Positions 1-64,000 of a DNA stretch of 64,000 nucleotides are shown here, one piece after another. This stretch comes from Mageeibacillus sp. UBA1212 (GTDB taxonomy: Bacteria > Bacillota > Clostridia > UBA1212), in assembly GCA_002309655.1 (NCBI GenBank), contig DBXM01000016.1, positions 72,771-136,770 on the forward strand. The letters run 5' to 3'. Below the pieces are notes generated by a model. It did no database searches, was not told the origin of the DNA, and was given only the letters and a program-made list of their open reading frames with translations. How positions within the stretch are numbered: the stretch's first letter is position 1; each line of letters begins with the position of its first letter. A program made the position numbers and the translations under genes.

Positions 1-929
1 TTTTCGTCGTAGCCGATCTCGCCCGTGATTTCGATTCTGTGGCAGTCGGCGCGGTTTGTGATCGCTTTGATGCCGTTGGTGATCGCGCGCACAGAAAGGT
101 CCTCCGACCCTGAGACGTCGTATTTTACCGTCTCGTACCTGATCGCGTTGATCGGCACGAAGTCGGTGAGCAGCCTGCCGTCGTCGGTGATTTCGCCCAT
201 GACCACGCCTGTGTCGCCCGGTTCGTCGAAGCTTCTCGGGCAGAGCACGCCGCTGGAAACAACGGTGCCTTTTCGTGAATAAGAATGCGAGCTGCCGATC
301 GCGCAAAGGTCGAACCCGCACTCGTCAAGAACGTCCTTCGGTATCGGGTTGTAGTTCGACCTCGAGTCGTCGGTGACGACTGTTCCGTGCATAACGAGAA
401 CGTTAATAAAGCTCGGTGAAAGCCTGGGCGTCTTGCCGTCGCGGCTGATGAAAAGCGACTCCCTCGAAAAATGCCCCTCAAACGCGGCGCCGTAGAACCT
501 GATTCCGCGCCTTCCGGTCTCCCTTCCCGCGCTGAAAAGGTAGTCCCTGTCCGCCGCGCCGCGGATCTTGTCGTTGAACTCGACGAAAGTCACCTTTTTG
601 TCGGGAAAAATGAACACGTTCTGCGGCCAGTCGTAAATCTTGTACGGCGAGTCGACGGTCATCGGGTCGTGGTTCCCGGGCGCAATAATAACAGCCGTCC
701 TGTCAAGGGCGGCGAAGCTCGAGATCACGTAATTCACGGTCTCCGGGTCCGGGGAGCGCTTGTCGAAAAGGTCTCCCGGGACGAGAAGGTAGTCTATTGT
801 GTAGCGGCGGCACAGTTTCAGTGCCTCTTCGAAAGCGTGGCGCTGTTCACGTCTCCTGGCGTTGCAGTCGATCGCGAAGTCAGAGTCGAGATGCGCGTCG
901 CTCATTATCATAAACGAAATGTTCTTCAT
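1..929 (-). CDS. Calcineurin-like metallophosphoesterase, SbcD/YhaO-type DNA-repair exonuclease family. Partial: the C-terminus runs past the window start.
   Basis: Hand translation of the minus strand from the ATG at 929 gives MKNISFMIMSDAHLDSDFAIDCNARRREQRHAFEEALKLCRRYTIDYLLVPGDLFD..., with the phosphoesterase motifs D-x-H, GDxxD and GNHD. An AGGAA ribosome-binding site sits upstream. The frame stays open to the window edge. The track ORFs 125..481 and 471..971 are wrong-frame artefacts. Confidence 0.6.
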   Translation of the reverse strand, partial: MKNISFMIMSDAHLDSDFAIDCNARRREQRHAFEEALKLCRRYTIDYLLVPGDLFDKRSPDPETVNYVISSFAALDRTAVIIAPGNHDPMTVDSPYKIYDWPQNVFIFPDKKVTFVEFNDKIRGAADRDYLFSAGRETGRRGIRFYGAAFEGHFSRESLFISRDGKTPRLSPSFINVLVMHGTVVTDDSRSNYNPIPKDVLDECGFDLCAIGSSHSYSRKGTVVSSGVLCPRSFDEPGDTGVVMGEITDDGRLLTDFVPINAIRYETVKYDVSGSEDLSVRAITNGIKAITNRADCHRIEITGEIGYDE

Positions 930-1000
930 AATCTTTTGTACCTGTTCCTCCGCGGGACCGCGCGGGAATAGTCACCGTTCACGCGAACGGTCAATCTAAA

Positions 1001-1669
1001 CTATTTTGCGGCGTCTGATTCCGGGTCAACTTCCGTGTTCTCTTCCTGGTTTACTTCCGGGTTCTCTTCCGGGTTCTCTTCCTGCCCGGCTTTCGCGGCG
1101 TCCGCAAGAACCTTCCTGTACCCGATAAGGTAGAGAACCAGCGAGACGGCCACCGACAGAATGCACACGCCGATAAGGATGTTCGCGACCGTGCGCGGAA
1201 TCTTCGTGAATATGATAAGCGCCATGATAACGCCCTCCACGACCACCGTGTTGACCTTCCCGTACCACTTCGCGCTCTGCAGCTTGTCCGTCACCAGCTT
1301 CACCTTGAGGCCGGCGAAGAACATTATCGCCTCCCTGATCACGAAAACGACCACCAGCGCGATAATCAGCTTGTACCTCGGAATAAGGCAGATGAGAAGC
1401 GCTCCCTGCGTCAGCTTGTCCGCCACCGGATCGATAAAAATGCCGAATTCCGAGACCTGGTTAAACTTTCTGGCAACCCAGCCGTCGAGAATGTCCGTCA
1501 CCGCCGAGACGGCGATCAGAATGACTGTCACGGGAACGCTTTTCAGCCCCAGATAGGCCCAGATAATGAACGGAATCAGAGCTATCCTGAAAAAGCTCAT
1601 CATGTTCGGGACCGTGAAGACCTTGTCGACGCGTAATTTCTTTTTTTCTTGAGTATCGGGTGATTTCAT
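1001..1669 (-). CDS. pgsA: CDP-diacylglycerol--glycerol-3-phosphate 3-phosphatidyltransferase (CDP-alcohol phosphatidyltransferase family)
   Basis: 222 aa and multi-pass hydrophobic. It carries the CDP-alcohol phosphatidyltransferase motif DILDGWVARKFNQVSEFGIFIDPVADK. A GGAGAG ribosome-binding site sits 6 nt before the ATG. The acidic C-terminal tail (EENPEENPEVNQEENTE) is encoded by tandem 12-mers. Confidence 0.85.
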   Translation of the reverse strand: MKSPDTQEKKKLRVDKVFTVPNMMSFFRIALIPFIIWAYLGLKSVPVTVILIAVSAVTDILDGWVARKFNQVSEFGIFIDPVADKLTQGALLICLIPRYKLIIALVVVFVIREAIMFFAGLKVKLVTDKLQSAKWYGKVNTVVVEGVIMALIIFTKIPRTVANILIGVCILSVAVSLVLYLIGYRKVLADAAKAGQEENPEENPEVNQEENTEVDPESDAAK

Positions 1670-1863
1670 GCCTGACTCTCCTTCTGTTCGACGTGTATTA
1701 TATCACACGCGCACGCTTAAAAAAAGACTTAACAGAGCGAAAACTCGCATAAATTGCAAAAAAAAACGCCGCAACGCAGCGCCGTTCACGTTCATGCCGC
1801 ACATCATGTCGCACGTATGTTGCAATCTTGTCGCCCGCTTGTCGCGCCGAGCACTTTTCTCTA

Positions 1864-1892
1864 TTGATTCGCGCGCTCTAAAATGGTACAAT
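1864..1892 (+). promoter_or_regulatory. Sigma-A-type promoter (TTGATT-17-TACAAT) for the sugar-isomerase operon
   Basis: The -35 TTGATT at 1864-1869, a 17-nt spacer and the -10 TACAAT at 1887-1892 sit about 115 nt upstream of the ATG at 2010. Confidence 0.5.
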
Positions 1893-2009
1893 CGTGAATG
1901 AAATAAAGCGCCGTTCGGTTATATTAAAACGCCTCTTTTGAGGGGCGCCGCAGACCCCGGATATTTCCGGGAAAAGCACGCGAAAGACACGGACGGCCGG
2001 GAGGTTATT

Positions 2010-2861
2010 ATGAAACATTTCCACATCGGAGCGATGGCTGACAGCTTCAGGCTTCCTGTTCGCGAAGCGCTTCTGAAGGTTAAAGAAGTCGGAGCCGAGG
2101 GCTTTCAGATCTACGCCGTAAGAGGCGAATTCTCCGCCGAGAATCTCGACAAAAACGCCCGCAGCGAATTCAAAAAGTACGTCGACAGCCTCGGCCTTAA
2201 AATTTCCGCCCTCTGCGGAGATTTCGGACACGGTTATTACGACAGAGATTACAACAAGATCCTCGTCGAGAAATCGAAGAGAGTTCTCGAGCTTGCCGCC
2301 GACCTCGACACACACGTGGTCACGACTCATATCGGCGTCGTTCCCTCCGATCCGTCCCACCCCCGCTACCAGGTGATGCACGACGGCTGCCTGGAGCTCG
2401 CGCGCGCCGCCGACTATATCGGCGTGAAGTTCGCGGTCGAAACAGGTCCCGAGACATCGCTGGTTCTCAAGAACTTCCTCGACGGCCTGAACTCGAAAGG
2501 CGTCAGCGTCAACCTCGACCCGGCCAACCTCGTTATGGTCACCGGCGACGACCCGGTGCAGGCGGTCTACAACCTGCGCGAATACATCGTTCACACCCAC
2601 GCGAAGGACGGCGTTATGCTGAACAGATGCGACCCTGAGATTATTTACGGTTTGAGACCCGCTCCGGAAGGCGGCATTCCCGCCCCGTTCGCGGAGGTTC
2701 CGCTCGGCACCGGCAGCGTCGACTTCCCGAAGTATCTCGCGGCGCTTCACGACATCGGCTTTGACGGTTTTCTCACCATCGAGCGTGAAGTCGGCGAAGA
2801 CCCGGCAAAAGACATCGCGATGGCGGTCAACTTCCTTAAAGATACCGTCGAAGCGCTTTAA
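2010..2861 (+). CDS. Sugar phosphate isomerase/epimerase family protein (xylose-isomerase-like TIM barrel)
   Basis: Begins MKHFHIGAMADSF... with a GGGAGG ribosome-binding site 7 nt upstream. The track ORF starts earlier at 1938 without a ribosome-binding site. The sequence shows the typical AP-endonuclease-2/xylose-isomerase-like TIM-barrel composition, with metal-ligand-like H/D/E positions (HTHAKDG...IERE). Confidence 0.75.
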   Translation: MKHFHIGAMADSFRLPVREALLKVKEVGAEGFQIYAVRGEFSAENLDKNARSEFKKYVDSLGLKISALCGDFGHGYYDRDYNKILVEKSKRVLELAADLDTHVVTTHIGVVPSDPSHPRYQVMHDGCLELARAADYIGVKFAVETGPETSLVLKNFLDGLNSKGVSVNLDPANLVMVTGDDPVQAVYNLREYIVHTHAKDGVMLNRCDPEIIYGLRPAPEGGIPAPFAEVPLGTGSVDFPKYLAALHDIGFDGFLTIEREVGEDPAKDIAMAVNFLKDTVEAL

Positions 2862-2899
2862 ATTTTAGTATTTGAGAGCAAAACAGAAAGGCATCAACC

Positions 2900-3976
2900 A
2901 TGAACAAACTAAAAATCGGTATAGTCGGAAACGGTGGCATCGCCCAGTGCCACGCCGAAAGCTACAAGGCGGTGGCTGACAGAGCGGAAATTTATGCGCT
3001 CTGCGACATCAACTACGAGCGCGCCCTTGCGATGGCGGCAAGGCTCGGAATTCCCGGGGAGCGCGTCTTCAACGACGTTCACGAGATGGTCAAGCTTCCG
3101 GAACTCGACGCCGTCGACGTCTGCACCTGGAACAACGGCCACGCGGAGTGCTCCATCGCCGCCCTTAACGCCGGCAAGCACGTCCTCTGCGAAAAGCCCA
3201 TGGCCATGAACGCGAAACAGGCGGCCGCGATGAAGGAGGCCGCCGACAGAAACGGCAAGCACCTGCAGATCGGCTTCGTGAGACGTTTCGGCAACGACAT
3301 CGAAGTGCTCAAGAACCTCCGCGACGACGGCTTCTTCGGTGACATCTACTACGCGAAGGTCAACTACACGCGCCGCAACGGCTGCCCCGGCGGCTGGTTC
3401 TCCGACAGTTCACGTTCGGGCGGCGGTCCGCTCATCGACCTGGGCGTTCACGTCATCGACTTCTCCAGGTACCTCATGGGCAACCACAAGCCGGTCTCCG
3501 TCTACGGCGCCACGTTCAACATGCTCAAGAACCGGCCCGACATCAGGAAGGCGGGCGGCGGCTATATGTCGAGCGACGCCGCCAACAGCGAGATCTACGA
3601 CGTGGAAGACCTTGCGACGGGAATGATCCGCTTCGACAACGGCTCGGTCATCTCGATTGACGCGGCGTTCTCACTCAACCAGCGCGAAGACCGCGGCGAC
3701 ATGGAATTCTTCGGCACGAAGGGTGGCGCCAAGATCGGCAGCGGCGTCGAGCTGTTCTCTTCTATGAGCGGCTACATGACCAACGTCGAGCTCGCCTTCC
3801 CGACCGGCTTTGACTTCATGAAGTCCTTCAACGAAGAGATTTCCCACTTCATCGACTGCATAACCGTTCCCGGCACGAAGTGCATCGCACCCGCGGAGGA
3901 CGGCATCGCGCTGATGCAGATTCTCGACGGCCTCTACGAGTCGGCTCGCACCGGGCACGAAGTGATTCTGGCTTAA
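2900..3976 (+). CDS. Gfo/Idh/MocA-family NAD(P)-dependent oxidoreductase
   Basis: The N-terminal Rossmann motif IGIVGNGGIAQCHAESY and an EKPMA motif are present, with a C-terminal alpha/beta domain. A ribosome-binding site is present. It lies 38 nt after the upstream TIM-barrel gene. Confidence 0.85.
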   Translation: MNKLKIGIVGNGGIAQCHAESYKAVADRAEIYALCDINYERALAMAARLGIPGERVFNDVHEMVKLPELDAVDVCTWNNGHAECSIAALNAGKHVLCEKPMAMNAKQAAAMKEAADRNGKHLQIGFVRRFGNDIEVLKNLRDDGFFGDIYYAKVNYTRRNGCPGGWFSDSSRSGGGPLIDLGVHVIDFSRYLMGNHKPVSVYGATFNMLKNRPDIRKAGGGYMSSDAANSEIYDVEDLATGMIRFDNGSVISIDAAFSLNQREDRGDMEFFGTKGGAKIGSGVELFSSMSGYMTNVELAFPTGFDFMKSFNEEISHFIDCITVPGTKCIAPAEDGIALMQILDGLYESARTGHEVILA

Positions 3977-4063
3977 TATTCTTTAACCGCTCCGCTTTCC
4001 ACGTGAATGCCGGGGCGGTTTTTGCGTAATTCACGTTCATTTAATTTTATAACGGAGGGTAGA

Positions 4064-4918
4064 ATGAAAACTTCTGTCAACACTTACAGCTTCGCGCGGG
4101 TCCGCAAAAGCGATGGCACGCCCCTCAACGCGGTGGAAATGTGCGACCTTGCGAAAGAACTCGGCTTCGACGCGATCGAATTCGTGGGGCTCGACGTTCC
4201 CGGCAGCTTCAACATGACTCAAATCCAGTTCGCTTATTTTATTAGAGGCTACTGCGCCGCGAAGGGGCTCGGAATTTCCGCCTACACGGTCGGCGCCGAT
4301 TTTCTCGCCCCGGGAACGGTCGAACACTTAAAACGCGAACTCGACGTTGCCTTCGCGCTCGGCGCCCCGCTGATGCGCCACGACATCGCCTACGCCTGTC
4401 CGGAGGGCCGCACCTACTTCGATCTGATTCCCGAATTCGCCGAAAAAGTCACCGAAGTTACCGAATACGCCAAAACGCTCGGCGTCAGAACGTGCACAGA
4501 AAACCACGGCTACTTCTCGCAGGATTCCGACAGAATGACCGCTCTCGTGAAAGCCGTCAACAATCCCAACTTCGGGCTTTTGGTCGACTTCGGCAACTTC
4601 ATGTGCGCCGACCAGATTTCGGTCGAAGCCGTGAAGGAGACTGCTCCCTACGCGATCCACGTTCACGCGAAGGATTTCCACTACGTCCCGAAGGAGGAGT
4701 CTGTTAATCCTCCCGCAGGCTATTTCAACACCCGCGGCGGCAACCACATCTCCGGCTGCGCGCTTGGCGACGGCGTCGTGAACGTCCGCGAATGCGTGAA
4801 TATAATGAAAAAAGCCGGCTACAGCGGCTTCATCACTTTGGAATATGAAGGGCCGTTCGGCGACCCGGTTGAAGAGATCAGGCGCGGGCTCGCATTTTTG
4901 AATAGCTGCATCGCCTGA
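4064..4918 (+). CDS. Sugar phosphate isomerase/epimerase family protein (xylose-isomerase-like TIM barrel), second copy
   Basis: Begins MKTSVNTYSFARV... with a GGAGGG ribosome-binding site. It shows TIM-barrel hallmarks (AIEFVG, HVHAKDF, ITLEYEG). It is the third gene of the operon. Confidence 0.75.
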   Translation: MKTSVNTYSFARVRKSDGTPLNAVEMCDLAKELGFDAIEFVGLDVPGSFNMTQIQFAYFIRGYCAAKGLGISAYTVGADFLAPGTVEHLKRELDVAFALGAPLMRHDIAYACPEGRTYFDLIPEFAEKVTEVTEYAKTLGVRTCTENHGYFSQDSDRMTALVKAVNNPNFGLLVDFGNFMCADQISVEAVKETAPYAIHVHAKDFHYVPKEESVNPPAGYFNTRGGNHISGCALGDGVVNVRECVNIMKKAGYSGFITLEYEGPFGDPVEEIRRGLAFLNSCIA

Positions 4919-4947
4919 CTGTAATTTTAACCTAAATATAGGGAAAC

Positions 4948-4998
4948 GGCGGCGCCGGGCCACTTAGCGTGAACAGCCCGGTGCCGCCTTCCTTTTAT
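4948..4998. terminator. Bidirectional intrinsic terminator between the convergent sugar operon and recN
   Basis: The 13-bp GC-rich stem GGCGGCGCCGGGC / GCCCGGTGCCGCC has one mismatch and is followed by TTCCTTTTAT. Confidence 0.6.
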
Positions 4999-5011
4999 CC
5001 AAAACCAAAGG

Positions 5012-6745
5012 TCACCCTTCTCTTGCCGCCCTCTCGCGCATTCGCGCAATCAGCTCAATCGAATGCGCCCTTGTCACGCCCGTTGCGTCGCCGTCGCCGT
5101 CCAGCAGCCTTCCGACCTCGCGGATCTTGCCCTCCTCATCAAGCGTCTCGGCGTCGGTCCTGACAAAGTTGTCGCCGAACGTCTTGCTGATGAAAATGTT
5201 GTTGTCGCTGATGGCCGCAATCTGGGCCAGGTGCGATACGCAGATGACCTGGTGCGAACGGCTCACGCGCATGAATTTTCCCGCAACCGCGGCCGCTGCG
5301 GCGCCGCTGATTCCCGTGTCAATCTCGTCGAATATGAGGACCGGAATTCTGTCCGCCTCCGCGAGGCAGGACTTCATCGCCAGCATAATTCTCGAAAGCT
5401 CGCCTCCAGAAGCGATCCTCGCCAGCGGTCTCGGCAGTTCGCCGGGGTTGGTGCTGATCATAAACTCCGCGGTGTCGAGTCCGTTCTTGCCGAACTGCGG
5501 CAGTTCCCTGTCGTCGAAATCCAGGCGCGTCTCGAAAACAACCTTCCCCATCTCCATGTCTGCAAGGGCGTTCATTATTCCCGTTTTAAGCTTTTCAGCC
5601 GCCTTTTCTCGAAGCGCGTGCATCCTGAGAGCCGCTTTTTTCATCAGCTTCCTAAGTTCGCTCTGTCTGGCGTTCAGCCTCGCCGCGGTCTCCTCGGAGC
5701 CTTTCAGCTTCTCAAGCCTCTCCTCAGCGTCTTCCGCGAAGCGCTTGATTTCGTCGATCGAGTCGCCGTATTTCCGCTTCAAAGCATAAATCAGGTCGAG
5801 CCGCTCCGCCACGTATCCGGCCTCTTTTTCGTCGACGTTGACGCTGTCGAAGGCGTTCCTGATCATGTCGAGGGCGTCGTCCAGAATATACGAGCACTCC
5901 CTGAGCTTTTCGAGGCATTCCCCGAAGCTCTCCGAATACTTGCCGAGCCGCGTTATGTCCGTGATCGCGTTGTCGAGCATTCCCCTCGCGCCGCCGGCGT
6001 CACCGTACGAATCGCCTCCGCCCGCAATTGCTTCAACCGCTGAAGCCAGCCCTTTCGAAATATTTTCCGCGTTGTCGATTAGTTTCTGCCGCTCCTCAAG
6101 CTGCGTGTCCTCGCCGTCTTTTAAAGAGGCGGTAAAAATCTCGTCGGTCTGAAACATCAGCAAATCGATAAGCTGCGCGCGTTTCTGCGGGTCGCCGCTG
6201 ATCTCCTCAAGTTCGGATTCGTTGCGCCTGTACTCGGAAAGCAGCGCGGAATACACGTCCGAAGCCTCTGCAAGCTCCGGTCCCGCGAACGCGTCAAGAA
6301 GCCCGATATGCGTCGACGGCGAAAGCAGCGAGTGGTTGTCGTGCTGCCCGTGAACGTCCACAAGAAGCTCCCCGAGACGCCTGAGCGTGGAAAGCGTTAC
6401 GATTCTGTCGTTGATCCTGCATGTGCCGCGGCCGCTCAGGTTGCAGCTTCTGAAAAGAATAACGGTGCCGTCCGGTTCGGGTTCGATTCCGATTTCGACA
6501 AGCGTCGGGTCGATGCGCTCCGACTCCTCCTCGGAAAGCGTGAAAACGCCGGTAATCTGGGCCTCCTCGGCGCCCTGCCTGATGCTCTCGCGCGACATTC
6601 GCTCCCCCAAAAGGAAGCAGATCGAGTCGATGATTATCGACTTTCCCGCGCCTGTCTCGCCGGTAAGGCAGTTCATACCGGGGCCGAATCCGATGGTCAG
6701 GAAGTCGATTATAGCTGTGTTTCTGATGGTCAGTGAATCGAGCAT
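5012..6745 (-). CDS. recN: DNA repair protein RecN
   Basis: A Walker A motif GETGAGKSIIIDSICFLLG is present, with a long coiled-coil middle and a C-terminal SMC signature region. The ATG at 6745 has a GGAGG ribosome-binding site. The track ORF carries a 17-aa extension that I rejected. Confidence 0.9.
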   Translation of the reverse strand: MLDSLTIRNTAIIDFLTIGFGPGMNCLTGETGAGKSIIIDSICFLLGERMSRESIRQGAEEAQITGVFTLSEEESERIDPTLVEIGIEPEPDGTVILFRSCNLSGRGTCRINDRIVTLSTLRRLGELLVDVHGQHDNHSLLSPSTHIGLLDAFAGPELAEASDVYSALLSEYRRNESELEEISGDPQKRAQLIDLLMFQTDEIFTASLKDGEDTQLEERQKLIDNAENISKGLASAVEAIAGGGDSYGDAGGARGMLDNAITDITRLGKYSESFGECLEKLRECSYILDDALDMIRNAFDSVNVDEKEAGYVAERLDLIYALKRKYGDSIDEIKRFAEDAEERLEKLKGSEETAARLNARQSELRKLMKKAALRMHALREKAAEKLKTGIMNALADMEMGKVVFETRLDFDDRELPQFGKNGLDTAEFMISTNPGELPRPLARIASGGELSRIMLAMKSCLAEADRIPVLIFDEIDTGISGAAAAAVAGKFMRVSRSHQVICVSHLAQIAAISDNNIFISKTFGDNFVRTDAETLDEEGKIREVGRLLDGDGDATGVTRAHSIELIARMRERAAREG

Positions 6746-6746
6746 G

Positions 6747-7580
6747 TCAGCCTCCGTTTCCGGACTCGCCGAACAGTTTTTCGGCGACCGCCGCATAGAA
6801 GTTCGGTGGATCGATCCTGACGATTTTTACCTTTTTATCGGCACATTCGCACACTACGCGCTCGTCCTCGCGGAGCTTCGCCGAGGTCTGGCCGTCGACG
6901 ATAAGCCGCAGTTTTTTTGCCTTCCCGGCCGGAGTAACCTTCACCGTGCTGTCGTGGTGGGCGACGATCGTTCTGCTTCCCATTTTGTGCGAGCAGATTG
7001 GCGTGACGAGAATGACGTCGTTACCGGGCGCGATGATCGGGCCGCCGGCCGAGAGTGAATAAGCGGTTGAACCGGTCTGAGTCGCAACAATAATACCGTC
7101 GCACGGATAAGTCCCCACGAAAGCGCCGTTGATTTCAACGGAAAGATGGCACACGTTGGCGTCGACCTCCCTGGTCAGCACCGCGTCGTTGACCGCGTAC
7201 CCGAAAAATCTCTTCTGCCCCTCGGAAACCACGTAGGTCGCCAGCACGCTGCGCTCCTCGATCGAATACCTGCCGTCGCAGATGCGCGAAACCGTCTCCT
7301 CAATCGAATCCGGTTCAAACTCGGTCAAGAATCCTATCGTGCCCAGGTTGAAGCCGAACACGGGAATTTCCCTCTCCACGGCGCTCGAAGCCACCCTCAG
7401 GAACGTACCGTCTCCCCCGATCGAAATAATAAGGTCGCAGTCGGCGAAAACGTCGCCGCTCATGCTGTGCTTCCCCGCGGTAACGACTTCGACGCCGTGA
7501 GCCTCGAAAAGCTCCGACAGTCTGAAATAATACGCCGCGGCGTCCTGTTTCTTTTCGTTTACACAGATTCCCACTCTCAT
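6747..7580 (-). CDS. nadK: NAD(+) kinase
   Basis: The GGDGT motif (ISIGGDGTFL), NEFG-like GFNLGTIGFL and a DGIIVATQTGSTAYSLSAGGPI motif are present. The start MRVGICVN at 7580 has a GGAGGACGG ribosome-binding site. The stop lies 1 nt from the recN start, so the two are translationally coupled. Confidence 0.85.
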   Translation of the reverse strand: MRVGICVNEKKQDAAAYYFRLSELFEAHGVEVVTAGKHSMSGDVFADCDLIISIGGDGTFLRVASSAVEREIPVFGFNLGTIGFLTEFEPDSIEETVSRICDGRYSIEERSVLATYVVSEGQKRFFGYAVNDAVLTREVDANVCHLSVEINGAFVGTYPCDGIIVATQTGSTAYSLSAGGPIIAPGNDVILVTPICSHKMGSRTIVAHHDSTVKVTPAGKAKKLRLIVDGQTSAKLREDERVVCECADKKVKIVRIDPPNFYAAVAEKLFGESGNGG

Positions 7581-7647
7581 AAGAACCGTCCTCCGTCCGC
7601 ACGTATCCGCACATGTAAAAATGCGGTTCATGCTTTTTCACAGTTCT

Positions 7648-7675
7648 ATTCTACCACGCAAAAACAGTTTCGCAA
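7648..7675 (-). promoter_or_regulatory. Sigma-A-type promoter (TTGCGA-16-TAGAAT) for nadK-recN
   Basis: On the minus strand the -35 TTGCGA (plus coordinates 7670-7675) and the -10 TAGAAT (7648-7653) are separated by a 16-nt spacer, about 60 nt upstream of the nadK ATG. Confidence 0.45.
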
Positions 7676-7745
7676 GTTTTATTTTATTTTCCAATATTTT
7701 CCAAAAATAGCGGAAAATGCGGGAAATAAAACCCCTGAAAACTGT

Positions 7746-7788
7746 TAAAAAACCGCGCCCGTCGGTTCAAGATTAAAGCGGGCGCGGC
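7746..7788 (-). terminator. Intrinsic terminator downstream of the dCMP deaminase gene
   Basis: On the minus strand CCGCGCCCG...CGGGCGCGG forms a 9-bp GC stem followed by TTTTTTAAC. Confidence 0.6.
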
Positions 7789-7807
7789 GCCTTCCCCGGC
7801 CGGAACG

Positions 7808-8296
7808 TCAGTAACCGCGTTCCCCGGTCAGCGATTCGTCGTTGACTATCCACGACTCAACAGGTATCGCTCTGTATTCGTCGGCGGTGTCTCTTATATA
7901 GACCGTGCTGATGCCGGCGTTGATGATGAGCCGCTTGCACATCGAGCACGAGCAGGAATTGGCCACGTAGTCGCCGGTTCCCGCCTCGATTCCGGTCAGG
8001 TACATCGAAGCGCCCAGCATGTCTCTTCTGGCGGCAGAAATGATCGCGTTCGCCTCGGCGTGAACGCTTCTGCACAGCTCGTAGCGCTCACCGCGCGGAA
8101 TCTTGAGCTCCTGCCTGATGCACTTCCCGAGGTCACTGCAGTTCTGGCGGCCTCTCGGAGCGCCGACGTAGCCTGTAGATACAACCTCGTCGTTCTTGAC
8201 GATGACGGCGCCGTAATGTCTTCTCAGGCACGTGCCTCTCTTTGCGACGACCTCCGCGAGGTCGAGGTAGTAATTCACTTTATCGCGTCTGTCCAT
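7808..8296 (-). CDS. Deoxycytidylate (dCMP) deaminase, cytidine/deoxycytidylate deaminase zinc-binding family
   Basis: The HAEANAI motif and a C-x-x-C zinc motif (SCSMCKRLIINAG) are present, and the size matches ComEB-type dCMP deaminases. Confidence 0.8.
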   Translation of the reverse strand: MDRRDKVNYYLDLAEVVAKRGTCLRRHYGAVIVKNDEVVSTGYVGAPRGRQNCSDLGKCIRQELKIPRGERYELCRSVHAEANAIISAARRDMLGASMYLTGIEAGTGDYVANSCSCSMCKRLIINAGISTVYIRDTADEYRAIPVESWIVNDESLTGERGY

Positions 8297-8347
8297 AAAA
8301 TCTCCCTGTGAAATTTATTAAAATGTCCTCTTTCAAAAGCACTCAAA

Positions 8348-8824
8348 TCAGCTGTCCGCAAGATTCTTAAACGTAAACTCCGGCTTCCCGCCCGCAAACA
8401 CAATGACCAGATAGTCGCCGCGCGTAATAGTTCCCGGATTCAAAGCCGTAACGCCGAAATAAGTACCGCGCTCCTGGCAGTGGGTATGGCCGAAAAGCGC
8501 GTAGCCGCAGCCCTGCGCGTAAGCTTCTATGCAGATGTCCCTTATCCCGTTCCTGACGCCGTGGCGGTGGCCGTGAGCCAGAAAAAACTTCGCGTTTCCC
8601 GCCGCGGCAATCTGTTCGGAGACGTATTCACCGGACCAGCCGTAGTCGCAATTTCCCAGCACAGCCCTTGTCTCGCATGCGCCGTCGAATATGTAATCGC
8701 GCGCATGAATGAAGTCCCCGATGCCGTCGCCCAGGAACCACACAGCGTCAGGTTTTTCCTTTAAATAGGCTTTTTCGAGGAACAACTCAGAGCCGTGAAT
8801 GTCGGAGACAACAAGAATCTTCAT
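8348..8824 (-). CDS. YfcE/MJ0936-family metallophosphoesterase (phosphodiesterase)
   Basis: The motifs MKILVVSDIHG, GDGIGD, GNCD, AHGHRH and GHTH are characteristic of the MJ0936/Vps29-type calcineurin-like family. Confidence 0.8.
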   Translation of the reverse strand: MKILVVSDIHGSELFLEKAYLKEKPDAVWFLGDGIGDFIHARDYIFDGACETRAVLGNCDYGWSGEYVSEQIAAAGNAKFFLAHGHRHGVRNGIRDICIEAYAQGCGYALFGHTHCQERGTYFGVTALNPGTITRGDYLVIVFAGGKPEFTFKNLADS

Positions 8825-10299
8825 GCCCTGCCGTCAGCCTGGATCTTAAGAAGCTTTCCGTAAGCCTCTTCCCACCTGCCGGTATCCTCGGGCGTGTAGA
8901 TCTCGATCGGGAACGAATTCCTGACGACCTCTCTCGCCTGGTCGATTCCGCTGACCTCGCCGAGAGCGATAAGCTGGCAGCAGAGGTTGCCGATAGCGGT
9001 CGCCTCAACGGGTCCCGCGTAGACGGTGCGGCCGATGGCGTTCGCGGTGAAGCGGCTGAGGATCGTGTTCTTGGTGCCGCCGCCCACGATGTTGAGCGCG
9101 GGAACCGGCTTGCCGATGATCTCCTCGAGACCTTCGATGCACTGCCTGTACTTGAGCGCGAGGCTCTCTTCGACGACGCGGATGATCTCGCCCTTCGTCT
9201 CGGGAACGCGCTGGCCGGTACGGCGGCAGTAGTCGCGAATCTTCTCAGGCATGTTGAACGGATCGAAGAAGTCCGGATGGTCGACGTCGATGACCGCAAT
9301 AAACGGTTCCGCTGCCTCCACGCCCGCGTTCATTTCCGCGTAGGAGATCTTCTCGCCCTTCTTCTCCCAGTCTCTCATGCACTCGTTGTTGATCCAGAGA
9401 CCCATAATGTTCTTGAGCAGCCTGACGTTGTTGCCGTAGCCGCCTTCGTTCGTGTAGTTGAGCTTGCGGACCGTCTCGTTGATCAGCGGCTTGTCGAGCT
9501 CGATGCCGAGCAGCGACCACGTGCCGGAGCTGAGGAACGCCGCGCCCTTTTCGACGTAAGGAACGGACATAACCGCGGAGCCCGTGTCGTGTTCAGCGAC
9601 CGCGATGACCGGGATCTCGCCGACGCCGAGCTCTTCCTGAATCTCCTTGGTGAGGCCGCCTATCTTGGTGCCGGCGGGAATTACCTCAGGCAGGAAGTCG
9701 GAACGGATACCGAGCTTCTTCAGCATGCCGCGCGCCCAGTCTCCCTTGCGCGGGTCGTACATCTGTGAAGTCGACGTGATCGTGTACTCGCAGAACTTTT
9801 TGCCGGTCAGGAAGTAGTTGAAAAGGTCGGGAATGAACAGGAACGTATCCGCCATTTCGAGGACCGGGTCGTTTTCGCACTTCATCGCGAGCAGCTGGTA
9901 GAGCGAGTTGAACTTCTGGAACGCGATTCCCGTCGTTTTGTAGATCTCCTTTGCGGGAACGATCTCGCAGGCGCGCTCGATCATTCCGTCCGTTCTGGCG
10001 TCGCGGTAGTGGACCGGGTTGCCGAGAAGCTTTCCGTTCTTGGAGAGCAGGCCGAAGTCGACGCCCCAGGTGTCGATGCCGATCGACGCGATGTCCCTGT
10101 CGCCGCCGTTGACGGTGTTGACGATTCCCCTCTTCATCTCGTGGAAAAGTCTGGGGAAATCCCACGTGAACGTGCCGTTCATCATAACCGGATCGCTGCC
10201 GAAGCGGTGCGTCTCGCGGAGAACAAGCTTGTTGCCGTCGAATTCGCCGAGGATGGATCTGCCGCTGCTGGCGCCGTAGTCAAATGCCAAAATCTTCAT
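8821..10299 (-). CDS. FGGY-family carbohydrate kinase, rhamnulokinase-like
   Basis: The N-terminus MKILAFDYGASSGRSILGEF matches rhamnulokinase/FGGY kinases. It is 492 aa. A 4-nt ATGA stop/start overlap joins it to the downstream phosphoesterase. Substrate specificity is uncertain. Confidence 0.65.
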   Translation of the reverse strand: MKILAFDYGASSGRSILGEFDGNKLVLRETHRFGSDPVMMNGTFTWDFPRLFHEMKRGIVNTVNGGDRDIASIGIDTWGVDFGLLSKNGKLLGNPVHYRDARTDGMIERACEIVPAKEIYKTTGIAFQKFNSLYQLLAMKCENDPVLEMADTFLFIPDLFNYFLTGKKFCEYTITSTSQMYDPRKGDWARGMLKKLGIRSDFLPEVIPAGTKIGGLTKEIQEELGVGEIPVIAVAEHDTGSAVMSVPYVEKGAAFLSSGTWSLLGIELDKPLINETVRKLNYTNEGGYGNNVRLLKNIMGLWINNECMRDWEKKGEKISYAEMNAGVEAAEPFIAVIDVDHPDFFDPFNMPEKIRDYCRRTGQRVPETKGEIIRVVEESLALKYRQCIEGLEEIIGKPVPALNIVGGGTKNTILSRFTANAIGRTVYAGPVEATAIGNLCCQLIALGEVSGIDQAREVVRNSFPIEIYTPEDTGRWEEAYGKLLKIQADGRA

Positions 10300-10457
10300 T
10301 TATTCTTCTTCCTTTCCTTTGTCCGGCAGCTCCTGTTCACGCCGCCTCAAAAACGGTGGCCGGCACTGCCCTTCAATTATAACTTCTTGTGTCTATTCTA
10401 AAAAATCAACGCTTTCAAGTCAAGAATTTCCGCTCTTGTTTTTGCATTCGGAAACGC

Positions 10458-12134
10458 TCAGCGCGTAGCCTCTTCGTCGTTCTTTCTGATGACGTTGCGC
10501 TTAATCTTTCCGCTGACCGTTTTGGGAAGTTCATCCACGAATTCAACTATTCGCGGGTATTTGTAGGGAGCGGTGACCTTCTTCACGTGGTCCTGGATCT
10601 CCTTTTTAAGAGCGTCAGACGGCTCGTAACCCTTTGCGAGAACGATCGTCGCCTTTACGACCTGCCCTCTCACCGGGTCGGGCGCCGCCGTTACCGCGCA
10701 CTCGACCACCGAAGGATGCGTCATAATTGCGGATTCGACCTCAAAAGGCCCGATTCTGTAGCCGGAACACTTGATAACGTCGTCGTTCCTGCCCACGAAC
10801 CAGATGTAGCCGTCGCTGTCGTACCAGGCGTTGTCGCCGGTGTGATAGTTGCCGCCTCGCCACAGCCTCTCGTTGGCCTCTTCGTCTTCGTAATATCCGA
10901 TGGTAAGTCCGGTGGGCCTGTGCTCCTTCGCGCCGACCACGACGATCTCGCCCTCTTCGCCGATGTCGCACTCGGTGCCGTCCTCGCGCATTATCTTAAT
11001 GTTGAACGACGCCGCCGGCTTTCCTGTGGAGCCCGGCCTCGGGTCGGACCAGCCGTAGTTGGCCATAATAACGACGCTCTCCGTCTGCCCGAATCCCTCG
11101 TAGATTCTGTGGCCGGTTATCTTCTGCCACGCCTCCATAACGGAAGGGTTCAGCGGCTCGCCCGCCATCGAAAAGTGCTTTACGGACGACAGGTCGAACT
11201 CCGACATGTCTTCTTTAATCATGAAGCGGTACATTGTCGCGGGCGCGCAGAAAGTCGTGACGCCGAAGTCGTGAATGACCTTCATCAGGTTCGGCGCGCG
11301 GAACTTGTCCATGTCGTAGCCCATGACGGCGGTGCCGGCGATCCACTGGCCGTAGATTTTGCCCCAGCTGAACTTCGCCCAGCCCGAGTCCGCAACGGTC
11401 AGGTGAAGGCCGTTTTCGATGACCTGCTGCCAGTATTTGGCGGTCAGAATGTGGCCCAGCGGGTAGCTCTGCACGTGCTGGACGAGCTTCGGCATTCCCG
11501 TCGTTCCCGAAGTGAAGTACATCAGCATCGGGTCGTCCGCCATCACCGCGTCTTCACCGGTAGGCCTCTCAAACACGTCGCTCTCACTTTCGTAAAGCGC
11601 TTTAAAGTCCAGCCAGCCGTCGCGTTTTTCCCCTAATTTTGCGTAAAATCTGAGTGACGGGCACTCCTCGCGCGACAGGTCGATCTGCTCGATAACGTAC
11701 GGGTCGTCGGCGCAGATGCACATGTCGATTCCGATCTTGTTGACCCTGTAGACGATGTCCTTCTTGGTGAGCTGGAACGTCGCCGGAATCGCGATAACGC
11801 CCATCTTGTGAAGCGCGGTCACCGTGAACCAGTACTCGTACCTTCGGCGCATAATAAGCAGCACGCTGTCGCCTTTTTTGAGGCCGAGGCGCTTGATTGC
11901 GTTCGCGATCTTGTTGCTCTGCTTTTTGACGTCCGTGAACGTGAACGTGTGCGACTCGCCGCTGTCGTTGCACCACACAAGCGCGCGTTTTTCCGGCTCG
12001 ACTTCAGCCCAGCCGTCGACGATGTCGAATCCGAAGTTGAAATCCTCCGGATACGAGAGCTTATAATTCGCGATGAAGTCCTCGTACGAGTCGAAGTCCA
12101 CCTTCGCGAGATATTTTTTCAGCATGTAATCCAT
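10458..12134 (-). CDS. AMP-forming acyl-CoA synthetase (medium-chain acyl-CoA ligase-like; ANL superfamily)
   Basis: The AMP-binding motif YFTSGTTGMPK, a TGD motif (YHTGDNAWYDSDGYIWFVGRNDDVIK) and a C-terminal SGKIKR motif are present. It is 558 aa. Confidence 0.8.
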   Translation of the reverse strand: MDYMLKKYLAKVDFDSYEDFIANYKLSYPEDFNFGFDIVDGWAEVEPEKRALVWCNDSGESHTFTFTDVKKQSNKIANAIKRLGLKKGDSVLLIMRRRYEYWFTVTALHKMGVIAIPATFQLTKKDIVYRVNKIGIDMCICADDPYVIEQIDLSREECPSLRFYAKLGEKRDGWLDFKALYESESDVFERPTGEDAVMADDPMLMYFTSGTTGMPKLVQHVQSYPLGHILTAKYWQQVIENGLHLTVADSGWAKFSWGKIYGQWIAGTAVMGYDMDKFRAPNLMKVIHDFGVTTFCAPATMYRFMIKEDMSEFDLSSVKHFSMAGEPLNPSVMEAWQKITGHRIYEGFGQTESVVIMANYGWSDPRPGSTGKPAASFNIKIMREDGTECDIGEEGEIVVVGAKEHRPTGLTIGYYEDEEANERLWRGGNYHTGDNAWYDSDGYIWFVGRNDDVIKCSGYRIGPFEVESAIMTHPSVVECAVTAAPDPVRGQVVKATIVLAKGYEPSDALKKEIQDHVKKVTAPYKYPRIVEFVDELPKTVSGKIKRNVIRKNDEEATR

Positions 12135-12186
12135 AAAAATCTCCTGTTTAGAGACGTTATTTCAATAATTCAAGAATTGCGGTGCG

Positions 12187-12759
12187 TCACAGCAGAATAA
12201 CGGTCAGGAACTTCGCGCCCTTCCCGCCAACCGCCGACTGCGCGTGCGGAACGGTCGGGTCGAAATAGAAGCAGTCGCCCTCCTCGAGAATGAACTCCCG
12301 CTTCCCGAACGTCACCTTCACCGTGCCCTCGAGAACGTAGTTGAACTCCTGTCCGCCGTGAGACACGCTCGCGGGCGGGTTAATCTCGGTCTCAGGCCCC
12401 ACCGTAACCACCATCGGCTCAATCTTCCTGCCGATGAATTTGTACGCGATGCTCTCGAAATCGTAGCCCTTGTACCTGTCGACCGCGATGCCGCGCCCTT
12501 TTCTGACAAGAGAGCAGTTCGTGAGCTTCGGGGAAATGCCCGTGAGGATCTCGGTGAGATCGACGCCGAACTTCGCAGCCAGCGCGTAAAGGGTGCTGAC
12601 CGGGAAGTCGACCTTCGCGTTCTCGTAGTCGAGATATTCCTGCTCGGTAATGCCGAGAAATTCGGCCATGTCCGCCGTGCTGAAACCGCAGATGTCCCGA
12701 AGGTCCGCGATTCTCGCCGCAATTTCGTTAATACCGGTATTTTCGTCCATCATCTTCAA
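12187..12759 (-). CDS. XRE-family HTH transcriptional regulator with C-terminal cupin domain (PuuR-like architecture)
   Basis: An N-terminal helix-turn-helix (IAARIADLRDICGFSTADMAEFLGITEQEYLDYENAK) is followed by a C-terminal cupin (GGQEFNYVLEGTVKVTFG...GDCFYFD..PH). Confidence 0.8.
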   Translation of the reverse strand: MKMMDENTGINEIAARIADLRDICGFSTADMAEFLGITEQEYLDYENAKVDFPVSTLYALAAKFGVDLTEILTGISPKLTNCSLVRKGRGIAVDRYKGYDFESIAYKFIGRKIEPMVVTVGPETEINPPASVSHGGQEFNYVLEGTVKVTFGKREFILEEGDCFYFDPTVPHAQSAVGGKGAKFLTVILL

Positions 12760-12770
12760 ACCTCAAGCTT

Positions 12771-14039
12771 TTAAAAACTGTCTTTAACTTCAATCTCCGC
12801 GCCTTCAAAATCGAACGTCGCGAAGTAGTCCTTCGGAGTTTCGGCGCGCCTTATAAGCTTCCACGAGCCGTCCTTTTCGAGAAGGACCTCCGCCGACCGC
12901 AGCTTTCCGTTGTAGTTGTAGCCCATCGAAAAACCGTGGGCGCCGGCGTCGTGAATCGCCACAAGGTCTCCCGGTTCGAGCTTAGGCAGGAGTCTGTTCA
13001 CCGCGAACTTGTCGTTGTTCTCGCAGAGGCCGCCGGTAACGTCGTAAAGAGTGTCGGGCGTTTCGTTTTCCTTCCCGAAGACCGTGATGTGATGGTAGCT
13101 TCCGTACATCGCCGGCCGCATCAGGTTCGCGGCGCAGGCGTCGAGCCCCGCGTATTCACGGTAAATGTGTTTCATGTGTATCACGCGCGCAACGAGAATG
13201 CCGTAGGGGCCGGTCATGTACCTGCCCAGCTCAGCCTTGATCGAAGGCATCGGCAACCCGCTCTTTTCCGCCTCTTTTTCGAAGGCCTCTTTTACGTGTT
13301 TGCCGACCGCGCGAATGTCCACCGGCTTCTCCTCAGGCCTGTACGGAATTCCGATTCCGCCCGAAAGATTGACAAACGAAATCCTGACGCCGAACCGTTC
13401 GCGAACCTCCGCCGCGAGCTCGAAAAGGATTTCCGCCAGCTTCGGCCAGTAGTCCCCGTTCTGCATGTTGCTCGCCAGAAAAGCGTGGAGTCCGAACTCC
13501 TTTACGCCCTTCTCCTTGAGAATTCCGACCGCCTCGAAGATCTGTTCGCGGGTCATTCCATATTTGGCCTCTTCGGGACTTCCCATTATCTCGCCGGAGA
13601 TCTCAAAATGGCCGCCGGGGTTGTAGCGGAGGCAGATCTTTCCGGGAATTCCGCCGTGTTTTTCGAGAAAATCAATGTGCGTGATGTCGTCGAGGTTGAT
13701 CAGCGCCCCGAGCGACCTTGCCGCCTCGAAGTCCTCAGCCGGCGTGACGTTCGACGAAAACATAATGCTCTCGCCTTCAAAACCCACCGACGCCGCCAGC
13801 AGCAGCTCCGTGTAGCTCGAACAGTCCGCGCCGCCGCCCGCTTCCCTGATCAGTTTGAGAATGTACGGGTTCGGGCAGGCCTTCACCGCGTAGTACTCCT
13901 TGAAATCGCACCACGAGAACGCTTTTTGAAGCCCGCGAAGCGCCTTCCTGATGCCCTCCGCGTCGTAAACGTAATACGGAGTACCGACCGCCGCCGCGAT
14001 TTCCTCGGCTTTAATCCTGTCAATAAAAGGTGTTTTCAT
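12771..14039 (-). CDS. lysA: PLP-dependent Orn/DAP/Arg decarboxylase family 2 protein, diaminopimelate-decarboxylase-like
   Basis: The motifs YAVKACPN (PLP lysine), GGADCSS, RPAMYGSYHHI, CENNDKF and GAHGFSMGYNYN match the diaminopimelate decarboxylase family. The exact substrate is not proven: it could be a carboxynorspermidine- or ornithine-type decarboxylase. Confidence 0.6.
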   Translation of the reverse strand: MKTPFIDRIKAEEIAAAVGTPYYVYDAEGIRKALRGLQKAFSWCDFKEYYAVKACPNPYILKLIREAGGGADCSSYTELLLAASVGFEGESIMFSSNVTPAEDFEAARSLGALINLDDITHIDFLEKHGGIPGKICLRYNPGGHFEISGEIMGSPEEAKYGMTREQIFEAVGILKEKGVKEFGLHAFLASNMQNGDYWPKLAEILFELAAEVRERFGVRISFVNLSGGIGIPYRPEEKPVDIRAVGKHVKEAFEKEAEKSGLPMPSIKAELGRYMTGPYGILVARVIHMKHIYREYAGLDACAANLMRPAMYGSYHHITVFGKENETPDTLYDVTGGLCENNDKFAVNRLLPKLEPGDLVAIHDAGAHGFSMGYNYNGKLRSAEVLLEKDGSWKLIRRAETPKDYFATFDFEGAEIEVKDSF

Positions 14040-14683
14040 AATGCCTCCGGTTCTCCGTCCGTTCCCGGTTCCGCGTCAGCCTCCGGAATCTCGTCTTCTT
14101 CCACAATGAACGAGTCGATCTCCTCCCACAACCCGGGAATGCCCTTTTTGGTCTCTGCCGAAACCTGGAACACCTTCTTTTCTGCGGGAAGTCCGAGCTC
14201 CTTCTTAATGACCGCCGCGTTTTTGGCGCACTCGGAGCGGGAAAGCTTGTCGCACTTTGTCGCAACCACGATGTAGTCGAGGCCGGCGGCAACGGTCCAG
14301 TTGTAGAGCATTTTGTCCGCCTCGCTCGGTTCGCGCCGGACGTCGATCAGAAGGAGCATGAGGTAGAGCTGCGGACGGACGTTCAGGTACTCGGTGATAA
14401 CCTTCCCCCACACATCCATCTCGCTCTTGGAGACCTTCGCGTAGCCGTAGCCCGGAAGGTCCACGAAGTGGATTTCGTTGTTTACGTCGTAAAAATTGAT
14501 GAGCCGCGTCATTCCCTGTCTCGAACCGGACCTGGCAAGATTTTTTCTGCCGAGCAACGCGTTGATGAGGGACGATTTGCCCACGTTCGACCTGCCCGCG
14601 AACGCGATCTCCAGAAAGTCGGACTCGGGAAGCTTGCCGGCGGATATGCAGGAAGTTACAAACTCCGATTTTTTAACTATCAT
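14036..14683 (-). CDS. engB: Ribosome biogenesis GTP-binding protein EngB (YihA/YsxC)
   Basis: G1 GRSNVGKSSLINAL, G3 DLPGYGY and G4 TKCDK motifs are present. The start MIVKKSEF at 14683 has a GGAGGAG ribosome-binding site. An ATGA overlap joins it to the upstream decarboxylase gene. Confidence 0.85.
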   Translation of the reverse strand: MIVKKSEFVTSCISAGKLPESDFLEIAFAGRSNVGKSSLINALLGRKNLARSGSRQGMTRLINFYDVNNEIHFVDLPGYGYAKVSKSEMDVWGKVITEYLNVRPQLYLMLLLIDVRREPSEADKMLYNWTVAAGLDYIVVATKCDKLSRSECAKNAAVIKKELGLPAEKKVFQVSAETKKGIPGLWEEIDSFIVEEDEIPEADAEPGTDGEPEAL

Positions 14684-14854
14684 CCGTGAGCTCCTCCGTT
14701 CGCGCAAAGTTCAAATAACAGGGAATGAAATCCGCTTTAAAAAGCGCGCAGCGCGCGAGCCTTTTAACGGCCCGGATTTATAAATCTGTAATGGTAACAC
14801 AGCCGGCGCGGGTTTTCAACCGGTTTGGCGGTGTTTAAAAGCGTTGTTAAAGCC

Positions 14855-16150
14855 TTATTTCGCCGGCTTCTTTTCGGGCGATTTCCTGAGCACAAGCCTT
14901 CTCGCCATGTCGAGGGCCGTGACCGCGGCGCGCATTCTGACGTTCTCGCGACCGCCTCCGAACCTGAACTCGCCCACTTCGATCTCGCCCCTGTACCAGG
15001 CCGCGATATAAACGAGCCCCTGCTCTTTGCCCTCCATGACGCCGGGTCCCGCGTTCCCGGTCACAGCGACCGAAACGTCGGTGCCGCACTTCAACGCGAC
15101 GCCCTTTGCCATGTCTGCGGCCGTCTCCGCGCTCACCGCGCCAAACGCGCCGATGGTTTCAGACGCAACGCCCAGAAGCTCTATTTTTGCCAGGTTGCTG
15201 TAGGTCACGATGCCGGCTCTCAGAACCGACGACGCGCCGGGAACCGAAGTCACAAGCTCGGCGACGAGTCCGCCTGTGCACGACTCCGCACACGAGAAGG
15301 ACAGTTCGCGCTCCTTCATTCTTCTCAGGAAATTCTGCTGAACGCTCTCGCCCCTTGTCGAAACCAGGTCCTCGCCGAACCGCTTCTTCATCAGCGAGTC
15401 GAAATTTCTGAGCGTCTTCTTGACCTCGTCCTCTTTCTCGCCGCTGCAGGAAACTCTTACCGTCACGTAGCCCTTCCCGACGTACGTAGCCACGTTCGGA
15501 TTGGTCGAACCTTCGATCTTGTCGAGCAGCCTTCTCTCAACCTCCGACTCGGGAACGCCGCAAATCGTGTAGTAGCGGGACTTGAAAACGGACTTCGACA
15601 TCGCCTTGATCATCGGCAAAAGTTCGTTGTCGAACATCGTCTGCAGCTCTCTGGGCGGGCCGGGAAGCATCGCGATCATCTTGTCAGCCTTTGCGGGCGC
15701 CATGACCTTCGGCGCGTAGTTTTTGAAAAGCATCACGCAGCCGGGAGCCGTTCCGCAGCTGTTCCCGAGAATGATCGAGTGCTCGGGAAAATCGGCCTGG
15801 CTGAGGTTGCCCGGAGCCATTTCTTTCCCTATTTTACGGAAATATTTCTCGATTTTCGCAACGGTGTCAGCGTCGCGTTTCATGCCGACTTCGAACAGAT
15901 CCGCCACCGCTTTTTTGGTGAGATCGTCCTGCGTCGGCCCGAGGCCGCCGGTCAGTATGATAATGTCAGCCCGCTCGTAAGCGTGAACGACAGCCTCCCT
16001 GACTCTTCCCGCGTCGTCGTCTATGACCGTATGGCTGTAGACGTAGATTCCCGCTTCGGGAAGCTTCGAGGAAATGTACTGGGCGTCGGTGTTCGCCACC
16101 TGCCCCATTAATAGTTCGGTTCCGACCGAAATGATTTCTGCCCTTTTCAT
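14855..16150 (-). CDS. cinA: Competence/damage-inducible protein CinA (MoCF-biosynthesis-like N-domain plus C-terminal CinA/PncC NMN-deamidase domain)
   Basis: Begins MKRAEIISVGTELLMGQVANTDAQYIS. An ILTGGLGPTQDD motif and a C-terminal CAESCTGGLVA...AGIVTYSN motif are present. Confidence 0.9.
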   Translation of the reverse strand: MKRAEIISVGTELLMGQVANTDAQYISSKLPEAGIYVYSHTVIDDDAGRVREAVVHAYERADIIILTGGLGPTQDDLTKKAVADLFEVGMKRDADTVAKIEKYFRKIGKEMAPGNLSQADFPEHSIILGNSCGTAPGCVMLFKNYAPKVMAPAKADKMIAMLPGPPRELQTMFDNELLPMIKAMSKSVFKSRYYTICGVPESEVERRLLDKIEGSTNPNVATYVGKGYVTVRVSCSGEKEDEVKKTLRNFDSLMKKRFGEDLVSTRGESVQQNFLRRMKERELSFSCAESCTGGLVAELVTSVPGASSVLRAGIVTYSNLAKIELLGVASETIGAFGAVSAETAADMAKGVALKCGTDVSVAVTGNAGPGVMEGKEQGLVYIAAWYRGEIEVGEFRFGGGRENVRMRAAVTALDMARRLVLRKSPEKKPAK

Positions 16151-16195
16151 ATTCTCCCTTTTAACCCTTTGTTTTAATTCGACGCATGCAGAGCG

Positions 16196-17887
16196 TTATT
16201 TTGCCGCAAGCGGGAATTCTTCGGGCGACGAAGCGTGTCTGAAAAGATATACCGCGTCGTCCGCGTCAAACGCGCTGTCACCGTTGTAGTCCTGTCTGTA
16301 AGTGACCCTGTACTCCTCCGGGTTGAGCAGCGATTTGATAAGTCTGTTGGCGTCACCTTCGTCCGCGTCGCCGTCACCGTCAACATCTCCCGCGACGCTC
16401 ACCGTGAAATCCGCGTTCCCGAACGAGACAACCGTTCCCGTGCCGACAAATCCGCTCCCGGGAAGGCTGTTTTCGTCCTTTGAACCGGCCACAGTCCTCA
16501 AAAATACCTCCTCGGCCGTCCCCTGCGGAACGCCGAATATATAATACTTCCCGCCGATTTCCTCGTAGGTTATCAGCGCCGAAAGCGCCTCCGAGTCCTC
16601 ACCGGGAATCAATTCCTGCGGAATCTCGATTTCGACTTCTTTCACGAACGTGTCGTTCCACGCCGAGCCTCCGGTGGGCGGTTTTGTCCGCATCGTAAGA
16701 AGCACGCTGGCGCCGAGGTCCTCCATTCCGTAAATACTCTCAGGCGCGCTTATTTCAAGCTGTCCGGAATCCGCAACGGTCGAAATTTCGTCCGTTCCGG
16801 TGTCGAGCACGAAAACGCTTCCCGCGCCGCTGAACAGAACGTACTTTCCGAGCGCCTTGATGCAGCTGTACGACTTCGGGTAGTAGGAGTAGCGCTCCGG
16901 GTCCGAGTACCACTTGTCATCGAAAACGATTCTCGCGTCAACGTTGTAGAAATCTCTCGTGGCGGCAATGTAAGGCCTGTTGCCGTCCCAGCCGGAGAAG
17001 AACCAGTAGCCGCCGGAAAAAACGAACGCTGAGTTGGCGGTGTACCAGAGCGCACCGCTGTCGTAATAGGTGTCCGGCCCGCAGTCCTCGGCCGAAAGGC
17101 AGGCGACCCAGTCCTTTTCGGTCTTCACGTGGCTCGAGTTGAAAATCTCCTCGCCGCGCAAGAAATGCTCGTGGTAGCAGTAGCCCTTCACGTTCCTGTT
17201 CGCCCACGTGAAGTCGATGTGGTACCAGTTGCCGCCCAGTTTGACGCGGTTCCAGATGTGGTCGAGGTTGTTCGACGTCACCGTGTCGTTTTCGATGCCG
17301 AGCTTGTCGAGAACGCCCTTCGCCAGCAACGTGAACGCCTGACAGACGCCCTTTTTCTCGGTTGCAAGCCCGCAGGCGTCGGCGATCGCGTAGTCAAAGT
17401 CGTAAATGTAGTGGCAGCAGAACCAGTCGTTCAGATAGAGAAGCTTCGCCTCCGCAGGCCACTCCTCTCTGATGTTCGCGACGATGGAATCCACCGCGTT
17501 AGTGTAAACTTCGATTAGGCGGGTCACGTCTCCCGGTGTACTGACTCCTTCCGCGTAACTCATTTTGAGCGTGCTAACGGTCTGCCCGGACAGCGAATAG
17601 GAATACTTCGACGCCATCAGGAAGCTGAGAGGCGCGGAGTTCCTGTACGCCTGGGCGTAATTCACAATTTCGGTCGAGCGGATCGCCAGCGCTGAAACAT
17701 CGATGTTTTTGGAATATGAAGAGAGGCCGGCGTCGAGAACTCCGGTAAACGCGGCAAGCTTCTCCGGGTCCGCGTACGTATCAATCGCGCGCGAAGTAAC
17801 CGGGACAAACCCCGCCCCGGCGCACAGCAAAAGAACCGCCGCAGTAAGCGCCGCCGCTATTCTTTTGAAACGTCCCGAAAGCCTCAT
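16196..17887 (-). CDS. Secreted transglutaminase-like (papain-fold Cys/His/Asp) protein with C-terminal type-I dockerin
   Basis: A signal peptide MRLSGRFKRIAAALTAAVLLLCAGA is present. The transglutaminase core is GVCQAFTLL...HIWNRVKLGGNWYHIDFTW. The C-terminus carries two Ca-binding dockerin repeats, DVDGDGDADEGDANRLIKSLL and DYNGDSAFDADDAVYLFRHA. Confidence 0.65.
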   Translation of the reverse strand: MRLSGRFKRIAAALTAAVLLLCAGAGFVPVTSRAIDTYADPEKLAAFTGVLDAGLSSYSKNIDVSALAIRSTEIVNYAQAYRNSAPLSFLMASKYSYSLSGQTVSTLKMSYAEGVSTPGDVTRLIEVYTNAVDSIVANIREEWPAEAKLLYLNDWFCCHYIYDFDYAIADACGLATEKKGVCQAFTLLAKGVLDKLGIENDTVTSNNLDHIWNRVKLGGNWYHIDFTWANRNVKGYCYHEHFLRGEEIFNSSHVKTEKDWVACLSAEDCGPDTYYDSGALWYTANSAFVFSGGYWFFSGWDGNRPYIAATRDFYNVDARIVFDDKWYSDPERYSYYPKSYSCIKALGKYVLFSGAGSVFVLDTGTDEISTVADSGQLEISAPESIYGMEDLGASVLLTMRTKPPTGGSAWNDTFVKEVEIEIPQELIPGEDSEALSALITYEEIGGKYYIFGVPQGTAEEVFLRTVAGSKDENSLPGSGFVGTGTVVSFGNADFTVSVAGDVDGDGDADEGDANRLIKSLLNPEEYRVTYRQDYNGDSAFDADDAVYLFRHASSPEEFPLAAK

Positions 17888-18118
17888 AAGTCACTCCAAA
17901 ACCGGTTTTTTTGTCTTGCGTAAAGCGGTTGCCCGCGCGCGGAAGTTCTGTAAACGAGCCGCTTCCCGCCGCAAAAACTCTATCATATAGATTTTACTTT
18001 TTTGGCGCGGTAAAGTCAACGGGGACGGACCGTTTTTAAGCAGTTTTTACATGTTTTTTGGTCAGCTTTTTGCGGGCGTTTTCCGTTCTTAATTTGCGTT
18101 TGTTTTTGCCCGTTTCTG

Positions 18119-18147
18119 TTGACTGCCGCGACGCAAAATAATATAAT
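18119..18147 (+). promoter_or_regulatory. Sigma-A-type promoter (TTGACT-17-TATAAT)
   Basis: The -35 TTGACT at 18119-18124, a 17-nt spacer and the -10 TATAAT at 18142-18147 sit 50 nt upstream of the ATG at 18197. Confidence 0.55.
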
Positions 18148-18196
18148 TCATTCAATCGGATAATCCGCAAACTTCAAAACCGGAGGCGCTTCTGAA

Positions 18197-19030
18197 ATGA
18201 GCCGGAAAACAAACACAAGCTACGTTTCTTCAAAAGATACTGTTCCGCTTATTCCATCCGCGGAGATAACTCAGGCGGCGGTGGAGGCGGGAAAAATGAT
18301 ACTCGCCGCTGACGGCGTTCGCGACAAGCACGTGACCGCCAAGGAAGGCACCGCGAATTTTGTGACCGGCTACGACCTCAAGATCCAAAATTATCTCGAG
18401 GAGCGGCTCGCGCTTATCCTTCCCGGGGCAACATTTCTGGCCGAGGAAGGCGGGGATGACCTCGCAAAGCCCTCAGACGGCTTTACGTTCGTGATCGACC
18501 CGATCGACGGCACCGCCAATTTCATCCGCGGGCTTCGTAACTCGAGCGTGTCGGTCGGTCTCCTCTACGGCGGGAATCCGGTCTTCGGGTGCGTCGTGCT
18601 CCCCTACACCGGCGAGACGTTCACGGCAGAGAAAGGCCGCGGCGCTTTTGTCAACGGAAAGCCGATTAAGGTGTCGGAAAGACGCCTCAAAGACTCGATT
18701 GTTCTGTTTGGAACTTCCCCTTATTATAGGGAAGAACTCGGTGCCGCCACTGTTGAGACGCTTGGCAGTTTTTTTATGAACTGCCAGGACTTGAGGAGAC
18801 TCGGTTCGGCGGCGCAGGACCTTGTGCTGACCGCCTGCGGTAGAGGCGACGCCTTTTTCGAGCTGAGGCTGTCGCCGTGGGATATAGCCGCCGGCGCGCT
18901 GATACTTGAAGAGGCCGGCGGCGTCATTACCGACATCGAAGGCCGGCCGCTTCCGTTCGACAGGAAGACGTCCGTTCTTTGCGGCAACCCGGTCAACCAC
19001 CGGGAAATTCTGGAACTTCTGAATAAGTGA
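18197..19030 (+). CDS. Inositol monophosphatase family protein (SuhB/IMPase-like)
   Basis: The IMPase motifs FVIDPIDGTANFIRG and WDIAAGALILEEAGG are present. It is 277 aa. Confidence 0.85.
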   Translation: MSRKTNTSYVSSKDTVPLIPSAEITQAAVEAGKMILAADGVRDKHVTAKEGTANFVTGYDLKIQNYLEERLALILPGATFLAEEGGDDLAKPSDGFTFVIDPIDGTANFIRGLRNSSVSVGLLYGGNPVFGCVVLPYTGETFTAEKGRGAFVNGKPIKVSERRLKDSIVLFGTSPYYREELGAATVETLGSFFMNCQDLRRLGSAAQDLVLTACGRGDAFFELRLSPWDIAAGALILEEAGGVITDIEGRPLPFDRKTSVLCGNPVNHREILELLNK

Positions 19031-19057
19031 AGCTTTGAATTGTTTTAAGGAGATACC

Positions 19058-19861
19058 ATGGGCTCAAGAATCAAACTGATGACTTCCAACGTGTGGGCCG
19101 ACGTTTTCGGGAACCCCGTTCACCCGCGCGACAAGCTGCTCGCCGAACTCGTTCGCGAAGAGGCTCCGGACGTGCTTTTCCTGCAGGAGATGCACCCGAA
19201 CTGGCACGCGGGCAACCTGAAGCCGCTTCTCAAGGCGCTTGGCTACGCCGAGTCGCTGCCGGCGCTTCCCGAAGGTCAGGCGCTCAACTACACGCCTCTC
19301 TTTTACAAGGAGTCCCGCCTCCGCGAGCTCTCGAACGGCTTTCTGCTCTACGACGGCCTCAACGACTACGCCTCGAAGTCCGTCTCTTACGCCGAGTTCG
19401 AAATAATCCGCTCGAAAATCCGCTTCGCGGCCGCCTCAACGCACATGTATTTCGCGCAGAACGCCGAGGGCGAGAAGGCGAGAATGTCAAACGCAGCGCA
19501 GCTGGCGGATATTTCCCGGAAATTCCCTTCCGGCACGCCCTTTTTCTGCGGCGGCGACTTCAACTGCAGCGTGAATTCCCTTCCGTTCTACGAGCTCAAC
19601 AGCAGAGGCATCTGCTGCGCCTCCCTCGCGGCGAAAAAGAAAACGAACTTCATCAGAACCGACCACAAATATCCCGTTTACGACAAGGAATCGCACAGAT
19701 ACACGCCGGCGGAACTCACGCTTGAGCCCAACTGCGAGTCGATCGACCACATCGTTTTCCGCGGACCTACTGATATTCTTTCATACAAAGTCGTCACGGA
19801 CGAACGCGCGCGCATCCTGAGCGACCACTGCCCCGTTGTAATTACCGCGGCCATCGGTTAA
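19058..19861 (+). CDS. Endonuclease/exonuclease/phosphatase (EEP) family protein
   Basis: An N-terminal MTSNVW...LFLQE motif and the C-terminal SDHCPV motif typical of the EEP fold are present. Confidence 0.75.
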   Translation: MGSRIKLMTSNVWADVFGNPVHPRDKLLAELVREEAPDVLFLQEMHPNWHAGNLKPLLKALGYAESLPALPEGQALNYTPLFYKESRLRELSNGFLLYDGLNDYASKSVSYAEFEIIRSKIRFAAASTHMYFAQNAEGEKARMSNAAQLADISRKFPSGTPFFCGGDFNCSVNSLPFYELNSRGICCASLAAKKKTNFIRTDHKYPVYDKESHRYTPAELTLEPNCESIDHIVFRGPTDILSYKVVTDERARILSDHCPVVITAAIG

Positions 19862-19906
19862 AATATACGCACACAGACCTCATAACAAAACCGGAGGAAA
19901 ATTAAT

Positions 19907-20800
19907 ATGTTATACGGCAAAAAAATCAATCTTTCCGAAGACGGACGCACCTTCATGGTGCCCTACATTCTTGAAAAAAGCCCGGAAATGCCTCTCTCCG
20001 TGAAGCGTCCCGCGATGGTCGTGATTCCCGGCGGCGGCTATCAGGCGCTTTCAGACCGTGAGGCCGAGCCGATTGCGATCGCGTATTCCGCCCAGGGCTT
20101 TCAGACCTTCGTGGTCAGGTATTCCGTCGGACAGTACGCGTCGTTCCCGAATCCGCTGGTCGATCTTATGCGCGCGATGAAGATTGTTCGCGACAACGCC
20201 GAGGAATGGTGTATCGACCCGGACGCGATTTCTGTCGTGGGTTTCAGCGCCGGCGGACACCTCACCGCCTCCCTGGGAGTCTACTGGAACGACCCGGAAA
20301 TTCTCGAAAAGGCGGGCGTTAAGGCCGAAGAGGCCAAACCCAACGCGCTCGTGCTCTGCTACCCGGTTATCACCGCGGGAAGGCGCACCGACGAACCGGG
20401 AACCATCGCCACCGCCATGCAGGGGCACGAAGGCGAACCGGACATCAAAGAGAAGCTGTCCCTCGAAAAGCACGTCGGTTCCCACACGCCGCCCTGCTTC
20501 ATTGCCCACACGTACTTTGACCAGTGCGTTCCCGTCGAGAACTCCCTCGACTTCGCGCAGGCCCTCGCCGAGAACGACATCCCCTTCGAGCTCCACATAA
20601 CCCAGGACGGCGTTCACGGTCTCGCCCTCGGCGACCACCAGACCTCGATCGGCCCCTACCTCAACAACGGGGAATTCTCGCCCTGGGTCAAGAAATCCGC
20701 CGACTGGCTGAGAAGGCTCTTCGCTTACGAAGGCCCCGACGACTTCAAATACCCCTCCGCGGTCACCAGACGCAGGCATACTAACGCTTTTGTTTATTAA
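19907..20800 (+). CDS. Alpha/beta-hydrolase esterase (acetyl-esterase / BD-FAE-like)
   Basis: The G-x-S-x-G nucleophile elbow GFSAGGHL, an oxyanion-region VVIPGGGY and a downstream His (DGVHGL) are present. Confidence 0.75.
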   Translation: MLYGKKINLSEDGRTFMVPYILEKSPEMPLSVKRPAMVVIPGGGYQALSDREAEPIAIAYSAQGFQTFVVRYSVGQYASFPNPLVDLMRAMKIVRDNAEEWCIDPDAISVVGFSAGGHLTASLGVYWNDPEILEKAGVKAEEAKPNALVLCYPVITAGRRTDEPGTIATAMQGHEGEPDIKEKLSLEKHVGSHTPPCFIAHTYFDQCVPVENSLDFAQALAENDIPFELHITQDGVHGLALGDHQTSIGPYLNNGEFSPWVKKSADWLRRLFAYEGPDDFKYPSAVTRRRHTNAFVY

Positions 20801-20803
20801 TAT

Positions 20804-20860
20804 AAGCGGCGGGCGCCGTCTGAATGCATTTATTTGCGTTTACGGCGCCCGCTTCTTAAT
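20804..20860 (+). terminator. Intrinsic terminator after the suhB-EEP-esterase unit
   Basis: AAGCGGCGGGCGCCG...CGGCGCCCGCTTC forms a GC-rich stem with one bulge, followed by TTCTTAATT. Confidence 0.5.
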
Positions 20861-20952
20861 TAGGCGTATGTTTTCCTGTCAAAGGCTTTAGTGCCCGCAA
20901 AGGGGCTTAAAAATGCTACAGCGGCTTTTTAGCGCATATTATTAAGAACAGA

Positions 20953-20985
20953 ACCGGACGGCCTCAATTTAAGAAGCCGTCCGGT
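20953..20985. terminator. Bidirectional hairpin terminator downstream of mgtE
   Basis: The perfect 10-bp stem ACCGGACGGC / GCCGTCCGGT has a 13-nt loop. T-rich runs follow on both strands. Confidence 0.55.
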
Positions 20986-21022
20986 CCGCATTTTATTATG
21001 ATTGTTCAACACTTTACAGTGA

Positions 21023-22552
21023 TTAGCTGCCGAACCCCATGATCTGGATGAGCAGCACCCAGCACAGCCCGTAGTACGTCACGACAGCCACGAGGTCGTT
21101 CATTGAAGTGATCAACGGCCCTGACGCGACCGCCGGGTCGACCTTCAGTTTCTTGAAGATCAAAGGCACCAGCGTACCGACCGCGCTCGCAATCAGCATC
21201 GCGCACACGAGCGCAATTCCCGAACAGCCCGATACAGCGAACGAAAACGCCCAGGTCTGCTTCTTGAGGAAGTGGAGGTAAAGGCCCAGCGCCACGAACG
21301 AAAGCGACCCTATAATCAGGCCGTTCGTCATGCCAACTCGTACCTCCTTAAAGAACAGCTTCAGCTTCTTCTTGAAGTCGAGGTTTTCGTCGGTCAGCAC
21401 CCTGATGGTGACGGCCAGCGACTGAGTTCCCGAGTTACCGGCCATGTCCAAAATCAGCGACTGGAAGGCCATAACGATCGGCAGCGTCGAGACGACCTTC
21501 TCGAACGAGCCGACGACGGTCGAAATCACGAGGCCGAGGCCGAGCAGCACGAACAGCCACGGAAGCCTCTTCCCGAGACTCGCCTTGAGCGGTTCGTTCA
21601 GGTCCTCCTCCGCGGTCAGACCTGCGAACTTTACGTAGTCTTCGGTGAGCTCGTCGCCTACGACTTCCACAATGCTCTGCGACGTGATGACGCCTATAAT
21701 TCTGTTGTTGTTGTCGAGAACAGGAATCGAGTTCTCTGAGTAGTCGCGGAGCTTTTCGATACAGTCGTCGATTTCCTCAATACCGTAAACGTACGGGAAC
21801 GAAGTCGTCGTAATGTCCTCGAGGGGCGTTCCGTTCCTCGCAATGATGAGTTCCTTCAAATCGATAGCGCCGCAGAAAAGTCCGTCGTCGTCCACCACGT
21901 AAAGCGTCGAAATGTTGTCGTTCTTTTCGGCCTGCTCGATCAGCTCGTTCATCGCCTCTTTGACCGACAGCTTGTCGTTGATGACAATGAAGTTCGTCGT
22001 CATCTTGCTGCCTATCTGGTCGTCGTCGAACGAAGCGATCAAAGCGATGTCGTTCCTCTGCTCGTCGTCGATCAAATCAATGAGCAGGATCCGCTTCTCC
22101 TTTTCGATCTCGCGAAGGATCTCGACCGCGATATCGGTGTCCATACAGGAGAGGATCTTCGCGGCTTTGGCGACGTCCATCTCGCACAGGTAACCGGCCA
22201 CCGTGTCGCTCTCCGCGTACTCGAAAATGCCGGACAGCATGTCCGTGTCAAGAATGCGGTAGATCTTCCTCCTCTCGGCGTTGCTCAGCTGTTCGAGAAC
22301 GTCGGCGAGGTCGTTTTCGTGGTACGACTCCAGTTCGTCCTTGAGTACGCGCGGCGCGAGATTTCCCCTGATTTTAGCGATAATTTCGCTGGCGTAATCC
22401 GGCTTCTGCGCGTGTTCGGTCTCGATTGCAGGCTCGCGGTCTTCCGAATCGGTCTCCAGCAGTTCCGCGATTTCCTTCGAATCCTCGGACTCCTCGTAAT
22501 GCTCCGACGTGGGAAGACCTCTCTCTTCCTTGATTTCATTCTGCATAATCAA
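21023..22552 (-). CDS. mgtE: Magnesium transporter MgtE (N-terminal MgtE_N domain, CBS pair and C-terminal transmembrane domain)
   Basis: It is 509 aa. The acidic N-terminal domain and CBS-like middle are followed by a C-terminal hydrophobic MgtE domain (VGMTNGLIIGSLSFVALGLY...GTLVPLIFKKLKVDPAVASGPLITSMNDLVAV). Confidence 0.85.
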   Translation of the reverse strand: MIMQNEIKEERGLPTSEHYEESEDSKEIAELLETDSEDREPAIETEHAQKPDYASEIIAKIRGNLAPRVLKDELESYHENDLADVLEQLSNAERRKIYRILDTDMLSGIFEYAESDTVAGYLCEMDVAKAAKILSCMDTDIAVEILREIEKEKRILLIDLIDDEQRNDIALIASFDDDQIGSKMTTNFIVINDKLSVKEAMNELIEQAEKNDNISTLYVVDDDGLFCGAIDLKELIIARNGTPLEDITTTSFPYVYGIEEIDDCIEKLRDYSENSIPVLDNNNRIIGVITSQSIVEVVGDELTEDYVKFAGLTAEEDLNEPLKASLGKRLPWLFVLLGLGLVISTVVGSFEKVVSTLPIVMAFQSLILDMAGNSGTQSLAVTIRVLTDENLDFKKKLKLFFKEVRVGMTNGLIIGSLSFVALGLYLHFLKKQTWAFSFAVSGCSGIALVCAMLIASAVGTLVPLIFKKLKVDPAVASGPLITSMNDLVAVVTYYGLCWVLLIQIMGFGS

Positions 22553-22970
22553 CCACCTCCATTTCCTTCAGATAGAAAATGAAACAACAATTTGGAACGT
22601 TGCGCAGCCAAATGACTACCGGTCCCGGCGCTTTTGAGACGCAAAAAACAAAACATCCGCAATTCAATCTGATGAAAACCGGACGTTTTGCAGTCTGCCG
22701 TACATCGAAGCGCGCCTTCAGTTATGCCGGTGCCTTTAAATCAGTGCGCAGGGCGTGTCTTCTTTGACGAATTTCCGCCATTCATAAATGATAACGTGCC
22801 GGAATCGCCTCTGAAATGCCGACCGCGCGCCTCTTCAAAGGGGCATAAATGGTCGTCGATAGTCGTCTTACTGCTACTTCGTCCGCAACTGTCACATTCT
22901 TCCACCCTGCTCACCGTCCTTTCTATGAAAATATATGTGTTACTATAATACTTTTGAATCCTTAAATCAA
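22553..22970 (-). promoter_or_regulatory. mgtE promoter (TTGATT-17-TATAGT at plus coordinates 22942-22970) plus a leader of about 380 nt; candidate Mg2+ (M-box/ykoK) riboswitch
   Basis: The near-consensus promoter was read on the minus strand. The unusually long untranslated leader contains GGTGAG and ATCGAC segments reminiscent of the M-box. The identification is by context only: M-box riboswitches commonly precede mgtE in Firmicutes. Confidence 0.3.
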
Positions 22971-23053
22971 GCGTTTTTCAGGCGCGAAAACGTCAGAAAC
23001 CGCCTTAAATCTGCTTTAATTCTGCCGAAAGCGCCGCCAATCGTAACTAAACG

Positions 23054-25114
23054 TCACTTTTTGATCATCGCGGGCATCTTTTTGCCTTCCTTGTACGCCT
23101 CCACGTAGCTCTTCAGCATTCTGTAGTAGAGGTCGCCGTGGCCGCCTTCCATCGGCTCGATGTCGCGGCTGTATTCCTGGTTGAAATTGTCGGTGAAAAT
23201 GTAGCCCACGCCGTCCACCTTGTAGAGCTGCGCGCACCACTCGTTCCACCAGGTAACCGTGACGATCTTTGGGTGAATCTCAAAAGCGGTCTCCCACTGC
23301 TTCCTGAAGAACTTTCCGCCGTCCCTGCCGTGGGCCGTGGGCAGCGACATGTAAGTTTCCTGGGTCGCGATGTCGCAGCAGACGTGTTCCGGCGCGCCGT
23401 TCTTGTCGTACGATACCGTCTTGCTGTTGTCGATCTCGAGATACGACCACTGGCCTTCCGACGCCTTCCCGCGCAGTCCGTACATTCCCCGCACGGTCCA
23501 TTTATCGTACGTCTCCACCTCCGGGTCGTAGGTCCACTTCATGATGAACGGCTTCCCGTCCCAGTACACGAAGCAGTCCTTCCACTTCTCGACCGCCATA
23601 AAGTGCTCGTCCATATACTCGAACATGTTCTCGCTGCCCATCCAAAACACCACGTACGGAGTGCCTTTACCCTCCGCCCGCATCTCCATTATCGTGTCCA
23701 GAAGAGGAACAATCGACGACCCGATGTAGGAATTCCACGGCTCGGAGCCCGGCTTGTACCCCGGCGCTGTCGCGTAGGTCAGGTCGATTATGATGAAGTC
23801 GACGCCCGCCTCGTAAATGAGAGCCATGTTGTTCCTGATCGCGTTCTTGTCGTTGCTTCTGTAATAGCCCTGCGCCGGCTTCCCCCAGTAGTGAAAGCGC
23901 GTCACCTGGTTTTGCGTCTCGCCGGTCTTCTTGTTGACAAACCCTTCTTCGGGCGTGAAGTTGTACTCCTTCAAAAGCCTCGACACGTCCACCACGTCGC
24001 TGTCCTTAAGGGGCGTCGTTCCCTGCCCGTTGATCGCGTTGAACCAGACCGTGTAGCAGATCGAAACAATATCCTTTTTGTCGGTAATGTCGAGCCCGAG
24101 CTTGTTGTCCCCCACCGGGACCGCCTTGATTTCAGTTTCCACTTTTTTTACCCCTTTCGAGTAACCGTAAATCTTCATGTTGTCAATCGCGACGCAGCCG
24201 AGGTGCGAAAACACCGACATGTACTCGCCCTCGAAAAGCTCCGGGTCGATCTCGGCGTCGAGCACCTTCTTGCCATTTGCATTCTCTGCGACCGCCCTGC
24301 CGTTCTTCGTGTCGATGCTCAGCTTAAGATACAGCGAGCCGTTCAGAAACAGGCTGATCTCCTTGTCGGCGAGCGCGTCGCCCACGCAGATTATGTCTAT
24401 GTGAACGGGCGCTTTTAAAACATCCTTGTTAAGTGTCGAGCTCGCGTTGCCCTCCGGCCACTTCCAGTTGTCCGGGGTGGCGCAAAAAATGTTCACGCGG
24501 CCGTTCTGCGCGTTGAGCGCCAGGTAGAGGCCGTCCGACGGCGAATCCGCGATGGTTCCCACGTTTTTCTTGTAAAGGCCGAAGAACGGAGCCATCCACG
24601 CGCCGCTTCCCGACGAAGTTATCTCGCAGTCCATCGAAATCTGAACGCCTTTATAAGTTCCGTCGAAAAGCGGACTCACCGGCGCCCAGGTCGTCCACCC
24701 TCCGTTGTTCGCGGGATTTTCCGGGTCGCCGCTGTAGGGAACGTAAAGCTTCCCGCCTACGATTCCCACCGCGTCCTCGCTCCGTGCCACCGCTTCTTCG
24801 CCGCAGGTCACGTCCCCGTCCTCAAAGTCCGCCTCGAATATCACCTCGAGTCCCTGCTCGTCGCCCTTCACCGGCGTCCCGATTTTGGCGTCGTCGAACG
24901 CGTTCGTGAACGACTCGTTGCTCACAGTTTCGTAATTGACGATTCCCTCGTTGAACCGCTTCCCGCCGCTGTCTGGAGTCGCGTTTTCTCCCTGATTGTT
25001 TCCGTTGCCGGGGCCCCCGCTGTTTCTGTCGCAGCCGCTCATTATTGCGCCCGCCGCCAGCACCGAGGCTAACGCGACACATAAAATAACTTGGAAAAAT
25101 CTTCTTTTTTTCAT
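23054..25114 (-). CDS. Lipoprotein: putative glycoside hydrolase with N-terminal lectin/CBM-like domain and C-terminal TIM-barrel-like domain (family unresolved)
   Basis: A lipoprotein signal MKKRRFFQVILCVALASVLAAGAIMSGC has a lipobox. It is 686 aa. The C-terminal part has aromatic-rich, glycosidase-like strings (FIIIDLTY, TVTWWNEW). No confident family assignment was possible from sequence alone. Confidence 0.35.
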   Translation of the reverse strand: MKKRRFFQVILCVALASVLAAGAIMSGCDRNSGGPGNGNNQGENATPDSGGKRFNEGIVNYETVSNESFTNAFDDAKIGTPVKGDEQGLEVIFEADFEDGDVTCGEEAVARSEDAVGIVGGKLYVPYSGDPENPANNGGWTTWAPVSPLFDGTYKGVQISMDCEITSSGSGAWMAPFFGLYKKNVGTIADSPSDGLYLALNAQNGRVNIFCATPDNWKWPEGNASSTLNKDVLKAPVHIDIICVGDALADKEISLFLNGSLYLKLSIDTKNGRAVAENANGKKVLDAEIDPELFEGEYMSVFSHLGCVAIDNMKIYGYSKGVKKVETEIKAVPVGDNKLGLDITDKKDIVSICYTVWFNAINGQGTTPLKDSDVVDVSRLLKEYNFTPEEGFVNKKTGETQNQVTRFHYWGKPAQGYYRSNDKNAIRNNMALIYEAGVDFIIIDLTYATAPGYKPGSEPWNSYIGSSIVPLLDTIMEMRAEGKGTPYVVFWMGSENMFEYMDEHFMAVEKWKDCFVYWDGKPFIMKWTYDPEVETYDKWTVRGMYGLRGKASEGQWSYLEIDNSKTVSYDKNGAPEHVCCDIATQETYMSLPTAHGRDGGKFFRKQWETAFEIHPKIVTVTWWNEWCAQLYKVDGVGYIFTDNFNQEYSRDIEPMEGGHGDLYYRMLKSYVEAYKEGKKMPAMIKK

Positions 25115-25277
25115 TTCAAAAACTTCCCGGGTGATTGTTTGATTCAGAAATGGCTCAGCGCCGTCTGTCTGCGGTTATTATACGATTGCGCTTTGTTTTT
25201 TGCAAGCGTAAACACAGGGTCGGGTGTGTGTCTCCGGATCTTTTTCCGCTGCCGCCCCGCCTGCGCGAAAAAGTATC

Positions 25278-25306
25278 TTGAATTCGGCTTTCTTATGCGG
25301 TATAAT
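25278..25306 (+). promoter_or_regulatory. Near-consensus sigma-A promoter (TTGAAT-17-TATAAT) driving tRNA-Leu
   Basis: The -35 TTGAAT at 25278-25283, a 17-nt spacer and the -10 TATAAT at 25301-25306 sit 24 nt upstream of the mature tRNA 5' end. Confidence 0.6.
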
Positions 25307-25330
25307 AATCACCGCCGCGAAAATTCATTT

Positions 25331-25413
25331 GCCGATGTGGCGGAATTGGCAGACGCACCGCACTCAAAATGCGGCGAGAAATCGTACCGGTTCGAGTCCG
25401 GTCATCGGCACCA
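25331..25413 (+). tRNA. tRNA-Leu (anticodon CAA), class II with long variable arm, CCA encoded
   Basis: The sequence GCCGATGTGGCGGAATTGGCAGACGCACCGCACTCAAAATGCGGCGAGAAATCGTACCGGTTCGAGTCCGGTCATCGGCACCA folds as a cloverleaf. The 7-bp acceptor stem is GCCGATG/CATCGGC. The anticodon loop is CUCAAAA, giving anticodon CAA. A long variable arm and the T-loop GGTTCGAGTCC are present. Confidence 0.9.
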
Positions 25414-25419
25414 TTTGAG

Positions 25420-25454
25420 GATTCCCGTTATGCAGTTGACGGGAATCTTTTTTT
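25420..25454 (+). terminator. Intrinsic terminator immediately after tRNA-Leu
   Basis: GATTCCCGT-TATGCAGTTG-ACGGGAATC forms a 9-bp stem followed by TTTTTTT. Confidence 0.75.
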
Positions 25455-25579
25455 ATGTATAGATTTGTATGTGCCGGTTTGTATGTGCCGGCGGTTCATT
25501 CCCGCTTCATTTTTCGCTGTTCGTAACTTGAAACGCTTCGTTATTCGGAGTATAATCTTGCTTAGCGGAGGTGCAAAAT

Positions 25580-26656
25580 ATGAAAAAACGAATTTTATTC
25601 CTTATTCTCGCACTTGTTATGACTGTTGCCTGCAGCTGTGCCGCTCCGTCGGAACCCGGCGAAACACCCATAAAAACACCCGGCAAAACGAAGGCAACCG
25701 ATACACCCGAACCGGAGGCGACCCCATTTATGTACGAAAACGCAAAAAGTTACGAACTGATTCCCGACCCGACTTTTCAACGCGGCATGGCTCTTCTCAG
25801 TCAGAAAGACCACGCACACGGCGACCGGGTTGAGGTATTGGCAAAACACAGTTTCTACGGAAACGAACCTCGCGCGACCCGCTGGTCTCTCTGCCAGTGG
25901 GATTCGGGCCCCTGCCTTGTCGAGAATCTGATCGAATCCGACCCGAGCACGATCACCGACGGCAAGTCGAGAATGTTCAAGTACGAACCGTCCACCAACA
26001 CGATGACGTTCTGGCTCGACACATCTGCCTACTACCGGGGCAAGCCCGCGGTGCTCGGCGACTACTGGCCTCACCTCCTGATCGAAACCAGCGACTACAG
26101 CTACAGCTCGAAAGACCCGGACGAACAGCTTTTCTTCCGCTGCGACTCCGACGCGATAATCATTTCCTTCGACATCAAGCTTGACAAGTACTCGATCACT
26201 CCGATTGAAGGCGACTGGGTCGAAGCTGCGCAGTTCCTGCTCTACGTCTACGTCAAGGGCATCAAAACGAACGACTTCTGCTGGTTCGGCCTCCAGCTTT
26301 TCGACAACCGCTACGACCTTAGCGACAACTACATCGGCTACGACGGCGGCAAGGCGGACGCGTCCGGCGCAATGATCTTCTCGATCGGCTCCAAATACGT
26401 CTACGAGAACAGCCACAGAACCCTTTACAAGAACGGCGTTCCCGACGCCGGCGGCGACTGGGTCCACGTGTCAATCGACATCAAGCCCTTCCTCGAGCAG
26501 ATGTTCGAGCACGGCAAAAGCGAAAAATACTTTAAGGCGAAAAGCCTCAGCGAGCTCATCATCAACGGCATGAACCTCGGCTGGGAAACCATCGCCACCT
26601 TCGACCACCAGATGGAGATGCGCAACCTGAGCGTCAAATCCTACAGGACCGAATAA
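25580..26656 (+). CDS. Lipoprotein of unknown function
   Basis: The ATG at 25580 lies 6 nt after a GGAGGTG ribosome-binding site. The lipobox signal is MKKRILFLILALVMTVACSC. It is 358 aa, Trp/Tyr-rich and beta-rich, with no recognisable catalytic motif. Confidence 0.5.
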   Translation: MKKRILFLILALVMTVACSCAAPSEPGETPIKTPGKTKATDTPEPEATPFMYENAKSYELIPDPTFQRGMALLSQKDHAHGDRVEVLAKHSFYGNEPRATRWSLCQWDSGPCLVENLIESDPSTITDGKSRMFKYEPSTNTMTFWLDTSAYYRGKPAVLGDYWPHLLIETSDYSYSSKDPDEQLFFRCDSDAIIISFDIKLDKYSITPIEGDWVEAAQFLLYVYVKGIKTNDFCWFGLQLFDNRYDLSDNYIGYDGGKADASGAMIFSIGSKYVYENSHRTLYKNGVPDAGGDWVHVSIDIKPFLEQMFEHGKSEKYFKAKSLSELIINGMNLGWETIATFDHQMEMRNLSVKSYRTE

Positions 26657-26683
26657 TTCTTTGGACTTAAATTTATAGGGAGG

Positions 26684-26733
26684 GCCCGCGGCGCGTTGAT
26701 CAGCTGATTTCAAGCGACGCGGGCTTCTTTTTA
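26684..26733 (+). terminator. Two-tier hairpin terminator after the lipoprotein gene
   Basis: The outer stem GCCCGCG / CGCGGGC encloses an inner palindrome ATCAGCTGAT and is followed by TTCTTTTTA. Confidence 0.45.
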
Positions 26734-27114
26734 TCATTCCTTTTGTACCTTGCCGCTGTCCCCGTCCTTTTCGGTCGCGAACGACACGTCGCCGGAGCCG
26801 CTGTTGTCGGTCTTTTTTTCCGCCTTTTTGGCTCCGTCCCGCTTCCCTGCGCTGAACAGCGACCGCGCGGAATACGGATTTTTGTTCGTGTTCGGCGGCG
26901 TGTCCTCACTCTCCGGCAGCAGCGAAAGTATGAATGTCACAATGAACGCATGAACGAACCATAGCAAAAGAGGTATGAACACTATCCACAGCGGAAACCT
27001 AAACACAAAATACAGGATAAGGAGTATCAGGAACACCGGGATCCAGGCGCACCTGACCGCAAGATTGAACAAAAAGCTTATCCAGAACCCCGCGCTAAAA
27101 ATCTTTCTCTTCAT
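26734..27114 (-). CDS. Small integral membrane protein (two transmembrane helices) with K/D/E-rich C-terminal tail, unknown function
   Basis: The ATG at 27114 has a GGAGGG ribosome-binding site. It begins MKRKIFSAGFWISFLFNLAV...IPVFLILLILYFVFRFPLWIVFIPLLLWFVHAF. The longer track ORF (171 aa) lacks a ribosome-binding site. Confidence 0.45.
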   Translation of the reverse strand: MKRKIFSAGFWISFLFNLAVRCAWIPVFLILLILYFVFRFPLWIVFIPLLLWFVHAFIVTFILSLLPESEDTPPNTNKNPYSARSLFSAGKRDGAKKAEKKTDNSGSGDVSFATEKDGDSGKVQKE

Positions 27115-27365
27115 GGCGTCCCTCCGTTCCTTTGATTTCAAAGCTATTTTACACCAAACCGCCCGGTTCTTCAATCTCCCGCTTAACTCAAACCGTTTGA
27201 TATTTGCGCTCTTTGAGAAATCCTCTAAAAATCCCAAAATAAAGCCCAAAAATCCGTCTCGTGGTTGTCTTTAATAAGACGAAATGGTACAATTAGCATT
27301 GCAAAAAAGCAGAATTAACGAATCCGTAAGAGTCGGAAATTTCACCCTTCAGGAGGTTTTATAAA

Positions 27366-28121
27366 ATGATTATTCGGTTTTTGGGCACAGGCGCGGCGGA
27401 CTGGAAAGGCGTCCCCGAGTCGTTCCCCGGATACAGGTATTTTTCATCGGCCCTAATCGACGGAACGCTCCTCATCGACCCGGGTCCGGACGTTTTCGCC
27501 TCCGCAGAAAGGTACGGAATCGATCTCTCGGGAATCAAATTCATCATAAACACCCACAGCCACGGCGACCACTTTTCACGCGAAACGCTCGACCGGCTGA
27601 CAAGTGCGGGCGCAGTGTTTATTCCCCTAAAAGAAGGTGGATTTGCATCGCTCTGCAATCACAAAGTACTCGCTTTGAAAGGCAATCACGGCACCTGCCC
27701 CGACTGCGTTCATTTTCTGATCGGCAGCGGCGACAGGGTTCTCTACTACGCGCTCGACGGCGCCTGGCTTCTCTACGAGGAAGTCGAAGCCATCAAAAAC
27801 GCCCGCGCTCTCGTCGCTACCACCCCTGCTTCCGCGAACGCTCAAGGCAATAATCCGACGAGTTCCTCCGGACCGCGCAAACCGGTCGACATGATCGTTC
27901 TCGACGCGACCATCGGCGACGTTCCCGGAGATTACCGGATTTTCGAACACAACAATCTGAATATGGACCGCGAGATAAGGCAGACGCTTCTCCCATATAT
28001 CGACAGGTTCGTTATCAGCCACATGGCGCTAACGCTTCACAGGCCGCACAACGAGCTCTCCGAGGCAATGGCCGCGGAAGGCTTCACGACCGCATGCGAC
28101 GGAATGACTCTTGAAATATAA
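27366..28121 (+). CDS. MBL-fold metallo-hydrolase
   Basis: The HxHxDH motif (INTHSHGDHF), an N-terminal GTGAAD motif and downstream His/Asp ligands are present. An AGGAGG ribosome-binding site sits upstream. Confidence 0.75.
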   Translation: MIIRFLGTGAADWKGVPESFPGYRYFSSALIDGTLLIDPGPDVFASAERYGIDLSGIKFIINTHSHGDHFSRETLDRLTSAGAVFIPLKEGGFASLCNHKVLALKGNHGTCPDCVHFLIGSGDRVLYYALDGAWLLYEEVEAIKNARALVATTPASANAQGNNPTSSSGPRKPVDMIVLDATIGDVPGDYRIFEHNNLNMDREIRQTLLPYIDRFVISHMALTLHRPHNELSEAMAAEGFTTACDGMTLEI

Positions 28122-28148
28122 ACTACACCCCCCTGCAGGAGTATAAAA

Positions 28149-30173
28149 ATGACTAAACTCAGCCAGATCAAGCTTAAAATAGGCTGCGCGGATTTCGGCG
28201 GCCTAAACCCACTTCCCGACGTTCGCCCGACTTTCCCGGATCCCGAACGCGACTGGTCCGACCGGAACGTCTCTCTTCTTGACGAAGATGACGGTCTTTT
28301 TACCGACTACGGCGACCACCCCGGCGCCTTCCCGTACCGTCTTCAGGACCTCTACGACAGATCGACGCAGAAAAGATCCGTCGATGCCGTCGTTCTCGAG
28401 AACTCGCGTCTGAAAGCGGTTTTTATACCGTCTCTCGGAGGCAAGCTCTGGTCCCTTTTCGACAAGCGCGCCAAGCGTGAACTTCTTTACCGCAACAGCC
28501 TGATCCGCCCCTGCAACCTCGCCATCAGGAACGCCTGGACTGCCGGCGGCATCGAATGGAATTTCGGCTTCCGCGGCCACAGCCCGCAGACCTGTTCCAC
28601 CGTTCACACCGCCGTAACCGCGCTCTCCGACGGCACACCCGTTCTCCGCTTTTACTGGTTTGAACGTGTCCGCTGCTGCGTCGTCCAGATGGACATCTTC
28701 CTTCCTGAACGCTCCGAGCTGCTTTATGTCCGCACAAGAATCACCAACCCGAACGCGGAAGTCGTTCCCGTCTACTGGTGGTCTAACATCGCCGTTCCCC
28801 AGAACGAAGGCGACCGCGTTATAGTGCCGGCCGACGACGTCTACACCTCGAAAGGTCCCGACATCGCGAAATACCCGATCAGCGACTTCAGAGGTCTCGA
28901 CATGACCTACCCCTTGAACTGCATCATCGCCAAGGACTTTTTCTGGAAAACGCTGGAAAACAAGCCCCGCTACATCGCGCAGGTAGGAAAAGACGGCTAC
29001 GGTCTTCTGGAAACGTCCACTTCCCGCCTCTTGGGCCGCAAGCTGTTTGTCTGGGGCAACTCTAACGGCGGACGCAACTGGATGAACTATCTTACCGCCG
29101 ACAACGAGGACGGCAGCTACGACGAAATTCAGTGCGGTCTCGCCCACACCCAGTACGAATGCATCCCGATGCCTCCCCACACTGTCTGGGAATGGCTCGA
29201 ATCATACGGTTCAATCACCGCCGACCCGGAGAAAACTCATGGCAACTGGAACGACGCCCGCGCCGAAGTGGAACGCTGCCTTACCAGGAAGATTACACCG
29301 CAGAAGATCGAGGAACTTCTCGAAGCGACCCGTCCGATGGCAAAATCGCCAGCCGAAAAGGTCATCATCCGCGGCGACGGCTGGGGTGCCCTCGAACTTC
29401 TCCGCCTTGAAAAAGCCGGAGCCGCGCTTGGCCTTATGTGCCCGCACCTCGATTTCGGTCCCGCTTCTGACGAACAAAGCGCCTGGGTGTCGCTTCTCAC
29501 CGAAGGCACCGTCGGCGAACACGATCCACTCGAGGCCCCTGCCTCATATATGTACCAGATTTCCTGGACCGTAATGCTCGAAAAGGCAATCGACGGCAAA
29601 GACTCAAGCAACTGGTACGCGCACTACCTTCTTGGAACTATCCGCCTCTACGAAGGCCGCATTCAGGAAGCGCGCAGGCTTCTCGACTGGTCCAACATGC
29701 TCGCGCCTAATCCGTGGGCGACTTACTGCCTCGCAGTCCTCTCCGAGAAAACCGGCGACAGAGAAAAAGCCGCCGAATACGCTCTCAACGCATACCGCAG
29801 ACATTCCGGAGGTGGCTCTTCTTCTCTGGCTGCCGAGTGCATCCGGATGCTTCGCAGCGCGAAAAAGAATGAACAGCTCGTCTCGTTCTACCGCTCTCTG
29901 CCGGTATCTCTGAAACGAAGCAGCCGCCTCAAACTCTACTGCGCTTTTGCCGAACTCGATCTCGGCCACATTGAAGCCGCCGAAACGCTTCTCTTCGGCC
30001 CCGACGGAAATACTGTTCTTGTTGTTCCCGACATCCGCGAAGGCGAAGAATCCGTGACACGCCTCTGGTTCCTTATTCAGGAGAAAAAAGGCGTCCCCCG
30101 CGACAGCATCGCGGAGCCCCCACAGAATCTCGACTTCCGCGTCGCCGCCCGCTCCTCCGAGCTCACAGACTGA
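28149..30173 (+). CDS. Large cytoplasmic protein of unknown function (recalled as DUF5107-like; N-terminal beta-rich domain plus C-terminal TPR/alpha-solenoid-like region)
   Basis: It is 674 aa with no signal peptide. The N-terminal region is W/Y-rich (NAWTAGGIEWNFG, YWWSNIAVPQNEGDRVIVP). The C-terminal 250 aa is helical-repeat-like. The DUF5107 label is from memory only. Confidence 0.35.
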   Translation: MTKLSQIKLKIGCADFGGLNPLPDVRPTFPDPERDWSDRNVSLLDEDDGLFTDYGDHPGAFPYRLQDLYDRSTQKRSVDAVVLENSRLKAVFIPSLGGKLWSLFDKRAKRELLYRNSLIRPCNLAIRNAWTAGGIEWNFGFRGHSPQTCSTVHTAVTALSDGTPVLRFYWFERVRCCVVQMDIFLPERSELLYVRTRITNPNAEVVPVYWWSNIAVPQNEGDRVIVPADDVYTSKGPDIAKYPISDFRGLDMTYPLNCIIAKDFFWKTLENKPRYIAQVGKDGYGLLETSTSRLLGRKLFVWGNSNGGRNWMNYLTADNEDGSYDEIQCGLAHTQYECIPMPPHTVWEWLESYGSITADPEKTHGNWNDARAEVERCLTRKITPQKIEELLEATRPMAKSPAEKVIIRGDGWGALELLRLEKAGAALGLMCPHLDFGPASDEQSAWVSLLTEGTVGEHDPLEAPASYMYQISWTVMLEKAIDGKDSSNWYAHYLLGTIRLYEGRIQEARRLLDWSNMLAPNPWATYCLAVLSEKTGDREKAAEYALNAYRRHSGGGSSSLAAECIRMLRSAKKNEQLVSFYRSLPVSLKRSSRLKLYCAFAELDLGHIEAAETLLFGPDGNTVLVVPDIREGEESVTRLWFLIQEKKGVPRDSIAEPPQNLDFRVAARSSELTD

Positions 30174-30185
30174 CTGTCATTCACG

Positions 30186-30228
30186 CCGCCTTTTCCCTGA
30201 TTCCAGCGGAAAAGGCGGCTTTCTTTTT
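30186..30228 (+). terminator. Intrinsic terminator after the DUF5107-like gene
   Basis: GCCGCCTTTTCC...GGAAAAGGCGGC forms a stem followed by TTTCTTTTT. Confidence 0.65.
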
Positions 30229-30411
30229 AACATGGCCGCAACGCGTGCGACATATAATATCTACGAGAAAATCCGCAACAGACAGACAAAATCCGCCGCA
30301 CGAAAACGGACAACTCCCGGCACACATGAAATAGCCGGCGAAGTGTATTCCACTCTCGAATAAGCGGCGGATCAACGTCTCAGACGTATTGTTTATATAT
30401 TAAAATAATTG

Positions 30412-31857
30412 TCAGATTACAGGCTCCTCAACAGCCAGATTGGTTATCTTATAGAACCCGCCTTCTCTCAAAGCGCTTTCCTTTATTGCGAGCTTTACAG
30501 GCTTCTCGCCTTCAAAAACGCCGGCGCAGACTTCGTATTCGCCCTTGGGCAGATCTCTCAGATCAAGATCGACGGTAAACTCCTGTTTTTCTCCCGATTC
30601 AAGCCTCCTCAGGTCGCCCTCAACCGGAATGATCTTTTTAAACCCGTTTCCGCTCACGCACACCTTGATATCGAATTTCCAGTAAGGCCTCGCCCATCCG
30701 CGGTTCTCAAAGCAGAGCGTCAACGCGTTGTGTGCGGTCGCGTAAGCCTTCGAAGGCGCGACAGCGTAAGGTACGAACAGCCAGTACCCCAGTCTGTTCG
30801 CGCAGTATTCCGTCAGATACCTTTCGTTTTTCAGCCAGGAATCCGGATATCCGTGGAATCCCGCAAACGTGGCTTTCGAGTTCTTAAGCGCCTCAATAAT
30901 GGTGAATCCGTCTCTGTAGTAGCAGTCGTAATACGGCCTGACATACGTATAGTGCGCGAATTCGATTACGCTTGGCGCGTATTTCGCCAGCCTCTGAAAC
31001 GCCCACGGCGCACGCATCGTGTCATACCCCATGTCCGTTGCATAGCCGTCGCAGCATATGGAGTCGTCCTGCAGCCCCAGACCGTGGCTCTCGCAGAAGC
31101 GGAGCATATCCTCCACTTCTTCCTGCCCATGCACCATGCGCCCTATAATGTGGTCGTCGTTCGCGACAACGAACTTATCCGGGAAGTATTTGAGGTGCAG
31201 AAGGAAGTGCTTTTTGACTGTCTCAAGCGGGTATATAACTCCGTCGCCTTCGACCGTATGTCCCTCACCCCAGGTTCCGTAAGTGCCGACGTCGATGAGT
31301 TCGACTCTCGGGTCGGAGTTGTATTTTTTGCCGAGTTCGGCCATGAAAAGCTCAAGTCTTTCCAGAAAATACGGATCTCCGTAGTCAGGCTGTATCGAGC
31401 GGCCTTCCGGTCTGTAGCACACGGCGCCCTTTTCGAAAACGTACCTGGGAGTCGCGAATTCCATTGCCGGACTCGATTCGTATGCGCACGCCCTTAAAGA
31501 GAATGTGTATCCGCGTTTCGACCACCTGTCCATGATCTCGTCAAGAAACCCGAAATCATAAACGCCTTCCTCTTTTTCCACGTCCGCCCAGTCAAACCTG
31601 AGATAAAGGTGATTCATCGCCGGAAACGTGTCGATAAAGTCCTCCGATAGATTCCTGTCCCGGTACGCTCCCGCTCTGAAACCGTTGTCGATATAGTGCC
31701 AGAACCACCCCTTATGCGGGTTTTTAAGCACCGTCTTGTCGTCCTCAAGCGGCCTCAGATCGATAAACCCCGCCCTCTCGGGAACGACGTCGAACATTCC
31801 CCGCTCCGTCTGACTCTCCATCGGCCTTGTCTGTTTTCTCTCGTTAATAAAAGCCAT
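30412..31857 (-). CDS. Putative cytoplasmic glycoside hydrolase (GH42-related TIM barrel; recalled as DUF4874/DUF4832-like)
   Basis: It is 481 aa with no signal peptide. Motifs NPHKGWFWHY, TYGTWGEGH and YPDSW are present. Aromatic-rich barrel strands resemble GH42/GH35-clan enzymes. The family assignment is from memory and not certain. Confidence 0.35.
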   Translation of the reverse strand: MAFINERKQTRPMESQTERGMFDVVPERAGFIDLRPLEDDKTVLKNPHKGWFWHYIDNGFRAGAYRDRNLSEDFIDTFPAMNHLYLRFDWADVEKEEGVYDFGFLDEIMDRWSKRGYTFSLRACAYESSPAMEFATPRYVFEKGAVCYRPEGRSIQPDYGDPYFLERLELFMAELGKKYNSDPRVELIDVGTYGTWGEGHTVEGDGVIYPLETVKKHFLLHLKYFPDKFVVANDDHIIGRMVHGQEEVEDMLRFCESHGLGLQDDSICCDGYATDMGYDTMRAPWAFQRLAKYAPSVIEFAHYTYVRPYYDCYYRDGFTIIEALKNSKATFAGFHGYPDSWLKNERYLTEYCANRLGYWLFVPYAVAPSKAYATAHNALTLCFENRGWARPYWKFDIKVCVSGNGFKKIIPVEGDLRRLESGEKQEFTVDLDLRDLPKGEYEVCAGVFEGEKPVKLAIKESALREGGFYKITNLAVEEPVI

Positions 31858-31902
31858 AATATCCTCCGAAAACCGTAGTCTAAGCCTGCATTTTCCCTAT
31901 AT

Positions 31903-33645
31903 TTATTCTCTGCTGTCCTTCACAACGACCTTCACTTCAAAACTTCTCTCTCCGCACACCGTCACCTTGACGGTAACCTCACCCGGCGCAACGGGAATAA
32001 CCACTCCTCTGTCGCTCACTTTCGCTATTTTTGTATCGGACGACTCGAACGTCACGGGGAACTTTTTGACGCTGATAAGCTCGTTCTCGTTGAAAATCTC
32101 TCCCCACGTCTTGTCCGAAAACGTGATCAATCCGCGGATCTGCGGCCTGTGGTTATTCGCGAGATCGACTTCGTACAGTTCTTTTACCGGCCTGAAATCC
32201 ACTACCGTTTTATTGTAGTCGTCCATCGGCTCGTCCTGATAGTCCAGAACATACACGTAGAAGAACGACTCAAAGCCCTTGTATTTGACCTTAACGACCG
32301 TGAACCCCGGCTTCCCGAGAAGCTGCATCTCGTTCTTCGAAAACGCCAGCATCGTTTTGTCGTACCCGTAAAACTTAATGTTCTTGGTGTCCTCGATTGC
32401 ATGCCCTCCGAGCGCAGAGTCAAACCAGATTATCGAGACGTCAGAGTACTGAGTTGACAGGTATCTCTCGACAATGCGGGTCGTCGCGGAAATCGCAATC
32501 GGTTTGCTTGTATCGATTTCCCTGAAATAGTCGTCTTTAATAACGCTCCGGTCGCTGTCCGGCGAGAATACAGGCGCACCTTCATAAGTTTCGATGTCGA
32601 TTTCCTGAACCGCGGTCGCCCACTTGCCCCAGTTTCCCGACGCACCGTCGCTGAAAGCGTATCCCACAAAAAGCTTGTCTTTAAACTGAATATGCCCGTC
32701 CGGCCTTTTGGCGATTCCCATATTATGGCAATACGCGTAAAGGTCCTTTCTTACAAAATCAGTCTGGTAGAAGCTAATTCCGTCTTCGGATTCGTAAACC
32801 GCGATGCCGCTCTCCGCCGAGAATCTCTTCTGCGTCATAAACGCCATGAACTTTCCGGTGTCTTCGGAATAGACCATGTCCGACGAGTCCTGGGAATCGT
32901 GTTTCGTCACCGCAACGCCCCTGTACTGAAGCCTCGCGGGCCAGTCCTCGGCGGTGTCGCTGGTCGAAACCCTTGTATAGTTTCCCTCCGGGCACGCCCA
33001 GGTATAATACATGTAAAGCGTGTCGCCGACAACCACAAAGCTCGGCTCGCCCGCTCCGTACTGCAGGTCGTGCTCGTCATAGTAAATGATCGGTGCGGGG
33101 TCTCCTCCCCATCCCTCGCCGTTCCATTTTTCGTAGGGGCCGAACGCGTTCTTAGACCTCGCGACGAAGACGTTATTGTTAACTCCCCCGCGAAGCCCTT
33201 CTATCGTCGAGGTGTATCCGAGGTAGTAGTACCCGCCGAAATAAACGACTCCGGGATCGCAACAAGAATACTTGTCCATTGAATTCGGGTTCGGCACAAG
33301 AACGACCCGCTCGTCCCCGAAATCAAATCCGTTGTCGGAATGCCTGACCGATATCCAGTCCCACTCTCCGAGCGACCCGTTTGTCGAGAACCATGCGTCG
33401 CAAGAACCGTCAGCGTAGTAAATGATCGAAGGTCCGTATCTGTAGCCTCCCGATCCGACCGGCGGCGTATATATTATTTCCGGTTCACCGGCGGCAGTCA
33501 CTTTAAGATGCACGTCAGGATCCGCTTCGATAGCAGGAAGTTCATCGTCGAACAGCGGTATCACGTTTCCGCGCACGCATCCAGACGCCGCAAAGACCGC
33601 GCCCGCCGCAAGCAATAATATCAAAACCGGAATTATTTTTTTCAT
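31903..33645 (-). CDS. Lipoprotein: GH43-like five-bladed beta-propeller glycosidase with C-terminal Big_2 (bacterial Ig-like) domain
   Basis: The lipobox signal is MKKIIPVLILLLAAGAVFAASGC. Propeller-blade motifs DPGVVYFGGYYYLGYT and EPSFVVVGDTLYMYYTW are present. The C-terminal VTFESSDTKIAKVSDRGVVIPVAPGEVTVKV matches Big_2. Confidence 0.45.
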   Translation of the reverse strand: MKKIIPVLILLLAAGAVFAASGCVRGNVIPLFDDELPAIEADPDVHLKVTAAGEPEIIYTPPVGSGGYRYGPSIIYYADGSCDAWFSTNGSLGEWDWISVRHSDNGFDFGDERVVLVPNPNSMDKYSCCDPGVVYFGGYYYLGYTSTIEGLRGGVNNNVFVARSKNAFGPYEKWNGEGWGGDPAPIIYYDEHDLQYGAGEPSFVVVGDTLYMYYTWACPEGNYTRVSTSDTAEDWPARLQYRGVAVTKHDSQDSSDMVYSEDTGKFMAFMTQKRFSAESGIAVYESEDGISFYQTDFVRKDLYAYCHNMGIAKRPDGHIQFKDKLFVGYAFSDGASGNWGKWATAVQEIDIETYEGAPVFSPDSDRSVIKDDYFREIDTSKPIAISATTRIVERYLSTQYSDVSIIWFDSALGGHAIEDTKNIKFYGYDKTMLAFSKNEMQLLGKPGFTVVKVKYKGFESFFYVYVLDYQDEPMDDYNKTVVDFRPVKELYEVDLANNHRPQIRGLITFSDKTWGEIFNENELISVKKFPVTFESSDTKIAKVSDRGVVIPVAPGEVTVKVTVCGERSFEVKVVVKDSRE

Positions 33646-33786
33646 AACGCCTCTCAGCCAGCCGTATTTTTCACCGCTAATTATACTCTAAGAAGCCGTC
33701 GAAAACAAGAGCGCGCGTACCTCTCACACCCCCAATCTTTCAAATAAAATGCACCGCCCGAACCAGCATTAATACCAATCCTTTCT

Positions 33787-34800
33787 TTACCCGCTCTCAT
33801 ACTGGTAGGAATGCTGGTAGAACGACACTTCAACAGTAATTCCGCACCTTACCATACACTCGTTCGATATTCTAAGCAGTTTTTCCGCATTCTCAAGCCC
33901 GCTCAGATTGTCCGGCAGAATCAGAATCATCTTTTTTGATTTGATTTCCTTCTTTGTAACCGTCACGCCGTCGCACTCGCCCTCCTCAAAAGCCGCCAGC
34001 TTTTCGGCCATGTTCAGCACTTTTCTCAAAAGCTCTCTCTCCGAAGCGTACGAAGGCGCAGTTGCGTCGACAGAGTAAAGCATCGTGGCAACCCCGGTTT
34101 TCCTGTCGATAATGTCAATCACGGGAAAGAACGATGGGAGATTGGAACTGTATATTTCTTCAAGAACCCGCCCGCGTTTCAGCGAAGGCAGCTCCCACAC
34201 ATTTATCTCGTCAACCGTATACCTTGAGCATCCTCCGTAAAGCCACCCGTTCCCTTTCAGGCAGAAAAACGCCCTTACCCCCGCGCCTTCTCCGAATATT
34301 ACAGGGAAAACGTAATCGCTTCTCGTATACACCTTGACCGTGAATTCATTTCCGTTTTCGTAGAACTCGCTTCCCGCCAGCGATACGATCTCCGCCTTGA
34401 ACGGAAGGCCCGATTTCACTCTTTCTTTTTCGAGCTCTTCGGCAAGAACCCCCTGCATCACCGCAGTCCATGCGCCAGATTCGATCTTCGAAAACGCCAC
34501 CGACGCCAGCTCATTCGCGATCTTCCCCGACATTCCGTCCTCGGGAAGGCAGTCCATCGCCTTTCTCCTTACGTTTTCTTTCAGCGACTCAAGTCCACTC
34601 TTATAGAAGATGCACGAATCGCAAGCAAGCTTCTCGGAGGCAGTCAGCACCGCGTTCGCCGTCATATAATAGAGGCAGAAATACTGTATCATCCCGATAA
34701 GAAAGAATACCGTAAAGGAGAAAAATACCGAAGTTATCGCCCCCTCGATGCTTATAGAACCGCCGGAACTGCGCACGCCCTCTTCTTTAATATGACGCAT
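33787..34800 (-). CDS. TadE/TadG-like pseudopilin-family protein with class-III (prepilin-like) N-terminus and large C-terminal domain
   Basis: The ATG at 34800 has a GGAAGGTGAG ribosome-binding site. The N-terminus MRHIKEEGVRSSGG-SISIEGAITSVFFSFTVFFLIGMI matches the TadE signature G-S-x-x-x-E-x-A followed by a hydrophobic helix, with Glu at +5 after Gly. It is 337 aa. The start overlaps the upstream gene's stop by 14 nt. Confidence 0.5.
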   Translation of the reverse strand: MRHIKEEGVRSSGGSISIEGAITSVFFSFTVFFLIGMIQYFCLYYMTANAVLTASEKLACDSCIFYKSGLESLKENVRRKAMDCLPEDGMSGKIANELASVAFSKIESGAWTAVMQGVLAEELEKERVKSGLPFKAEIVSLAGSEFYENGNEFTVKVYTRSDYVFPVIFGEGAGVRAFFCLKGNGWLYGGCSRYTVDEINVWELPSLKRGRVLEEIYSSNLPSFFPVIDIIDRKTGVATMLYSVDATAPSYASERELLRKVLNMAEKLAAFEEGECDGVTVTKKEIKSKKMILILPDNLSGLENAEKLLRISNECMVRCGITVEVSFYQHSYQYESG

Positions 34801-36868
34801 CCGCACTCACCTTCCAATCGTACCTTCTTCTGAACAGTCTGTCCGTCATCAAAAACGTTTTGACCTTCATAGTGCATTCGGCGGAAACGCTCGCGGCAAA
34901 ATCTTCGATTTCCTTGTACATGCCGTTGTCCTTCCAGTAATTGAGTTCAATTATGTCCTGGATGCGCCCGAGTTTTGTCTCCAAGGGAACCGTCAGCAGC
35001 AGGATCCTCAGATATTCACTGTATGACATTGCAGAGAGGTTTGTGCTTTCACCCCTTCCGGAACCGGTTGAATCACCGCTCCCTGAGTTCCCGCCGTTTT
35101 CGCCGATAGCGCTTCCGGCCTCACCGAGAACACCCTCTATCGACACCTTCCAGTCCTTCTCTCTTTTAATCAGAGGAACCTTTTTGCCTCCGTGCAGATC
35201 CGCGATGTCCATTCCTGTCTCCAGAAAAGCCCATGACAGCACTATCGCTGCGGTTACCGGAGCCTCCCCGCATGAAATCTCTTCGACTGCTTCCGATTTT
35301 TCCTCGCTCGACATAATGTGAAGCACGTTCAATCCAAGCCTCAGCGAAAACAGTTCCGCGTATGCCGCGAGCATATTCTCGTCATCCGTTCTGCCACCGA
35401 AAAGCACATACTCTATCTCGCCGTTTAAAAGGTGCGCATTCGAGTCCTTGACCTCCGAGGTATTCTTCATGTAGGTCGCAATATAGTCGTCGATATAGTA
35501 CCACTCCATGCAGCCTGTGAGCGCGTCCTCCAGCCTTTTCGCAAAGCCCGCGTACCCTTCCAGCGAAGTCGAGAATTTCAGTTTCTCGGCCACCCATGTA
35601 ATGCTGCGCCAGATCTTTTCAAAAGACCAGTCTTCACCTTCTTTCGAAGGCAGCTCTTCATAAATGTCGGGATCGATCTCGGAGTTAGCCGCGGGAAGAA
35701 AATGAAGGAAATCCGACGCCGCGTCGACCGCAGTTTGATAAAGGCTCTCCTGAGAAGATGACGCAGCGGTCTGTTCGTAGTTGTTCTGCTCCACTTTGAG
35801 ATAGTTTCTGTATGCGTTTCCCGCGGCATCTATAACCGCGTATATTTCCCCCAGAACCACCGGATTACCGGCCGCGATCGTCTGCTCAAGCTCGTATTCC
35901 GCCGCCGTGGCCTTCTGAAGACTGTAGTAATTCTTCCCGAGCTTATCCGCGACGATAGAATAGTCACCGTTTTCGCCGAGTTTTTTTCGCCTTTCCTTTA
36001 TCTTTTTGATGATTTCATCCGCGGACTCCTCTCCGTCATCCGAGGTCCTCGCCTCGCTCTCCGCTTTGCTCAGAAGCTTCCCCGCCTCCCTCGTTAGTTC
36101 GATAATATCCTCCGTAATGTCAAGCGCCTGTCTGTTGTTCTCCGAAAAAATCACCGCCCCCATCAGAAAAGTCTTGACCGCGTTCTTCAGCAATTCCGCA
36201 GCCCTTTCGTCATAGATCTCCAGTTCGGCAGGAACCGCCTGCGTCACCTTTTTTATCTCGGCATCCAGATTTTTCGCAAATATCGTGTCGAAAAAGCCGT
36301 TGACGCCGCCGGCGACCGCACCGTAAACGCCGTTAAGCGCAAGCTCAAGGTCCTTCCTCTTTCCTTCAATCTCCTCGATTATGTTGTCCGCCCGGTTTAT
36401 ATAGGTATAAGCGCTGACTTTCCGCCCCGCTCCGACCATTGCCTGCACCTTCTCCACAATCGAAACCGCCGCGTTCCCCCATGATTTGTATTTCATAAGG
36501 TCCCTGATCTCTTCACGAAGCACGTCCTTGTCGGCAAGCGAATCCCCGTAGCTGATTTCAAATCCGGTCACCTCCCTTTCGGGAATGAAAAACATATCGT
36601 AATCGCCGCGCGCGAAAAGTCCCGTCATTCCCTGATTTCTGCTCTCCCGTGTTATCTCGTAGAACCGGTTCGAAAGCTCGTCTTCTTTGGTGATATCGAC
36701 GAAGTACAGACCGTAATTCGCTTCGAGCCGCCTGTCGAACTGGGCAAGCACCGACGCGCACGCAAAATCCGCGACTCTCTCTGAAATCCTTCTCTGAAAC
36801 GCGACGGCGAGAATGTCCTGAAACGCGAAATTCAGCAGAATCACAGAAGCGGTTATTATGCACATCAT
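34787..36868 (-). CDS. Large membrane-anchored protein of unknown function, middle gene of the pseudopilin-like operon. The start is ambiguous: ATG at 36868, or TTG at 36931.
   Basis: It is 694-714 aa with an N-terminal hydrophobic helix (MMCIITASVILLNFAF). The body is a long alpha-helical, E/K-rich domain with a Gly/Ser-rich linker (GENGGNSGSGDSTGSGRGES). No catalytic motif was recognised. It sits between two TadE-like genes and is translationally coupled to both. Confidence 0.4.
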   Translation of the reverse strand: MMCIITASVILLNFAFQDILAVAFQRRISERVADFACASVLAQFDRRLEANYGLYFVDITKEDELSNRFYEITRESRNQGMTGLFARGDYDMFFIPEREVTGFEISYGDSLADKDVLREEIRDLMKYKSWGNAAVSIVEKVQAMVGAGRKVSAYTYINRADNIIEEIEGKRKDLELALNGVYGAVAGGVNGFFDTIFAKNLDAEIKKVTQAVPAELEIYDERAAELLKNAVKTFLMGAVIFSENNRQALDITEDIIELTREAGKLLSKAESEARTSDDGEESADEIIKKIKERRKKLGENGDYSIVADKLGKNYYSLQKATAAEYELEQTIAAGNPVVLGEIYAVIDAAGNAYRNYLKVEQNNYEQTAASSSQESLYQTAVDAASDFLHFLPAANSEIDPDIYEELPSKEGEDWSFEKIWRSITWVAEKLKFSTSLEGYAGFAKRLEDALTGCMEWYYIDDYIATYMKNTSEVKDSNAHLLNGEIEYVLFGGRTDDENMLAAYAELFSLRLGLNVLHIMSSEEKSEAVEEISCGEAPVTAAIVLSWAFLETGMDIADLHGGKKVPLIKREKDWKVSIEGVLGEAGSAIGENGGNSGSGDSTGSGRGESTNLSAMSYSEYLRILLLTVPLETKLGRIQDIIELNYWKDNGMYKEIEDFAASVSAECTMKVKTFLMTDRLFRRRYDWKVSADASY

Positions 36869-36884
36869 CGGCGTCACCGATCCG

Positions 36885-37148
36885 CTATTCCTCCCCGAAA
36901 AGCATTTCAAAAATATCACCCCCTGCGTCAAAAACCGAGCTTACGGCTCTGTGAACGTCCGCGTATTCCGGATTACTCTCTACTTCCTTTTCTGAATACC
37001 TGACCGCGCCGGCAAAAACGTTAACGTAGGCGCCGATCAATATCGCAACAAAAATCAGTACCAGCGGAACAACTACGGCCGCCTCCGTAGTCAGACTCCC
37101 TTTGTCGCCCTTAAAGAACCTTTTCCCCTGGATTTTACCGTTTCGCAT
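36885..37148 (-). CDS. TadE-like (Flp-pilus assembly TadE/TadG N-terminal domain) small pseudopilin
   Basis: The ATG at 37148 has a GGGGGGTGGTGAGG ribosome-binding site. The 87-aa sequence MRNGKIQGKRFFKGDKG-SLTTEAAVVVPLVLIFVAILIGAYV matches the TadE N-terminal signature RGSAAVEFALVLP. The track ORF's 5' extension to 37265 lacks a ribosome-binding site and overlaps the repeat array. Confidence 0.6.
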   Translation of the reverse strand: MRNGKIQGKRFFKGDKGSLTTEAAVVVPLVLIFVAILIGAYVNVFAGAVRYSEKEVESNPEYADVHRAVSSVFDAGGDIFEMLFGEE

Positions 37149-37215
37149 CCTCACCACCCCCCTTTGGTGCAATACGATTATACCCGATCCTTTGCGCGAA
37201 TGAAAGTCTGCACTG

Positions 37216-37302
37216 TTCGTCACATTTCGACAGAATTCGTCGTATTTCGACTTATTTCGTCGCAATACGTCACTTTTCGTCAGTTTTCGACAAATTTCGA
37301 CG
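37216..37302 (+). repeat. Nine tandem heptamers in exact 10-bp register, each 0-2 mismatches from TTCGACA (reverse complement of the Spo0A 0A box TGTCGAA); candidate response-regulator binding array
   Basis: The heptamers start at 37216, 37226, 37236, 37246, 37256, 37266, 37276, 37286 and 37296. In order they read TTCGTCA, TTCGACA, TTCGTCG, TTCGACT, TTCGTCG, TACGTCA, TTCGTCA, TTCGACA, TTCGACG. Two copies match the 0A box exactly and most have one mismatch. The array lies 68-154 bp upstream of the TadE-like start at 37148. Confidence 0.6.
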
Positions 37303-37455
37303 TAAAATCCGAGAATTTCTCAAAATGCGGCATGTTAAAAGAACGAATAAACTCCAAGCTCGCCCCTCAATAATAGCTCGCCAAAAAACACTTTTTTAAA
37401 CAAAAAAGACACCCCAAAGGGTGCCCTCTTCGCGTTGTATTCATTATTCAAACGG

Positions 37456-38196
37456 TCAAGCGGCTCTATTAACCAGCCTGCTGATCAGAAACAGAATCCC
37501 GTAAACCAGAGGCTGATGCAGCATGTAAATCAGCAGCGAATGCCTCCCCACGAACGAGAAAAACCGGATGACCGGATTCCTGTCGTTCACTTTTTTAAAA
37601 AGAGTAACCTTGTTTTTGTAAAGCGTTTTTCCGCCCGCGACGCCGATCATAAAGTAACCGAGATGCGGGAAAATCGGGAAATAATCGCCGGCCGCAAATC
37701 CTTTAGCAGTCAGCCCCAGCGGGAACAGATACGGGTTCGATACCTTGAACGTCGTAAACCAAATTCCAAGCGCCACAAAGCAAACGCCGAGCCCCAGAAT
37801 CACGGGCCACGGCAGCTTCCTGTATAATCCGTACGTGAGCATGCAGAAGGCCAGAAGGTGGAGCACGCCGAACCAGATGTGAAGACTCCTGTCAAATAGC
37901 AGACACGTGACCAGGGTAATTATCATAGCGCAGACCGCCACGACAACGCCCCTGATTATATGATGATGTCCGAGAGTCACGCAGACGCCGGAAAGCACCA
38001 CGAAAAGAATCCCGCCGTACGTTTGGATCCAGTCAAACCACGCCGGCGTCTCGAAATAGAACCCGAAAAGCTCTCTGATGTCGAAAATCGCGTGAACAAT
38101 CACGACCCCGATTATGCATAGCCCCCTAAACGCGTCAAGTTCCCAGATCCGCTTTGTATTCTTTTTCTTAAAAAGTCCGGTAAAAAACTCTTTCAT
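37456..38196 (-). CDS. Polytopic membrane protein, DUF1624/acyltransferase-3-like (HGSNAT-type N-terminal motif)
   Basis: It is 246 aa with 7-8 predicted transmembrane helices. The motif WELDAFRGLCIIGVVIVH matches the conserved LDxxRG motif of the DUF1624 / heparan-alpha-glucosaminide N-acetyltransferase-like family. Confidence 0.45.
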   Translation of the reverse strand: MKEFFTGLFKKKNTKRIWELDAFRGLCIIGVVIVHAIFDIRELFGFYFETPAWFDWIQTYGGILFVVLSGVCVTLGHHHIIRGVVVAVCAMIITLVTCLLFDRSLHIWFGVLHLLAFCMLTYGLYRKLPWPVILGLGVCFVALGIWFTTFKVSNPYLFPLGLTAKGFAAGDYFPIFPHLGYFMIGVAGGKTLYKNKVTLFKKVNDRNPVIRFFSFVGRHSLLIYMLHQPLVYGILFLISRLVNRAA

Positions 38197-38208
38197 AAAA
38201 ACACAAAC

Positions 38209-39114
38209 CTACGGCGTCACAGTCTCGATTTTCGCCCTGTTCTCGAAAACGCTGCCGCTTAGAATAATGTCTCCGTACCCGGGTGCGCGAATGACGCCCT
38301 TTGCCGGATTCTTGACGGAATCAATGACCGTTGTAACGTCAGCGTCGACTTCCGAATACTCGAAGCTCAGGTCGCAAGCGTACATCTCGCAGTTTATCAG
38401 CATCAGTTTTTTGCAGTAGCAAAGAGGCTGCGTACCGCTGATTTTGCAATTGATCAGCGTCAGGCCTTCGGAATACCACCCGAGGTACTCCCCGTTAAGA
38501 ACCGAATCCTTCACCGTAACATTCTTTGAGTGCCAGAACGCGTCCTTCGTGTTCAGCTCGCAGTTCGAAATCCCGGCGTTTTTGACATACTGGAACGAGT
38601 ACTTCCCCGCCAGCACGGAATCAGTAAGCGTCAGATTTTCGGTCTTCAGGAACGGATACTCCGAAGTGATCCGCGACTCCTTCACGGTCACCCTTTTGTT
38701 AAGCCAGCCGAACTCTGAGGATACTATCGTTGAGCCTGCAACGTCGACGTCCCGGCATTCACGGACTGCCTTGACCCCGTTCAACACAGAATTAACAATT
38801 TTGATGTTCTTCGCGTACCAGAGCGCCGCACGCGCCGTCTCCGTCATTTCCGAGTTCTCAATAACTGTATTCTCGGTATGCCAGAGCGGGTATCTAAGTC
38901 TGAAAAGACATCCTTCCACTTTGATTCCGCGGGTCTCCTTAAGAGCGGATTCCCCGTCTTCCTCACCCTCAAACCGGCAGCCGGAAACAACGGTATTCGA
39001 AATCCCGTAAAGCGCCCTTTCCTCAGAGAAAACACGTCCTGACACGGTTTCGCAATCCGCTTCAACGTTCCTATTATTTTTGTCCGGCAAATGCGAGCCG
39101 TAAATATCTTTCAT
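38209..39114 (-). CDS. Right-handed parallel beta-helix repeat protein (DUF3737-like)
   Basis: The ATG at 39114 has an AAGGT ribosome-binding site. It is 301 aa with repeating 22-aa beta-helix rungs (NxxIxNSVLNG..., VTVKDSVLNGEY, LTLINCKISG, LMLINCEMYA). Confidence 0.45.
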   Translation of the reverse strand: MKDIYGSHLPDKNNRNVEADCETVSGRVFSEERALYGISNTVVSGCRFEGEEDGESALKETRGIKVEGCLFRLRYPLWHTENTVIENSEMTETARAALWYAKNIKIVNSVLNGVKAVRECRDVDVAGSTIVSSEFGWLNKRVTVKESRITSEYPFLKTENLTLTDSVLAGKYSFQYVKNAGISNCELNTKDAFWHSKNVTVKDSVLNGEYLGWYSEGLTLINCKISGTQPLCYCKKLMLINCEMYACDLSFEYSEVDADVTTVIDSVKNPAKGVIRAPGYGDIILSGSVFENRAKIETVTP

Positions 39115-39341
39115 TGTAAAACCTTCGATCAAGACGGATAGTCAAAAGCGCAGTTCCGCCTCCCGCAAACATATACGGAAGAGCGCCAGCCGCCCGGGGA
39201 GACTAACGCCCGCAAAGAGCGCACTTCTCCCCAATCACATTAAAACGGTCTGCGCTTAATCATTCCCCATAATCGGTCCGTCGACAAGCAGTAAAAACGC
39301 ACCGTCGACGCAAACCGGTTACAATACAACGAATTAAAAAA

Positions 39342-40718
39342 TTATTTAACGCCGTTCTTGTCAGTCGAACCGAACTCGGCACCGCTGAGCGACTCTCCGA
39401 GGAACTTGCCGATTTCAAACGACTTAAGCTTCTCGTTCTGCATCTTCTCAGCGCCCGGACCGTATGCCCAAACGTTTACCTTGTTCGACGTGTGAGCAAT
39501 CGTCGTAAACCTGTAAGGAAGCGTATCCCAGTCGACGTCGGGGTTCTTGCTCTGCGCAATCTTCTCGGCCTCGTACAGGCAGTGAAGCTTCGCGTTCGTG
39601 AGGCACCACTCTTCCTGCGCGATATACTGGTTGGTCTTCTCGTTCTTCTTTATATAGGCGTCAGCCTCTTCCTTGGGAAGAATGCCGCCTGTCTCGTGGT
39701 CGGCGGTAACGACGATCAGCGTATCCTTGTTCTCGTACGCGTAGCGGACACCGATTTCAACCGCCTGGTCGAACGAGGTCATATGTCTCGTGAGCTCCAT
39801 CATATCGCAGTTGTGAGCGACTTCGTCGAGCGCACCGCCTTCAACAATCAGGAAGAATCCTTTATCGTTCTTGGAGAGCATCTTGATGGCCTGTTCGGTC
39901 ATCTCGGGAAGCGAAGGATGCGTATCTGCGTCTTCGAACCAGTAGTCGTCGGTCATGGTGGCAATGAGCCTGCCCTCGCCGTTAAACGAAAGCACGTCCT
40001 CCCACTTCGTGACCCAGGTGACATTGTTGTCCGTGAGCTTCTGCGCATAGCTCGGATCGTTTTCCATCAGAAGGTCGTACATCGCCTTGCCGCCGCCCAT
40101 AATGAAGTCGGCAACGCTCGTATCTATCTGAAGCGCCGCAATATTGGATTCGTCGTTTCTGTTCTTGGCGTGAACCGAGAACGTGGCCGGAGTTGCGTCA
40201 ACGATGCTCTCGGTAGTGATGATGCCAGCAGACTTTCCGAGCGACTTCGCAAGTTCTGTCATATTCATGACTTCCTCGCCCTTGTTGTTAAGGCCGATCT
40301 GCTTTCTCTTGCCCTTGTAACCGCAGGCGAGAGCCGTGCCTCCGGAAGCGCTGTCAGGCTCACCCTCTGTGCAGGTCGTGTTAACGATCCCCGTGTAAGG
40401 AAGGTACTCTATAACGAGTTTTCCGTCGTAGCGGCCGCCGGTTATCGCGTCGGTAGCCGGAACGTGGTTCTGTCCCATACCGTCTCCGATATAAAGAATG
40501 ACGTTCTTGCAGTCCTTGAACTCAGTCGAAGCCAGCGCGGCAAGAATCTCTTCCATCGGCGTGACAGGCTCTTCGGTCGGCTCTTCAGTGGGAGCTTCTG
40601 TGGCCTCAGGCGCCGCCGTGACGTCAGGCGTAGGTGTAGTCGTGCAGGCAGCCGCGAAAATCATAATTCCCGCCAGCATTGCCGCAAAAATCACTTTGAG
40701 TAACTTCTTAAAATTCAT
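39342..40718 (-). CDS. Alkaline phosphatase (PhoA family) lipoprotein
   Basis: The ATG at 40718 has a GGAGGA ribosome-binding site. The lipobox is LAGIMIFAAAC. A Pro/Thr/Glu-rich linker follows. The PhoA motifs DGMG, the active-site DSASGGTA and a VTADHETGG motif are present. Confidence 0.85.
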   Translation of the reverse strand: MNFKKLLKVIFAAMLAGIMIFAAACTTTPTPDVTAAPEATEAPTEEPTEEPVTPMEEILAALASTEFKDCKNVILYIGDGMGQNHVPATDAITGGRYDGKLVIEYLPYTGIVNTTCTEGEPDSASGGTALACGYKGKRKQIGLNNKGEEVMNMTELAKSLGKSAGIITTESIVDATPATFSVHAKNRNDESNIAALQIDTSVADFIMGGGKAMYDLLMENDPSYAQKLTDNNVTWVTKWEDVLSFNGEGRLIATMTDDYWFEDADTHPSLPEMTEQAIKMLSKNDKGFFLIVEGGALDEVAHNCDMMELTRHMTSFDQAVEIGVRYAYENKDTLIVVTADHETGGILPKEEADAYIKKNEKTNQYIAQEEWCLTNAKLHCLYEAEKIAQSKNPDVDWDTLPYRFTTIAHTSNKVNVWAYGPGAEKMQNEKLKSFEIGKFLGESLSGAEFGSTDKNGVK

Positions 40719-40838
40719 CTTAATCCTCCGGATTATCTTATTCACGCAAAGTCCGCAGCTTCGCGCTTCAAAGATTATTATACTCCGCCTTCCGCCGGAA
40801 ATTCACTGACGTCAGGCGGCTTGAAATCAACAAATCTG

Positions 40839-42464
40839 TTAGCGCGTAATCTGCTGCTCGACGAGGCTCTTTCCGCAGTAAATCTCCCTGAGTCTGGGCT
40901 TTTCGATCTTTCCGGTGGGATTTCTCGGCACGCTTGCGAAAATGATCTTCTTCGGTCTCTTGTACCTGGGCATACCCTCGCAGAAGAACATGACCTCGTC
41001 CTCCGTCAGCGTCATTCCCGGTTTGACCTCAATAATGGCCGCCGCAATCTCGCCGAGCCTGTTGTCGGGGAGTCCGATAACCGCCACGTCTTTGATCTTG
41101 TCGTTGCAGCGCAGATAGTCCTCGATCTGCACCGGGTAGAGGTTCTCGCCGCCGCTGATAATGACGTCCTTTTTCCTGTCGACCAGGAATATGAACCCGT
41201 CCTCGTCAACTTTTGCCATGTCTCCGGTATACAGCCAGCCGTCCTTTAAAACCTCATCCGTCGCCTCGGGGTTCTTGTAGTAGCACTTCATGACGCCGGG
41301 ACCCCTTACAAGAAGCTCTCCGACCTCGCCCGTTTTAACGTCGTCCCCGTTCGTATCTACAACGCGCGTCTGCCAGAGATAACCGGCTTTTCCGATTGCT
41401 CCAACCTTGTGAATATTCTCGACGCCGAGGTGCACGCATCCCGGTCCGATAGACTCGCTGAGTCCGTAGTTGGTGTCGTACTGATGGTTCGGGAAAACCT
41501 TTTTCCAGTTTCTAATAAGACTCGGCGGAACCGGCTGCGCACCGACGTGCATAAGCCTCCAGCAGCTGAGATCGTAGTCTTCAAGCTTTATATCTCCGCG
41601 CTCAAGCGAGTCAAGAATGTCCTGCACCCACGGCACCAGAAGCCACACAATCGTCGCTCTCTCGTCGGAAACGGTCTGAAGAATCCACTCCGGCCGCACG
41701 CCTTTAAGCAGAACGGCTTTACCGCCTGTCATAAGACTCCCGAACCAGTGCATTTTCGCGCCCGTGTGATACAGCGGCGGGATGCACAGGAACACGTCGT
41801 TCTTCGTCTGTCCATGATGGTTCTGCTCCGTTCTGCAAGAGCTCAAAAGCGCCGCGTGCGAATGAAGAATCGCTTTCGGGAATCCGGTCGTTCCGGACGA
41901 GAAGTAAATGGCGGCATTGTCGTCTTCGTTAAGATCAACGGCCGGCGCGACAGACGAGCAGTACGTTATCATCCTGCTGAAACTGTCCGCAAACTCCGGC
42001 ACCTCGCTTCCCACAAAGAAGAAATGCTTGATCGCCTGAAGCTTGTCCAGAACCTCCGTCACGCGCCCTGTAAATTCGGGTCCGAAAACCATATAAGTTG
42101 AATCGGAAAGGTTGACGCAGTAGCTGATCTCATCCTGCGTATAGCGGTAATTCATCGGAACCGCAAGCGCGCCCGTTTTAAGAATACCGAAATAAATGGG
42201 CAACCAATCGATGCAGTTCATCAAAAGAATCGCGACCTTGTCGCCCTTCTTTATGCCCCTTGTAAGAAGCAGATTCGCGAAGCGGTTTGCCTTAACGTCA
42301 AATTCTCTCCAGGTAATGCTTCTCCTGTACTTTTCTCCCGGACTCGACTCGATAAGACTGTACTCGCGCCAGCTCTTCGGCTGCGCCTGCGGGTTGATCT
42401 CAACCAGCGCCACATCGTCGGGAAACACTTTCGCATTCCTCTCAAGAAAATCCATTATAACCAT
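40839..42464 (-). CDS. AMP-binding acyl-CoA synthetase / fatty-acid-CoA ligase (ANL superfamily)
   Basis: The AMP-binding motif YFSSGTTGFPKA, an A8 TGD motif YTGDMAKVDEDGFIFLVDRKKDVIISGGENLYP and a C-terminal GKIEK motif are present. The start MVIMDFLERN at 42464 is favoured; the track's 48-aa N-terminal extension is unlikely. Confidence 0.8.
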   Translation of the reverse strand: MVIMDFLERNAKVFPDDVALVEINPQAQPKSWREYSLIESSPGEKYRRSITWREFDVKANRFANLLLTRGIKKGDKVAILLMNCIDWLPIYFGILKTGALAVPMNYRYTQDEISYCVNLSDSTYMVFGPEFTGRVTEVLDKLQAIKHFFFVGSEVPEFADSFSRMITYCSSVAPAVDLNEDDNAAIYFSSGTTGFPKAILHSHAALLSSCRTEQNHHGQTKNDVFLCIPPLYHTGAKMHWFGSLMTGGKAVLLKGVRPEWILQTVSDERATIVWLLVPWVQDILDSLERGDIKLEDYDLSCWRLMHVGAQPVPPSLIRNWKKVFPNHQYDTNYGLSESIGPGCVHLGVENIHKVGAIGKAGYLWQTRVVDTNGDDVKTGEVGELLVRGPGVMKCYYKNPEATDEVLKDGWLYTGDMAKVDEDGFIFLVDRKKDVIISGGENLYPVQIEDYLRCNDKIKDVAVIGLPDNRLGEIAAAIIEVKPGMTLTEDEVMFFCEGMPRYKRPKKIIFASVPRNPTGKIEKPRLREIYCGKSLVEQQITR

Positions 42465-42658
42465 AAAAACCTCTTTCCGAAAACCGAAAAAGATAAAAGT
42501 CGGCGGTTTTCGCGTAATTAACCGATAGATAGAATTGTATTTTAAGAAGCCCTCCGTGTCAAGTATTTTGTCGAAAAACAGCCGCTTTGTGCCGCCCTGC
42601 GACGTCAAAAAACAACCGTAAAGACCTTCCCGGCAAGCCTCCGTCCCTCATTATTCAA

Positions 42659-43129
42659 TCATCCGTAATACACGCTCTCCTCAAGCTCATCCTCGTCGTA
42701 ATCCTCTCCCTCCGGCTCGTATTTGATTCCCTTGATCTTCCCGCCGAACATCATGAACATTTCCGGCAGTCTGAACAGTTCACAGTACTTCTTTATTTTC
42801 TCCGGCGGAAGACTCTCAAAGAATTCGCTGTCGTCAGGCGCCAGCGCCACAAAAAACGTCCCGGCTATAATGTCCTGAAGGTTTCCATCACTGTCATACA
42901 GCCCTCTGTTTAAAGGCATTCCGAGCAGTTTTCCCTCCTCGTTGCATATAATGGTCGCATCGTCGTCAAACGGCATGATCGACTCAATCAGTCCGTCCAC
43001 GACCTCCTGCATTGCCTCCAGCGTCTGGTCTATCATTACCGTCTCCGGGGTCTTTCCCGGTTTCACAACCAAAACCTCGATTTTCTTCACGCCGATGTTA
43101 GGCGCTTCTTTAACCTTCTCTGTTTGCAT
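42659..43129 (-). CDS. DUF3846-like small acidic protein
   Basis: It is 156 aa. The pattern V(V/I)KPGKTPE...GLIE....D.ATIICNEEGKLLGMPLNRG matches my memory of the DUF3846 family, which is often carried on Firmicutes conjugative elements or phages. Confidence 0.4.
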   Translation of the reverse strand: MQTEKVKEAPNIGVKKIEVLVVKPGKTPETVMIDQTLEAMQEVVDGLIESIMPFDDDATIICNEEGKLLGMPLNRGLYDSDGNLQDIIAGTFFVALAPDDSEFFESLPPEKIKKYCELFRLPEMFMMFGGKIKGIKYEPEGEDYDEDELEESVYYG

Positions 43130-43225
43130 AAGTTACACCTCCGCATAAAAAAGGAGCGGCAACCCGAAAGCTCCGCTCCCAAATACACCTGTCCCCCGCG
43201 GAACAGGCTCACATTAATATAATTA

Positions 43226-44755
43226 TCAGAAAACAATCTGCCTGTTTTCTTTCGCACAACCCGCTTCAGTCACGTCCTTCATGTTCGTCAGCGGCTGAAG
43301 CCCGTTCCCGTAAACGCAGTTCTCCGCAAGCGGCGGAAAATCCGGATTTCCGGTTCCCAGCATCAGATTGCCGTAGAAGAATCTGATGCCGTCCGATTTA
43401 AGCGCCGGCTCCCCTTTAAACGAGAAACCTGCATGTCCTCTTACCGACCTTTTCTCTCCCCTCTTCATGTCAAAAACATGCTCGATATAACCGTCTTCCG
43501 ACAAAAGCTTCACAGAGAAACATATGTCAGTCTTGGCAGTAACCGTGATCCTGTAGCTGTCCCCGTAGGGAATCTCGCCCGAAAACGAAATTACAAGCGA
43601 CTCCGTCGTAAGCTCCGCATCCCCGCCGATCGTGACAATGATGTTCCTGTCTTCGTCTGTCAGGAAGAAATTCTCAAAGAGTGAGGAAATGCCTTCTGCG
43701 CCCCTCATCGTGCAGCACCAGAAAGCCTCGCTGAGTCCGCCTCCGCTAGGTTTTAAAAACACTGTCTCAGGTCCCGTGGTGGTATCCGTCCCGAAGCCTC
43801 CGTTCGACCTCTGCGCATAGCAGAAAGCGTTGTAATAGATTCTCTGTGCAAGCTTAAGGTACCGCGGATCCTCTGTAGCCCTGTAGAGCGAGAACGCCGC
43901 CATAAGCGAGTCGGTGATCGCGCAGGGCTCCGTCCACGTATCAAACCGCCCGAACCAGTTGAAATTCGCGTAGTTCTCCGTCATTCCCTCTTTAAGGTAA
44001 AGATCGAAAATCCGCTCCGCGGCGTCAAGATAACTCCTGTCGTCAGTCTTTTCGTACAGCCTCAGAATTCCGCGCACCGCGCTTAAAGTGGCGTGCGTCT
44101 GCATGTGCGAGGTTACGAAATCGATGCCGGTAAATACGCCAATCATCTCATCCAGAAGCGCCTTGACCTCTTCTCCGCCGAAAAGCGAATAGTATTGCGC
44201 GAGTCCGTCCAGGCACATGAAAGCGCATCCTATATCGGTTGAAGTGACCCACGCTCCAATCTGCCCGGTGATGTTTCCGCCGTACGAGCCGCCTTTTCCG
44301 CGCCGCGCCGGGTCCACAGGATAGTCGTCGTAATACCCTCTCGCGGGAAGATACAGCCTCTCGACAATATTCTTAACCGTCTCCGCAGCCTCTTCGCTCC
44401 CGGTTTTCAGGTAGTACTCCATCAACCCGCGTATCAGCCAGTTGTGCCCCGAGAACTGCTGCTCGTCGAAGGCACCGTTCGGCAGGATTCTCCCAAGGTA
44501 ACCTCTTGCGTTCAGATGCGACCGGATTCCGTCGATGATTTCATCAAGATAAGCAGGCCTCGTTCCAAGGGCTTTCCAGTTTGACACGAGCGCAAGAATC
44601 GTTCTTCCCTCCCAGTCGCCGGGCCACCCCTGATGGTCTTGCGTGTAAATCGCGACCGGTCTGTAGATATATGAACACATCCTCGCCGAATTCAGGAGCG
44701 CCCTCTCCTTAAGTTCGCCTCTCACTACGGGTAATTCCTTGATTCTTCTGAGCAT
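43226..44755 (-). CDS. GH127/DUF1680-like glycoside hydrolase (beta-L-arabinofuranosidase-like (alpha/alpha)6 barrel)
   Basis: The ATG at 44755 has a GGAGGT ribosome-binding site. It is about 509 aa and cytoplasmic. A vicinal Cys pair in FWCCTMRGAEG resembles the Cys-Cys Zn/nucleophile motif of GH127 HypBA1. A W/Y-rich helical-barrel N-terminus is present. Confidence 0.45.
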   Translation of the reverse strand: MLRRIKELPVVRGELKERALLNSARMCSYIYRPVAIYTQDHQGWPGDWEGRTILALVSNWKALGTRPAYLDEIIDGIRSHLNARGYLGRILPNGAFDEQQFSGHNWLIRGLMEYYLKTGSEEAAETVKNIVERLYLPARGYYDDYPVDPARRGKGGSYGGNITGQIGAWVTSTDIGCAFMCLDGLAQYYSLFGGEEVKALLDEMIGVFTGIDFVTSHMQTHATLSAVRGILRLYEKTDDRSYLDAAERIFDLYLKEGMTENYANFNWFGRFDTWTEPCAITDSLMAAFSLYRATEDPRYLKLAQRIYYNAFCYAQRSNGGFGTDTTTGPETVFLKPSGGGLSEAFWCCTMRGAEGISSLFENFFLTDEDRNIIVTIGGDAELTTESLVISFSGEIPYGDSYRITVTAKTDICFSVKLLSEDGYIEHVFDMKRGEKRSVRGHAGFSFKGEPALKSDGIRFFYGNLMLGTGNPDFPPLAENCVYGNGLQPLTNMKDVTEAGCAKENRQIVF

Positions 44756-45001
44756 ATAAACCTCCAAAAAGCATTCTGGTAAAAGAGAAATGTCTCAAAA
44801 AGCATTTATAAACCGCTGTCCGCCGTTCCGGAACAGAATTCTATCCGCCGATATTATAATCCATACGCCTGCGAAAAACAATAAACGAATTCCCTTCCCT
44901 CCTGTTGTGCGGTCAAATACACAAGGCGGACACGTTCCCGAAACCCAACCGGGCATTTCAAGAACATGCCGCCCCGCGCTCAGGCAGTTTAACCGTTCAA
45001 G

Positions 45002-46816
45002 TTAAGCAGCCGCTCTCTCCTTTTTGACCTTTCTGACGATAAGGATACCAGAAGTCACCGCAATCGCGGCAAGACTGATGATTCCCAGAACGATTTCCGG
45101 TACGCTGAGGGCTTTGACTCCGGTTGCCGGCTGTTCCTCAACGGACGTCTTTCTTGCCGTGTACCAGACCGTCAGGTGCTTGTCCCCGTCAAGAACGTCG
45201 CCCTTGGGTTCGTCGCCTGTCGTTTTCTCCAGCCTATCGTAGCCATCAATTTCAAGAAGAGTCTTTCCGGTGCAATCGTATGAGGAATTGTGCTCGGCCG
45301 TCTGGGTCGAATCCTCCGAGAGCATCTTCTCCGTCTCGAGCTCCCTATAAGAGACAGTGATCACGTTATCGTACGCGTAGTGAAAATTGATATTCTTGTC
45401 GCAGTCCAGAAGCCCAACCACCGCATCGCCGTCTGCCGCGCTGTAGTAATACGAGGTGTTTTCAGTTTCGATCTCGTCGATTTTCGTCTCGGTGCGGTCG
45501 TAGTCCGACAGATTCTCGCCAGTCGTAATCACTTCGGTATGGATGATCTCGCCTGTATACTTGTCGCGGTAGTTGACCACGATTTTGTGCGTGTAGCCGT
45601 ACGTGATGTCGATCAGAACGTCGCCGTCGATTGCATCCGCCGTAAGATTTCCGCCGTAAACCGCTCCGAACACGTACTCGCCGTCTTCACCTTCAACAGA
45701 GTATTTGTACTCGACACCGCCGAATTCGACCGCTTTGTTGTCGTCGAGCTGGCTGCGGCAGTCGTACGGTGCGAGATGCTCGACGTCAAGGCTGTAAGAG
45801 TCTTTGATCTCAAGAATTTCGCTTTCCGCGTATTTGTACTTGTCCAGGAACCTGACGGTAACCTTGTCATAGTAACCGTAGTAGGCGTTCACGATAACGT
45901 CGCCGTCCATAACTCCGGACAGTTTTTCCTCATTCTCGCACCGTCCGAGGCTAAGCTTGAAGGCGTGCCCGTCCTTGTCGATCTGCTGAACGAGCTTATC
46001 TCTCCTGTCGTATTCCGAGTTGTGTTCGATCTTGAGATCCGTGTAGGCCTCTTTAATGACCGCGCCGTCGTATTTCGAGAGATAGTTGAGCGTCAGAGTC
46101 TCGTAGTAGCCGTAATAAATGTTGACCGTAACGTTTTCAGAAATGTTGCCTACCAGACCCGCCTCGTTGTCGCAGCTTCCGAGCGACAGAAGGTAAGTAT
46201 GTCCGCCTGCGAAAATGCTCTCGAGCAGCTTGTCGCTGTAGTCGTACGCTTCACCGTTTTCGATCTCGTCCACAATGAAACTGTCTTTGATCTTCTCGCC
46301 TGTGTACTTGTCAAGATAGTTGACCGTGATTCCGAACCCGTAACCGTAATAAAGATCGATCACTTTGTCTGCGTCAAGCGTTCCGGAAACCGGGTCGCTG
46401 TTGCCCGCCTGAATTCCCGCCAGTGTGGCAGCCTCGTCGTAGTGATACTTTGAAAGATCAGGACTTACACTGCCGAGATCCTCGAAAATGAAATTGTACG
46501 TTTGGCCGGCGTTTCCTATCGCGGAAATATCGTACGCGGAATTGTGTTCCAGCACGCCGCTGTCCTTGCCGCCGAACAAAAGGAATCCTTTCACGGGATC
46601 GTCCTGCTTAATTATCGACATAAGCCTGGCTCTCGGACCCGCGTTCTCACTGCCACCGCCCGAACTGCCTGCCGAACCGGTATCGCTGATCTTAATTTCG
46701 TCAGCGCCGGTTCTGCTGTATAAAGGTCCGCCGCCCGACAGCATATTCGCGCCGCAGCCTGCAAATACCGCCAGCGCCAAAAACGCCAAAACAACCGAAA
46801 TAATAAACTTTTTCAT
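45002..46816 (-). CDS. Cell-surface lipoprotein with five MucBP-like repeats and a C-terminal transmembrane anchor (putative adhesin)
   Basis: The lipobox signal is MKKFIISVVLAFLALAVFAGC. Five repeats of about 80 aa have the form V(N/T)(Y/F)(L/R)DKYTGE.I....YY.GY. The C-terminal helix LSVPEIVLGIISLAAIAVTSGILIV is followed by a basic tail RKVKKERAAA. No LPXTG motif is present. Confidence 0.55.
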   Translation of the reverse strand: MKKFIISVVLAFLALAVFAGCGANMLSGGGPLYSRTGADEIKISDTGSAGSSGGGSENAGPRARLMSIIKQDDPVKGFLLFGGKDSGVLEHNSAYDISAIGNAGQTYNFIFEDLGSVSPDLSKYHYDEAATLAGIQAGNSDPVSGTLDADKVIDLYYGYGFGITVNYLDKYTGEKIKDSFIVDEIENGEAYDYSDKLLESIFAGGHTYLLSLGSCDNEAGLVGNISENVTVNIYYGYYETLTLNYLSKYDGAVIKEAYTDLKIEHNSEYDRRDKLVQQIDKDGHAFKLSLGRCENEEKLSGVMDGDVIVNAYYGYYDKVTVRFLDKYKYAESEILEIKDSYSLDVEHLAPYDCRSQLDDNKAVEFGGVEYKYSVEGEDGEYVFGAVYGGNLTADAIDGDVLIDITYGYTHKIVVNYRDKYTGEIIHTEVITTGENLSDYDRTETKIDEIETENTSYYYSAADGDAVVGLLDCDKNINFHYAYDNVITVSYRELETEKMLSEDSTQTAEHNSSYDCTGKTLLEIDGYDRLEKTTGDEPKGDVLDGDKHLTVWYTARKTSVEEQPATGVKALSVPEIVLGIISLAAIAVTSGILIVRKVKKERAAA

Positions 46817-46836
46817 ACCTTTCCTCTACCTCCGTA

Positions 46837-49530
46837 TTATGAAGAATGTTCCGCGCTGATAACTTCTCTGTGAAGTTCAGCGCCCGTGTATTTGTCCCTG
46901 TAGACAACCGTAATTGTGTGAAAATATCCGTATGTGACGTCCGTCTCGATATCGGAGTCCCCCGCGATTCCCGAAAGCGGAGCGCCGTAGACGCCGCCCA
47001 CCTGCAAATCTTCTTTAGTATAGTAGTAGCCGATGCCCTCCGACGTGATCTTCGAGAATTCCACCAGAATGTCCGAACAGTCGTACCCCTCTCCCGGAGT
47101 GAGAATGAACGTCAGCGAATCTTTAATCCGCTTTTTCTCACCTTGAGCGTACAGATATTTATCGTAAAAGTTGACCGTAAGCCTCGGGTATCTGATATTC
47201 CTGAACAATACCGTCCTGCTGCTTCCCGGCGCAAGGGTCACAGTTGCCGACAAAGAAACAGTCGTTTCACCGTCCAGAGTGACCTCTGTTTTATCAAACC
47301 TTTGGCAGTTTCCCGTTATCTCGCGCACCGTCCATTCGCCAGCGGGAAGCCCTTCGACCGCAATCGTGTTCAGCGTCTCGCCGCCATTGGAACTCACGTT
47401 CAGTCTGACCTCGATTTTGCCTTCAACTAGGGAATAATTATTCCTGTTAAGAGTTACGTCGCCCTCCGCGGTACCCGCAACCTGCAAGCCGTCCTGAACG
47501 ATTGTTCCCTCGCAGGATATGAAGATCCTTACCGGTGAACCGTTCACGCCGCCGGCGATCTCGAAATACGTATCCGAAAAGTCGTTTCCCGTCGCGATTT
47601 TGCCGACTTCCAGAACGGTATTCACGGTTTTTAAGTTGTCGAATCTCGCAGTCGCGGGCGCACCAGGATTTCGCGTAACCGCCACAGTAAGACTGTCGGA
47701 AGGCGCCGAATAATCCTCTCCCGCGTATGTCGCATTGAACCTTGTAAGATCACCGGCGAGAATTTCCCTGACCTGCCAGTTTCCCTCGGGAAGACCCGAT
47801 ATTTTAATCCGCCTCAGAGCTCTTTGATCGCTGCCCGTTATATTGTCCGTTGCGACAGTCACGAAATCCGGCCTTACCGTATTGAACCCGATCTCGATTC
47901 TTTTAAGACCTGCGGGACCCAGTGCGTAATAGACCGCGTCTTCAACGAATCCGCCGCTTGCGTCAACGGTGAATTTTATGTTTCCGTTAAGGCTGTCAGC
48001 GCCGCTCACCTCAAAGAACGTGACCGAATAGTCTCCGCCCTCGGCATACTTCAATATGTCGAGTTCACCCGTAAAAACGGTGTTTACGACCGTTATTTCT
48101 CTGCCCGTATCCGCGACGGTAAAAGCGTACCGCCCTGCGGCATCAGGTTGAAGAACGGTATTACCCACTTTTACAGTGCCTGTTCTGTATCCGAGCCCTG
48201 AATTCTCCTCCGTCAGATAATAAGTGCCCGGTCTCAGCCTCAGATTCGCCTTTCCGTCTGCGCCGGTTACCAAAGTGTACGTTTCGCCCCCGGAAGCAGA
48301 CTCGATTACGAAAACAAAGCCTGCCTTCGACGCGTTTCCCGAAGAAGCACCGTCAACCGTTACGGATTTAGACACGCTGACAAGCGGCGCCTCCGACACC
48401 TGGTACCGGAGACCCACGCCTCCCGCTTTGAGCTGGTCTGTAACGTATCTCGCTGCGGTCGCTCCGTACGACTCAATTCGCGGCATGCTGTCGAGGTTCT
48501 CGATACCCATCCACCCTTTGGAAGTATATACGGACGAAGGCAGATTCTGGAAAAGCGCCGCGATTCCCATCGAGAGAAACTCGCCGCTGACTTTCGCCTT
48601 GAGGTCAGCCTCTTCGCTCCTGAACAAAACATTGACGTTGTCAGCGTTGCTCGTGAAATTATACCTGCCCGTGATCATCGCTGCCGATATTTCAGTCGCC
48701 GTAAGCGCCATCGCGTAGCCGCTCCTCAGCTGAACCGTCACCACAGGCTCGTACTCGAACACCCAAGGCACGCACGAAGTGTGGAGCATGTCGTCTCCCC
48801 TAATCGCGCTCACCATGCCGAGGCCCCACTCCGCGCCTGTTTTCGTCGCGCCGTTCAGCGTAAACGTCAGGTTCGAAAGTATGCCCTCGACCGTTCCGTC
48901 ACATGCCTCCGCCGCCAGCTCAATCAGTTTGTTCGACGTCTCCGCACCTGTAAAGAACGCATACGCGCCTGAAGCGTTCCCGCCGAAATTCGGGATGTCA
49001 GGCACCTCGTTATCTCCCGTGAAGCCGTAGTTCTGGCCGTTAAAGCAGATCGACGAAAGCTCCGCGTAAGTTCCTTGTTTAAAGAATTCGGACGCCTGCA
49101 TGCTGCCGTTCCTGTACTCTTCGAAATGGTCTCTGTACCACTGTTTGTCTCTTACGGTCAGGAAGAAGTTCGACGCCTGATAATTCGCGGCCGCAAGGCC
49201 CGCGCCGTGGTTTGCGTCCTTATATAGATAGAACGAGTTTCCGAACTTGTAGTAGTCTCTCGACAGCTTCTGCGTCCCGAGCTGCGCGTCAAAGTCCTGC
49301 TCCGCAGACGAGTGCGACAGCGAATCCGATTTTCCCACGTACACCGACACCTTCCACATACAGTATACGTTCATGTAGCTTCCGTTCCCCGTAGCGCCTC
49401 CGATTACCGCCCCCTCGTCGCTTATAAGGTCGTTTTCGTCTGTAATGGCTCTGGTTCTCCCCGCGGGAATCGAGAAGAACGCCGCGACAACAAGAATCGC
49501 AACCGTGGCAATTATGAATAAATTCCTGTT
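46837..49530 (-). CDS. Large secreted surface protein (about 898 aa) with Cna-B/prealbumin-like Ig-fold domains and C-terminal MucBP-like repeats; putative adhesin
   Basis: A TTG start at 49530 lies 6 nt after the AGGGGTGAG ribosome-binding site. It gives the signal peptide (M)NRNLFIIATVAILVVAAFFSIPAGRTRA. The track's upstream ATG at 49629 lacks a ribosome-binding site. Repeated beta-sandwich segments are present (GTYYLTEENSGLGYRTGTVKV). The last 150 aa repeat the same YDKYxxA / YRDKYTGAE motif seen in the downstream gene. Confidence 0.5.
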   Translation of the reverse strand, partial: NRNLFIIATVAILVVAAFFSIPAGRTRAITDENDLISDEGAVIGGATGNGSYMNVYCMWKVSVYVGKSDSLSHSSAEQDFDAQLGTQKLSRDYYKFGNSFYLYKDANHGAGLAAANYQASNFFLTVRDKQWYRDHFEEYRNGSMQASEFFKQGTYAELSSICFNGQNYGFTGDNEVPDIPNFGGNASGAYAFFTGAETSNKLIELAAEACDGTVEGILSNLTFTLNGATKTGAEWGLGMVSAIRGDDMLHTSCVPWVFEYEPVVTVQLRSGYAMALTATEISAAMITGRYNFTSNADNVNVLFRSEEADLKAKVSGEFLSMGIAALFQNLPSSVYTSKGWMGIENLDSMPRIESYGATAARYVTDQLKAGGVGLRYQVSEAPLVSVSKSVTVDGASSGNASKAGFVFVIESASGGETYTLVTGADGKANLRLRPGTYYLTEENSGLGYRTGTVKVGNTVLQPDAAGRYAFTVADTGREITVVNTVFTGELDILKYAEGGDYSVTFFEVSGADSLNGNIKFTVDASGGFVEDAVYYALGPAGLKRIEIGFNTVRPDFVTVATDNITGSDQRALRRIKISGLPEGNWQVREILAGDLTRFNATYAGEDYSAPSDSLTVAVTRNPGAPATARFDNLKTVNTVLEVGKIATGNDFSDTYFEIAGGVNGSPVRIFISCEGTIVQDGLQVAGTAEGDVTLNRNNYSLVEGKIEVRLNVSSNGGETLNTIAVEGLPAGEWTVREITGNCQRFDKTEVTLDGETTVSLSATVTLAPGSSRTVLFRNIRYPRLTVNFYDKYLYAQGEKKRIKDSLTFILTPGEGYDCSDILVEFSKITSEGIGYYYTKEDLQVGGVYGAPLSGIAGDSDIETDVTYGYFHTITVVYRDKYTGAELHREVISAEHSS

Positions 49531-49641
49531 CAAATCAATCTCACCCCTGTAAGAAAATAAAAAAGAGCAGCGAAAATAACTTCTCTGCTCCTCTGCCCGC
49601 CGCGATGCGTATAAATCATGCGGCATCAATTAATTACCGTG

Positions 49642-50292
49642 TCAGGCCGTCTTCCTGAACCCGTCTTTTGAAAGCGACGGAAGATAGCTCTCCAGCTTTT
49701 CCGCTCTTGCCTCCTCGACGGCATTGAGAGCCTCTTCAAGGTCCTCCGGACAGCAGATTCTCGACGGTCTTGCGTTAAAATCAAGAATCTTCTCCGCGCC
49801 TTTTACGTAGCACGTTCCGAACAGGCACACGTACCCTCCGACGTCGCTGTCAATGACCGTCACGCAGTCCTCGACCCTGGCGTACTGTCTGATTACGGAA
49901 TTGCCGCCGACCGACGCCTCGTCTCTCAGCTGCGCAAAATCCCTGATCTCGCACATTCCGAAAGCCCTCGAATTGTCGCGCATGGTCACCGTAGGAACGC
50001 TTATCCGCTCGATTCCGCGCACCCACGCGTTCTCCGAGACATAGGCCCGGCCGAAGACCGCAGCCCCTTTTCCGACCCAGCAGTTACCCTCCTGCGACAG
50101 ATTCCACTCTCCTTCAATCAATCCGCCGGTCTCGCCGCGTTTTACGATCAGCCCGGGATACTTGTCCCTGCCTATCGAATTGCCCTTAACCGGCCTCAAA
50201 ACAAAACTCTTCACCGCAACTATTCTGTAAAGCGTTCTGCCGAACAGTTGAACGGGTTCGTTTTCAATTATTCTGTATTTCATTTCCGACAT
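49642..50292 (-). CDS. Hexapeptide-repeat (left-handed beta-helix) protein of unknown function, paralog A
   Basis: It is 216 aa. The N-terminal 60 aa read MSEMKYRIIENEPVQLFGRTLYRIVAVKSF, followed by [IV]-x-G-x-A-x hexad repeats. It shares its architecture and N-terminal motif with the adjacent gene. Confidence 0.45.
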   Translation of the reverse strand: MSEMKYRIIENEPVQLFGRTLYRIVAVKSFVLRPVKGNSIGRDKYPGLIVKRGETGGLIEGEWNLSQEGNCWVGKGAAVFGRAYVSENAWVRGIERISVPTVTMRDNSRAFGMCEIRDFAQLRDEASVGGNSVIRQYARVEDCVTVIDSDVGGYVCLFGTCYVKGAEKILDFNARPSRICCPEDLEEALNAVEEARAEKLESYLPSLSKDGFRKTA

Positions 50293-50340
50293 TACCGTTA
50301 ATTCCTCCGTACCGGACGCGCATGTATACGCGCCCGCATT

Positions 50341-51063
50341 TTATACTGCGACGGGATTCGCGCTTCCGCACAGAACCCCTTTGTTTACCCGCTTGCAGCC
50401 GTCAAGAACGTACTCTCCCATTACGACCGCGTCGCCCGAAACGATGCAAAGATCTTTTACGACCGCGTTGTTCTTGACGAAAGCGCATCCTTTGACTGCC
50501 GCCGCACCGCCGACTCTCGCGTGATCCGAGACTCTCGCAAAACCGGTCACGACCGAGTTGCCTCCTATCTCCGCATACCCCTTGATTACCGCTCTGTTCA
50601 TTATCTTCGCGTTGCCGCTGATTCTGGCCCGCTGAAGTATTTTCGCGCTATGCTTAATCTGGGAGCATCCGCACACCAGGCTGTTGCCTCCAATCTCGAG
50701 AATGTCGCCGGTTTCCGCGTTTTTTCTTCCGTTTACCTTCACCGGAAAATCGAGAACGTCCGCCCTCGGGTTCCGTCCGCACGTGCCTTCCACGACCGCG
50801 TTGTCGCATACCGAAGCGCTTCCATGTACCAGCGCGTAGCCGAGCACCTTTGAGTTTCCGCTCACGACCGCGTTTTCCATAACGACCGCGTTGTTGTAAA
50901 TCCAGCAGTCGCCTTCATGAGAAAGATTCGTCTCGTTCTCCACATACCCGCCGAATTCGCCCTCGCAGACGTCGGAAAAACTCCTGAGCGCTCTTATTTT
51001 ATACACCCGTTTGCCGTAAACCTCGCCTTCTCCGTTTCCGGTCAGAATCTCGTATTTTTTCAC
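50341..51063 (-). CDS. Hexapeptide-repeat (left-handed beta-helix) protein of unknown function, paralog B (GTG start)
   Basis: It is 240 aa. The N-terminus reads (M)KKYEILTGNGEGEVYGKRVYKIRALRSF. It is followed by 12 or more consecutive hexads (ISGNAK IMNRAV IKGYAE IGGNSV VTGFAR VSDHAR VGGAAA VKGCAF ...). The GTG start follows a GGGGGTGGGAG ribosome-binding site. Confidence 0.45.
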   Translation of the reverse strand: MKKYEILTGNGEGEVYGKRVYKIRALRSFSDVCEGEFGGYVENETNLSHEGDCWIYNNAVVMENAVVSGNSKVLGYALVHGSASVCDNAVVEGTCGRNPRADVLDFPVKVNGRKNAETGDILEIGGNSLVCGCSQIKHSAKILQRARISGNAKIMNRAVIKGYAEIGGNSVVTGFARVSDHARVGGAAAVKGCAFVKNNAVVKDLCIVSGDAVVMGEYVLDGCKRVNKGVLCGSANPVAV

Positions 51064-51416
51064 ACTCCCACCCCCTTTAAATTGTCTTAAAATTTATAAA
51101 TAGTAATTCTGAAATGGTATTGCCCGCCGCGGGTCCGGTCTTTTGGAATGCGCGTTTTCAAGCTTCCCGCGCACCCCAACTTCCCTCCGGAAGCCGTCCG
51201 TTAAAGGACGGAATCTGAAATAACATCGCAGATCACAGCTTTTCCGCACACGTTCCCCAAGGTGTCCCGTATTCTCACTCTCCGCCGGAAGCATGCGCAA
51301 TGCGCGCCCCCGGTTTCCTAAAGGCTCCGGCTACCTGCGATATTACTCAGAAGGCAATACCCTGATGTTCTGTTTTCAAAGTCCGCAATCCGCCGCTCAA
51401 CTATTAATAAGAGCGG

Positions 51417-52163
51417 TCAGTTTCTCCCGATGTCCGACCTGCCGCTGGCGAATACCGCCGCATCCACAGACAGCGCTCCGAGTTCGTCGACAATCAGCTC
51501 CGCGCACTCCCTGAGAGTCGCGCCTGTCGTCAGAATGTCGTCAATTAAAAGAATCTTTCTCCCCGCGACTTTTTCACGGTTGCCGTCGCCGTTAACTCTG
51601 AACTTCCCTGAAGCGTTTGAGCTTCTCTGGACAAATCCGAGCCGGCTCTGCTTCTGCCTCCCGGAGTCCGCCTCAAGGAGCCTCAGCGTCTCGATTCCGC
51701 TCAGTTTTGAAATCTCCGCCGTCATTTCGTGGCATTGGTCAAAACCTCTCTTTCTGAAACGGTCCCTGCTGACGGGAACGTACGAGATATATGAATACTC
51801 CCGGAACCACGCGCCGAACGATTCATAGAGCAGCTTGCCGAAGCGTTTTCCCATCCATACTTCCCCTTTAAACTTGTAACGCGTAAAAGCCTCTTTAAGC
51901 GCCCCCGAATAACGTCCGTAGCAGTACAGTTTCCCGAACGGATAGATATCTCCCGGGTGTTCGTTCGGCATTGTATACCGGACGACGTCTTTGGCGCACT
52001 TCGGGCATATGACCGGCCCGCGTACGGAATTCCCGTCAACCGCTGAAGTTCTTTTCGAAGTCCCTTCCGTAGCGGTGCTTCCGCCGCAGATGACGCAAAT
52101 CTCGGGAAATAACAGCTCATCAAAAAAAGTTGTAATTCCGTAGAATACTTTTCTTTTATTCAT
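51417..52163 (-). CDS. comFC: ComF-family phosphoribosyltransferase-domain protein (ComFC-like)
   Basis: An N-terminal double C-x-x-C zinc finger (CVICGG...CPKCAK) and a C-terminal PRTase motif KILLIDDILTTGATL are present. The start at ATG 52163 is favoured over the track's GTG-initiated 30-aa extension. No comFA helicase gene is adjacent. Confidence 0.7.
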   Translation of the reverse strand: MNKRKVFYGITTFFDELLFPEICVICGGSTATEGTSKRTSAVDGNSVRGPVICPKCAKDVVRYTMPNEHPGDIYPFGKLYCYGRYSGALKEAFTRYKFKGEVWMGKRFGKLLYESFGAWFREYSYISYVPVSRDRFRKRGFDQCHEMTAEISKLSGIETLRLLEADSGRQKQSRLGFVQRSSNASGKFRVNGDGNREKVAGRKILLIDDILTTGATLRECAELIVDELGALSVDAAVFASGRSDIGRN

Positions 52164-52245
52164 TGTTCTTCGCGGCGGCGCGAACCCCTCTTCCCGGACA
52201 GATTCAGGCAAAACAGAAATATCCGGCTTTGTTCCGGCGGGAATG

Positions 52246-52593
52246 TCATTCACCGGAAGCCGCCTTGAGCTCTTCGGCTTTAACGAGCGTCAGTTCGGGA
52301 ACGCTTTCCGCACCCGGGGCGGCGGATTCATCGGACTTGGGCGCCTGCGGCCGGTAGCCGTCGGTCAGTTCGGAAGCGTTGATGTGCTTCATGTACTTGG
52401 CGAGCACAAGGAACTCGGGTCTCGTAAGAGTGATTCCCTTTCTCATGCTGGTGCGCTCGGGGCTCCACTCTCTGATGTCGAGCTTCGGACCTGAGTCGTT
52501 CCACTTGACAATGTTGACCTCGCGGGTCCAACCGTTGCCTCGGTCACTGAGTACGCAAATGTGTTTTACAATTTCATATTTTACTTCTGCCAT
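52246..52593 (-). CDS. YdbC-like / PC4-like ssDNA-binding family small protein
   Basis: The ATG at 52593 has a GGAGGT ribosome-binding site. It is 115 aa. The sequence MAEVKYEIVKHICVLSDRGNGWTREVNIVKWNDSGPKLDIREWSPE matches the bacterial YdbC (PC4-fold) family pattern. The C-terminus is acidic and low-complexity. Confidence 0.45.
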   Translation of the reverse strand: MAEVKYEIVKHICVLSDRGNGWTREVNIVKWNDSGPKLDIREWSPERTSMRKGITLTRPEFLVLAKYMKHINASELTDGYRPQAPKSDESAAPGAESVPELTLVKAEELKAASGE

Positions 52594-52626
52594 CGTTGTT
52601 ACCTCCTTTTTCGTTGGCGTACACGA

Positions 52627-52654
52627 ATTATACCTGTTCACAAACGGTTTTGCA
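52627..52654 (-). promoter_or_regulatory. Sigma-A-type promoter (TTGCAA-16-TATAAT) for the ydbC-like gene
   Basis: On the minus strand the -35 TTGCAA (plus coordinates 52649-52654) and the -10 TATAAT (52627-52632) sit about 30 nt upstream of the ribosome-binding site and ATG. Confidence 0.5.
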
Positions 52655-52949
52655 AACAGAAAAATATTTCCCGATTTGACGGGATTTTATGGAAAATATT
52701 TGTGAATTTCGTGAATTTTCGCAGTTCGCGAATGTTTGGGATTCCGCATTTTCCAACGTTTGAAAACCCGGAAAATACAAAGAAAACGGTTCCCGCGCCG
52801 TTAAAGCGGCACGAAAACCGTTGAATACCTGTGGTATCTTTTTAGGATTCTATTTCCCGGAAACCGGTGGATTTTCCACCATCGAAGCACCGTTGCGGCG
52901 TATTTTCCGGAACACGACTTTTTTGGAAAATATTTTTCTTCAAAAATTT

Positions 52950-54575
52950 TCAGTTGATTCCGCCGAAATTGTCGAGCATGAAGTCGTACGAATCGACGAG
53001 CGCGTCGAAGCTGGCTTTGATGATGTCGCCCGAAACGCCGACGGTACACCACTTGTTCGTGCCGTCCGAGGATTCTACGACGACGCGGACCACGGAGGCG
53101 GTGGCAAGGGTGGATTCGAGAACGCGTACCTTATAGTCGACAAGGTGCATGCGACCGATCACCGGGTAGAAGCTCGTTAGCGCTTTTCTTAAAGCCTTGT
53201 CGAGCGCGTCGACCGGACCGATTCCGTTTGCGGCGGTAATCTCTTCCCTGCCGTCGACCGTGACGTCGACGATCGCGCTTGCCGTGGGAATCTGCGGAGT
53301 TCCCGGTTCCTGCTCAATCTGCTTTGCGGCGTATTTTTCACCGGCGTCGTTGTCGAAAACGACCACCTTGTAAGTGTTCAAAATGAACCAGGAACGCCTG
53401 ATGCCGAGCAGCTCCTTGACGAGCATTTCAAAGGACGCGTCGGCACCTTCGAACCTGTACCCTTCAAGCTCAAGTTCCTTTATTTTATCAATAATAAGCG
53501 CGGCGCTGTCGGCGTCGCAGCCCAGTTTCGGGAGCAGCTCGCCGACCTTCGCGATGACCGCCGCCCTGCCGGACTGTTCGGAGAGCATGATTCTTCGAGA
53601 ATTTCCGACTGCCTCGGGGGGCACGTGCTCGTAGGAAGAGCTGTTCTTGCGTACCGCATCGATGTGGACGCCGGCCTTGTGGCTGAATGCGTTTCTGCCT
53701 ACGTATGGGGAAAAATCCCACATTTTGGTGTTGGAGATCTCGCAAGCCCGCTGCGCGAAAGAATACAATTTGCCAAGGTCGGGAATGCAGTCGCAGCCCA
53801 GCTTCAGAGTGAGGTTCGGAACCACCGTGAAGAGGTTTGCGTTGCCGCAGCGTTCACCCCAGCCGTTGACCGCGACCTGCGCCATGAATGCGCCGGCAAG
53901 AACCGCTTCGACAGTCGCGTAGTCGGCGGCGCCGGAGTCGTTGTGGGCGTGGATACCGAATTTTCCTTCGATTTCCGGCATTTCCCGCAGCGTTTCGTCG
54001 ATTATCTCGCGCTGGCGGTAAGGCAGAACGCCGCCGTTGGTGTCGCACAGAACCACGCACTCCGCGCCGGCACCCAAAGCGGTCCTCAGACAGTCGAGCG
54101 CGTATTCACGGTTCTCCGAAAAGCCGTCGAAATAGTGTTCCGCGTCGAAAAACACCTTTTTCCCGCACAAAACAAGCCGCGAGACGGTCTTTTCGATCAT
54201 CGAGAGATTCTCGCCCTCCGTGACGCCCAGAATCTCGCGCGCCTGGAACGACGACGCCTTCCCGAAAACGGTGACATACTCGGTTCCCGCCTCAAGAAGC
54301 GCCTTCAGCATCGGAGATTTGTCCGCATCCTCGTAGGGTTTCAGAGTTGACCCGAACGCGACCGGCTTTGCGTGGACCGGGCGGATGTTAGCGAGCTCTT
54401 TGTAGAACGCGTCGTCCTTGGGCGAGCCGCCGGCCAGACCGCATTCTATGAAGTCGACTCCGAGGTTGTCAAGCTCGTTGAAAAGCCTGATCCTGTCCGC
54501 GACGGTGAGCGATATTCCAACGCACTGGGAGCCCTCTCTCAGAGTGGTATCGTAAATTACAACGTGTCTTTTCAT
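52950..54575 (-). CDS. cimA: LeuA-family 2-alkylmalate synthase, long form with C-terminal regulatory (LeuA_dimer) domain; likely (R)-citramalate synthase
   Basis: It is 541 aa. The HMGL-like TIM-barrel motif YDTTLREGSQ is followed by a C-terminal LeuA allosteric domain. It co-occurs with a second, canonical leuA (60284..61789) and lies directly downstream of ilvBN. That fits the citramalate route to 2-oxobutanoate. Distinguishing cimA from a leuA isoform needs biochemistry or phylogeny. Confidence 0.55.
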   Translation of the reverse strand: MKRHVVIYDTTLREGSQCVGISLTVADRIRLFNELDNLGVDFIECGLAGGSPKDDAFYKELANIRPVHAKPVAFGSTLKPYEDADKSPMLKALLEAGTEYVTVFGKASSFQAREILGVTEGENLSMIEKTVSRLVLCGKKVFFDAEHYFDGFSENREYALDCLRTALGAGAECVVLCDTNGGVLPYRQREIIDETLREMPEIEGKFGIHAHNDSGAADYATVEAVLAGAFMAQVAVNGWGERCGNANLFTVVPNLTLKLGCDCIPDLGKLYSFAQRACEISNTKMWDFSPYVGRNAFSHKAGVHIDAVRKNSSSYEHVPPEAVGNSRRIMLSEQSGRAAVIAKVGELLPKLGCDADSAALIIDKIKELELEGYRFEGADASFEMLVKELLGIRRSWFILNTYKVVVFDNDAGEKYAAKQIEQEPGTPQIPTASAIVDVTVDGREEITAANGIGPVDALDKALRKALTSFYPVIGRMHLVDYKVRVLESTLATASVVRVVVESSDGTNKWCTVGVSGDIIKASFDALVDSYDFMLDNFGGIN

Positions 54576-54593
54576 GCAAAACCCCTGAACTTT

Positions 54594-55157
54594 TCAGCCC
54601 TTGTAGATCGAATCCGCGCCTCTACCGAGCGCGACGACGCCCGTTCTCGCCAGCTCGATAATACCGAACTTCGAGAGCATTTTGATGACGGCCTCGGCCT
54701 TGTCGTCCTGCCCGGTGATCTCGCAGATGACCGAGTCGGGCTGGAGGTCGATGATCCTGCCCCTGAAAATGTTGACGATCTCGATGATCTCGCTTCTGGT
54801 CGACGAGTCCGCGTTCACTTTGATGACGATGAGCTCGCGGGAAATGAGCGAGGTCTCCTCGAGAACGACCACGTTGCTGACGCAGGGAAGCTTTTTGAGC
54901 TGCGCGACAAGCTGCGCGACCTGGCTGTTCGTGGCGTGAATTTCGACGGTGATGCGCGAGAACTGCGGTTTTTCGGTGGTTCCGACGGCGAGGCTGTCGA
55001 TGTTGAAGCCCCTTCTGCTGAAAAGGTTCGTCACTTTGGCGAGAACGCCGGCCACGTTGTCGACGACGATTGAGACCGTTCTTTTGGACACGGTCTCCTC
55101 CGCAGCGGCGCGGTTTTCGGGTTGGATCTTTTCTGTTGAGACGTCTGTTTTTTTCAT
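54594..55157 (-). CDS. ilvN: Acetolactate synthase small (regulatory) subunit
   Basis: The ATG at 55157 has an AGGAG ribosome-binding site. It is 187 aa with an ACT domain (TVSIVVDNVAGVLAKVTNLFSRRGFNIDSLAVG) followed by the C-terminal IlvN fold. The track ORF (334 aa) is an unsupported 5' extension. Confidence 0.85.
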   Translation of the reverse strand: MKKTDVSTEKIQPENRAAAEETVSKRTVSIVVDNVAGVLAKVTNLFSRRGFNIDSLAVGTTEKPQFSRITVEIHATNSQVAQLVAQLKKLPCVSNVVVLEETSLISRELIVIKVNADSSTRSEIIEIVNIFRGRIIDLQPDSVICEITGQDDKAEAVIKMLSKFGIIELARTGVVALGRGADSIYKG

Positions 55158-55270
55158 TACTTTTCTCCTGTTTTTAGGGAATTTCTCCCGGGCTTTGCCG
55201 CTACTGTTTCGTGAATGCGACGCGCCGCGGAAGCCCGCTGAAATCAAGGGTGCAACAAGTATAAGAGCTT

Positions 55271-56908
55271 TTAGAATTTCATGCGGTAGTCGATAACGCA
55301 CGACTTTTTGCCGTTCGCGAACGCTTCGAGCGCCTTCTTGAACTCCTCCGGACCGCAGACGGTGAAGCCTGAAAGTCCGTACGCCGCCGCTACTCTTCTG
55401 AAGTCGGGAACGGCTTTCCTCGCGTCTGTTGCGATGTACCGGCCGCCGAATTCGTTCTTCTGGATGTCGCGAACCATTCCCAGCGAAGAGTTGTTGAGCA
55501 CCACGACGAGAATTTTGATCCCGTTCTCGCGCAGCGTGGAAAGCTCCGTGAGGTCCATTCTGAAAGAGCCGTCGCCTGTAAAAAGAACCGCGCGGCACTC
55601 ATTCCCGCTCTCTCCGGAAGCCAGCGAAGCCCCGATTGCAGCCCCGAGCCCGAAGCCCATCGTCCCGAAGCCGCCGCTCGTAACAAACCTGCCCGGCTTC
55701 ACGAACGGATAGAACCTCGCCGCCGCCATCTGGTGAAGCCCCACATCCGTGACCACGAACGCGTCGCTTCCCAAAGTCTCCGCCACAGACTCGAAAACGT
55801 CCTTCTTCAGCCTGCGTCCGGTCTCGCCCACCGGGTCGCTACAAGTTCCCGCACCGCCAAGAACAGTCTCGCTTTTCTTGACCCACAAAGAGCGCCTCGT
55901 TTTAACGTGCGGCAGCAGCCTTGCGAGAATCTCCTTCGCGTCCCCTACCGCCGAAACGGTCGCCGTGACGTTCTTGTTGACCTCGGAGGCGTCGCTGTCG
56001 ATGTGGAGAATCGTTCTGCCGCCTGACAGGCTCTCGTGGGTTCTGTTGCTGAAACGCATTCCGACGCAGATTACCGTGTCGGCCTCTTTCAAAAGCTGCG
56101 CGGTAACCGGCGAACCGTACTTTCCCGCCATTCCGAACGAAAGCGGATTGCCGTCGGGAAGCGCCCCGCACGCCATCAAAGTAGTCGCAACCGGGATTTT
56201 CGCTTTTTCCGCGAGCTTCGAAAGTTCGTCCCACGCGCCTGAAATTCTGACGCCGCCGCCTGCGATAATAAAAGGCTTTTCGGCCGCGTTTATCGCCTCC
56301 GCCAGCGCTTCAATAGTCTCTTCGGAGGGATTTCCGGGTTCGGGACTGCGCATCTCGGAGCCGTCCGGGTCTTCCTGGCACCTTACCGGCTTGTAGTTCC
56401 TGCCGAAATCGTATTCAAGAATGTCCCGCGGCACGTCAACCAGCGTGGGGCCGGGCCGCCCCTTCATTGCGAGCAGAACCGCCTTTCTGACGGTGCTCTC
56501 AAGCTTTTCGGGACTTCTGACGGTCCAGTTGTACTTTGTGATCGGGAGCGTGATTCCCGCAATGTCGGCCTCCTGGAAGCTGTCCGTGCCGATCTCGTCG
56601 AGGTTCACGTTGGCGGTTATAAAAAGAACGGGCACACTGTCGGCAAAGGCGGTCGCGATGCCGGTAACGAGATTCGTCGCACCCGGGCCCGAAGTCGCAA
56701 TGCAGACTCCGAGTTTTCCCGAAGCGCGCGCGTAGCCGTCCGCCGCGTGTGCCGCCCCCTGTTCGTGGGCCGTTCTTATGTGTCTTATCTGTCTGCGGTG
56801 CCTGTAGAGGGCGTCGTAAAGAGGCATGACGGCGCTTCCGGGGTAGCCGAAACAGACTTTCACTCCGGATTCGATCAGTATTCTGACTATCAGGTCGCTG
56901 CCTCTCAT
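55271..56908 (-). CDS. ilvB: Acetolactate synthase large subunit (biosynthetic, TPP- and FAD-binding)
   Basis: It is 545 aa. The N-terminus MRGSDLIVRILIESGVKVCFGYPGSAVMPLYDAL gives the TPP-enzyme N-domain. The central FAD domain and the C-terminal TPP motif GDGSFRMDLTEL...VVVLNN are present. Confidence 0.9.
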   Translation of the reverse strand: MRGSDLIVRILIESGVKVCFGYPGSAVMPLYDALYRHRRQIRHIRTAHEQGAAHAADGYARASGKLGVCIATSGPGATNLVTGIATAFADSVPVLFITANVNLDEIGTDSFQEADIAGITLPITKYNWTVRSPEKLESTVRKAVLLAMKGRPGPTLVDVPRDILEYDFGRNYKPVRCQEDPDGSEMRSPEPGNPSEETIEALAEAINAAEKPFIIAGGGVRISGAWDELSKLAEKAKIPVATTLMACGALPDGNPLSFGMAGKYGSPVTAQLLKEADTVICVGMRFSNRTHESLSGGRTILHIDSDASEVNKNVTATVSAVGDAKEILARLLPHVKTRRSLWVKKSETVLGGAGTCSDPVGETGRRLKKDVFESVAETLGSDAFVVTDVGLHQMAAARFYPFVKPGRFVTSGGFGTMGFGLGAAIGASLASGESGNECRAVLFTGDGSFRMDLTELSTLRENGIKILVVVLNNSSLGMVRDIQKNEFGGRYIATDARKAVPDFRRVAAAYGLSGFTVCGPEEFKKALEAFANGKKSCVIDYRMKF

Positions 56909-56936
56909 TTCAGTTTTTTCCTTGTTTTAGGGCATT

Positions 56937-58046
56937 TCAGCCCTCGTTTGTATCATCTCCGGCAGAAGACGCCGGTTCGTTTTCAGGTTCGTTTTCAGGT
57001 TCGTTTTTTTGTTCGATTACGGTTTTTTTCTCTGAACTTCCCTCTTTGAGAAGCCTTCTGACTCGCCTGACCGCCCACAGCCCGCCCAGAACGACGACCG
57101 TAGCGATAAGCACGTAGATGTATACGTTTTTGACGACCGTGTAGGCTTTCAGCTTGCGGGTCTCCTTTTCGGTCAGTTCGACTTTGTAGTGAATGTCGTT
57201 GCCGGCCGCAGCCATGTCCTCGGTGTATTTAAGCTCCGCGGCAGTGAACTGCGACTCGTACTGCATCATCTTTTCGCCGGCGTCGTTGAAATAGTAGTAG
57301 ACGATCTGGAGGTAGCGCGGAAGAAGGTTCTTGTCGGCTCCCGCATAAGTTATAGAAGTCTCCGTGCCGTCTCCGGTCGCGTAAAATCTCACAATCGCGG
57401 AAATGTTCTTCCTGTACTCGCTGTAGTCGACTTTCGGGCCGGTCACGTGCAGAACGATATCCGTCTTGTTCACGAATCCGTCTGCCTCCATCGCCTTCAG
57501 ATTTTCGTTGACGGAGCCCGCGTTGTAGCGGCCCCGGGGCACCATCAGGTCTACGTTGACCGCAACAGGGGTAAACCGAACCTCCTCGGCGGCGGCGAAT
57601 TCAGTGAAGTCTTCAAGCATCTTTTCGTTGAACCGTTCGTTGATTTCCTTGTCGCACGCGTATTCCGCGTAGATTTCGTCATAGGTCACGCGGTAGTTGT
57701 ACGCCTCAAGCGTGAACGTGTCGCCCGCCTTCAGAGTGCCGTGCGAGCCGCCGGAAATGTCAGTCACCTTGTAAGTGTAACGGTAGCCCTTCACGCTCAT
57801 CTCGACGCCGAGATAGTCGCGTTTTTCGTTGAACGGAGCGGCTGAAACGGGCTTGTAACCCAGATCGGAGTAGTTTTTGCGAAGGTAGGAACTCACAAAA
57901 GGCTTGTTGAGAACAACTCCGACCGGCGTCACCGCGCCTTCAAGAAGAATGCACGCCAAAGCCGCGACCACGACAGCGTAAATGACGATAATCACCGCAA
58001 TCTGTACCTTATTCCCTGTTGAAACCTTTGAACCGGTGCCCTTCAT
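56937..58046 (-). CDS. Bitopic or double-anchored membrane protein of unknown function with acidic NEPENEPENEP C-terminal tail
   Basis: It is 369 aa. There is an N-terminal transmembrane helix (VQIAVIIVIYAVVVAALACILL) and a second helix near the C-terminus (IYVLIATVVVLGGLWAV), followed by EQKNEPENEPENEPASSAGDDTNEG. An AAGGTGG ribosome-binding site is present. It is cotranscribed upstream of ilvB (28-nt gap). Confidence 0.4.
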   Translation of the reverse strand: MKGTGSKVSTGNKVQIAVIIVIYAVVVAALACILLEGAVTPVGVVLNKPFVSSYLRKNYSDLGYKPVSAAPFNEKRDYLGVEMSVKGYRYTYKVTDISGGSHGTLKAGDTFTLEAYNYRVTYDEIYAEYACDKEINERFNEKMLEDFTEFAAAEEVRFTPVAVNVDLMVPRGRYNAGSVNENLKAMEADGFVNKTDIVLHVTGPKVDYSEYRKNISAIVRFYATGDGTETSITYAGADKNLLPRYLQIVYYYFNDAGEKMMQYESQFTAAELKYTEDMAAAGNDIHYKVELTEKETRKLKAYTVVKNVYIYVLIATVVVLGGLWAVRRVRRLLKEGSSEKKTVIEQKNEPENEPENEPASSAGDDTNEG

Positions 58047-58118
58047 AAAACCACCTTGAAAAATATATTACTGCGTCGTATTGCGGAAAAGTAAACACTT
58101 ACGACTTTAGTATACTAT

Positions 58119-58150
58119 GTCGACCCGCGTGTATCGACACGCGGGTCGAC
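58119..58150. repeat. Perfect 14-bp-arm GC-rich palindrome GTCGACCCGCGTGT-ATCG-ACACGCGGGTCGAC
   Basis: It lies 29 nt downstream of the pgk-tpiA stop and about 70 nt upstream of the next gene's start. No flanking U-tract is present on either strand. SalI-type GTCGAC sites sit at both ends. Confidence 0.7.
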
Positions 58151-58178
58151 AATCATTTAATCAGTGTTCACTAACAAA

Positions 58179-60128
58179 TCAGCTGTTGCAGATGACCGTG
58201 AAGTCCGGCACCTTCAGGCTGGCGCCGCCGACAAGACCGCCGTCGATGTCCTCCATCGCGAACAGGCCCGCTGCGTTCTTGGCGTTGCAGCTGCCGCCGT
58301 ACTGGATTGTGATCACGGAGGATACGTTCGGGCCGTAGAGCTTCTTGACGGTCTCGCGGATCGACTTGCAGACTTCCTGAGCCTGGTCGTCGGTAGCGGT
58401 AAGGCCGGTTCCGATTGCCCAGATCGGCTCGTAGGCGATGATGATGCCTGCGGCCTGGTAGTCGCGGACGCCGTTCAGAGCATACTCGACCTGGTAGGCA
58501 ACGAGCTCGTTGGTGACTCCGGCAAGTCTCTGATCCTTCGACTCGCCGACGCAGACGATCGGAGTGATGCCGAACTTGAGGGCCTGCTTGACCTTCAGGT
58601 TGACGGACTCGTCTGTCTCGTTGTAGTACTGACGTCTCTCGGAGTGGCCGATGATGACGTACTCGACGCCGAGGTCCTTGAGCATTTCAGCCGAAATTTC
58701 GCCGGTGTAGGCACCCTTGTCGTGGTAGTCCATATTCTGAGCCGCGATCTTGATGTGGGTGCCCTTTGCGGCTTCGAGCGCCGCGGGAATCGCAACGTAC
58801 GGAACCGCGCAGATAACGTCGTTCTTGCAGCCCTTTGTAGCCTCGGCGAGTTCCTTAATGAAGGCCGCCGCCTGGCTCGGAGTCTTGTTCATCTTCCAGT
58901 TGCCTGCCGCAACTATCTTTCTGTCCTTGTTTTCGAGGCAGGAGATTCCGGGAAGGTCGCGTCCTTCGAGGAATTCGAGGGAAGCGCCGCCGCCCGTGGA
59001 GATGTGGGTGATGGAATCCGCGAAGCCGAGCTGTTCGACAGCAGCCGCACTGTCTCCGCCGCCTACGATTGTTGTGGCCTCAGCCGCGGCAAGCGCCTGC
59101 GCGACAGCGATAGTTCCCTTTGCGAGGATCGGGTTCTCGAAAACGCCCATAGGTCCGTTCCATACGACCGTCTTCGCGTTTCTGATCTCTTCCGCGAAGA
59201 GCTCGCGGGTTGCGGGTCCGATGTCGCAGCCCATTCTGTCGGCGGGCATTTCGGTCGACTTGCAGACGAGCGTCTCAACCGGCGCGTCGATCGGGTTCGG
59301 GAACTCGGGAATCGTGACAGCGTCTACCGGGAGAAGCAGCTTCTTGCCGAGGGCTTCGGCTTTTTCGAGCATCTCTCTGCAGAAGTCGATTTTGGTCGGG
59401 TCGACCAGCGAGGTGCCGATGGAGTAGCCCTGCGCGTTAAGGAAGGTGTAAGCCATGCCGCCGCCGATGATGAGCGTGTCGCACTTTTCGAGAAGGCTGG
59501 AGATGACCGAGAGCTTGTCGGCAACCTTCGCGCCGCCGAGAATGGCCACGAACGGGTGCTCCGGGTTGTTGACCGCGTTTCCGAGGAAGGCGATTTCCTT
59601 CTCGATAAGGAAGCCTGAAACCGCGGGCAGATAGTCGGCGATGCCGGCCGTCGTTGCGTGAGCGCGGTGGGCTGTTCCGAACGCGTCGTTAACGTAGAGC
59701 TCGGCCATGGAAGCGAGTTCCTTCGCGAATTCGGGGTTGTTTTTCTCCTCTTCCTTGTGGAATCTCGCGTTTTCGAGCATCATGATCTCACCGGGTTTGA
59801 GGGCCGCGGCTTTCGCCTTCGCGTCAGGTCCGATAACGTCGGTAGCCTGGATAACCTCTCTGCCGAGGAGCTCTCCGAGACGCTTCGAAGCGGGTGCCAT
59901 CGAGTACTTCATGTTGAACTCGCCCTTCGGTCTGCCCAGGTGGGAGACGAGAATGACGGCCGCGTTCTTCTCGAGAAGGTACTTGATCGTGGGCACGGCG
60001 CCGACGATTCTCTTGTCGTCGGAAATGTTTCCTTCGCTGTCAAACGGGACGTTGAAGTCGACTCTGACGATCACTTTTTTGCCGGCGCAGTCGACGTCGG
60101 CAATTGTCTTTTTGCAATAATAGGCCAT
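58179..60128 (-). CDS. pgk/tpiA: Bifunctional phosphoglycerate kinase / triosephosphate isomerase fusion protein
   Basis: The ATG at 60128 has an AAAGGAGAG ribosome-binding site. The N-terminal 400 aa are PGK ([21 protein letters not shown]). The C-terminal 250 aa are TIM ([26 protein letters not shown]). The reading frame is continuous, with no internal stop. Confidence 0.85.
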
Positions 60129-60283
60129 AATAAGGACTCTCCTTTGCATGTATTTTATACGTTTTTATATTAGCACACCGCTTCCGTGTTTTCAAGAATC
60201 AAACCTTCGGCGGCGGCACGTATTCAGAAATTATCACTGTGAACGTTTGCGTAAAAAGCATTTACTCAGCGTTCACTTTGCGT

Positions 60284-61789
60284 TCACTCCTCCAACGCGT
60301 TCAGTGCGTTCAGGTACGCGAGAATGCTCGCCTCGAAAATGTTCACGCTGACGCCGTAGCCCTTCACGGTTTTGTCGCCCACCGAGAGCTTCACGCTGAC
60401 GGCGCCCTGCGCGTCCGCTCCGCCCGTTACCGACTCGATCACATAGTCGAGAAGCTTCGCGTCCTTCTTGAGAGCGTCGTTTATCGCGTTGTAGGCGGCG
60501 TCGATCGGTCCCTCTCCGGCCGCGAAACCGTCGAGGTATGTCTCGCCCTTCCTGCATATTCTGATGTTGCAGGTGTTGCTGAGAATGTTGCCGGAGTTGA
60601 TGACGTACTTGTCGAGCCGGTAGATTTCGGGAACGCCCAGCACCTCGCTCCTGACGATCGCCTCGATGTCGCGGTCGCCGACGGTCTTTTTAGTCTCCGC
60701 CAGCAGCTTGAACTTTTCGAAAACGGTGTCGAGCTGCTCCTTGTCGAGTCCGCCGATTCCCAGCTCGGAAATGCGGTCCTCCAGAGCGTGTCTTCCGGAA
60801 TGCTTGCCGAGAATGATTCGCTCCGACGTGGCGCCCACATCCTCCGGGTGGAAAATCTCGTAGGTGCGGCGGTCCTTCATCATTCCGTGCTGGTGGATTC
60901 CCGCCTCGTGGGCGAACGCGTTCTTGCCGACCACCGCCTTGTTGGCCTGGACCTTGCAGCCTGTCAGCATCACCAGCTTGCGGCTGGCGGGAACGAGCAT
61001 CTTCGGGTTCGCGCCCGTGTCGGCATCGTAGATCTCCGGCCTCATTTTGAGCGCCATCACGACCTCCTCAACAGCCGCGTTTCCGGCCCGCTCGCCTATT
61101 CCATTCACGGTGACGTCGACTCTGTCGGCGCCGGCTTTTATCGCGGCAAGGGTGTTGGCGGTGGCGAGGCCCAAGTCGTTGTGGCAGTGAACCGACAGCT
61201 TCCATGGGTTGGCGCTTTTCAGCTCTGATTTCATGAACCTCACAAGGTCTTCGATCTCATCCGGCTGTGCGATGCCCACGGTGTCGGCCATGTTCACGAC
61301 CGAGGCGCCGTTGGAAAGCGCCGTCTGAAGCACTTTGGCGAGGAAGTTCCTGTCTGACCTGGTGGCGTCCTCCGCCGAAAATTCGATGTCCGGGCAGAGT
61401 GTCTTCGCGTAGGAGACCGTCGCGGCCACCCTTTCCACAACCTGTTCGCGGGTCATTCCGAGTTTGGTCTCGAGGTGAAGGTCCGAAGTTGCGATAAAAA
61501 TGTGAAGCAGAGGCTTTTCAGCGTTTTTGAGCGCGTTCCAGGCGATTTCCGCGTCCTTTTCGGTGCAGCGGCAAAGCGAGGCAACCGTGACGCCCTTGAG
61601 CTCGTCCGCAACCGCCTTCACGCTCGCGAAGTCGCCCTGAGAGCACGCGGCAAAGCCCGCCTCGATGACGTCGACGCCCAACTCAGCAAGGACTCTCGCC
61701 ATCGACAGCTTTTCCGTCAGATTCATCGAAAAGCCCGGCGCCTGTTCGCCGTCCCTCAGCGTGGAATCAAAAAGCTCAATTCTTCTCAT
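60284..61789 (-). CDS. leuA: 2-isopropylmalate synthase (short-form LeuA)
   Basis: The ATG at 61789 has a GGTGA ribosome-binding site. [39 protein letters not shown] and the C-terminal LeuA dimerisation domain are present. It is 501 aa. Confidence 0.85.
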
Positions 61790-61831
61790 TTTTTCACCGC
61801 CCTTCACTTCCCAATGTGTGCGTGCGCTTCC

Positions 61832-63118
61832 TCAGAACTTGAACGCGTCGCGAAGCTCCTTAACCTCGTCGTCGGAAATTTTCACAAGCTTCCCGATGCC
61901 GCAGGTGTCCAGAATCGCCTTCGCGCTGTACTCCATAACTTCCAGCTTGTCGAACGCGTTCAGCAGGCTAGCGCCTGTCACCAGCACGCATTCGTTCTCC
62001 AGCAGAACGATCGGCGTCATGTGCGAAATCGTCTCGCTGACAAGCGCGTGGTTCATGAAGCTCACGCCGAACGGCAGCTTTTTGACGTCGCGCAGCATTA
62101 TGTACGATTCGGGAATGGTTCTCGAGTCGAACTCGGCGTCGCTGACCGCGAAGGCCATAATGTGCGGAGAGTGCGCGATAATGATCGAGTTGATCTCCGG
62201 GTGGTCGTCGTAAATGCGCTTGTGGAGCAGCACCGAACGCGAGGGCGTCTTGCCCTGCTCGCACCAGTTGCCGTGAATCTTGACGATGTCCTCGGGCTCG
62301 ATGTACTTTCTGTCCTTGTCGTAGGGCGTGATGATGAACGTGCCGTCCGAAAGCCTCTGCGAGAACGTTCCCTGTGTGCTTGTGAACAGCTGCTGCCTGT
62401 ACGCGCGGGTGATGAACTTCACCATGTCGCGGCGGGCGGCCTTCTCCTCGGAAGTGATGTTCCTGTTGACGAACTCGTCCATTCTCGCGTGCTGCTTCTC
62501 CTTCGAGAGCGCAATCTGCTCGTCGGTTAGCGCGCTGATTTTGCCGACCTTAACGGCCTCGATTTGAAGTCTCGCGCAGAAATCAAACGTCTCGAACGCC
62601 TTGAAAGCGCCGAAAATGCTTGTCGAACCGACGAAAACGCCGTGATTTTCCAGCATGACCACGTTGTGGCCCTCGCCGAACTTGGCCGCGATCTTCTTGC
62701 TGAGACCGATGCTGCCGGGAACGTCGTAGAGCGCGAAATCCACCGACCCGCAGATCTGGGCGACGTTGGGAACGAGCCTTGTCTCCGGCTTCTTCCTGAC
62801 GATGCTGAAAGCCACAAGTGCCGGCGGGTGCGCGTGCAGAACTGCTCTCAAATCCGGCCGCGTCTCGTAGATCCTCTTGTGGACCGGGAATTCACTGGAC
62901 GGCTTGTGGTTGCCGATAACGGTGCCGTCAGGCGTGACTCTGACGATGTCGTCCCTGGTGAGCGCGCCCTTGTCGACAGAACCCGGCGTAATCCAGATGT
63001 CGCCGTTGTCGTCCAGAATCGAGAGGTTGCCTCCGCTCGTTGTAGTCATACCGTAAGAATAAATTCTCTCCATCATCATGACCAGCTGGTCAGCGGGGTG
63101 AAGCATTGAAAAGTCCAT
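61832..63118 (-). CDS. Protein with two tandem class II aldolase/adducin N-terminal domains (fuculose-phosphate aldolase / ribulose-5-P 4-epimerase family)
   Basis: The ATG at 63118 has an AAGGA ribosome-binding site. It is 428 aa. Each half carries the class II aldolase pattern (GGNLSI...ITPSG; HxH Zn ligands HAHPPALV / IIAHSPHIMAF). The track's 105-aa N-terminal extension was rejected. Confidence 0.6.
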   Translation of the reverse strand: MDFSMLHPADQLVMMMERIYSYGMTTTSGGNLSILDDNGDIWITPGSVDKGALTRDDIVRVTPDGTVIGNHKPSSEFPVHKRIYETRPDLRAVLHAHPPALVAFSIVRKKPETRLVPNVAQICGSVDFALYDVPGSIGLSKKIAAKFGEGHNVVMLENHGVFVGSTSIFGAFKAFETFDFCARLQIEAVKVGKISALTDEQIALSKEKQHARMDEFVNRNITSEEKAARRDMVKFITRAYRQQLFTSTQGTFSQRLSDGTFIITPYDKDRKYIEPEDIVKIHGNWCEQGKTPSRSVLLHKRIYDDHPEINSIIIAHSPHIMAFAVSDAEFDSRTIPESYIMLRDVKKLPFGVSFMNHALVSETISHMTPIVLLENECVLVTGASLLNAFDKLEVMEYSAKAILDTCGIGKLVKISDDEVKELRDAFKF

Positions 63119-63177
63119 AGTTAAATCCTTTCGAATGTGAAATGTGGAATGAATCACGGCCGCGCCGCGATTTCCTG

Positions 63178-64000
63178 TCAGTTCGTGTCGACTCCAGCCA
63201 GCGCCGGATCGGTGGGATCGTAGCAGGCCGCCTCGGGAATTTCCGCCGGCTTCTCGGAATCGGTGCCCCTCGGGTTGCCGTCGACGATTTCGAGCGTGGT
63301 GCCTTCCGGACAGTTCGTGTAGATCCAGTAGATGTTGCCGGTCTGCATTCTGAGACAGCCGCCGGAGGAGTTCTCGCCGATCGTGTTGTAGTAGTGGGAG
63401 AGAATCGAATTCACGCGCTTCTCGGAGTAGCATGGGCCGTGCAGGAACACGCCTGAGGCGTACTGAATGCCGAACTGCGCGTGGCAGTAGGTGCTGAAGG
63501 TCTTCCAGCGCATCTTCTCGCCGAGAGTGAACGTGCCGACCGGAGTTTTGGCGGGCGTCGAACCGCTGGCGGAGTTGATCGTTCTCACCGGAACCGTGTA
63601 GTAACCGTCGGAGTCGGCGGCGTAGACCGTCATCGTGTGGGAGCCCTTCTCGAAGTAGATGTAGTACGGGAAGCCGTCCCTCACCTTTCTCGCGTCGGTT
63701 TTTTCGACCGCTTTCGAGGAGTAAATGAACCCGCGCAGGCCGTTCGGGCCGCTCAGTTTTGCGTAGCCGGTAGAACTCGCGTTGACCTTCAGTTTTCCGC
63801 CCTCGAAGGAAGCGGACATGACGCCGCGCGTGTCGATTGTCCAGCCGGAGGTGTCACCGAAATCGAACGTGTACTCCTGCCCTGGAATTACGTAGAAGTT
63901 CCTGTACGCGTCGAGGTCCAAGAACGTGTCCCTGTAGGGCGTCGGTTCGGGGTCTGGCGTGGGAGTGGGAGTTTCGGTGGGAATCTCCGTAGGCGCCGCA
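63178..64000 (-). CDS. L,D-transpeptidase (YkuD) catalytic-domain protein. Partial: the N-terminus lies beyond the window end.
   Basis: The C-terminal catalytic motif HGPCYSEKRVNSILSHYYNTIGENSSGGCLRMQ (His...Cys) is present. Upstream in frame is a Pro/Thr linker (TEIPTETPTPTPDPEPTPY). No stop codon occurs before the window edge. Confidence 0.7.
   Translation of the reverse strand, partial: AAPTEIPTETPTPTPDPEPTPYRDTFLDLDAYRNFYVIPGQEYTFDFGDTSGWTIDTRGVMSASFEGGKLKVNASSTGYAKLSGPNGLRGFIYSSKAVEKTDARKVRDGFPYYIYFEKGSHTMTVYAADSDGYYTVPVRTINSASGSTPAKTPVGTFTLGEKMRWKTFSTYCHAQFGIQYASGVFLHGPCYSEKRVNSILSHYYNTIGENSSGGCLRMQTGNIYWIYTNCPEGTTLEIVDGNPRGTDSEKPAEIPEAACYDPTDPALAGVDTN

What the first reader, a model, noticed from the sequence alone, without database searches (positions are those of the whole stretch)
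49642..51063. Two tandem paralogous left-handed beta-helix proteins of unknown function heading an adhesin operon
Two adjacent genes of 216 and 240 aa share a conserved N-terminal module, M(K)xYxI....GRxLYRIxAxxSF. Most of the rest of each protein is made of [IV]-x-G-x-A-x hexads, with 12 or more consecutive hexads in paralog B. No acyltransferase catalytic His or acyl-carrier context is evident. They lie directly upstream, on the same strand, of two large MucBP-repeat surface proteins. The beta-helix proteins may therefore act on, or act as chaperones or modifiers for, the surface proteins. The family is uncharacterised as far as I can recall.
Basis: partly seen in the sequence, partly recalled or inferred. 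Interest (0 to 1): 0.5.

Follow-up and report, generated by a model that had tools for sequence, protein, structure and literature searches.

The report
Tandem YdcK-type beta-helix gene pair
Two neighbouring genes in an uncultured rumen or gut Clostridia genome encode soluble left-handed beta-helix proteins of the large, mostly phage-borne YdcK family, whose function is unknown; they are real and strongly conserved, show no specific tie to the adhesin-like genes next door, and are preceded by a conserved structured RNA that matches no known RNA family.

Summary
Two minus-strand genes, B (50341-51063, 240 aa) and A (49642-50292, 216 aa), are paralogs (BLASTP E=9e-14) under strong purifying selection (dN/dS 0.064 and 0.028).

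The family is very large, with about 6,700 clusters at 50% identity scoring E<=1e-30. It sits mostly on phages and prophages, typically in early operons, and usually in tandem arrays. Its function is unknown. I found no enzyme signature: A has no histidine, and the residues conserved across the family lie only in the N-terminal cap.

The adhesin link is not supported as a functional tie:
- Four sister lineages keep the pair but carry only a 35-100 aa membrane-anchor ORF in place of the large surface proteins.
- One lineage has the surface-protein homolog without the pair.
- A terminator-like hairpin follows A.
- Both proteins lack export signals.

Side finding: a conserved structured RNA element with covariation support lies between comF and B. 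Its core measures about 240 nt in this window and is about 130 nt longer in sister lineages. It has no Rfam match and is present or absent together with the pair.

Verdict: a new member of a known, uncharacterised kind, of modest interest.

The parts
50341..51063 (-). Gene B: a 240-aa YdcK-family left-handed beta-helix protein. It has an N-terminal cap (residues 1-55), 7 hexads, a 24-residue non-conserved loop (about 97-120), about 18 hexads, and a C-terminal KRVxKGVLxG..NP tail.
49642..50292 (-). Gene A: a 216-aa divergent YdcK-family paralog. Its cap carries a 17-residue insertion, its helix is irregular, its C-terminal segment is helix-like (remnant of the family's C-terminal domain), and it has no histidine.
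   Evidence: ORF. BLASTP to B E=9e-14. phrog_5070 E=5.4e-28. PDB YdcK E=6.9e-6. dN/dS 0.028. Orthologs at 55-58% identity sit at the same site in five other lineages.
51113..51386 (-). Conserved structured RNA element between the ComF-like gene and B. A long-range closing helix (51353-51358 pairing with 51119-51124) encloses a long imperfect helix and three 3' hairpins. Sister lineages carry a variable insertion of about 130 nt. It may be the 5' leader of B-A or a separate sRNA.
   Evidence: Invariant blocks of 15-20 nt in lineages whose synonymous sites are saturated. 58 consensus pairs, 33 with compensatory changes; 89.2% of cells paired against 75.0+-1.4 in shuffles (0/500) and 37-46% in slid controls. 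MFE -109.2 kcal/mol, z=-4.46 on this strand against -87.6 on the other. No Rfam 15 hit at E<=10 apart from a 12-bit chance match further downstream over the B ribosome-binding site and start. Present in all six lineages that have the pair; absent in L222 and L221, which lack it.
49551..49593 (-). Terminator-like hairpin (9+4 bp) followed by UUUUUUAUUUU, lying between the A stop codon and the S930 RBS.
   Evidence: RNAfold. The hairpin alone gives dG -16 to -18 kcal/mol and is conserved in L001. The simple scan missed it, probably because of the unpaired base pair inside the stem.
46837..49533 (-). S930: a large secreted or surface protein with a SpaA-like domain. The probable true start is TTG at 49533 (RBS AGGGGTGAG, then the signal-peptide-like segment NRNLFIIATVAILVVAAFF). 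It is a neighbour, not a demonstrated partner.
   Evidence: The homolog in L222 directly follows comF with no YdcK pair. A 25%-identical DUF8195 protein lies 4 kb downstream in L087-L090.
45002..46816 (-). S604: a repeat-rich surface protein with a lipoprotein-type signal (LAVFAGC), a C-terminal TM anchor and a basic tail. The anchor is homologous to the 35-100 aa ORFs that follow A in sister lineages.
   Evidence: No Pfam or PDB match. Anchor homology beats composition-preserving shuffles (0-3 of 1000 reach the observed score).

Best explanation
B and A are a vertically inherited, chromosomally fixed pair of YdcK-family proteins. This family is otherwise carried mainly by phages and prophages, with some plasmid and other mobile-element contexts, and usually occurs as tandem arrays in early operons.

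Shown:
- Both are soluble proteins with no export signal.
- B folds as a left-handed beta-helix rod capped by the family's conserved N-terminal module.
- Both genes are under strong purifying selection. They are retained together, 1-52 nt apart or overlapping, at one chromosomal site in six lineages of an uncultured Clostridia clade.
- The pair always lies downstream of a conserved structured RNA element.
- In four of those lineages a tiny membrane-anchor ORF follows the pair instead of large surface proteins.

Inferred:
- They are not enzymes. They are rigid binding or scaffold proteins. The invariant N-terminal cap (K3, Y4, I23, G38, G39, E44, N46, L47, W54) is the interaction surface. The helix, which varies in length across the family, acts as a spacer or oligomerisation element.
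- B (basic, regular helix) and A (near-neutral, irregular helix) probably act together as a heteromer.
- By analogy with the phage copies, which sit between the lysogeny switch and the recombination/replication genes, the likeliest role is binding and modulating another cellular or phage protein. That would make this pair a domesticated phage accessory function, not a modifier of the neighbouring adhesin-like proteins.
- The pair forms its own expression unit (RNA element, B, A) that largely ends at the hairpin after A.
For: Homology and fold.

Family size and location:
- 21,231 representatives at E<=1e-3 and 6,744 at E<=1e-30.
- 95 phage records, with early-operon positions in phiRM10, Javan174 and Liberibacter phage SC1.
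- Relaxase/ParAB, phage recombination-module and jumbo-phage-like contexts.
- 27 plasmid records.
- Multi-copy in Bartonella and other host-associated bacteria.
- Tandem arrays in 35 of 59 loci of at least 8 kb.

Conserved residues lie only in the cap. A has no His; B has no HxxxxH motif. There are no TM segments or signal peptides.

Constraint: dN/dS 0.028-0.064. Synteny and uncoupling from the surface genes. Terminator-like hairpin. RNA element.
Against: - No experiment assigns a function to any family member. I found none in 18 papers that mention YdcK.
- 'Non-enzymatic' is an inference from missing conservation. B orthologs keep two subfamily-specific histidines (H138, H181) and an excursion loop, both of which occur in some hexapeptide acyltransferases.
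- The heteromer idea was not tested, because the tool predicts monomers only.
- This pair lacks the C-terminal domain of about 90 aa (phrog_20532) that roughly 55-60% of family members carry. Its role may therefore differ from the phage copies.
- No promoter is visible between the hairpin and S930, so read-through into the surface genes is possible.
Confidence: 0.5

Rival explanations
1. B, alone or with A, is a hexapeptide-repeat acyl- or acetyltransferase that modifies a cell-envelope glycan or the neighbouring surface proteins before export.
Against: All scores fall far below family cut-offs: Hexapep 25.0 against 27 bits, LpxA 29 against 226. No residue in the helix is conserved across the family. 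A has no histidine. The loop is not conserved among orthologs and has low pLDDT. Helix length varies widely across the family. The large surface proteins are absent in four lineages that keep the pair.
Confidence: 0.13
2. The pair is a dedicated cytoplasmic partner of the membrane-anchored protein encoded downstream, acting in anchoring, sorting or chaperoning. It would dock on the basic cytoplasmic tail of S604 or of the small anchor ORFs.
For: An ORF with a homologous TM anchor and basic tail follows A in every lineage that has the pair. It is tightly spaced or overlapping in four lineages. No separate promoter is evident for S930.
Against: All these lineages are close relatives with conserved synteny over 20 kb, so adjacency carries little weight. 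In two of them the downstream ORF is only 35-37 aa. The small ORFs after the phage homologs are not membrane proteins. The wider family shows no adhesin or anchor context. A terminator-like hairpin separates A from S930 here. L222 has S930-like without the pair.
Confidence: 0.12
3. They are bactofilin-like, polymer-forming cytoskeletal proteins.
For: Some relatives carry precomputed Pfam Bactofilin (PF04519) hits, and NCBI names some phage and plasmid homologs 'polymer-forming cytoskeletal protein'.
Against: Neither window protein hits PF04519 at E<=1. Bactofilins are right-handed (from general knowledge), whereas B superposes on left-handed YdcK at 1.4 Å and on right-handed helices only as a mirror image at 12 Å. 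The cross-hits are explained by similar repeat periodicity.
Confidence: 0.07
4. The pair is a decaying prophage remnant with no current function.
For: The family is carried mainly by phages. This pair lacks the family's usual C-terminal domain.
Against: dN/dS of 0.03-0.06 is lower than for flanking housekeeping genes. Intact orthologs of both genes sit at the same site in six lineages whose synonymous sites are saturated. There are no flanking phage genes.
Confidence: 0.03

Closest known systems
YdcK of Salmonella/E. coli (PDB 2F9C, 2PIG; NCBIfam NF040481; SCOP 'YdcK-like' within the trimeric LpxA-like superfamily, the SCOP placement being from memory)
   Same: It has the same N-terminal cap motif and left-handed beta-helix. 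The B model superposes at 1.4 Å over 204 residues with 24% identity. The sequence E-values are 8.7e-15 for B and 6.9e-6 for A. Its function is also unknown.
   Different: YdcK is 326 aa and single-copy. The window proteins score 84 and 48 bits against an equivalog cut-off of 350, so they are not orthologs. B has an extra 24-residue loop and its own C-terminal tail. A has a cap insertion and a degenerate helix.
Phage early proteins of PHROGs 7964/5070, such as Ruminococcus phage phiRM10 gp34, Streptococcus phage Javan174_0012 and Liberibacter phage SC1 gp145/gp150
   Same: These are the best profile matches (E 3.5e-59 and 5.4e-28). They share the cap-plus-helix architecture, are often present in several copies per genome, and have unknown function.
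   Different: Most phage copies end in a domain of about 90 aa (phrog_20532; GCFxG..EF..H..EY). B lacks it and A keeps only a remnant. The phage copies are mildly acidic (median pI 5.6) while B orthologs are basic (pI 8.5-9.6). The phage copies sit between the lysogeny switch and the recombination genes. This pair sits among housekeeping genes.
Hexapeptide-repeat acyltransferases and gamma-carbonic anhydrases (LpxA, LpxD, GlmU, PaaY, Cam)
   Different: No curated threshold is reached. There is no conserved catalytic His or three-His zinc site. A has no His. The conserved residues lie in the N-terminal cap, which these enzymes lack.
raiA motif RNA / ModT (Rfam RF03072), the closest comparison for the upstream RNA element
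   Same: It occupies the same position and orientation: immediately downstream of a comFC-type gene on the same strand, as for 74% of raiA RNAs (PMC10861870). It is also a large multi-helix RNA closed by a terminal helix, with a variable-size internal domain.
   Different: No Rfam 15 family matches the element, so RF03072 scores no hit even at E<=10 on 400 nt. The conserved ModT terminal motifs GGUCUGUGGUUGAAAG and AGGCGAGUGUGGGGUCAAA (taken from primers in PMC11706538 S4) are absent from the whole window at up to 3 mismatches. The downstream gene is the YdcK pair, not raiA.

Membership tests
YdcK family (superfamily level: NF040481 / PF18836 / PHROG 7964-5070) | N-terminal cap motif K-x-Y...h-Y/F-R-I-x-A-h-x-x-F...G-x-x-G-G-x-h-E-x-E-x-N-L-S-x-x-G-x-C/A-W-h | tested here: met
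   The motif is present in B and A. The invariant columns K3, Y4, I23, G35, G38, G39, E44, N46, L47, W54 and V61 hold in a 23-sequence alignment. HMMER alignments to YdcK cover this region.
YdcK family (superfamily level: NF040481 / PF18836 / PHROG 7964-5070) | Left-handed beta-helix superposable on the YdcK crystal structure | tested here: met
   [not shown]
YdcK family (superfamily level: NF040481 / PF18836 / PHROG 7964-5070) | Significant match to the phage-family profiles | tested here: met
   phrog_7964 E=3.5e-59 for B and 1.9e-24 for A. phrog_5070 E=2.4e-51 for B and 5.4e-28 for A.
YdcK equivalog (ortholog of enterobacterial YdcK, NF040481 at its curated cut-off) | Whole-protein score of at least 350 bits | tested here: not met
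   B scores 84.4 bits and A scores 48.5 bits. They are relatives, not orthologs.
Pfam B_solenoid_ydck (PF18836) | Gathering score of 30 bits | tested here: not met
   B scores 18.3 bits. A gives no hit at E<=1.
Hexapeptide acyltransferases (Pfam Hexapep PF00132; LpxA, LpxD, GlmU, etc.) | Curated profile thresholds | tested here: not met
   Hexapep: B 25.0 and A 13 against a 27-bit threshold. LpxA, LpxD, PaaY and NeuD models score 24-31 bits against cut-offs of 160-320.
Hexapeptide acyltransferases (Pfam Hexapep PF00132; LpxA, LpxD, GlmU, etc.) | Conserved catalytic general base (usually His) at a subunit interface | tested here: inconclusive
   A has no histidine, and no helix residue is conserved across the family. 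However, B orthologs conserve H138 and H181. The oligomer interface could not be modelled.
Gamma-class carbonic anhydrase | Three-histidine zinc site (H...H-x4-H) | tested here: not met
   B has four His and no HxxxxH motif. A has none. The best NCBIfam gamma-CA hit is E=0.016 at 14.9 bits against a cut-off of 250.
Bactofilin (PF04519) | Profile match and a right-handed beta-helix | tested here: not met
   There is no PF04519 hit at E<=1. The confident model is left-handed: right-handed EtpA fits only at 12 Å rmsd.
   Four lineages have the pair without the large surface genes. L222 has S930-like without the pair. Phage and mobile-element contexts contain no adhesins.
raiA motif RNA / ModT (RF03072), tested for the upstream RNA element | Covariance-model match and the conserved core nucleotides | tested here: not met
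   No Rfam hit at E<=10. The ModT terminal motifs are absent. Only the position downstream of comFC matches.

The most novel reading that the evidence does not exclude
The conserved element upstream of B (a core of about 240 nt in this window, about 130 nt longer in sister lineages) is a previously undescribed class of large structured RNA. It occupies the comFC-downstream slot where raiA/ModT RNA normally sits. It forms one module with the YdcK-type pair, either as a cis-acting leader that controls their expression or as an RNA partner of the beta-helix proteins. If so, it would be the first functional handle on a very large family of phage-associated proteins of unknown function.
Probability: 0.25. 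Interest if true: 0.65.

Novelty: new member of a known kind. Interest (0 to 1): 0.33.

Why it matters
The gene pair itself is ordinary. It is one more instance of a named family whose structure is known and whose function is not, and the proposed adhesin connection does not hold.

It still has some value for three reasons:
1. The YdcK/PHROG-7964 family is very large (thousands of 50%-identity clusters) and sits in the early regions of temperate phages and in tandem arrays in host-associated bacteria such as Bartonella, Liberibacter phages and Saccharibacteria. No function is known for it. A chromosomally fixed, strongly constrained pair is a cleaner system for genetics than the fast-evolving phage copies.
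2. The conserved structured RNA next to the pair may be a new RNA class, and it gives a concrete regulatory hypothesis to test.
3. The shallow-alignment AlphaFold model came out mirror-handed. This is a practical warning for anyone classifying beta-solenoids from predicted structures.

Tried and rejected
- DNA-mimic idea. Rejected because B orthologs are basic (pI 8.5-9.6), A is near neutral, and the family median pI is about 5.6, not strongly acidic.
- Known defence-system component. There were no PADLOC hits for A, B or three relatives.
- 'YdcK protein plus small membrane protein' as a family-wide module. Rejected because the small ORFs after the phage homologs are not hydrophobic.
- Literature. 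18 papers mention YdcK and none gives a function. Searches for PF18836, 'YdcK-like' and polyvalent-protein solenoids found nothing. I remembered the Aravind polyvalent-protein paper as describing this repeat, but it does not mention YdcK.
- RNA element, known families. Rfam gave no hit at gathering thresholds or at E<=10, apart from a 12-bit chance match to rli47 over the B start region. The ModT/raiA motif searches were negative.
- RNA element, more copies. Two viral-contig scans found no full-length copies.
- RNA element, coding alternative. A conserved small ORF is unlikely: stop-free stretches differ in frame and strand between lineages, and the invariant 15-20 nt blocks show no codon periodicity.
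- MucBP identity of the surface proteins. Not supported.
Full report
**1. What is at the coordinates**

The region 49642-51063 holds two minus-strand ORFs.
- B is 50341..51063: 240 aa, GTG start, preceded by GGGGGTGGGAG.
- A is 49642..50292: 216 aa, ATG start, preceded by GGAGGAA.
- They are 48 nt apart.

The two proteins are homologous (BLASTP 28% identity, E=9e-14).

The hexad periodicity is strong in B. It has 34 aliphatic residue pairs spaced six residues apart, against 18.1+-3.1 in shuffles. There are 7 hexads at residues 53-94, then a 24-residue loop, then about 18-20 hexads in register from residue 121. The periodicity is weak in A: 19 pairs against 15.9+-2.9, with a longest run of 6 hexads.

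Both genes are real. Against the 91-93% identical relative L001, dN/dS is 0.064 for B and 0.028 for A. This is lower than for the neighbours: ComF-like 0.088, PC4-like 0.114, S604 0.087, S930 0.104.

The exact sequences are already public as 'MAG: hypothetical protein [Clostridia bacterium]'. JGI labels B 'carbonic anhydrase/acetyltransferase-like protein'.

**2. Which family**

The family is neither unnamed nor structurally unknown. The evidence:
- Both proteins match NCBIfam YdcK_fam (E 6.8e-24 and 5.5e-13), though far below the 350-bit equivalog cut-off.
- Both match the Salmonella YdcK crystal-structure sequences 2F9C/2PIG (E 8.7e-15 and 6.9e-6).
- Both match PHROGs 7964 and 5070, which are listed as 'unknown function' (E 3.5e-59 for B, 5.4e-28 for A).
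- Pfam Hexapep and B_solenoid_ydck hits are sub-threshold, and there is no bactofilin hit.

**3. What the family looks like elsewhere**

A profile search of 1.84 billion representative proteins found 21,231 proteins at E<=1e-3 and 6,744 at E<=1e-30. Many of them are multi-module fusions.

The distribution points mainly to phages and prophages:
- tblastn finds the family in 95 of 50,697 phage records. These include Streptococcus Javan prophages, Liberibacter phages SC1 and SC2, Ruminococcus phage phiRM10, Lactobacillus phage LfeInf (5 copies), and Bacillus, Vibrio and Bacteroides phages.
- It finds the family in 27 of 72,556 plasmid records.
- In phiRM10, Javan174 and SC1 the gene lies in the early rightward operon. 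It sits between the cro/antirepressor genes and the recombination/replication genes.
- Other relatives lie next to relaxase and ParAB genes, in a phage recombination module, or in a 257-kb jumbo-phage-like contig.
- The GTDB scan found 565 relatives. The top 80 are dominated by multi-copy Bartonella loci, with Saccharibacteria, Glomeribacter, Streptococcus and others.

Tandem arrays are the norm. Of 59 loci at least 8 kb long, 35 carry two or more same-strand modules less than 1.5 kb apart, and some carry up to six. A tandem pair is therefore typical of this family.

Conservation across the family is confined to the N-terminal cap. The number of helix turns varies widely. About 55-60% of members end in a domain of about 90 aa (phrog_20532). 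B lacks it and A keeps only a remnant.

I found no defence-system match and no functional literature.

**4. The adhesin link**

S930 starts most probably at TTG 49533. It has a signal-peptide-like N-terminus and a SpaA-type domain. S604 has a lipoprotein-type signal, repeats, and a C-terminal TM anchor with a basic tail. Neither protein matches MucBP.

The close relative L001 has the same gene order as the window. More distant relatives tell a different story:
- L087, L088, L089/L090, L085 and L219 have B at 43-49% identity and A at 55-58%, with saturated synonymous sites.
- They keep the order leuA, pgk-tpi, ilvB, ilvN, cimA, PC4, ComF, a gap of about 380-400 nt, B, A.
- After A they have only a 35-100 aa ORF and then a GH127-like gene.
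- That small ORF is homologous to the S604 membrane anchor. Only 0-3 of 1000 composition-preserving shuffles reach the observed score. It is tightly coupled to A, with a gap of -14 to +49 nt and no terminator.

In L222 an S930 homolog directly follows ComF, with neither the pair nor the RNA element. The pair and the large surface proteins therefore occur independently of each other.

In the window and in L001, a 9+4 bp hairpin with a U-tract (dG -16 to -18 kcal/mol) lies between A and S930. It leaves only about 15 nt before the S930 ribosome-binding site, and I saw no promoter there. Some read-through transcription into S930/S604 is therefore possible.

A and B have no signal peptide or TM segment. 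Taken together, the surface proteins are neighbours, not demonstrated partners.

**5. Enzyme or not**

A contains no histidine. B has four histidines and no HxxxxH motif, which excludes a gamma-carbonic-anhydrase zinc site.

All acyltransferase models score far below their cut-offs. No helix residue is conserved across the family.

Two histidines (H138, H181) are conserved among B orthologs, and B has a loop excursion. The loop is not conserved and has low confidence in the model. I therefore regard an enzymatic role as unlikely (about 0.13) but not excluded.

**6. Best explanation**

The pair is a domesticated, vertically inherited two-gene cassette of YdcK-type proteins, a family carried mainly by phages and prophages.

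Shown: the family assignment, the fold of B, cytoplasmic location as inferred from the sequence, strong selection, co-retention of both genes, and independence from the large surface proteins.

Inferred: the proteins are rigid, non-enzymatic binding or scaffold proteins. The conserved cap is the interaction surface and the helix is a spacer or oligomerisation element. B and A probably work as a heteromer. By analogy with the phage copies, they probably bind and modulate another protein.

My confidence in this overall reading is 0.5.

**7. Side finding: a structured RNA element**

The gap between the ComF-like gene and B holds a conserved element at window 51113-51386 on the minus strand. It starts 15-30 nt after the ComF stop codon in every lineage.

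Evidence that it is a structured RNA:
- It contains invariant blocks of 15-20 nt, although the flanking genes have saturated synonymous sites.
- RNAalifold predicts a long-range closing helix (AUUGCC/GGCAAU), a long imperfect helix, a domain of variable size (about 130 nt longer in four lineages) and three 3' hairpins.
- On the seven-sequence alignment, 89.2% of cells pair, against 75.0+-1.4 in shuffles (0 of 500 reach the observed value) and 37-46% in slid controls. Compensatory changes occur in 33 of 58 pairs, against 19.5+-2.5.
- The structure was derived from the same alignment and only about five independent lineages exist, so this support is good but not definitive.
- The window copy folds to -109.2 kcal/mol (z=-4.46) on the gene strand and -87.6 on the other strand. 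Conserved G-U pairs also favour the gene strand.

No Rfam 15 family matches the element even at E<=10.

Its position, downstream of comFC on the same strand, is the one typical of raiA motif RNA / ModT (PMC10861870, PMC5737381). However, no Rfam family, RF03072 included, matches, and the conserved ModT terminal motifs are absent from the window.

The element is present in all six lineages that have the pair and absent in L222 and L221, which lack it. I could not find more copies. The metagenome and viral pattern scans gave only chance matches.

**8. Verdict**

This is a new member of a known, functionally uncharacterised family, so interest is modest. The RNA element is the most novel thing in the region and deserves its own follow-up.

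Noticed in passing
window 51113-51386 (-): A conserved, apparently structured RNA element lies between the ComF-like gene and gene B. It has covariation support and no Rfam 15 match. It sits in the position typical of raiA/ModT RNA but lacks that RNA's conserved motifs. It is present in every lineage that has the YdcK pair and absent where the pair is absent.
   Followed up: partly
window 49551-49593 (-): A terminator-like hairpin plus U-tract lies between gene A and S930 and is conserved in L001. The simple terminator scan missed it. Only about 15 nt remain before the S930 RBS, so S930/S604 may be expressed by read-through.
   Followed up: partly
window 49533 vs 49629 (-): The mechanical ORF for S930 (930 aa, TTG at 49629) is probably over-extended. 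A TTG at 49533 has a good RBS (AGGGGTGAG) and is followed at once by a signal-peptide-like segment. Gene callers in L001-L003 also used the extended start.
   Followed up: partly
window 45002-45110 (-), compared with L087:10660-10962, L088:10650-10886, L089:10644-10757 and L219 near 8526-8633: The C-terminal TM anchor and basic tail of S604 are homologous to 35-100 aa ORFs that directly follow gene A in sister lineages. These small ORFs are either remnants of an S604-like gene or its minimal form. S604 also has a lipobox-like LAVFAGC and a QPATG motif just before the anchor.
   Followed up: partly
L222:1382-2554: In another relative (ComF 39% identical), an S930-like secreted protein gene follows ComF after only 14 nt. 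Neither the RNA element nor the YdcK pair is present.
   Followed up: partly
L087-L090, about 12.9-20.6 kb: Sister lineages carry a 413-492 aa protein, a protein of about 1085 aa (DUF8195, 25% identical to S930) and a Tad/Flp-type pilus locus (DUF6133, prepilin peptidase, RcpC, TadA-like ATPase) 3-10 kb downstream of the pair. In the window and L001 that block is replaced by AMP-binding and alkaline-phosphatase genes.
   Followed up: no
L097:7162-8762; L007/L008:9998-12900; L013; L049: Tandem arrays of 2-6 YdcK-type modules occur in a jumbo-phage-like contig and in Bartonella, Glomeribacter and Saccharibacteria genomes. The first gene of the jumbo-phage pair has a cap insertion resembling the one in gene A.
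   Followed up: partly
window 52246-52641 and 51417-52253 (-): A PC4/YdbC-like gene (the family is described as ssDNA-binding) overlaps the start of the ComF-like phosphoribosyltransferase gene by 8 nt. This two-gene unit is conserved in all relatives examined.
   Followed up: no
window 58179-60149 (-): A single 656-aa ORF fuses phosphoglycerate kinase and triosephosphate isomerase. PGK and TIM Pfam domains fall in one product in the relatives as well.
   Followed up: no
[not shown]
   Followed up: yes
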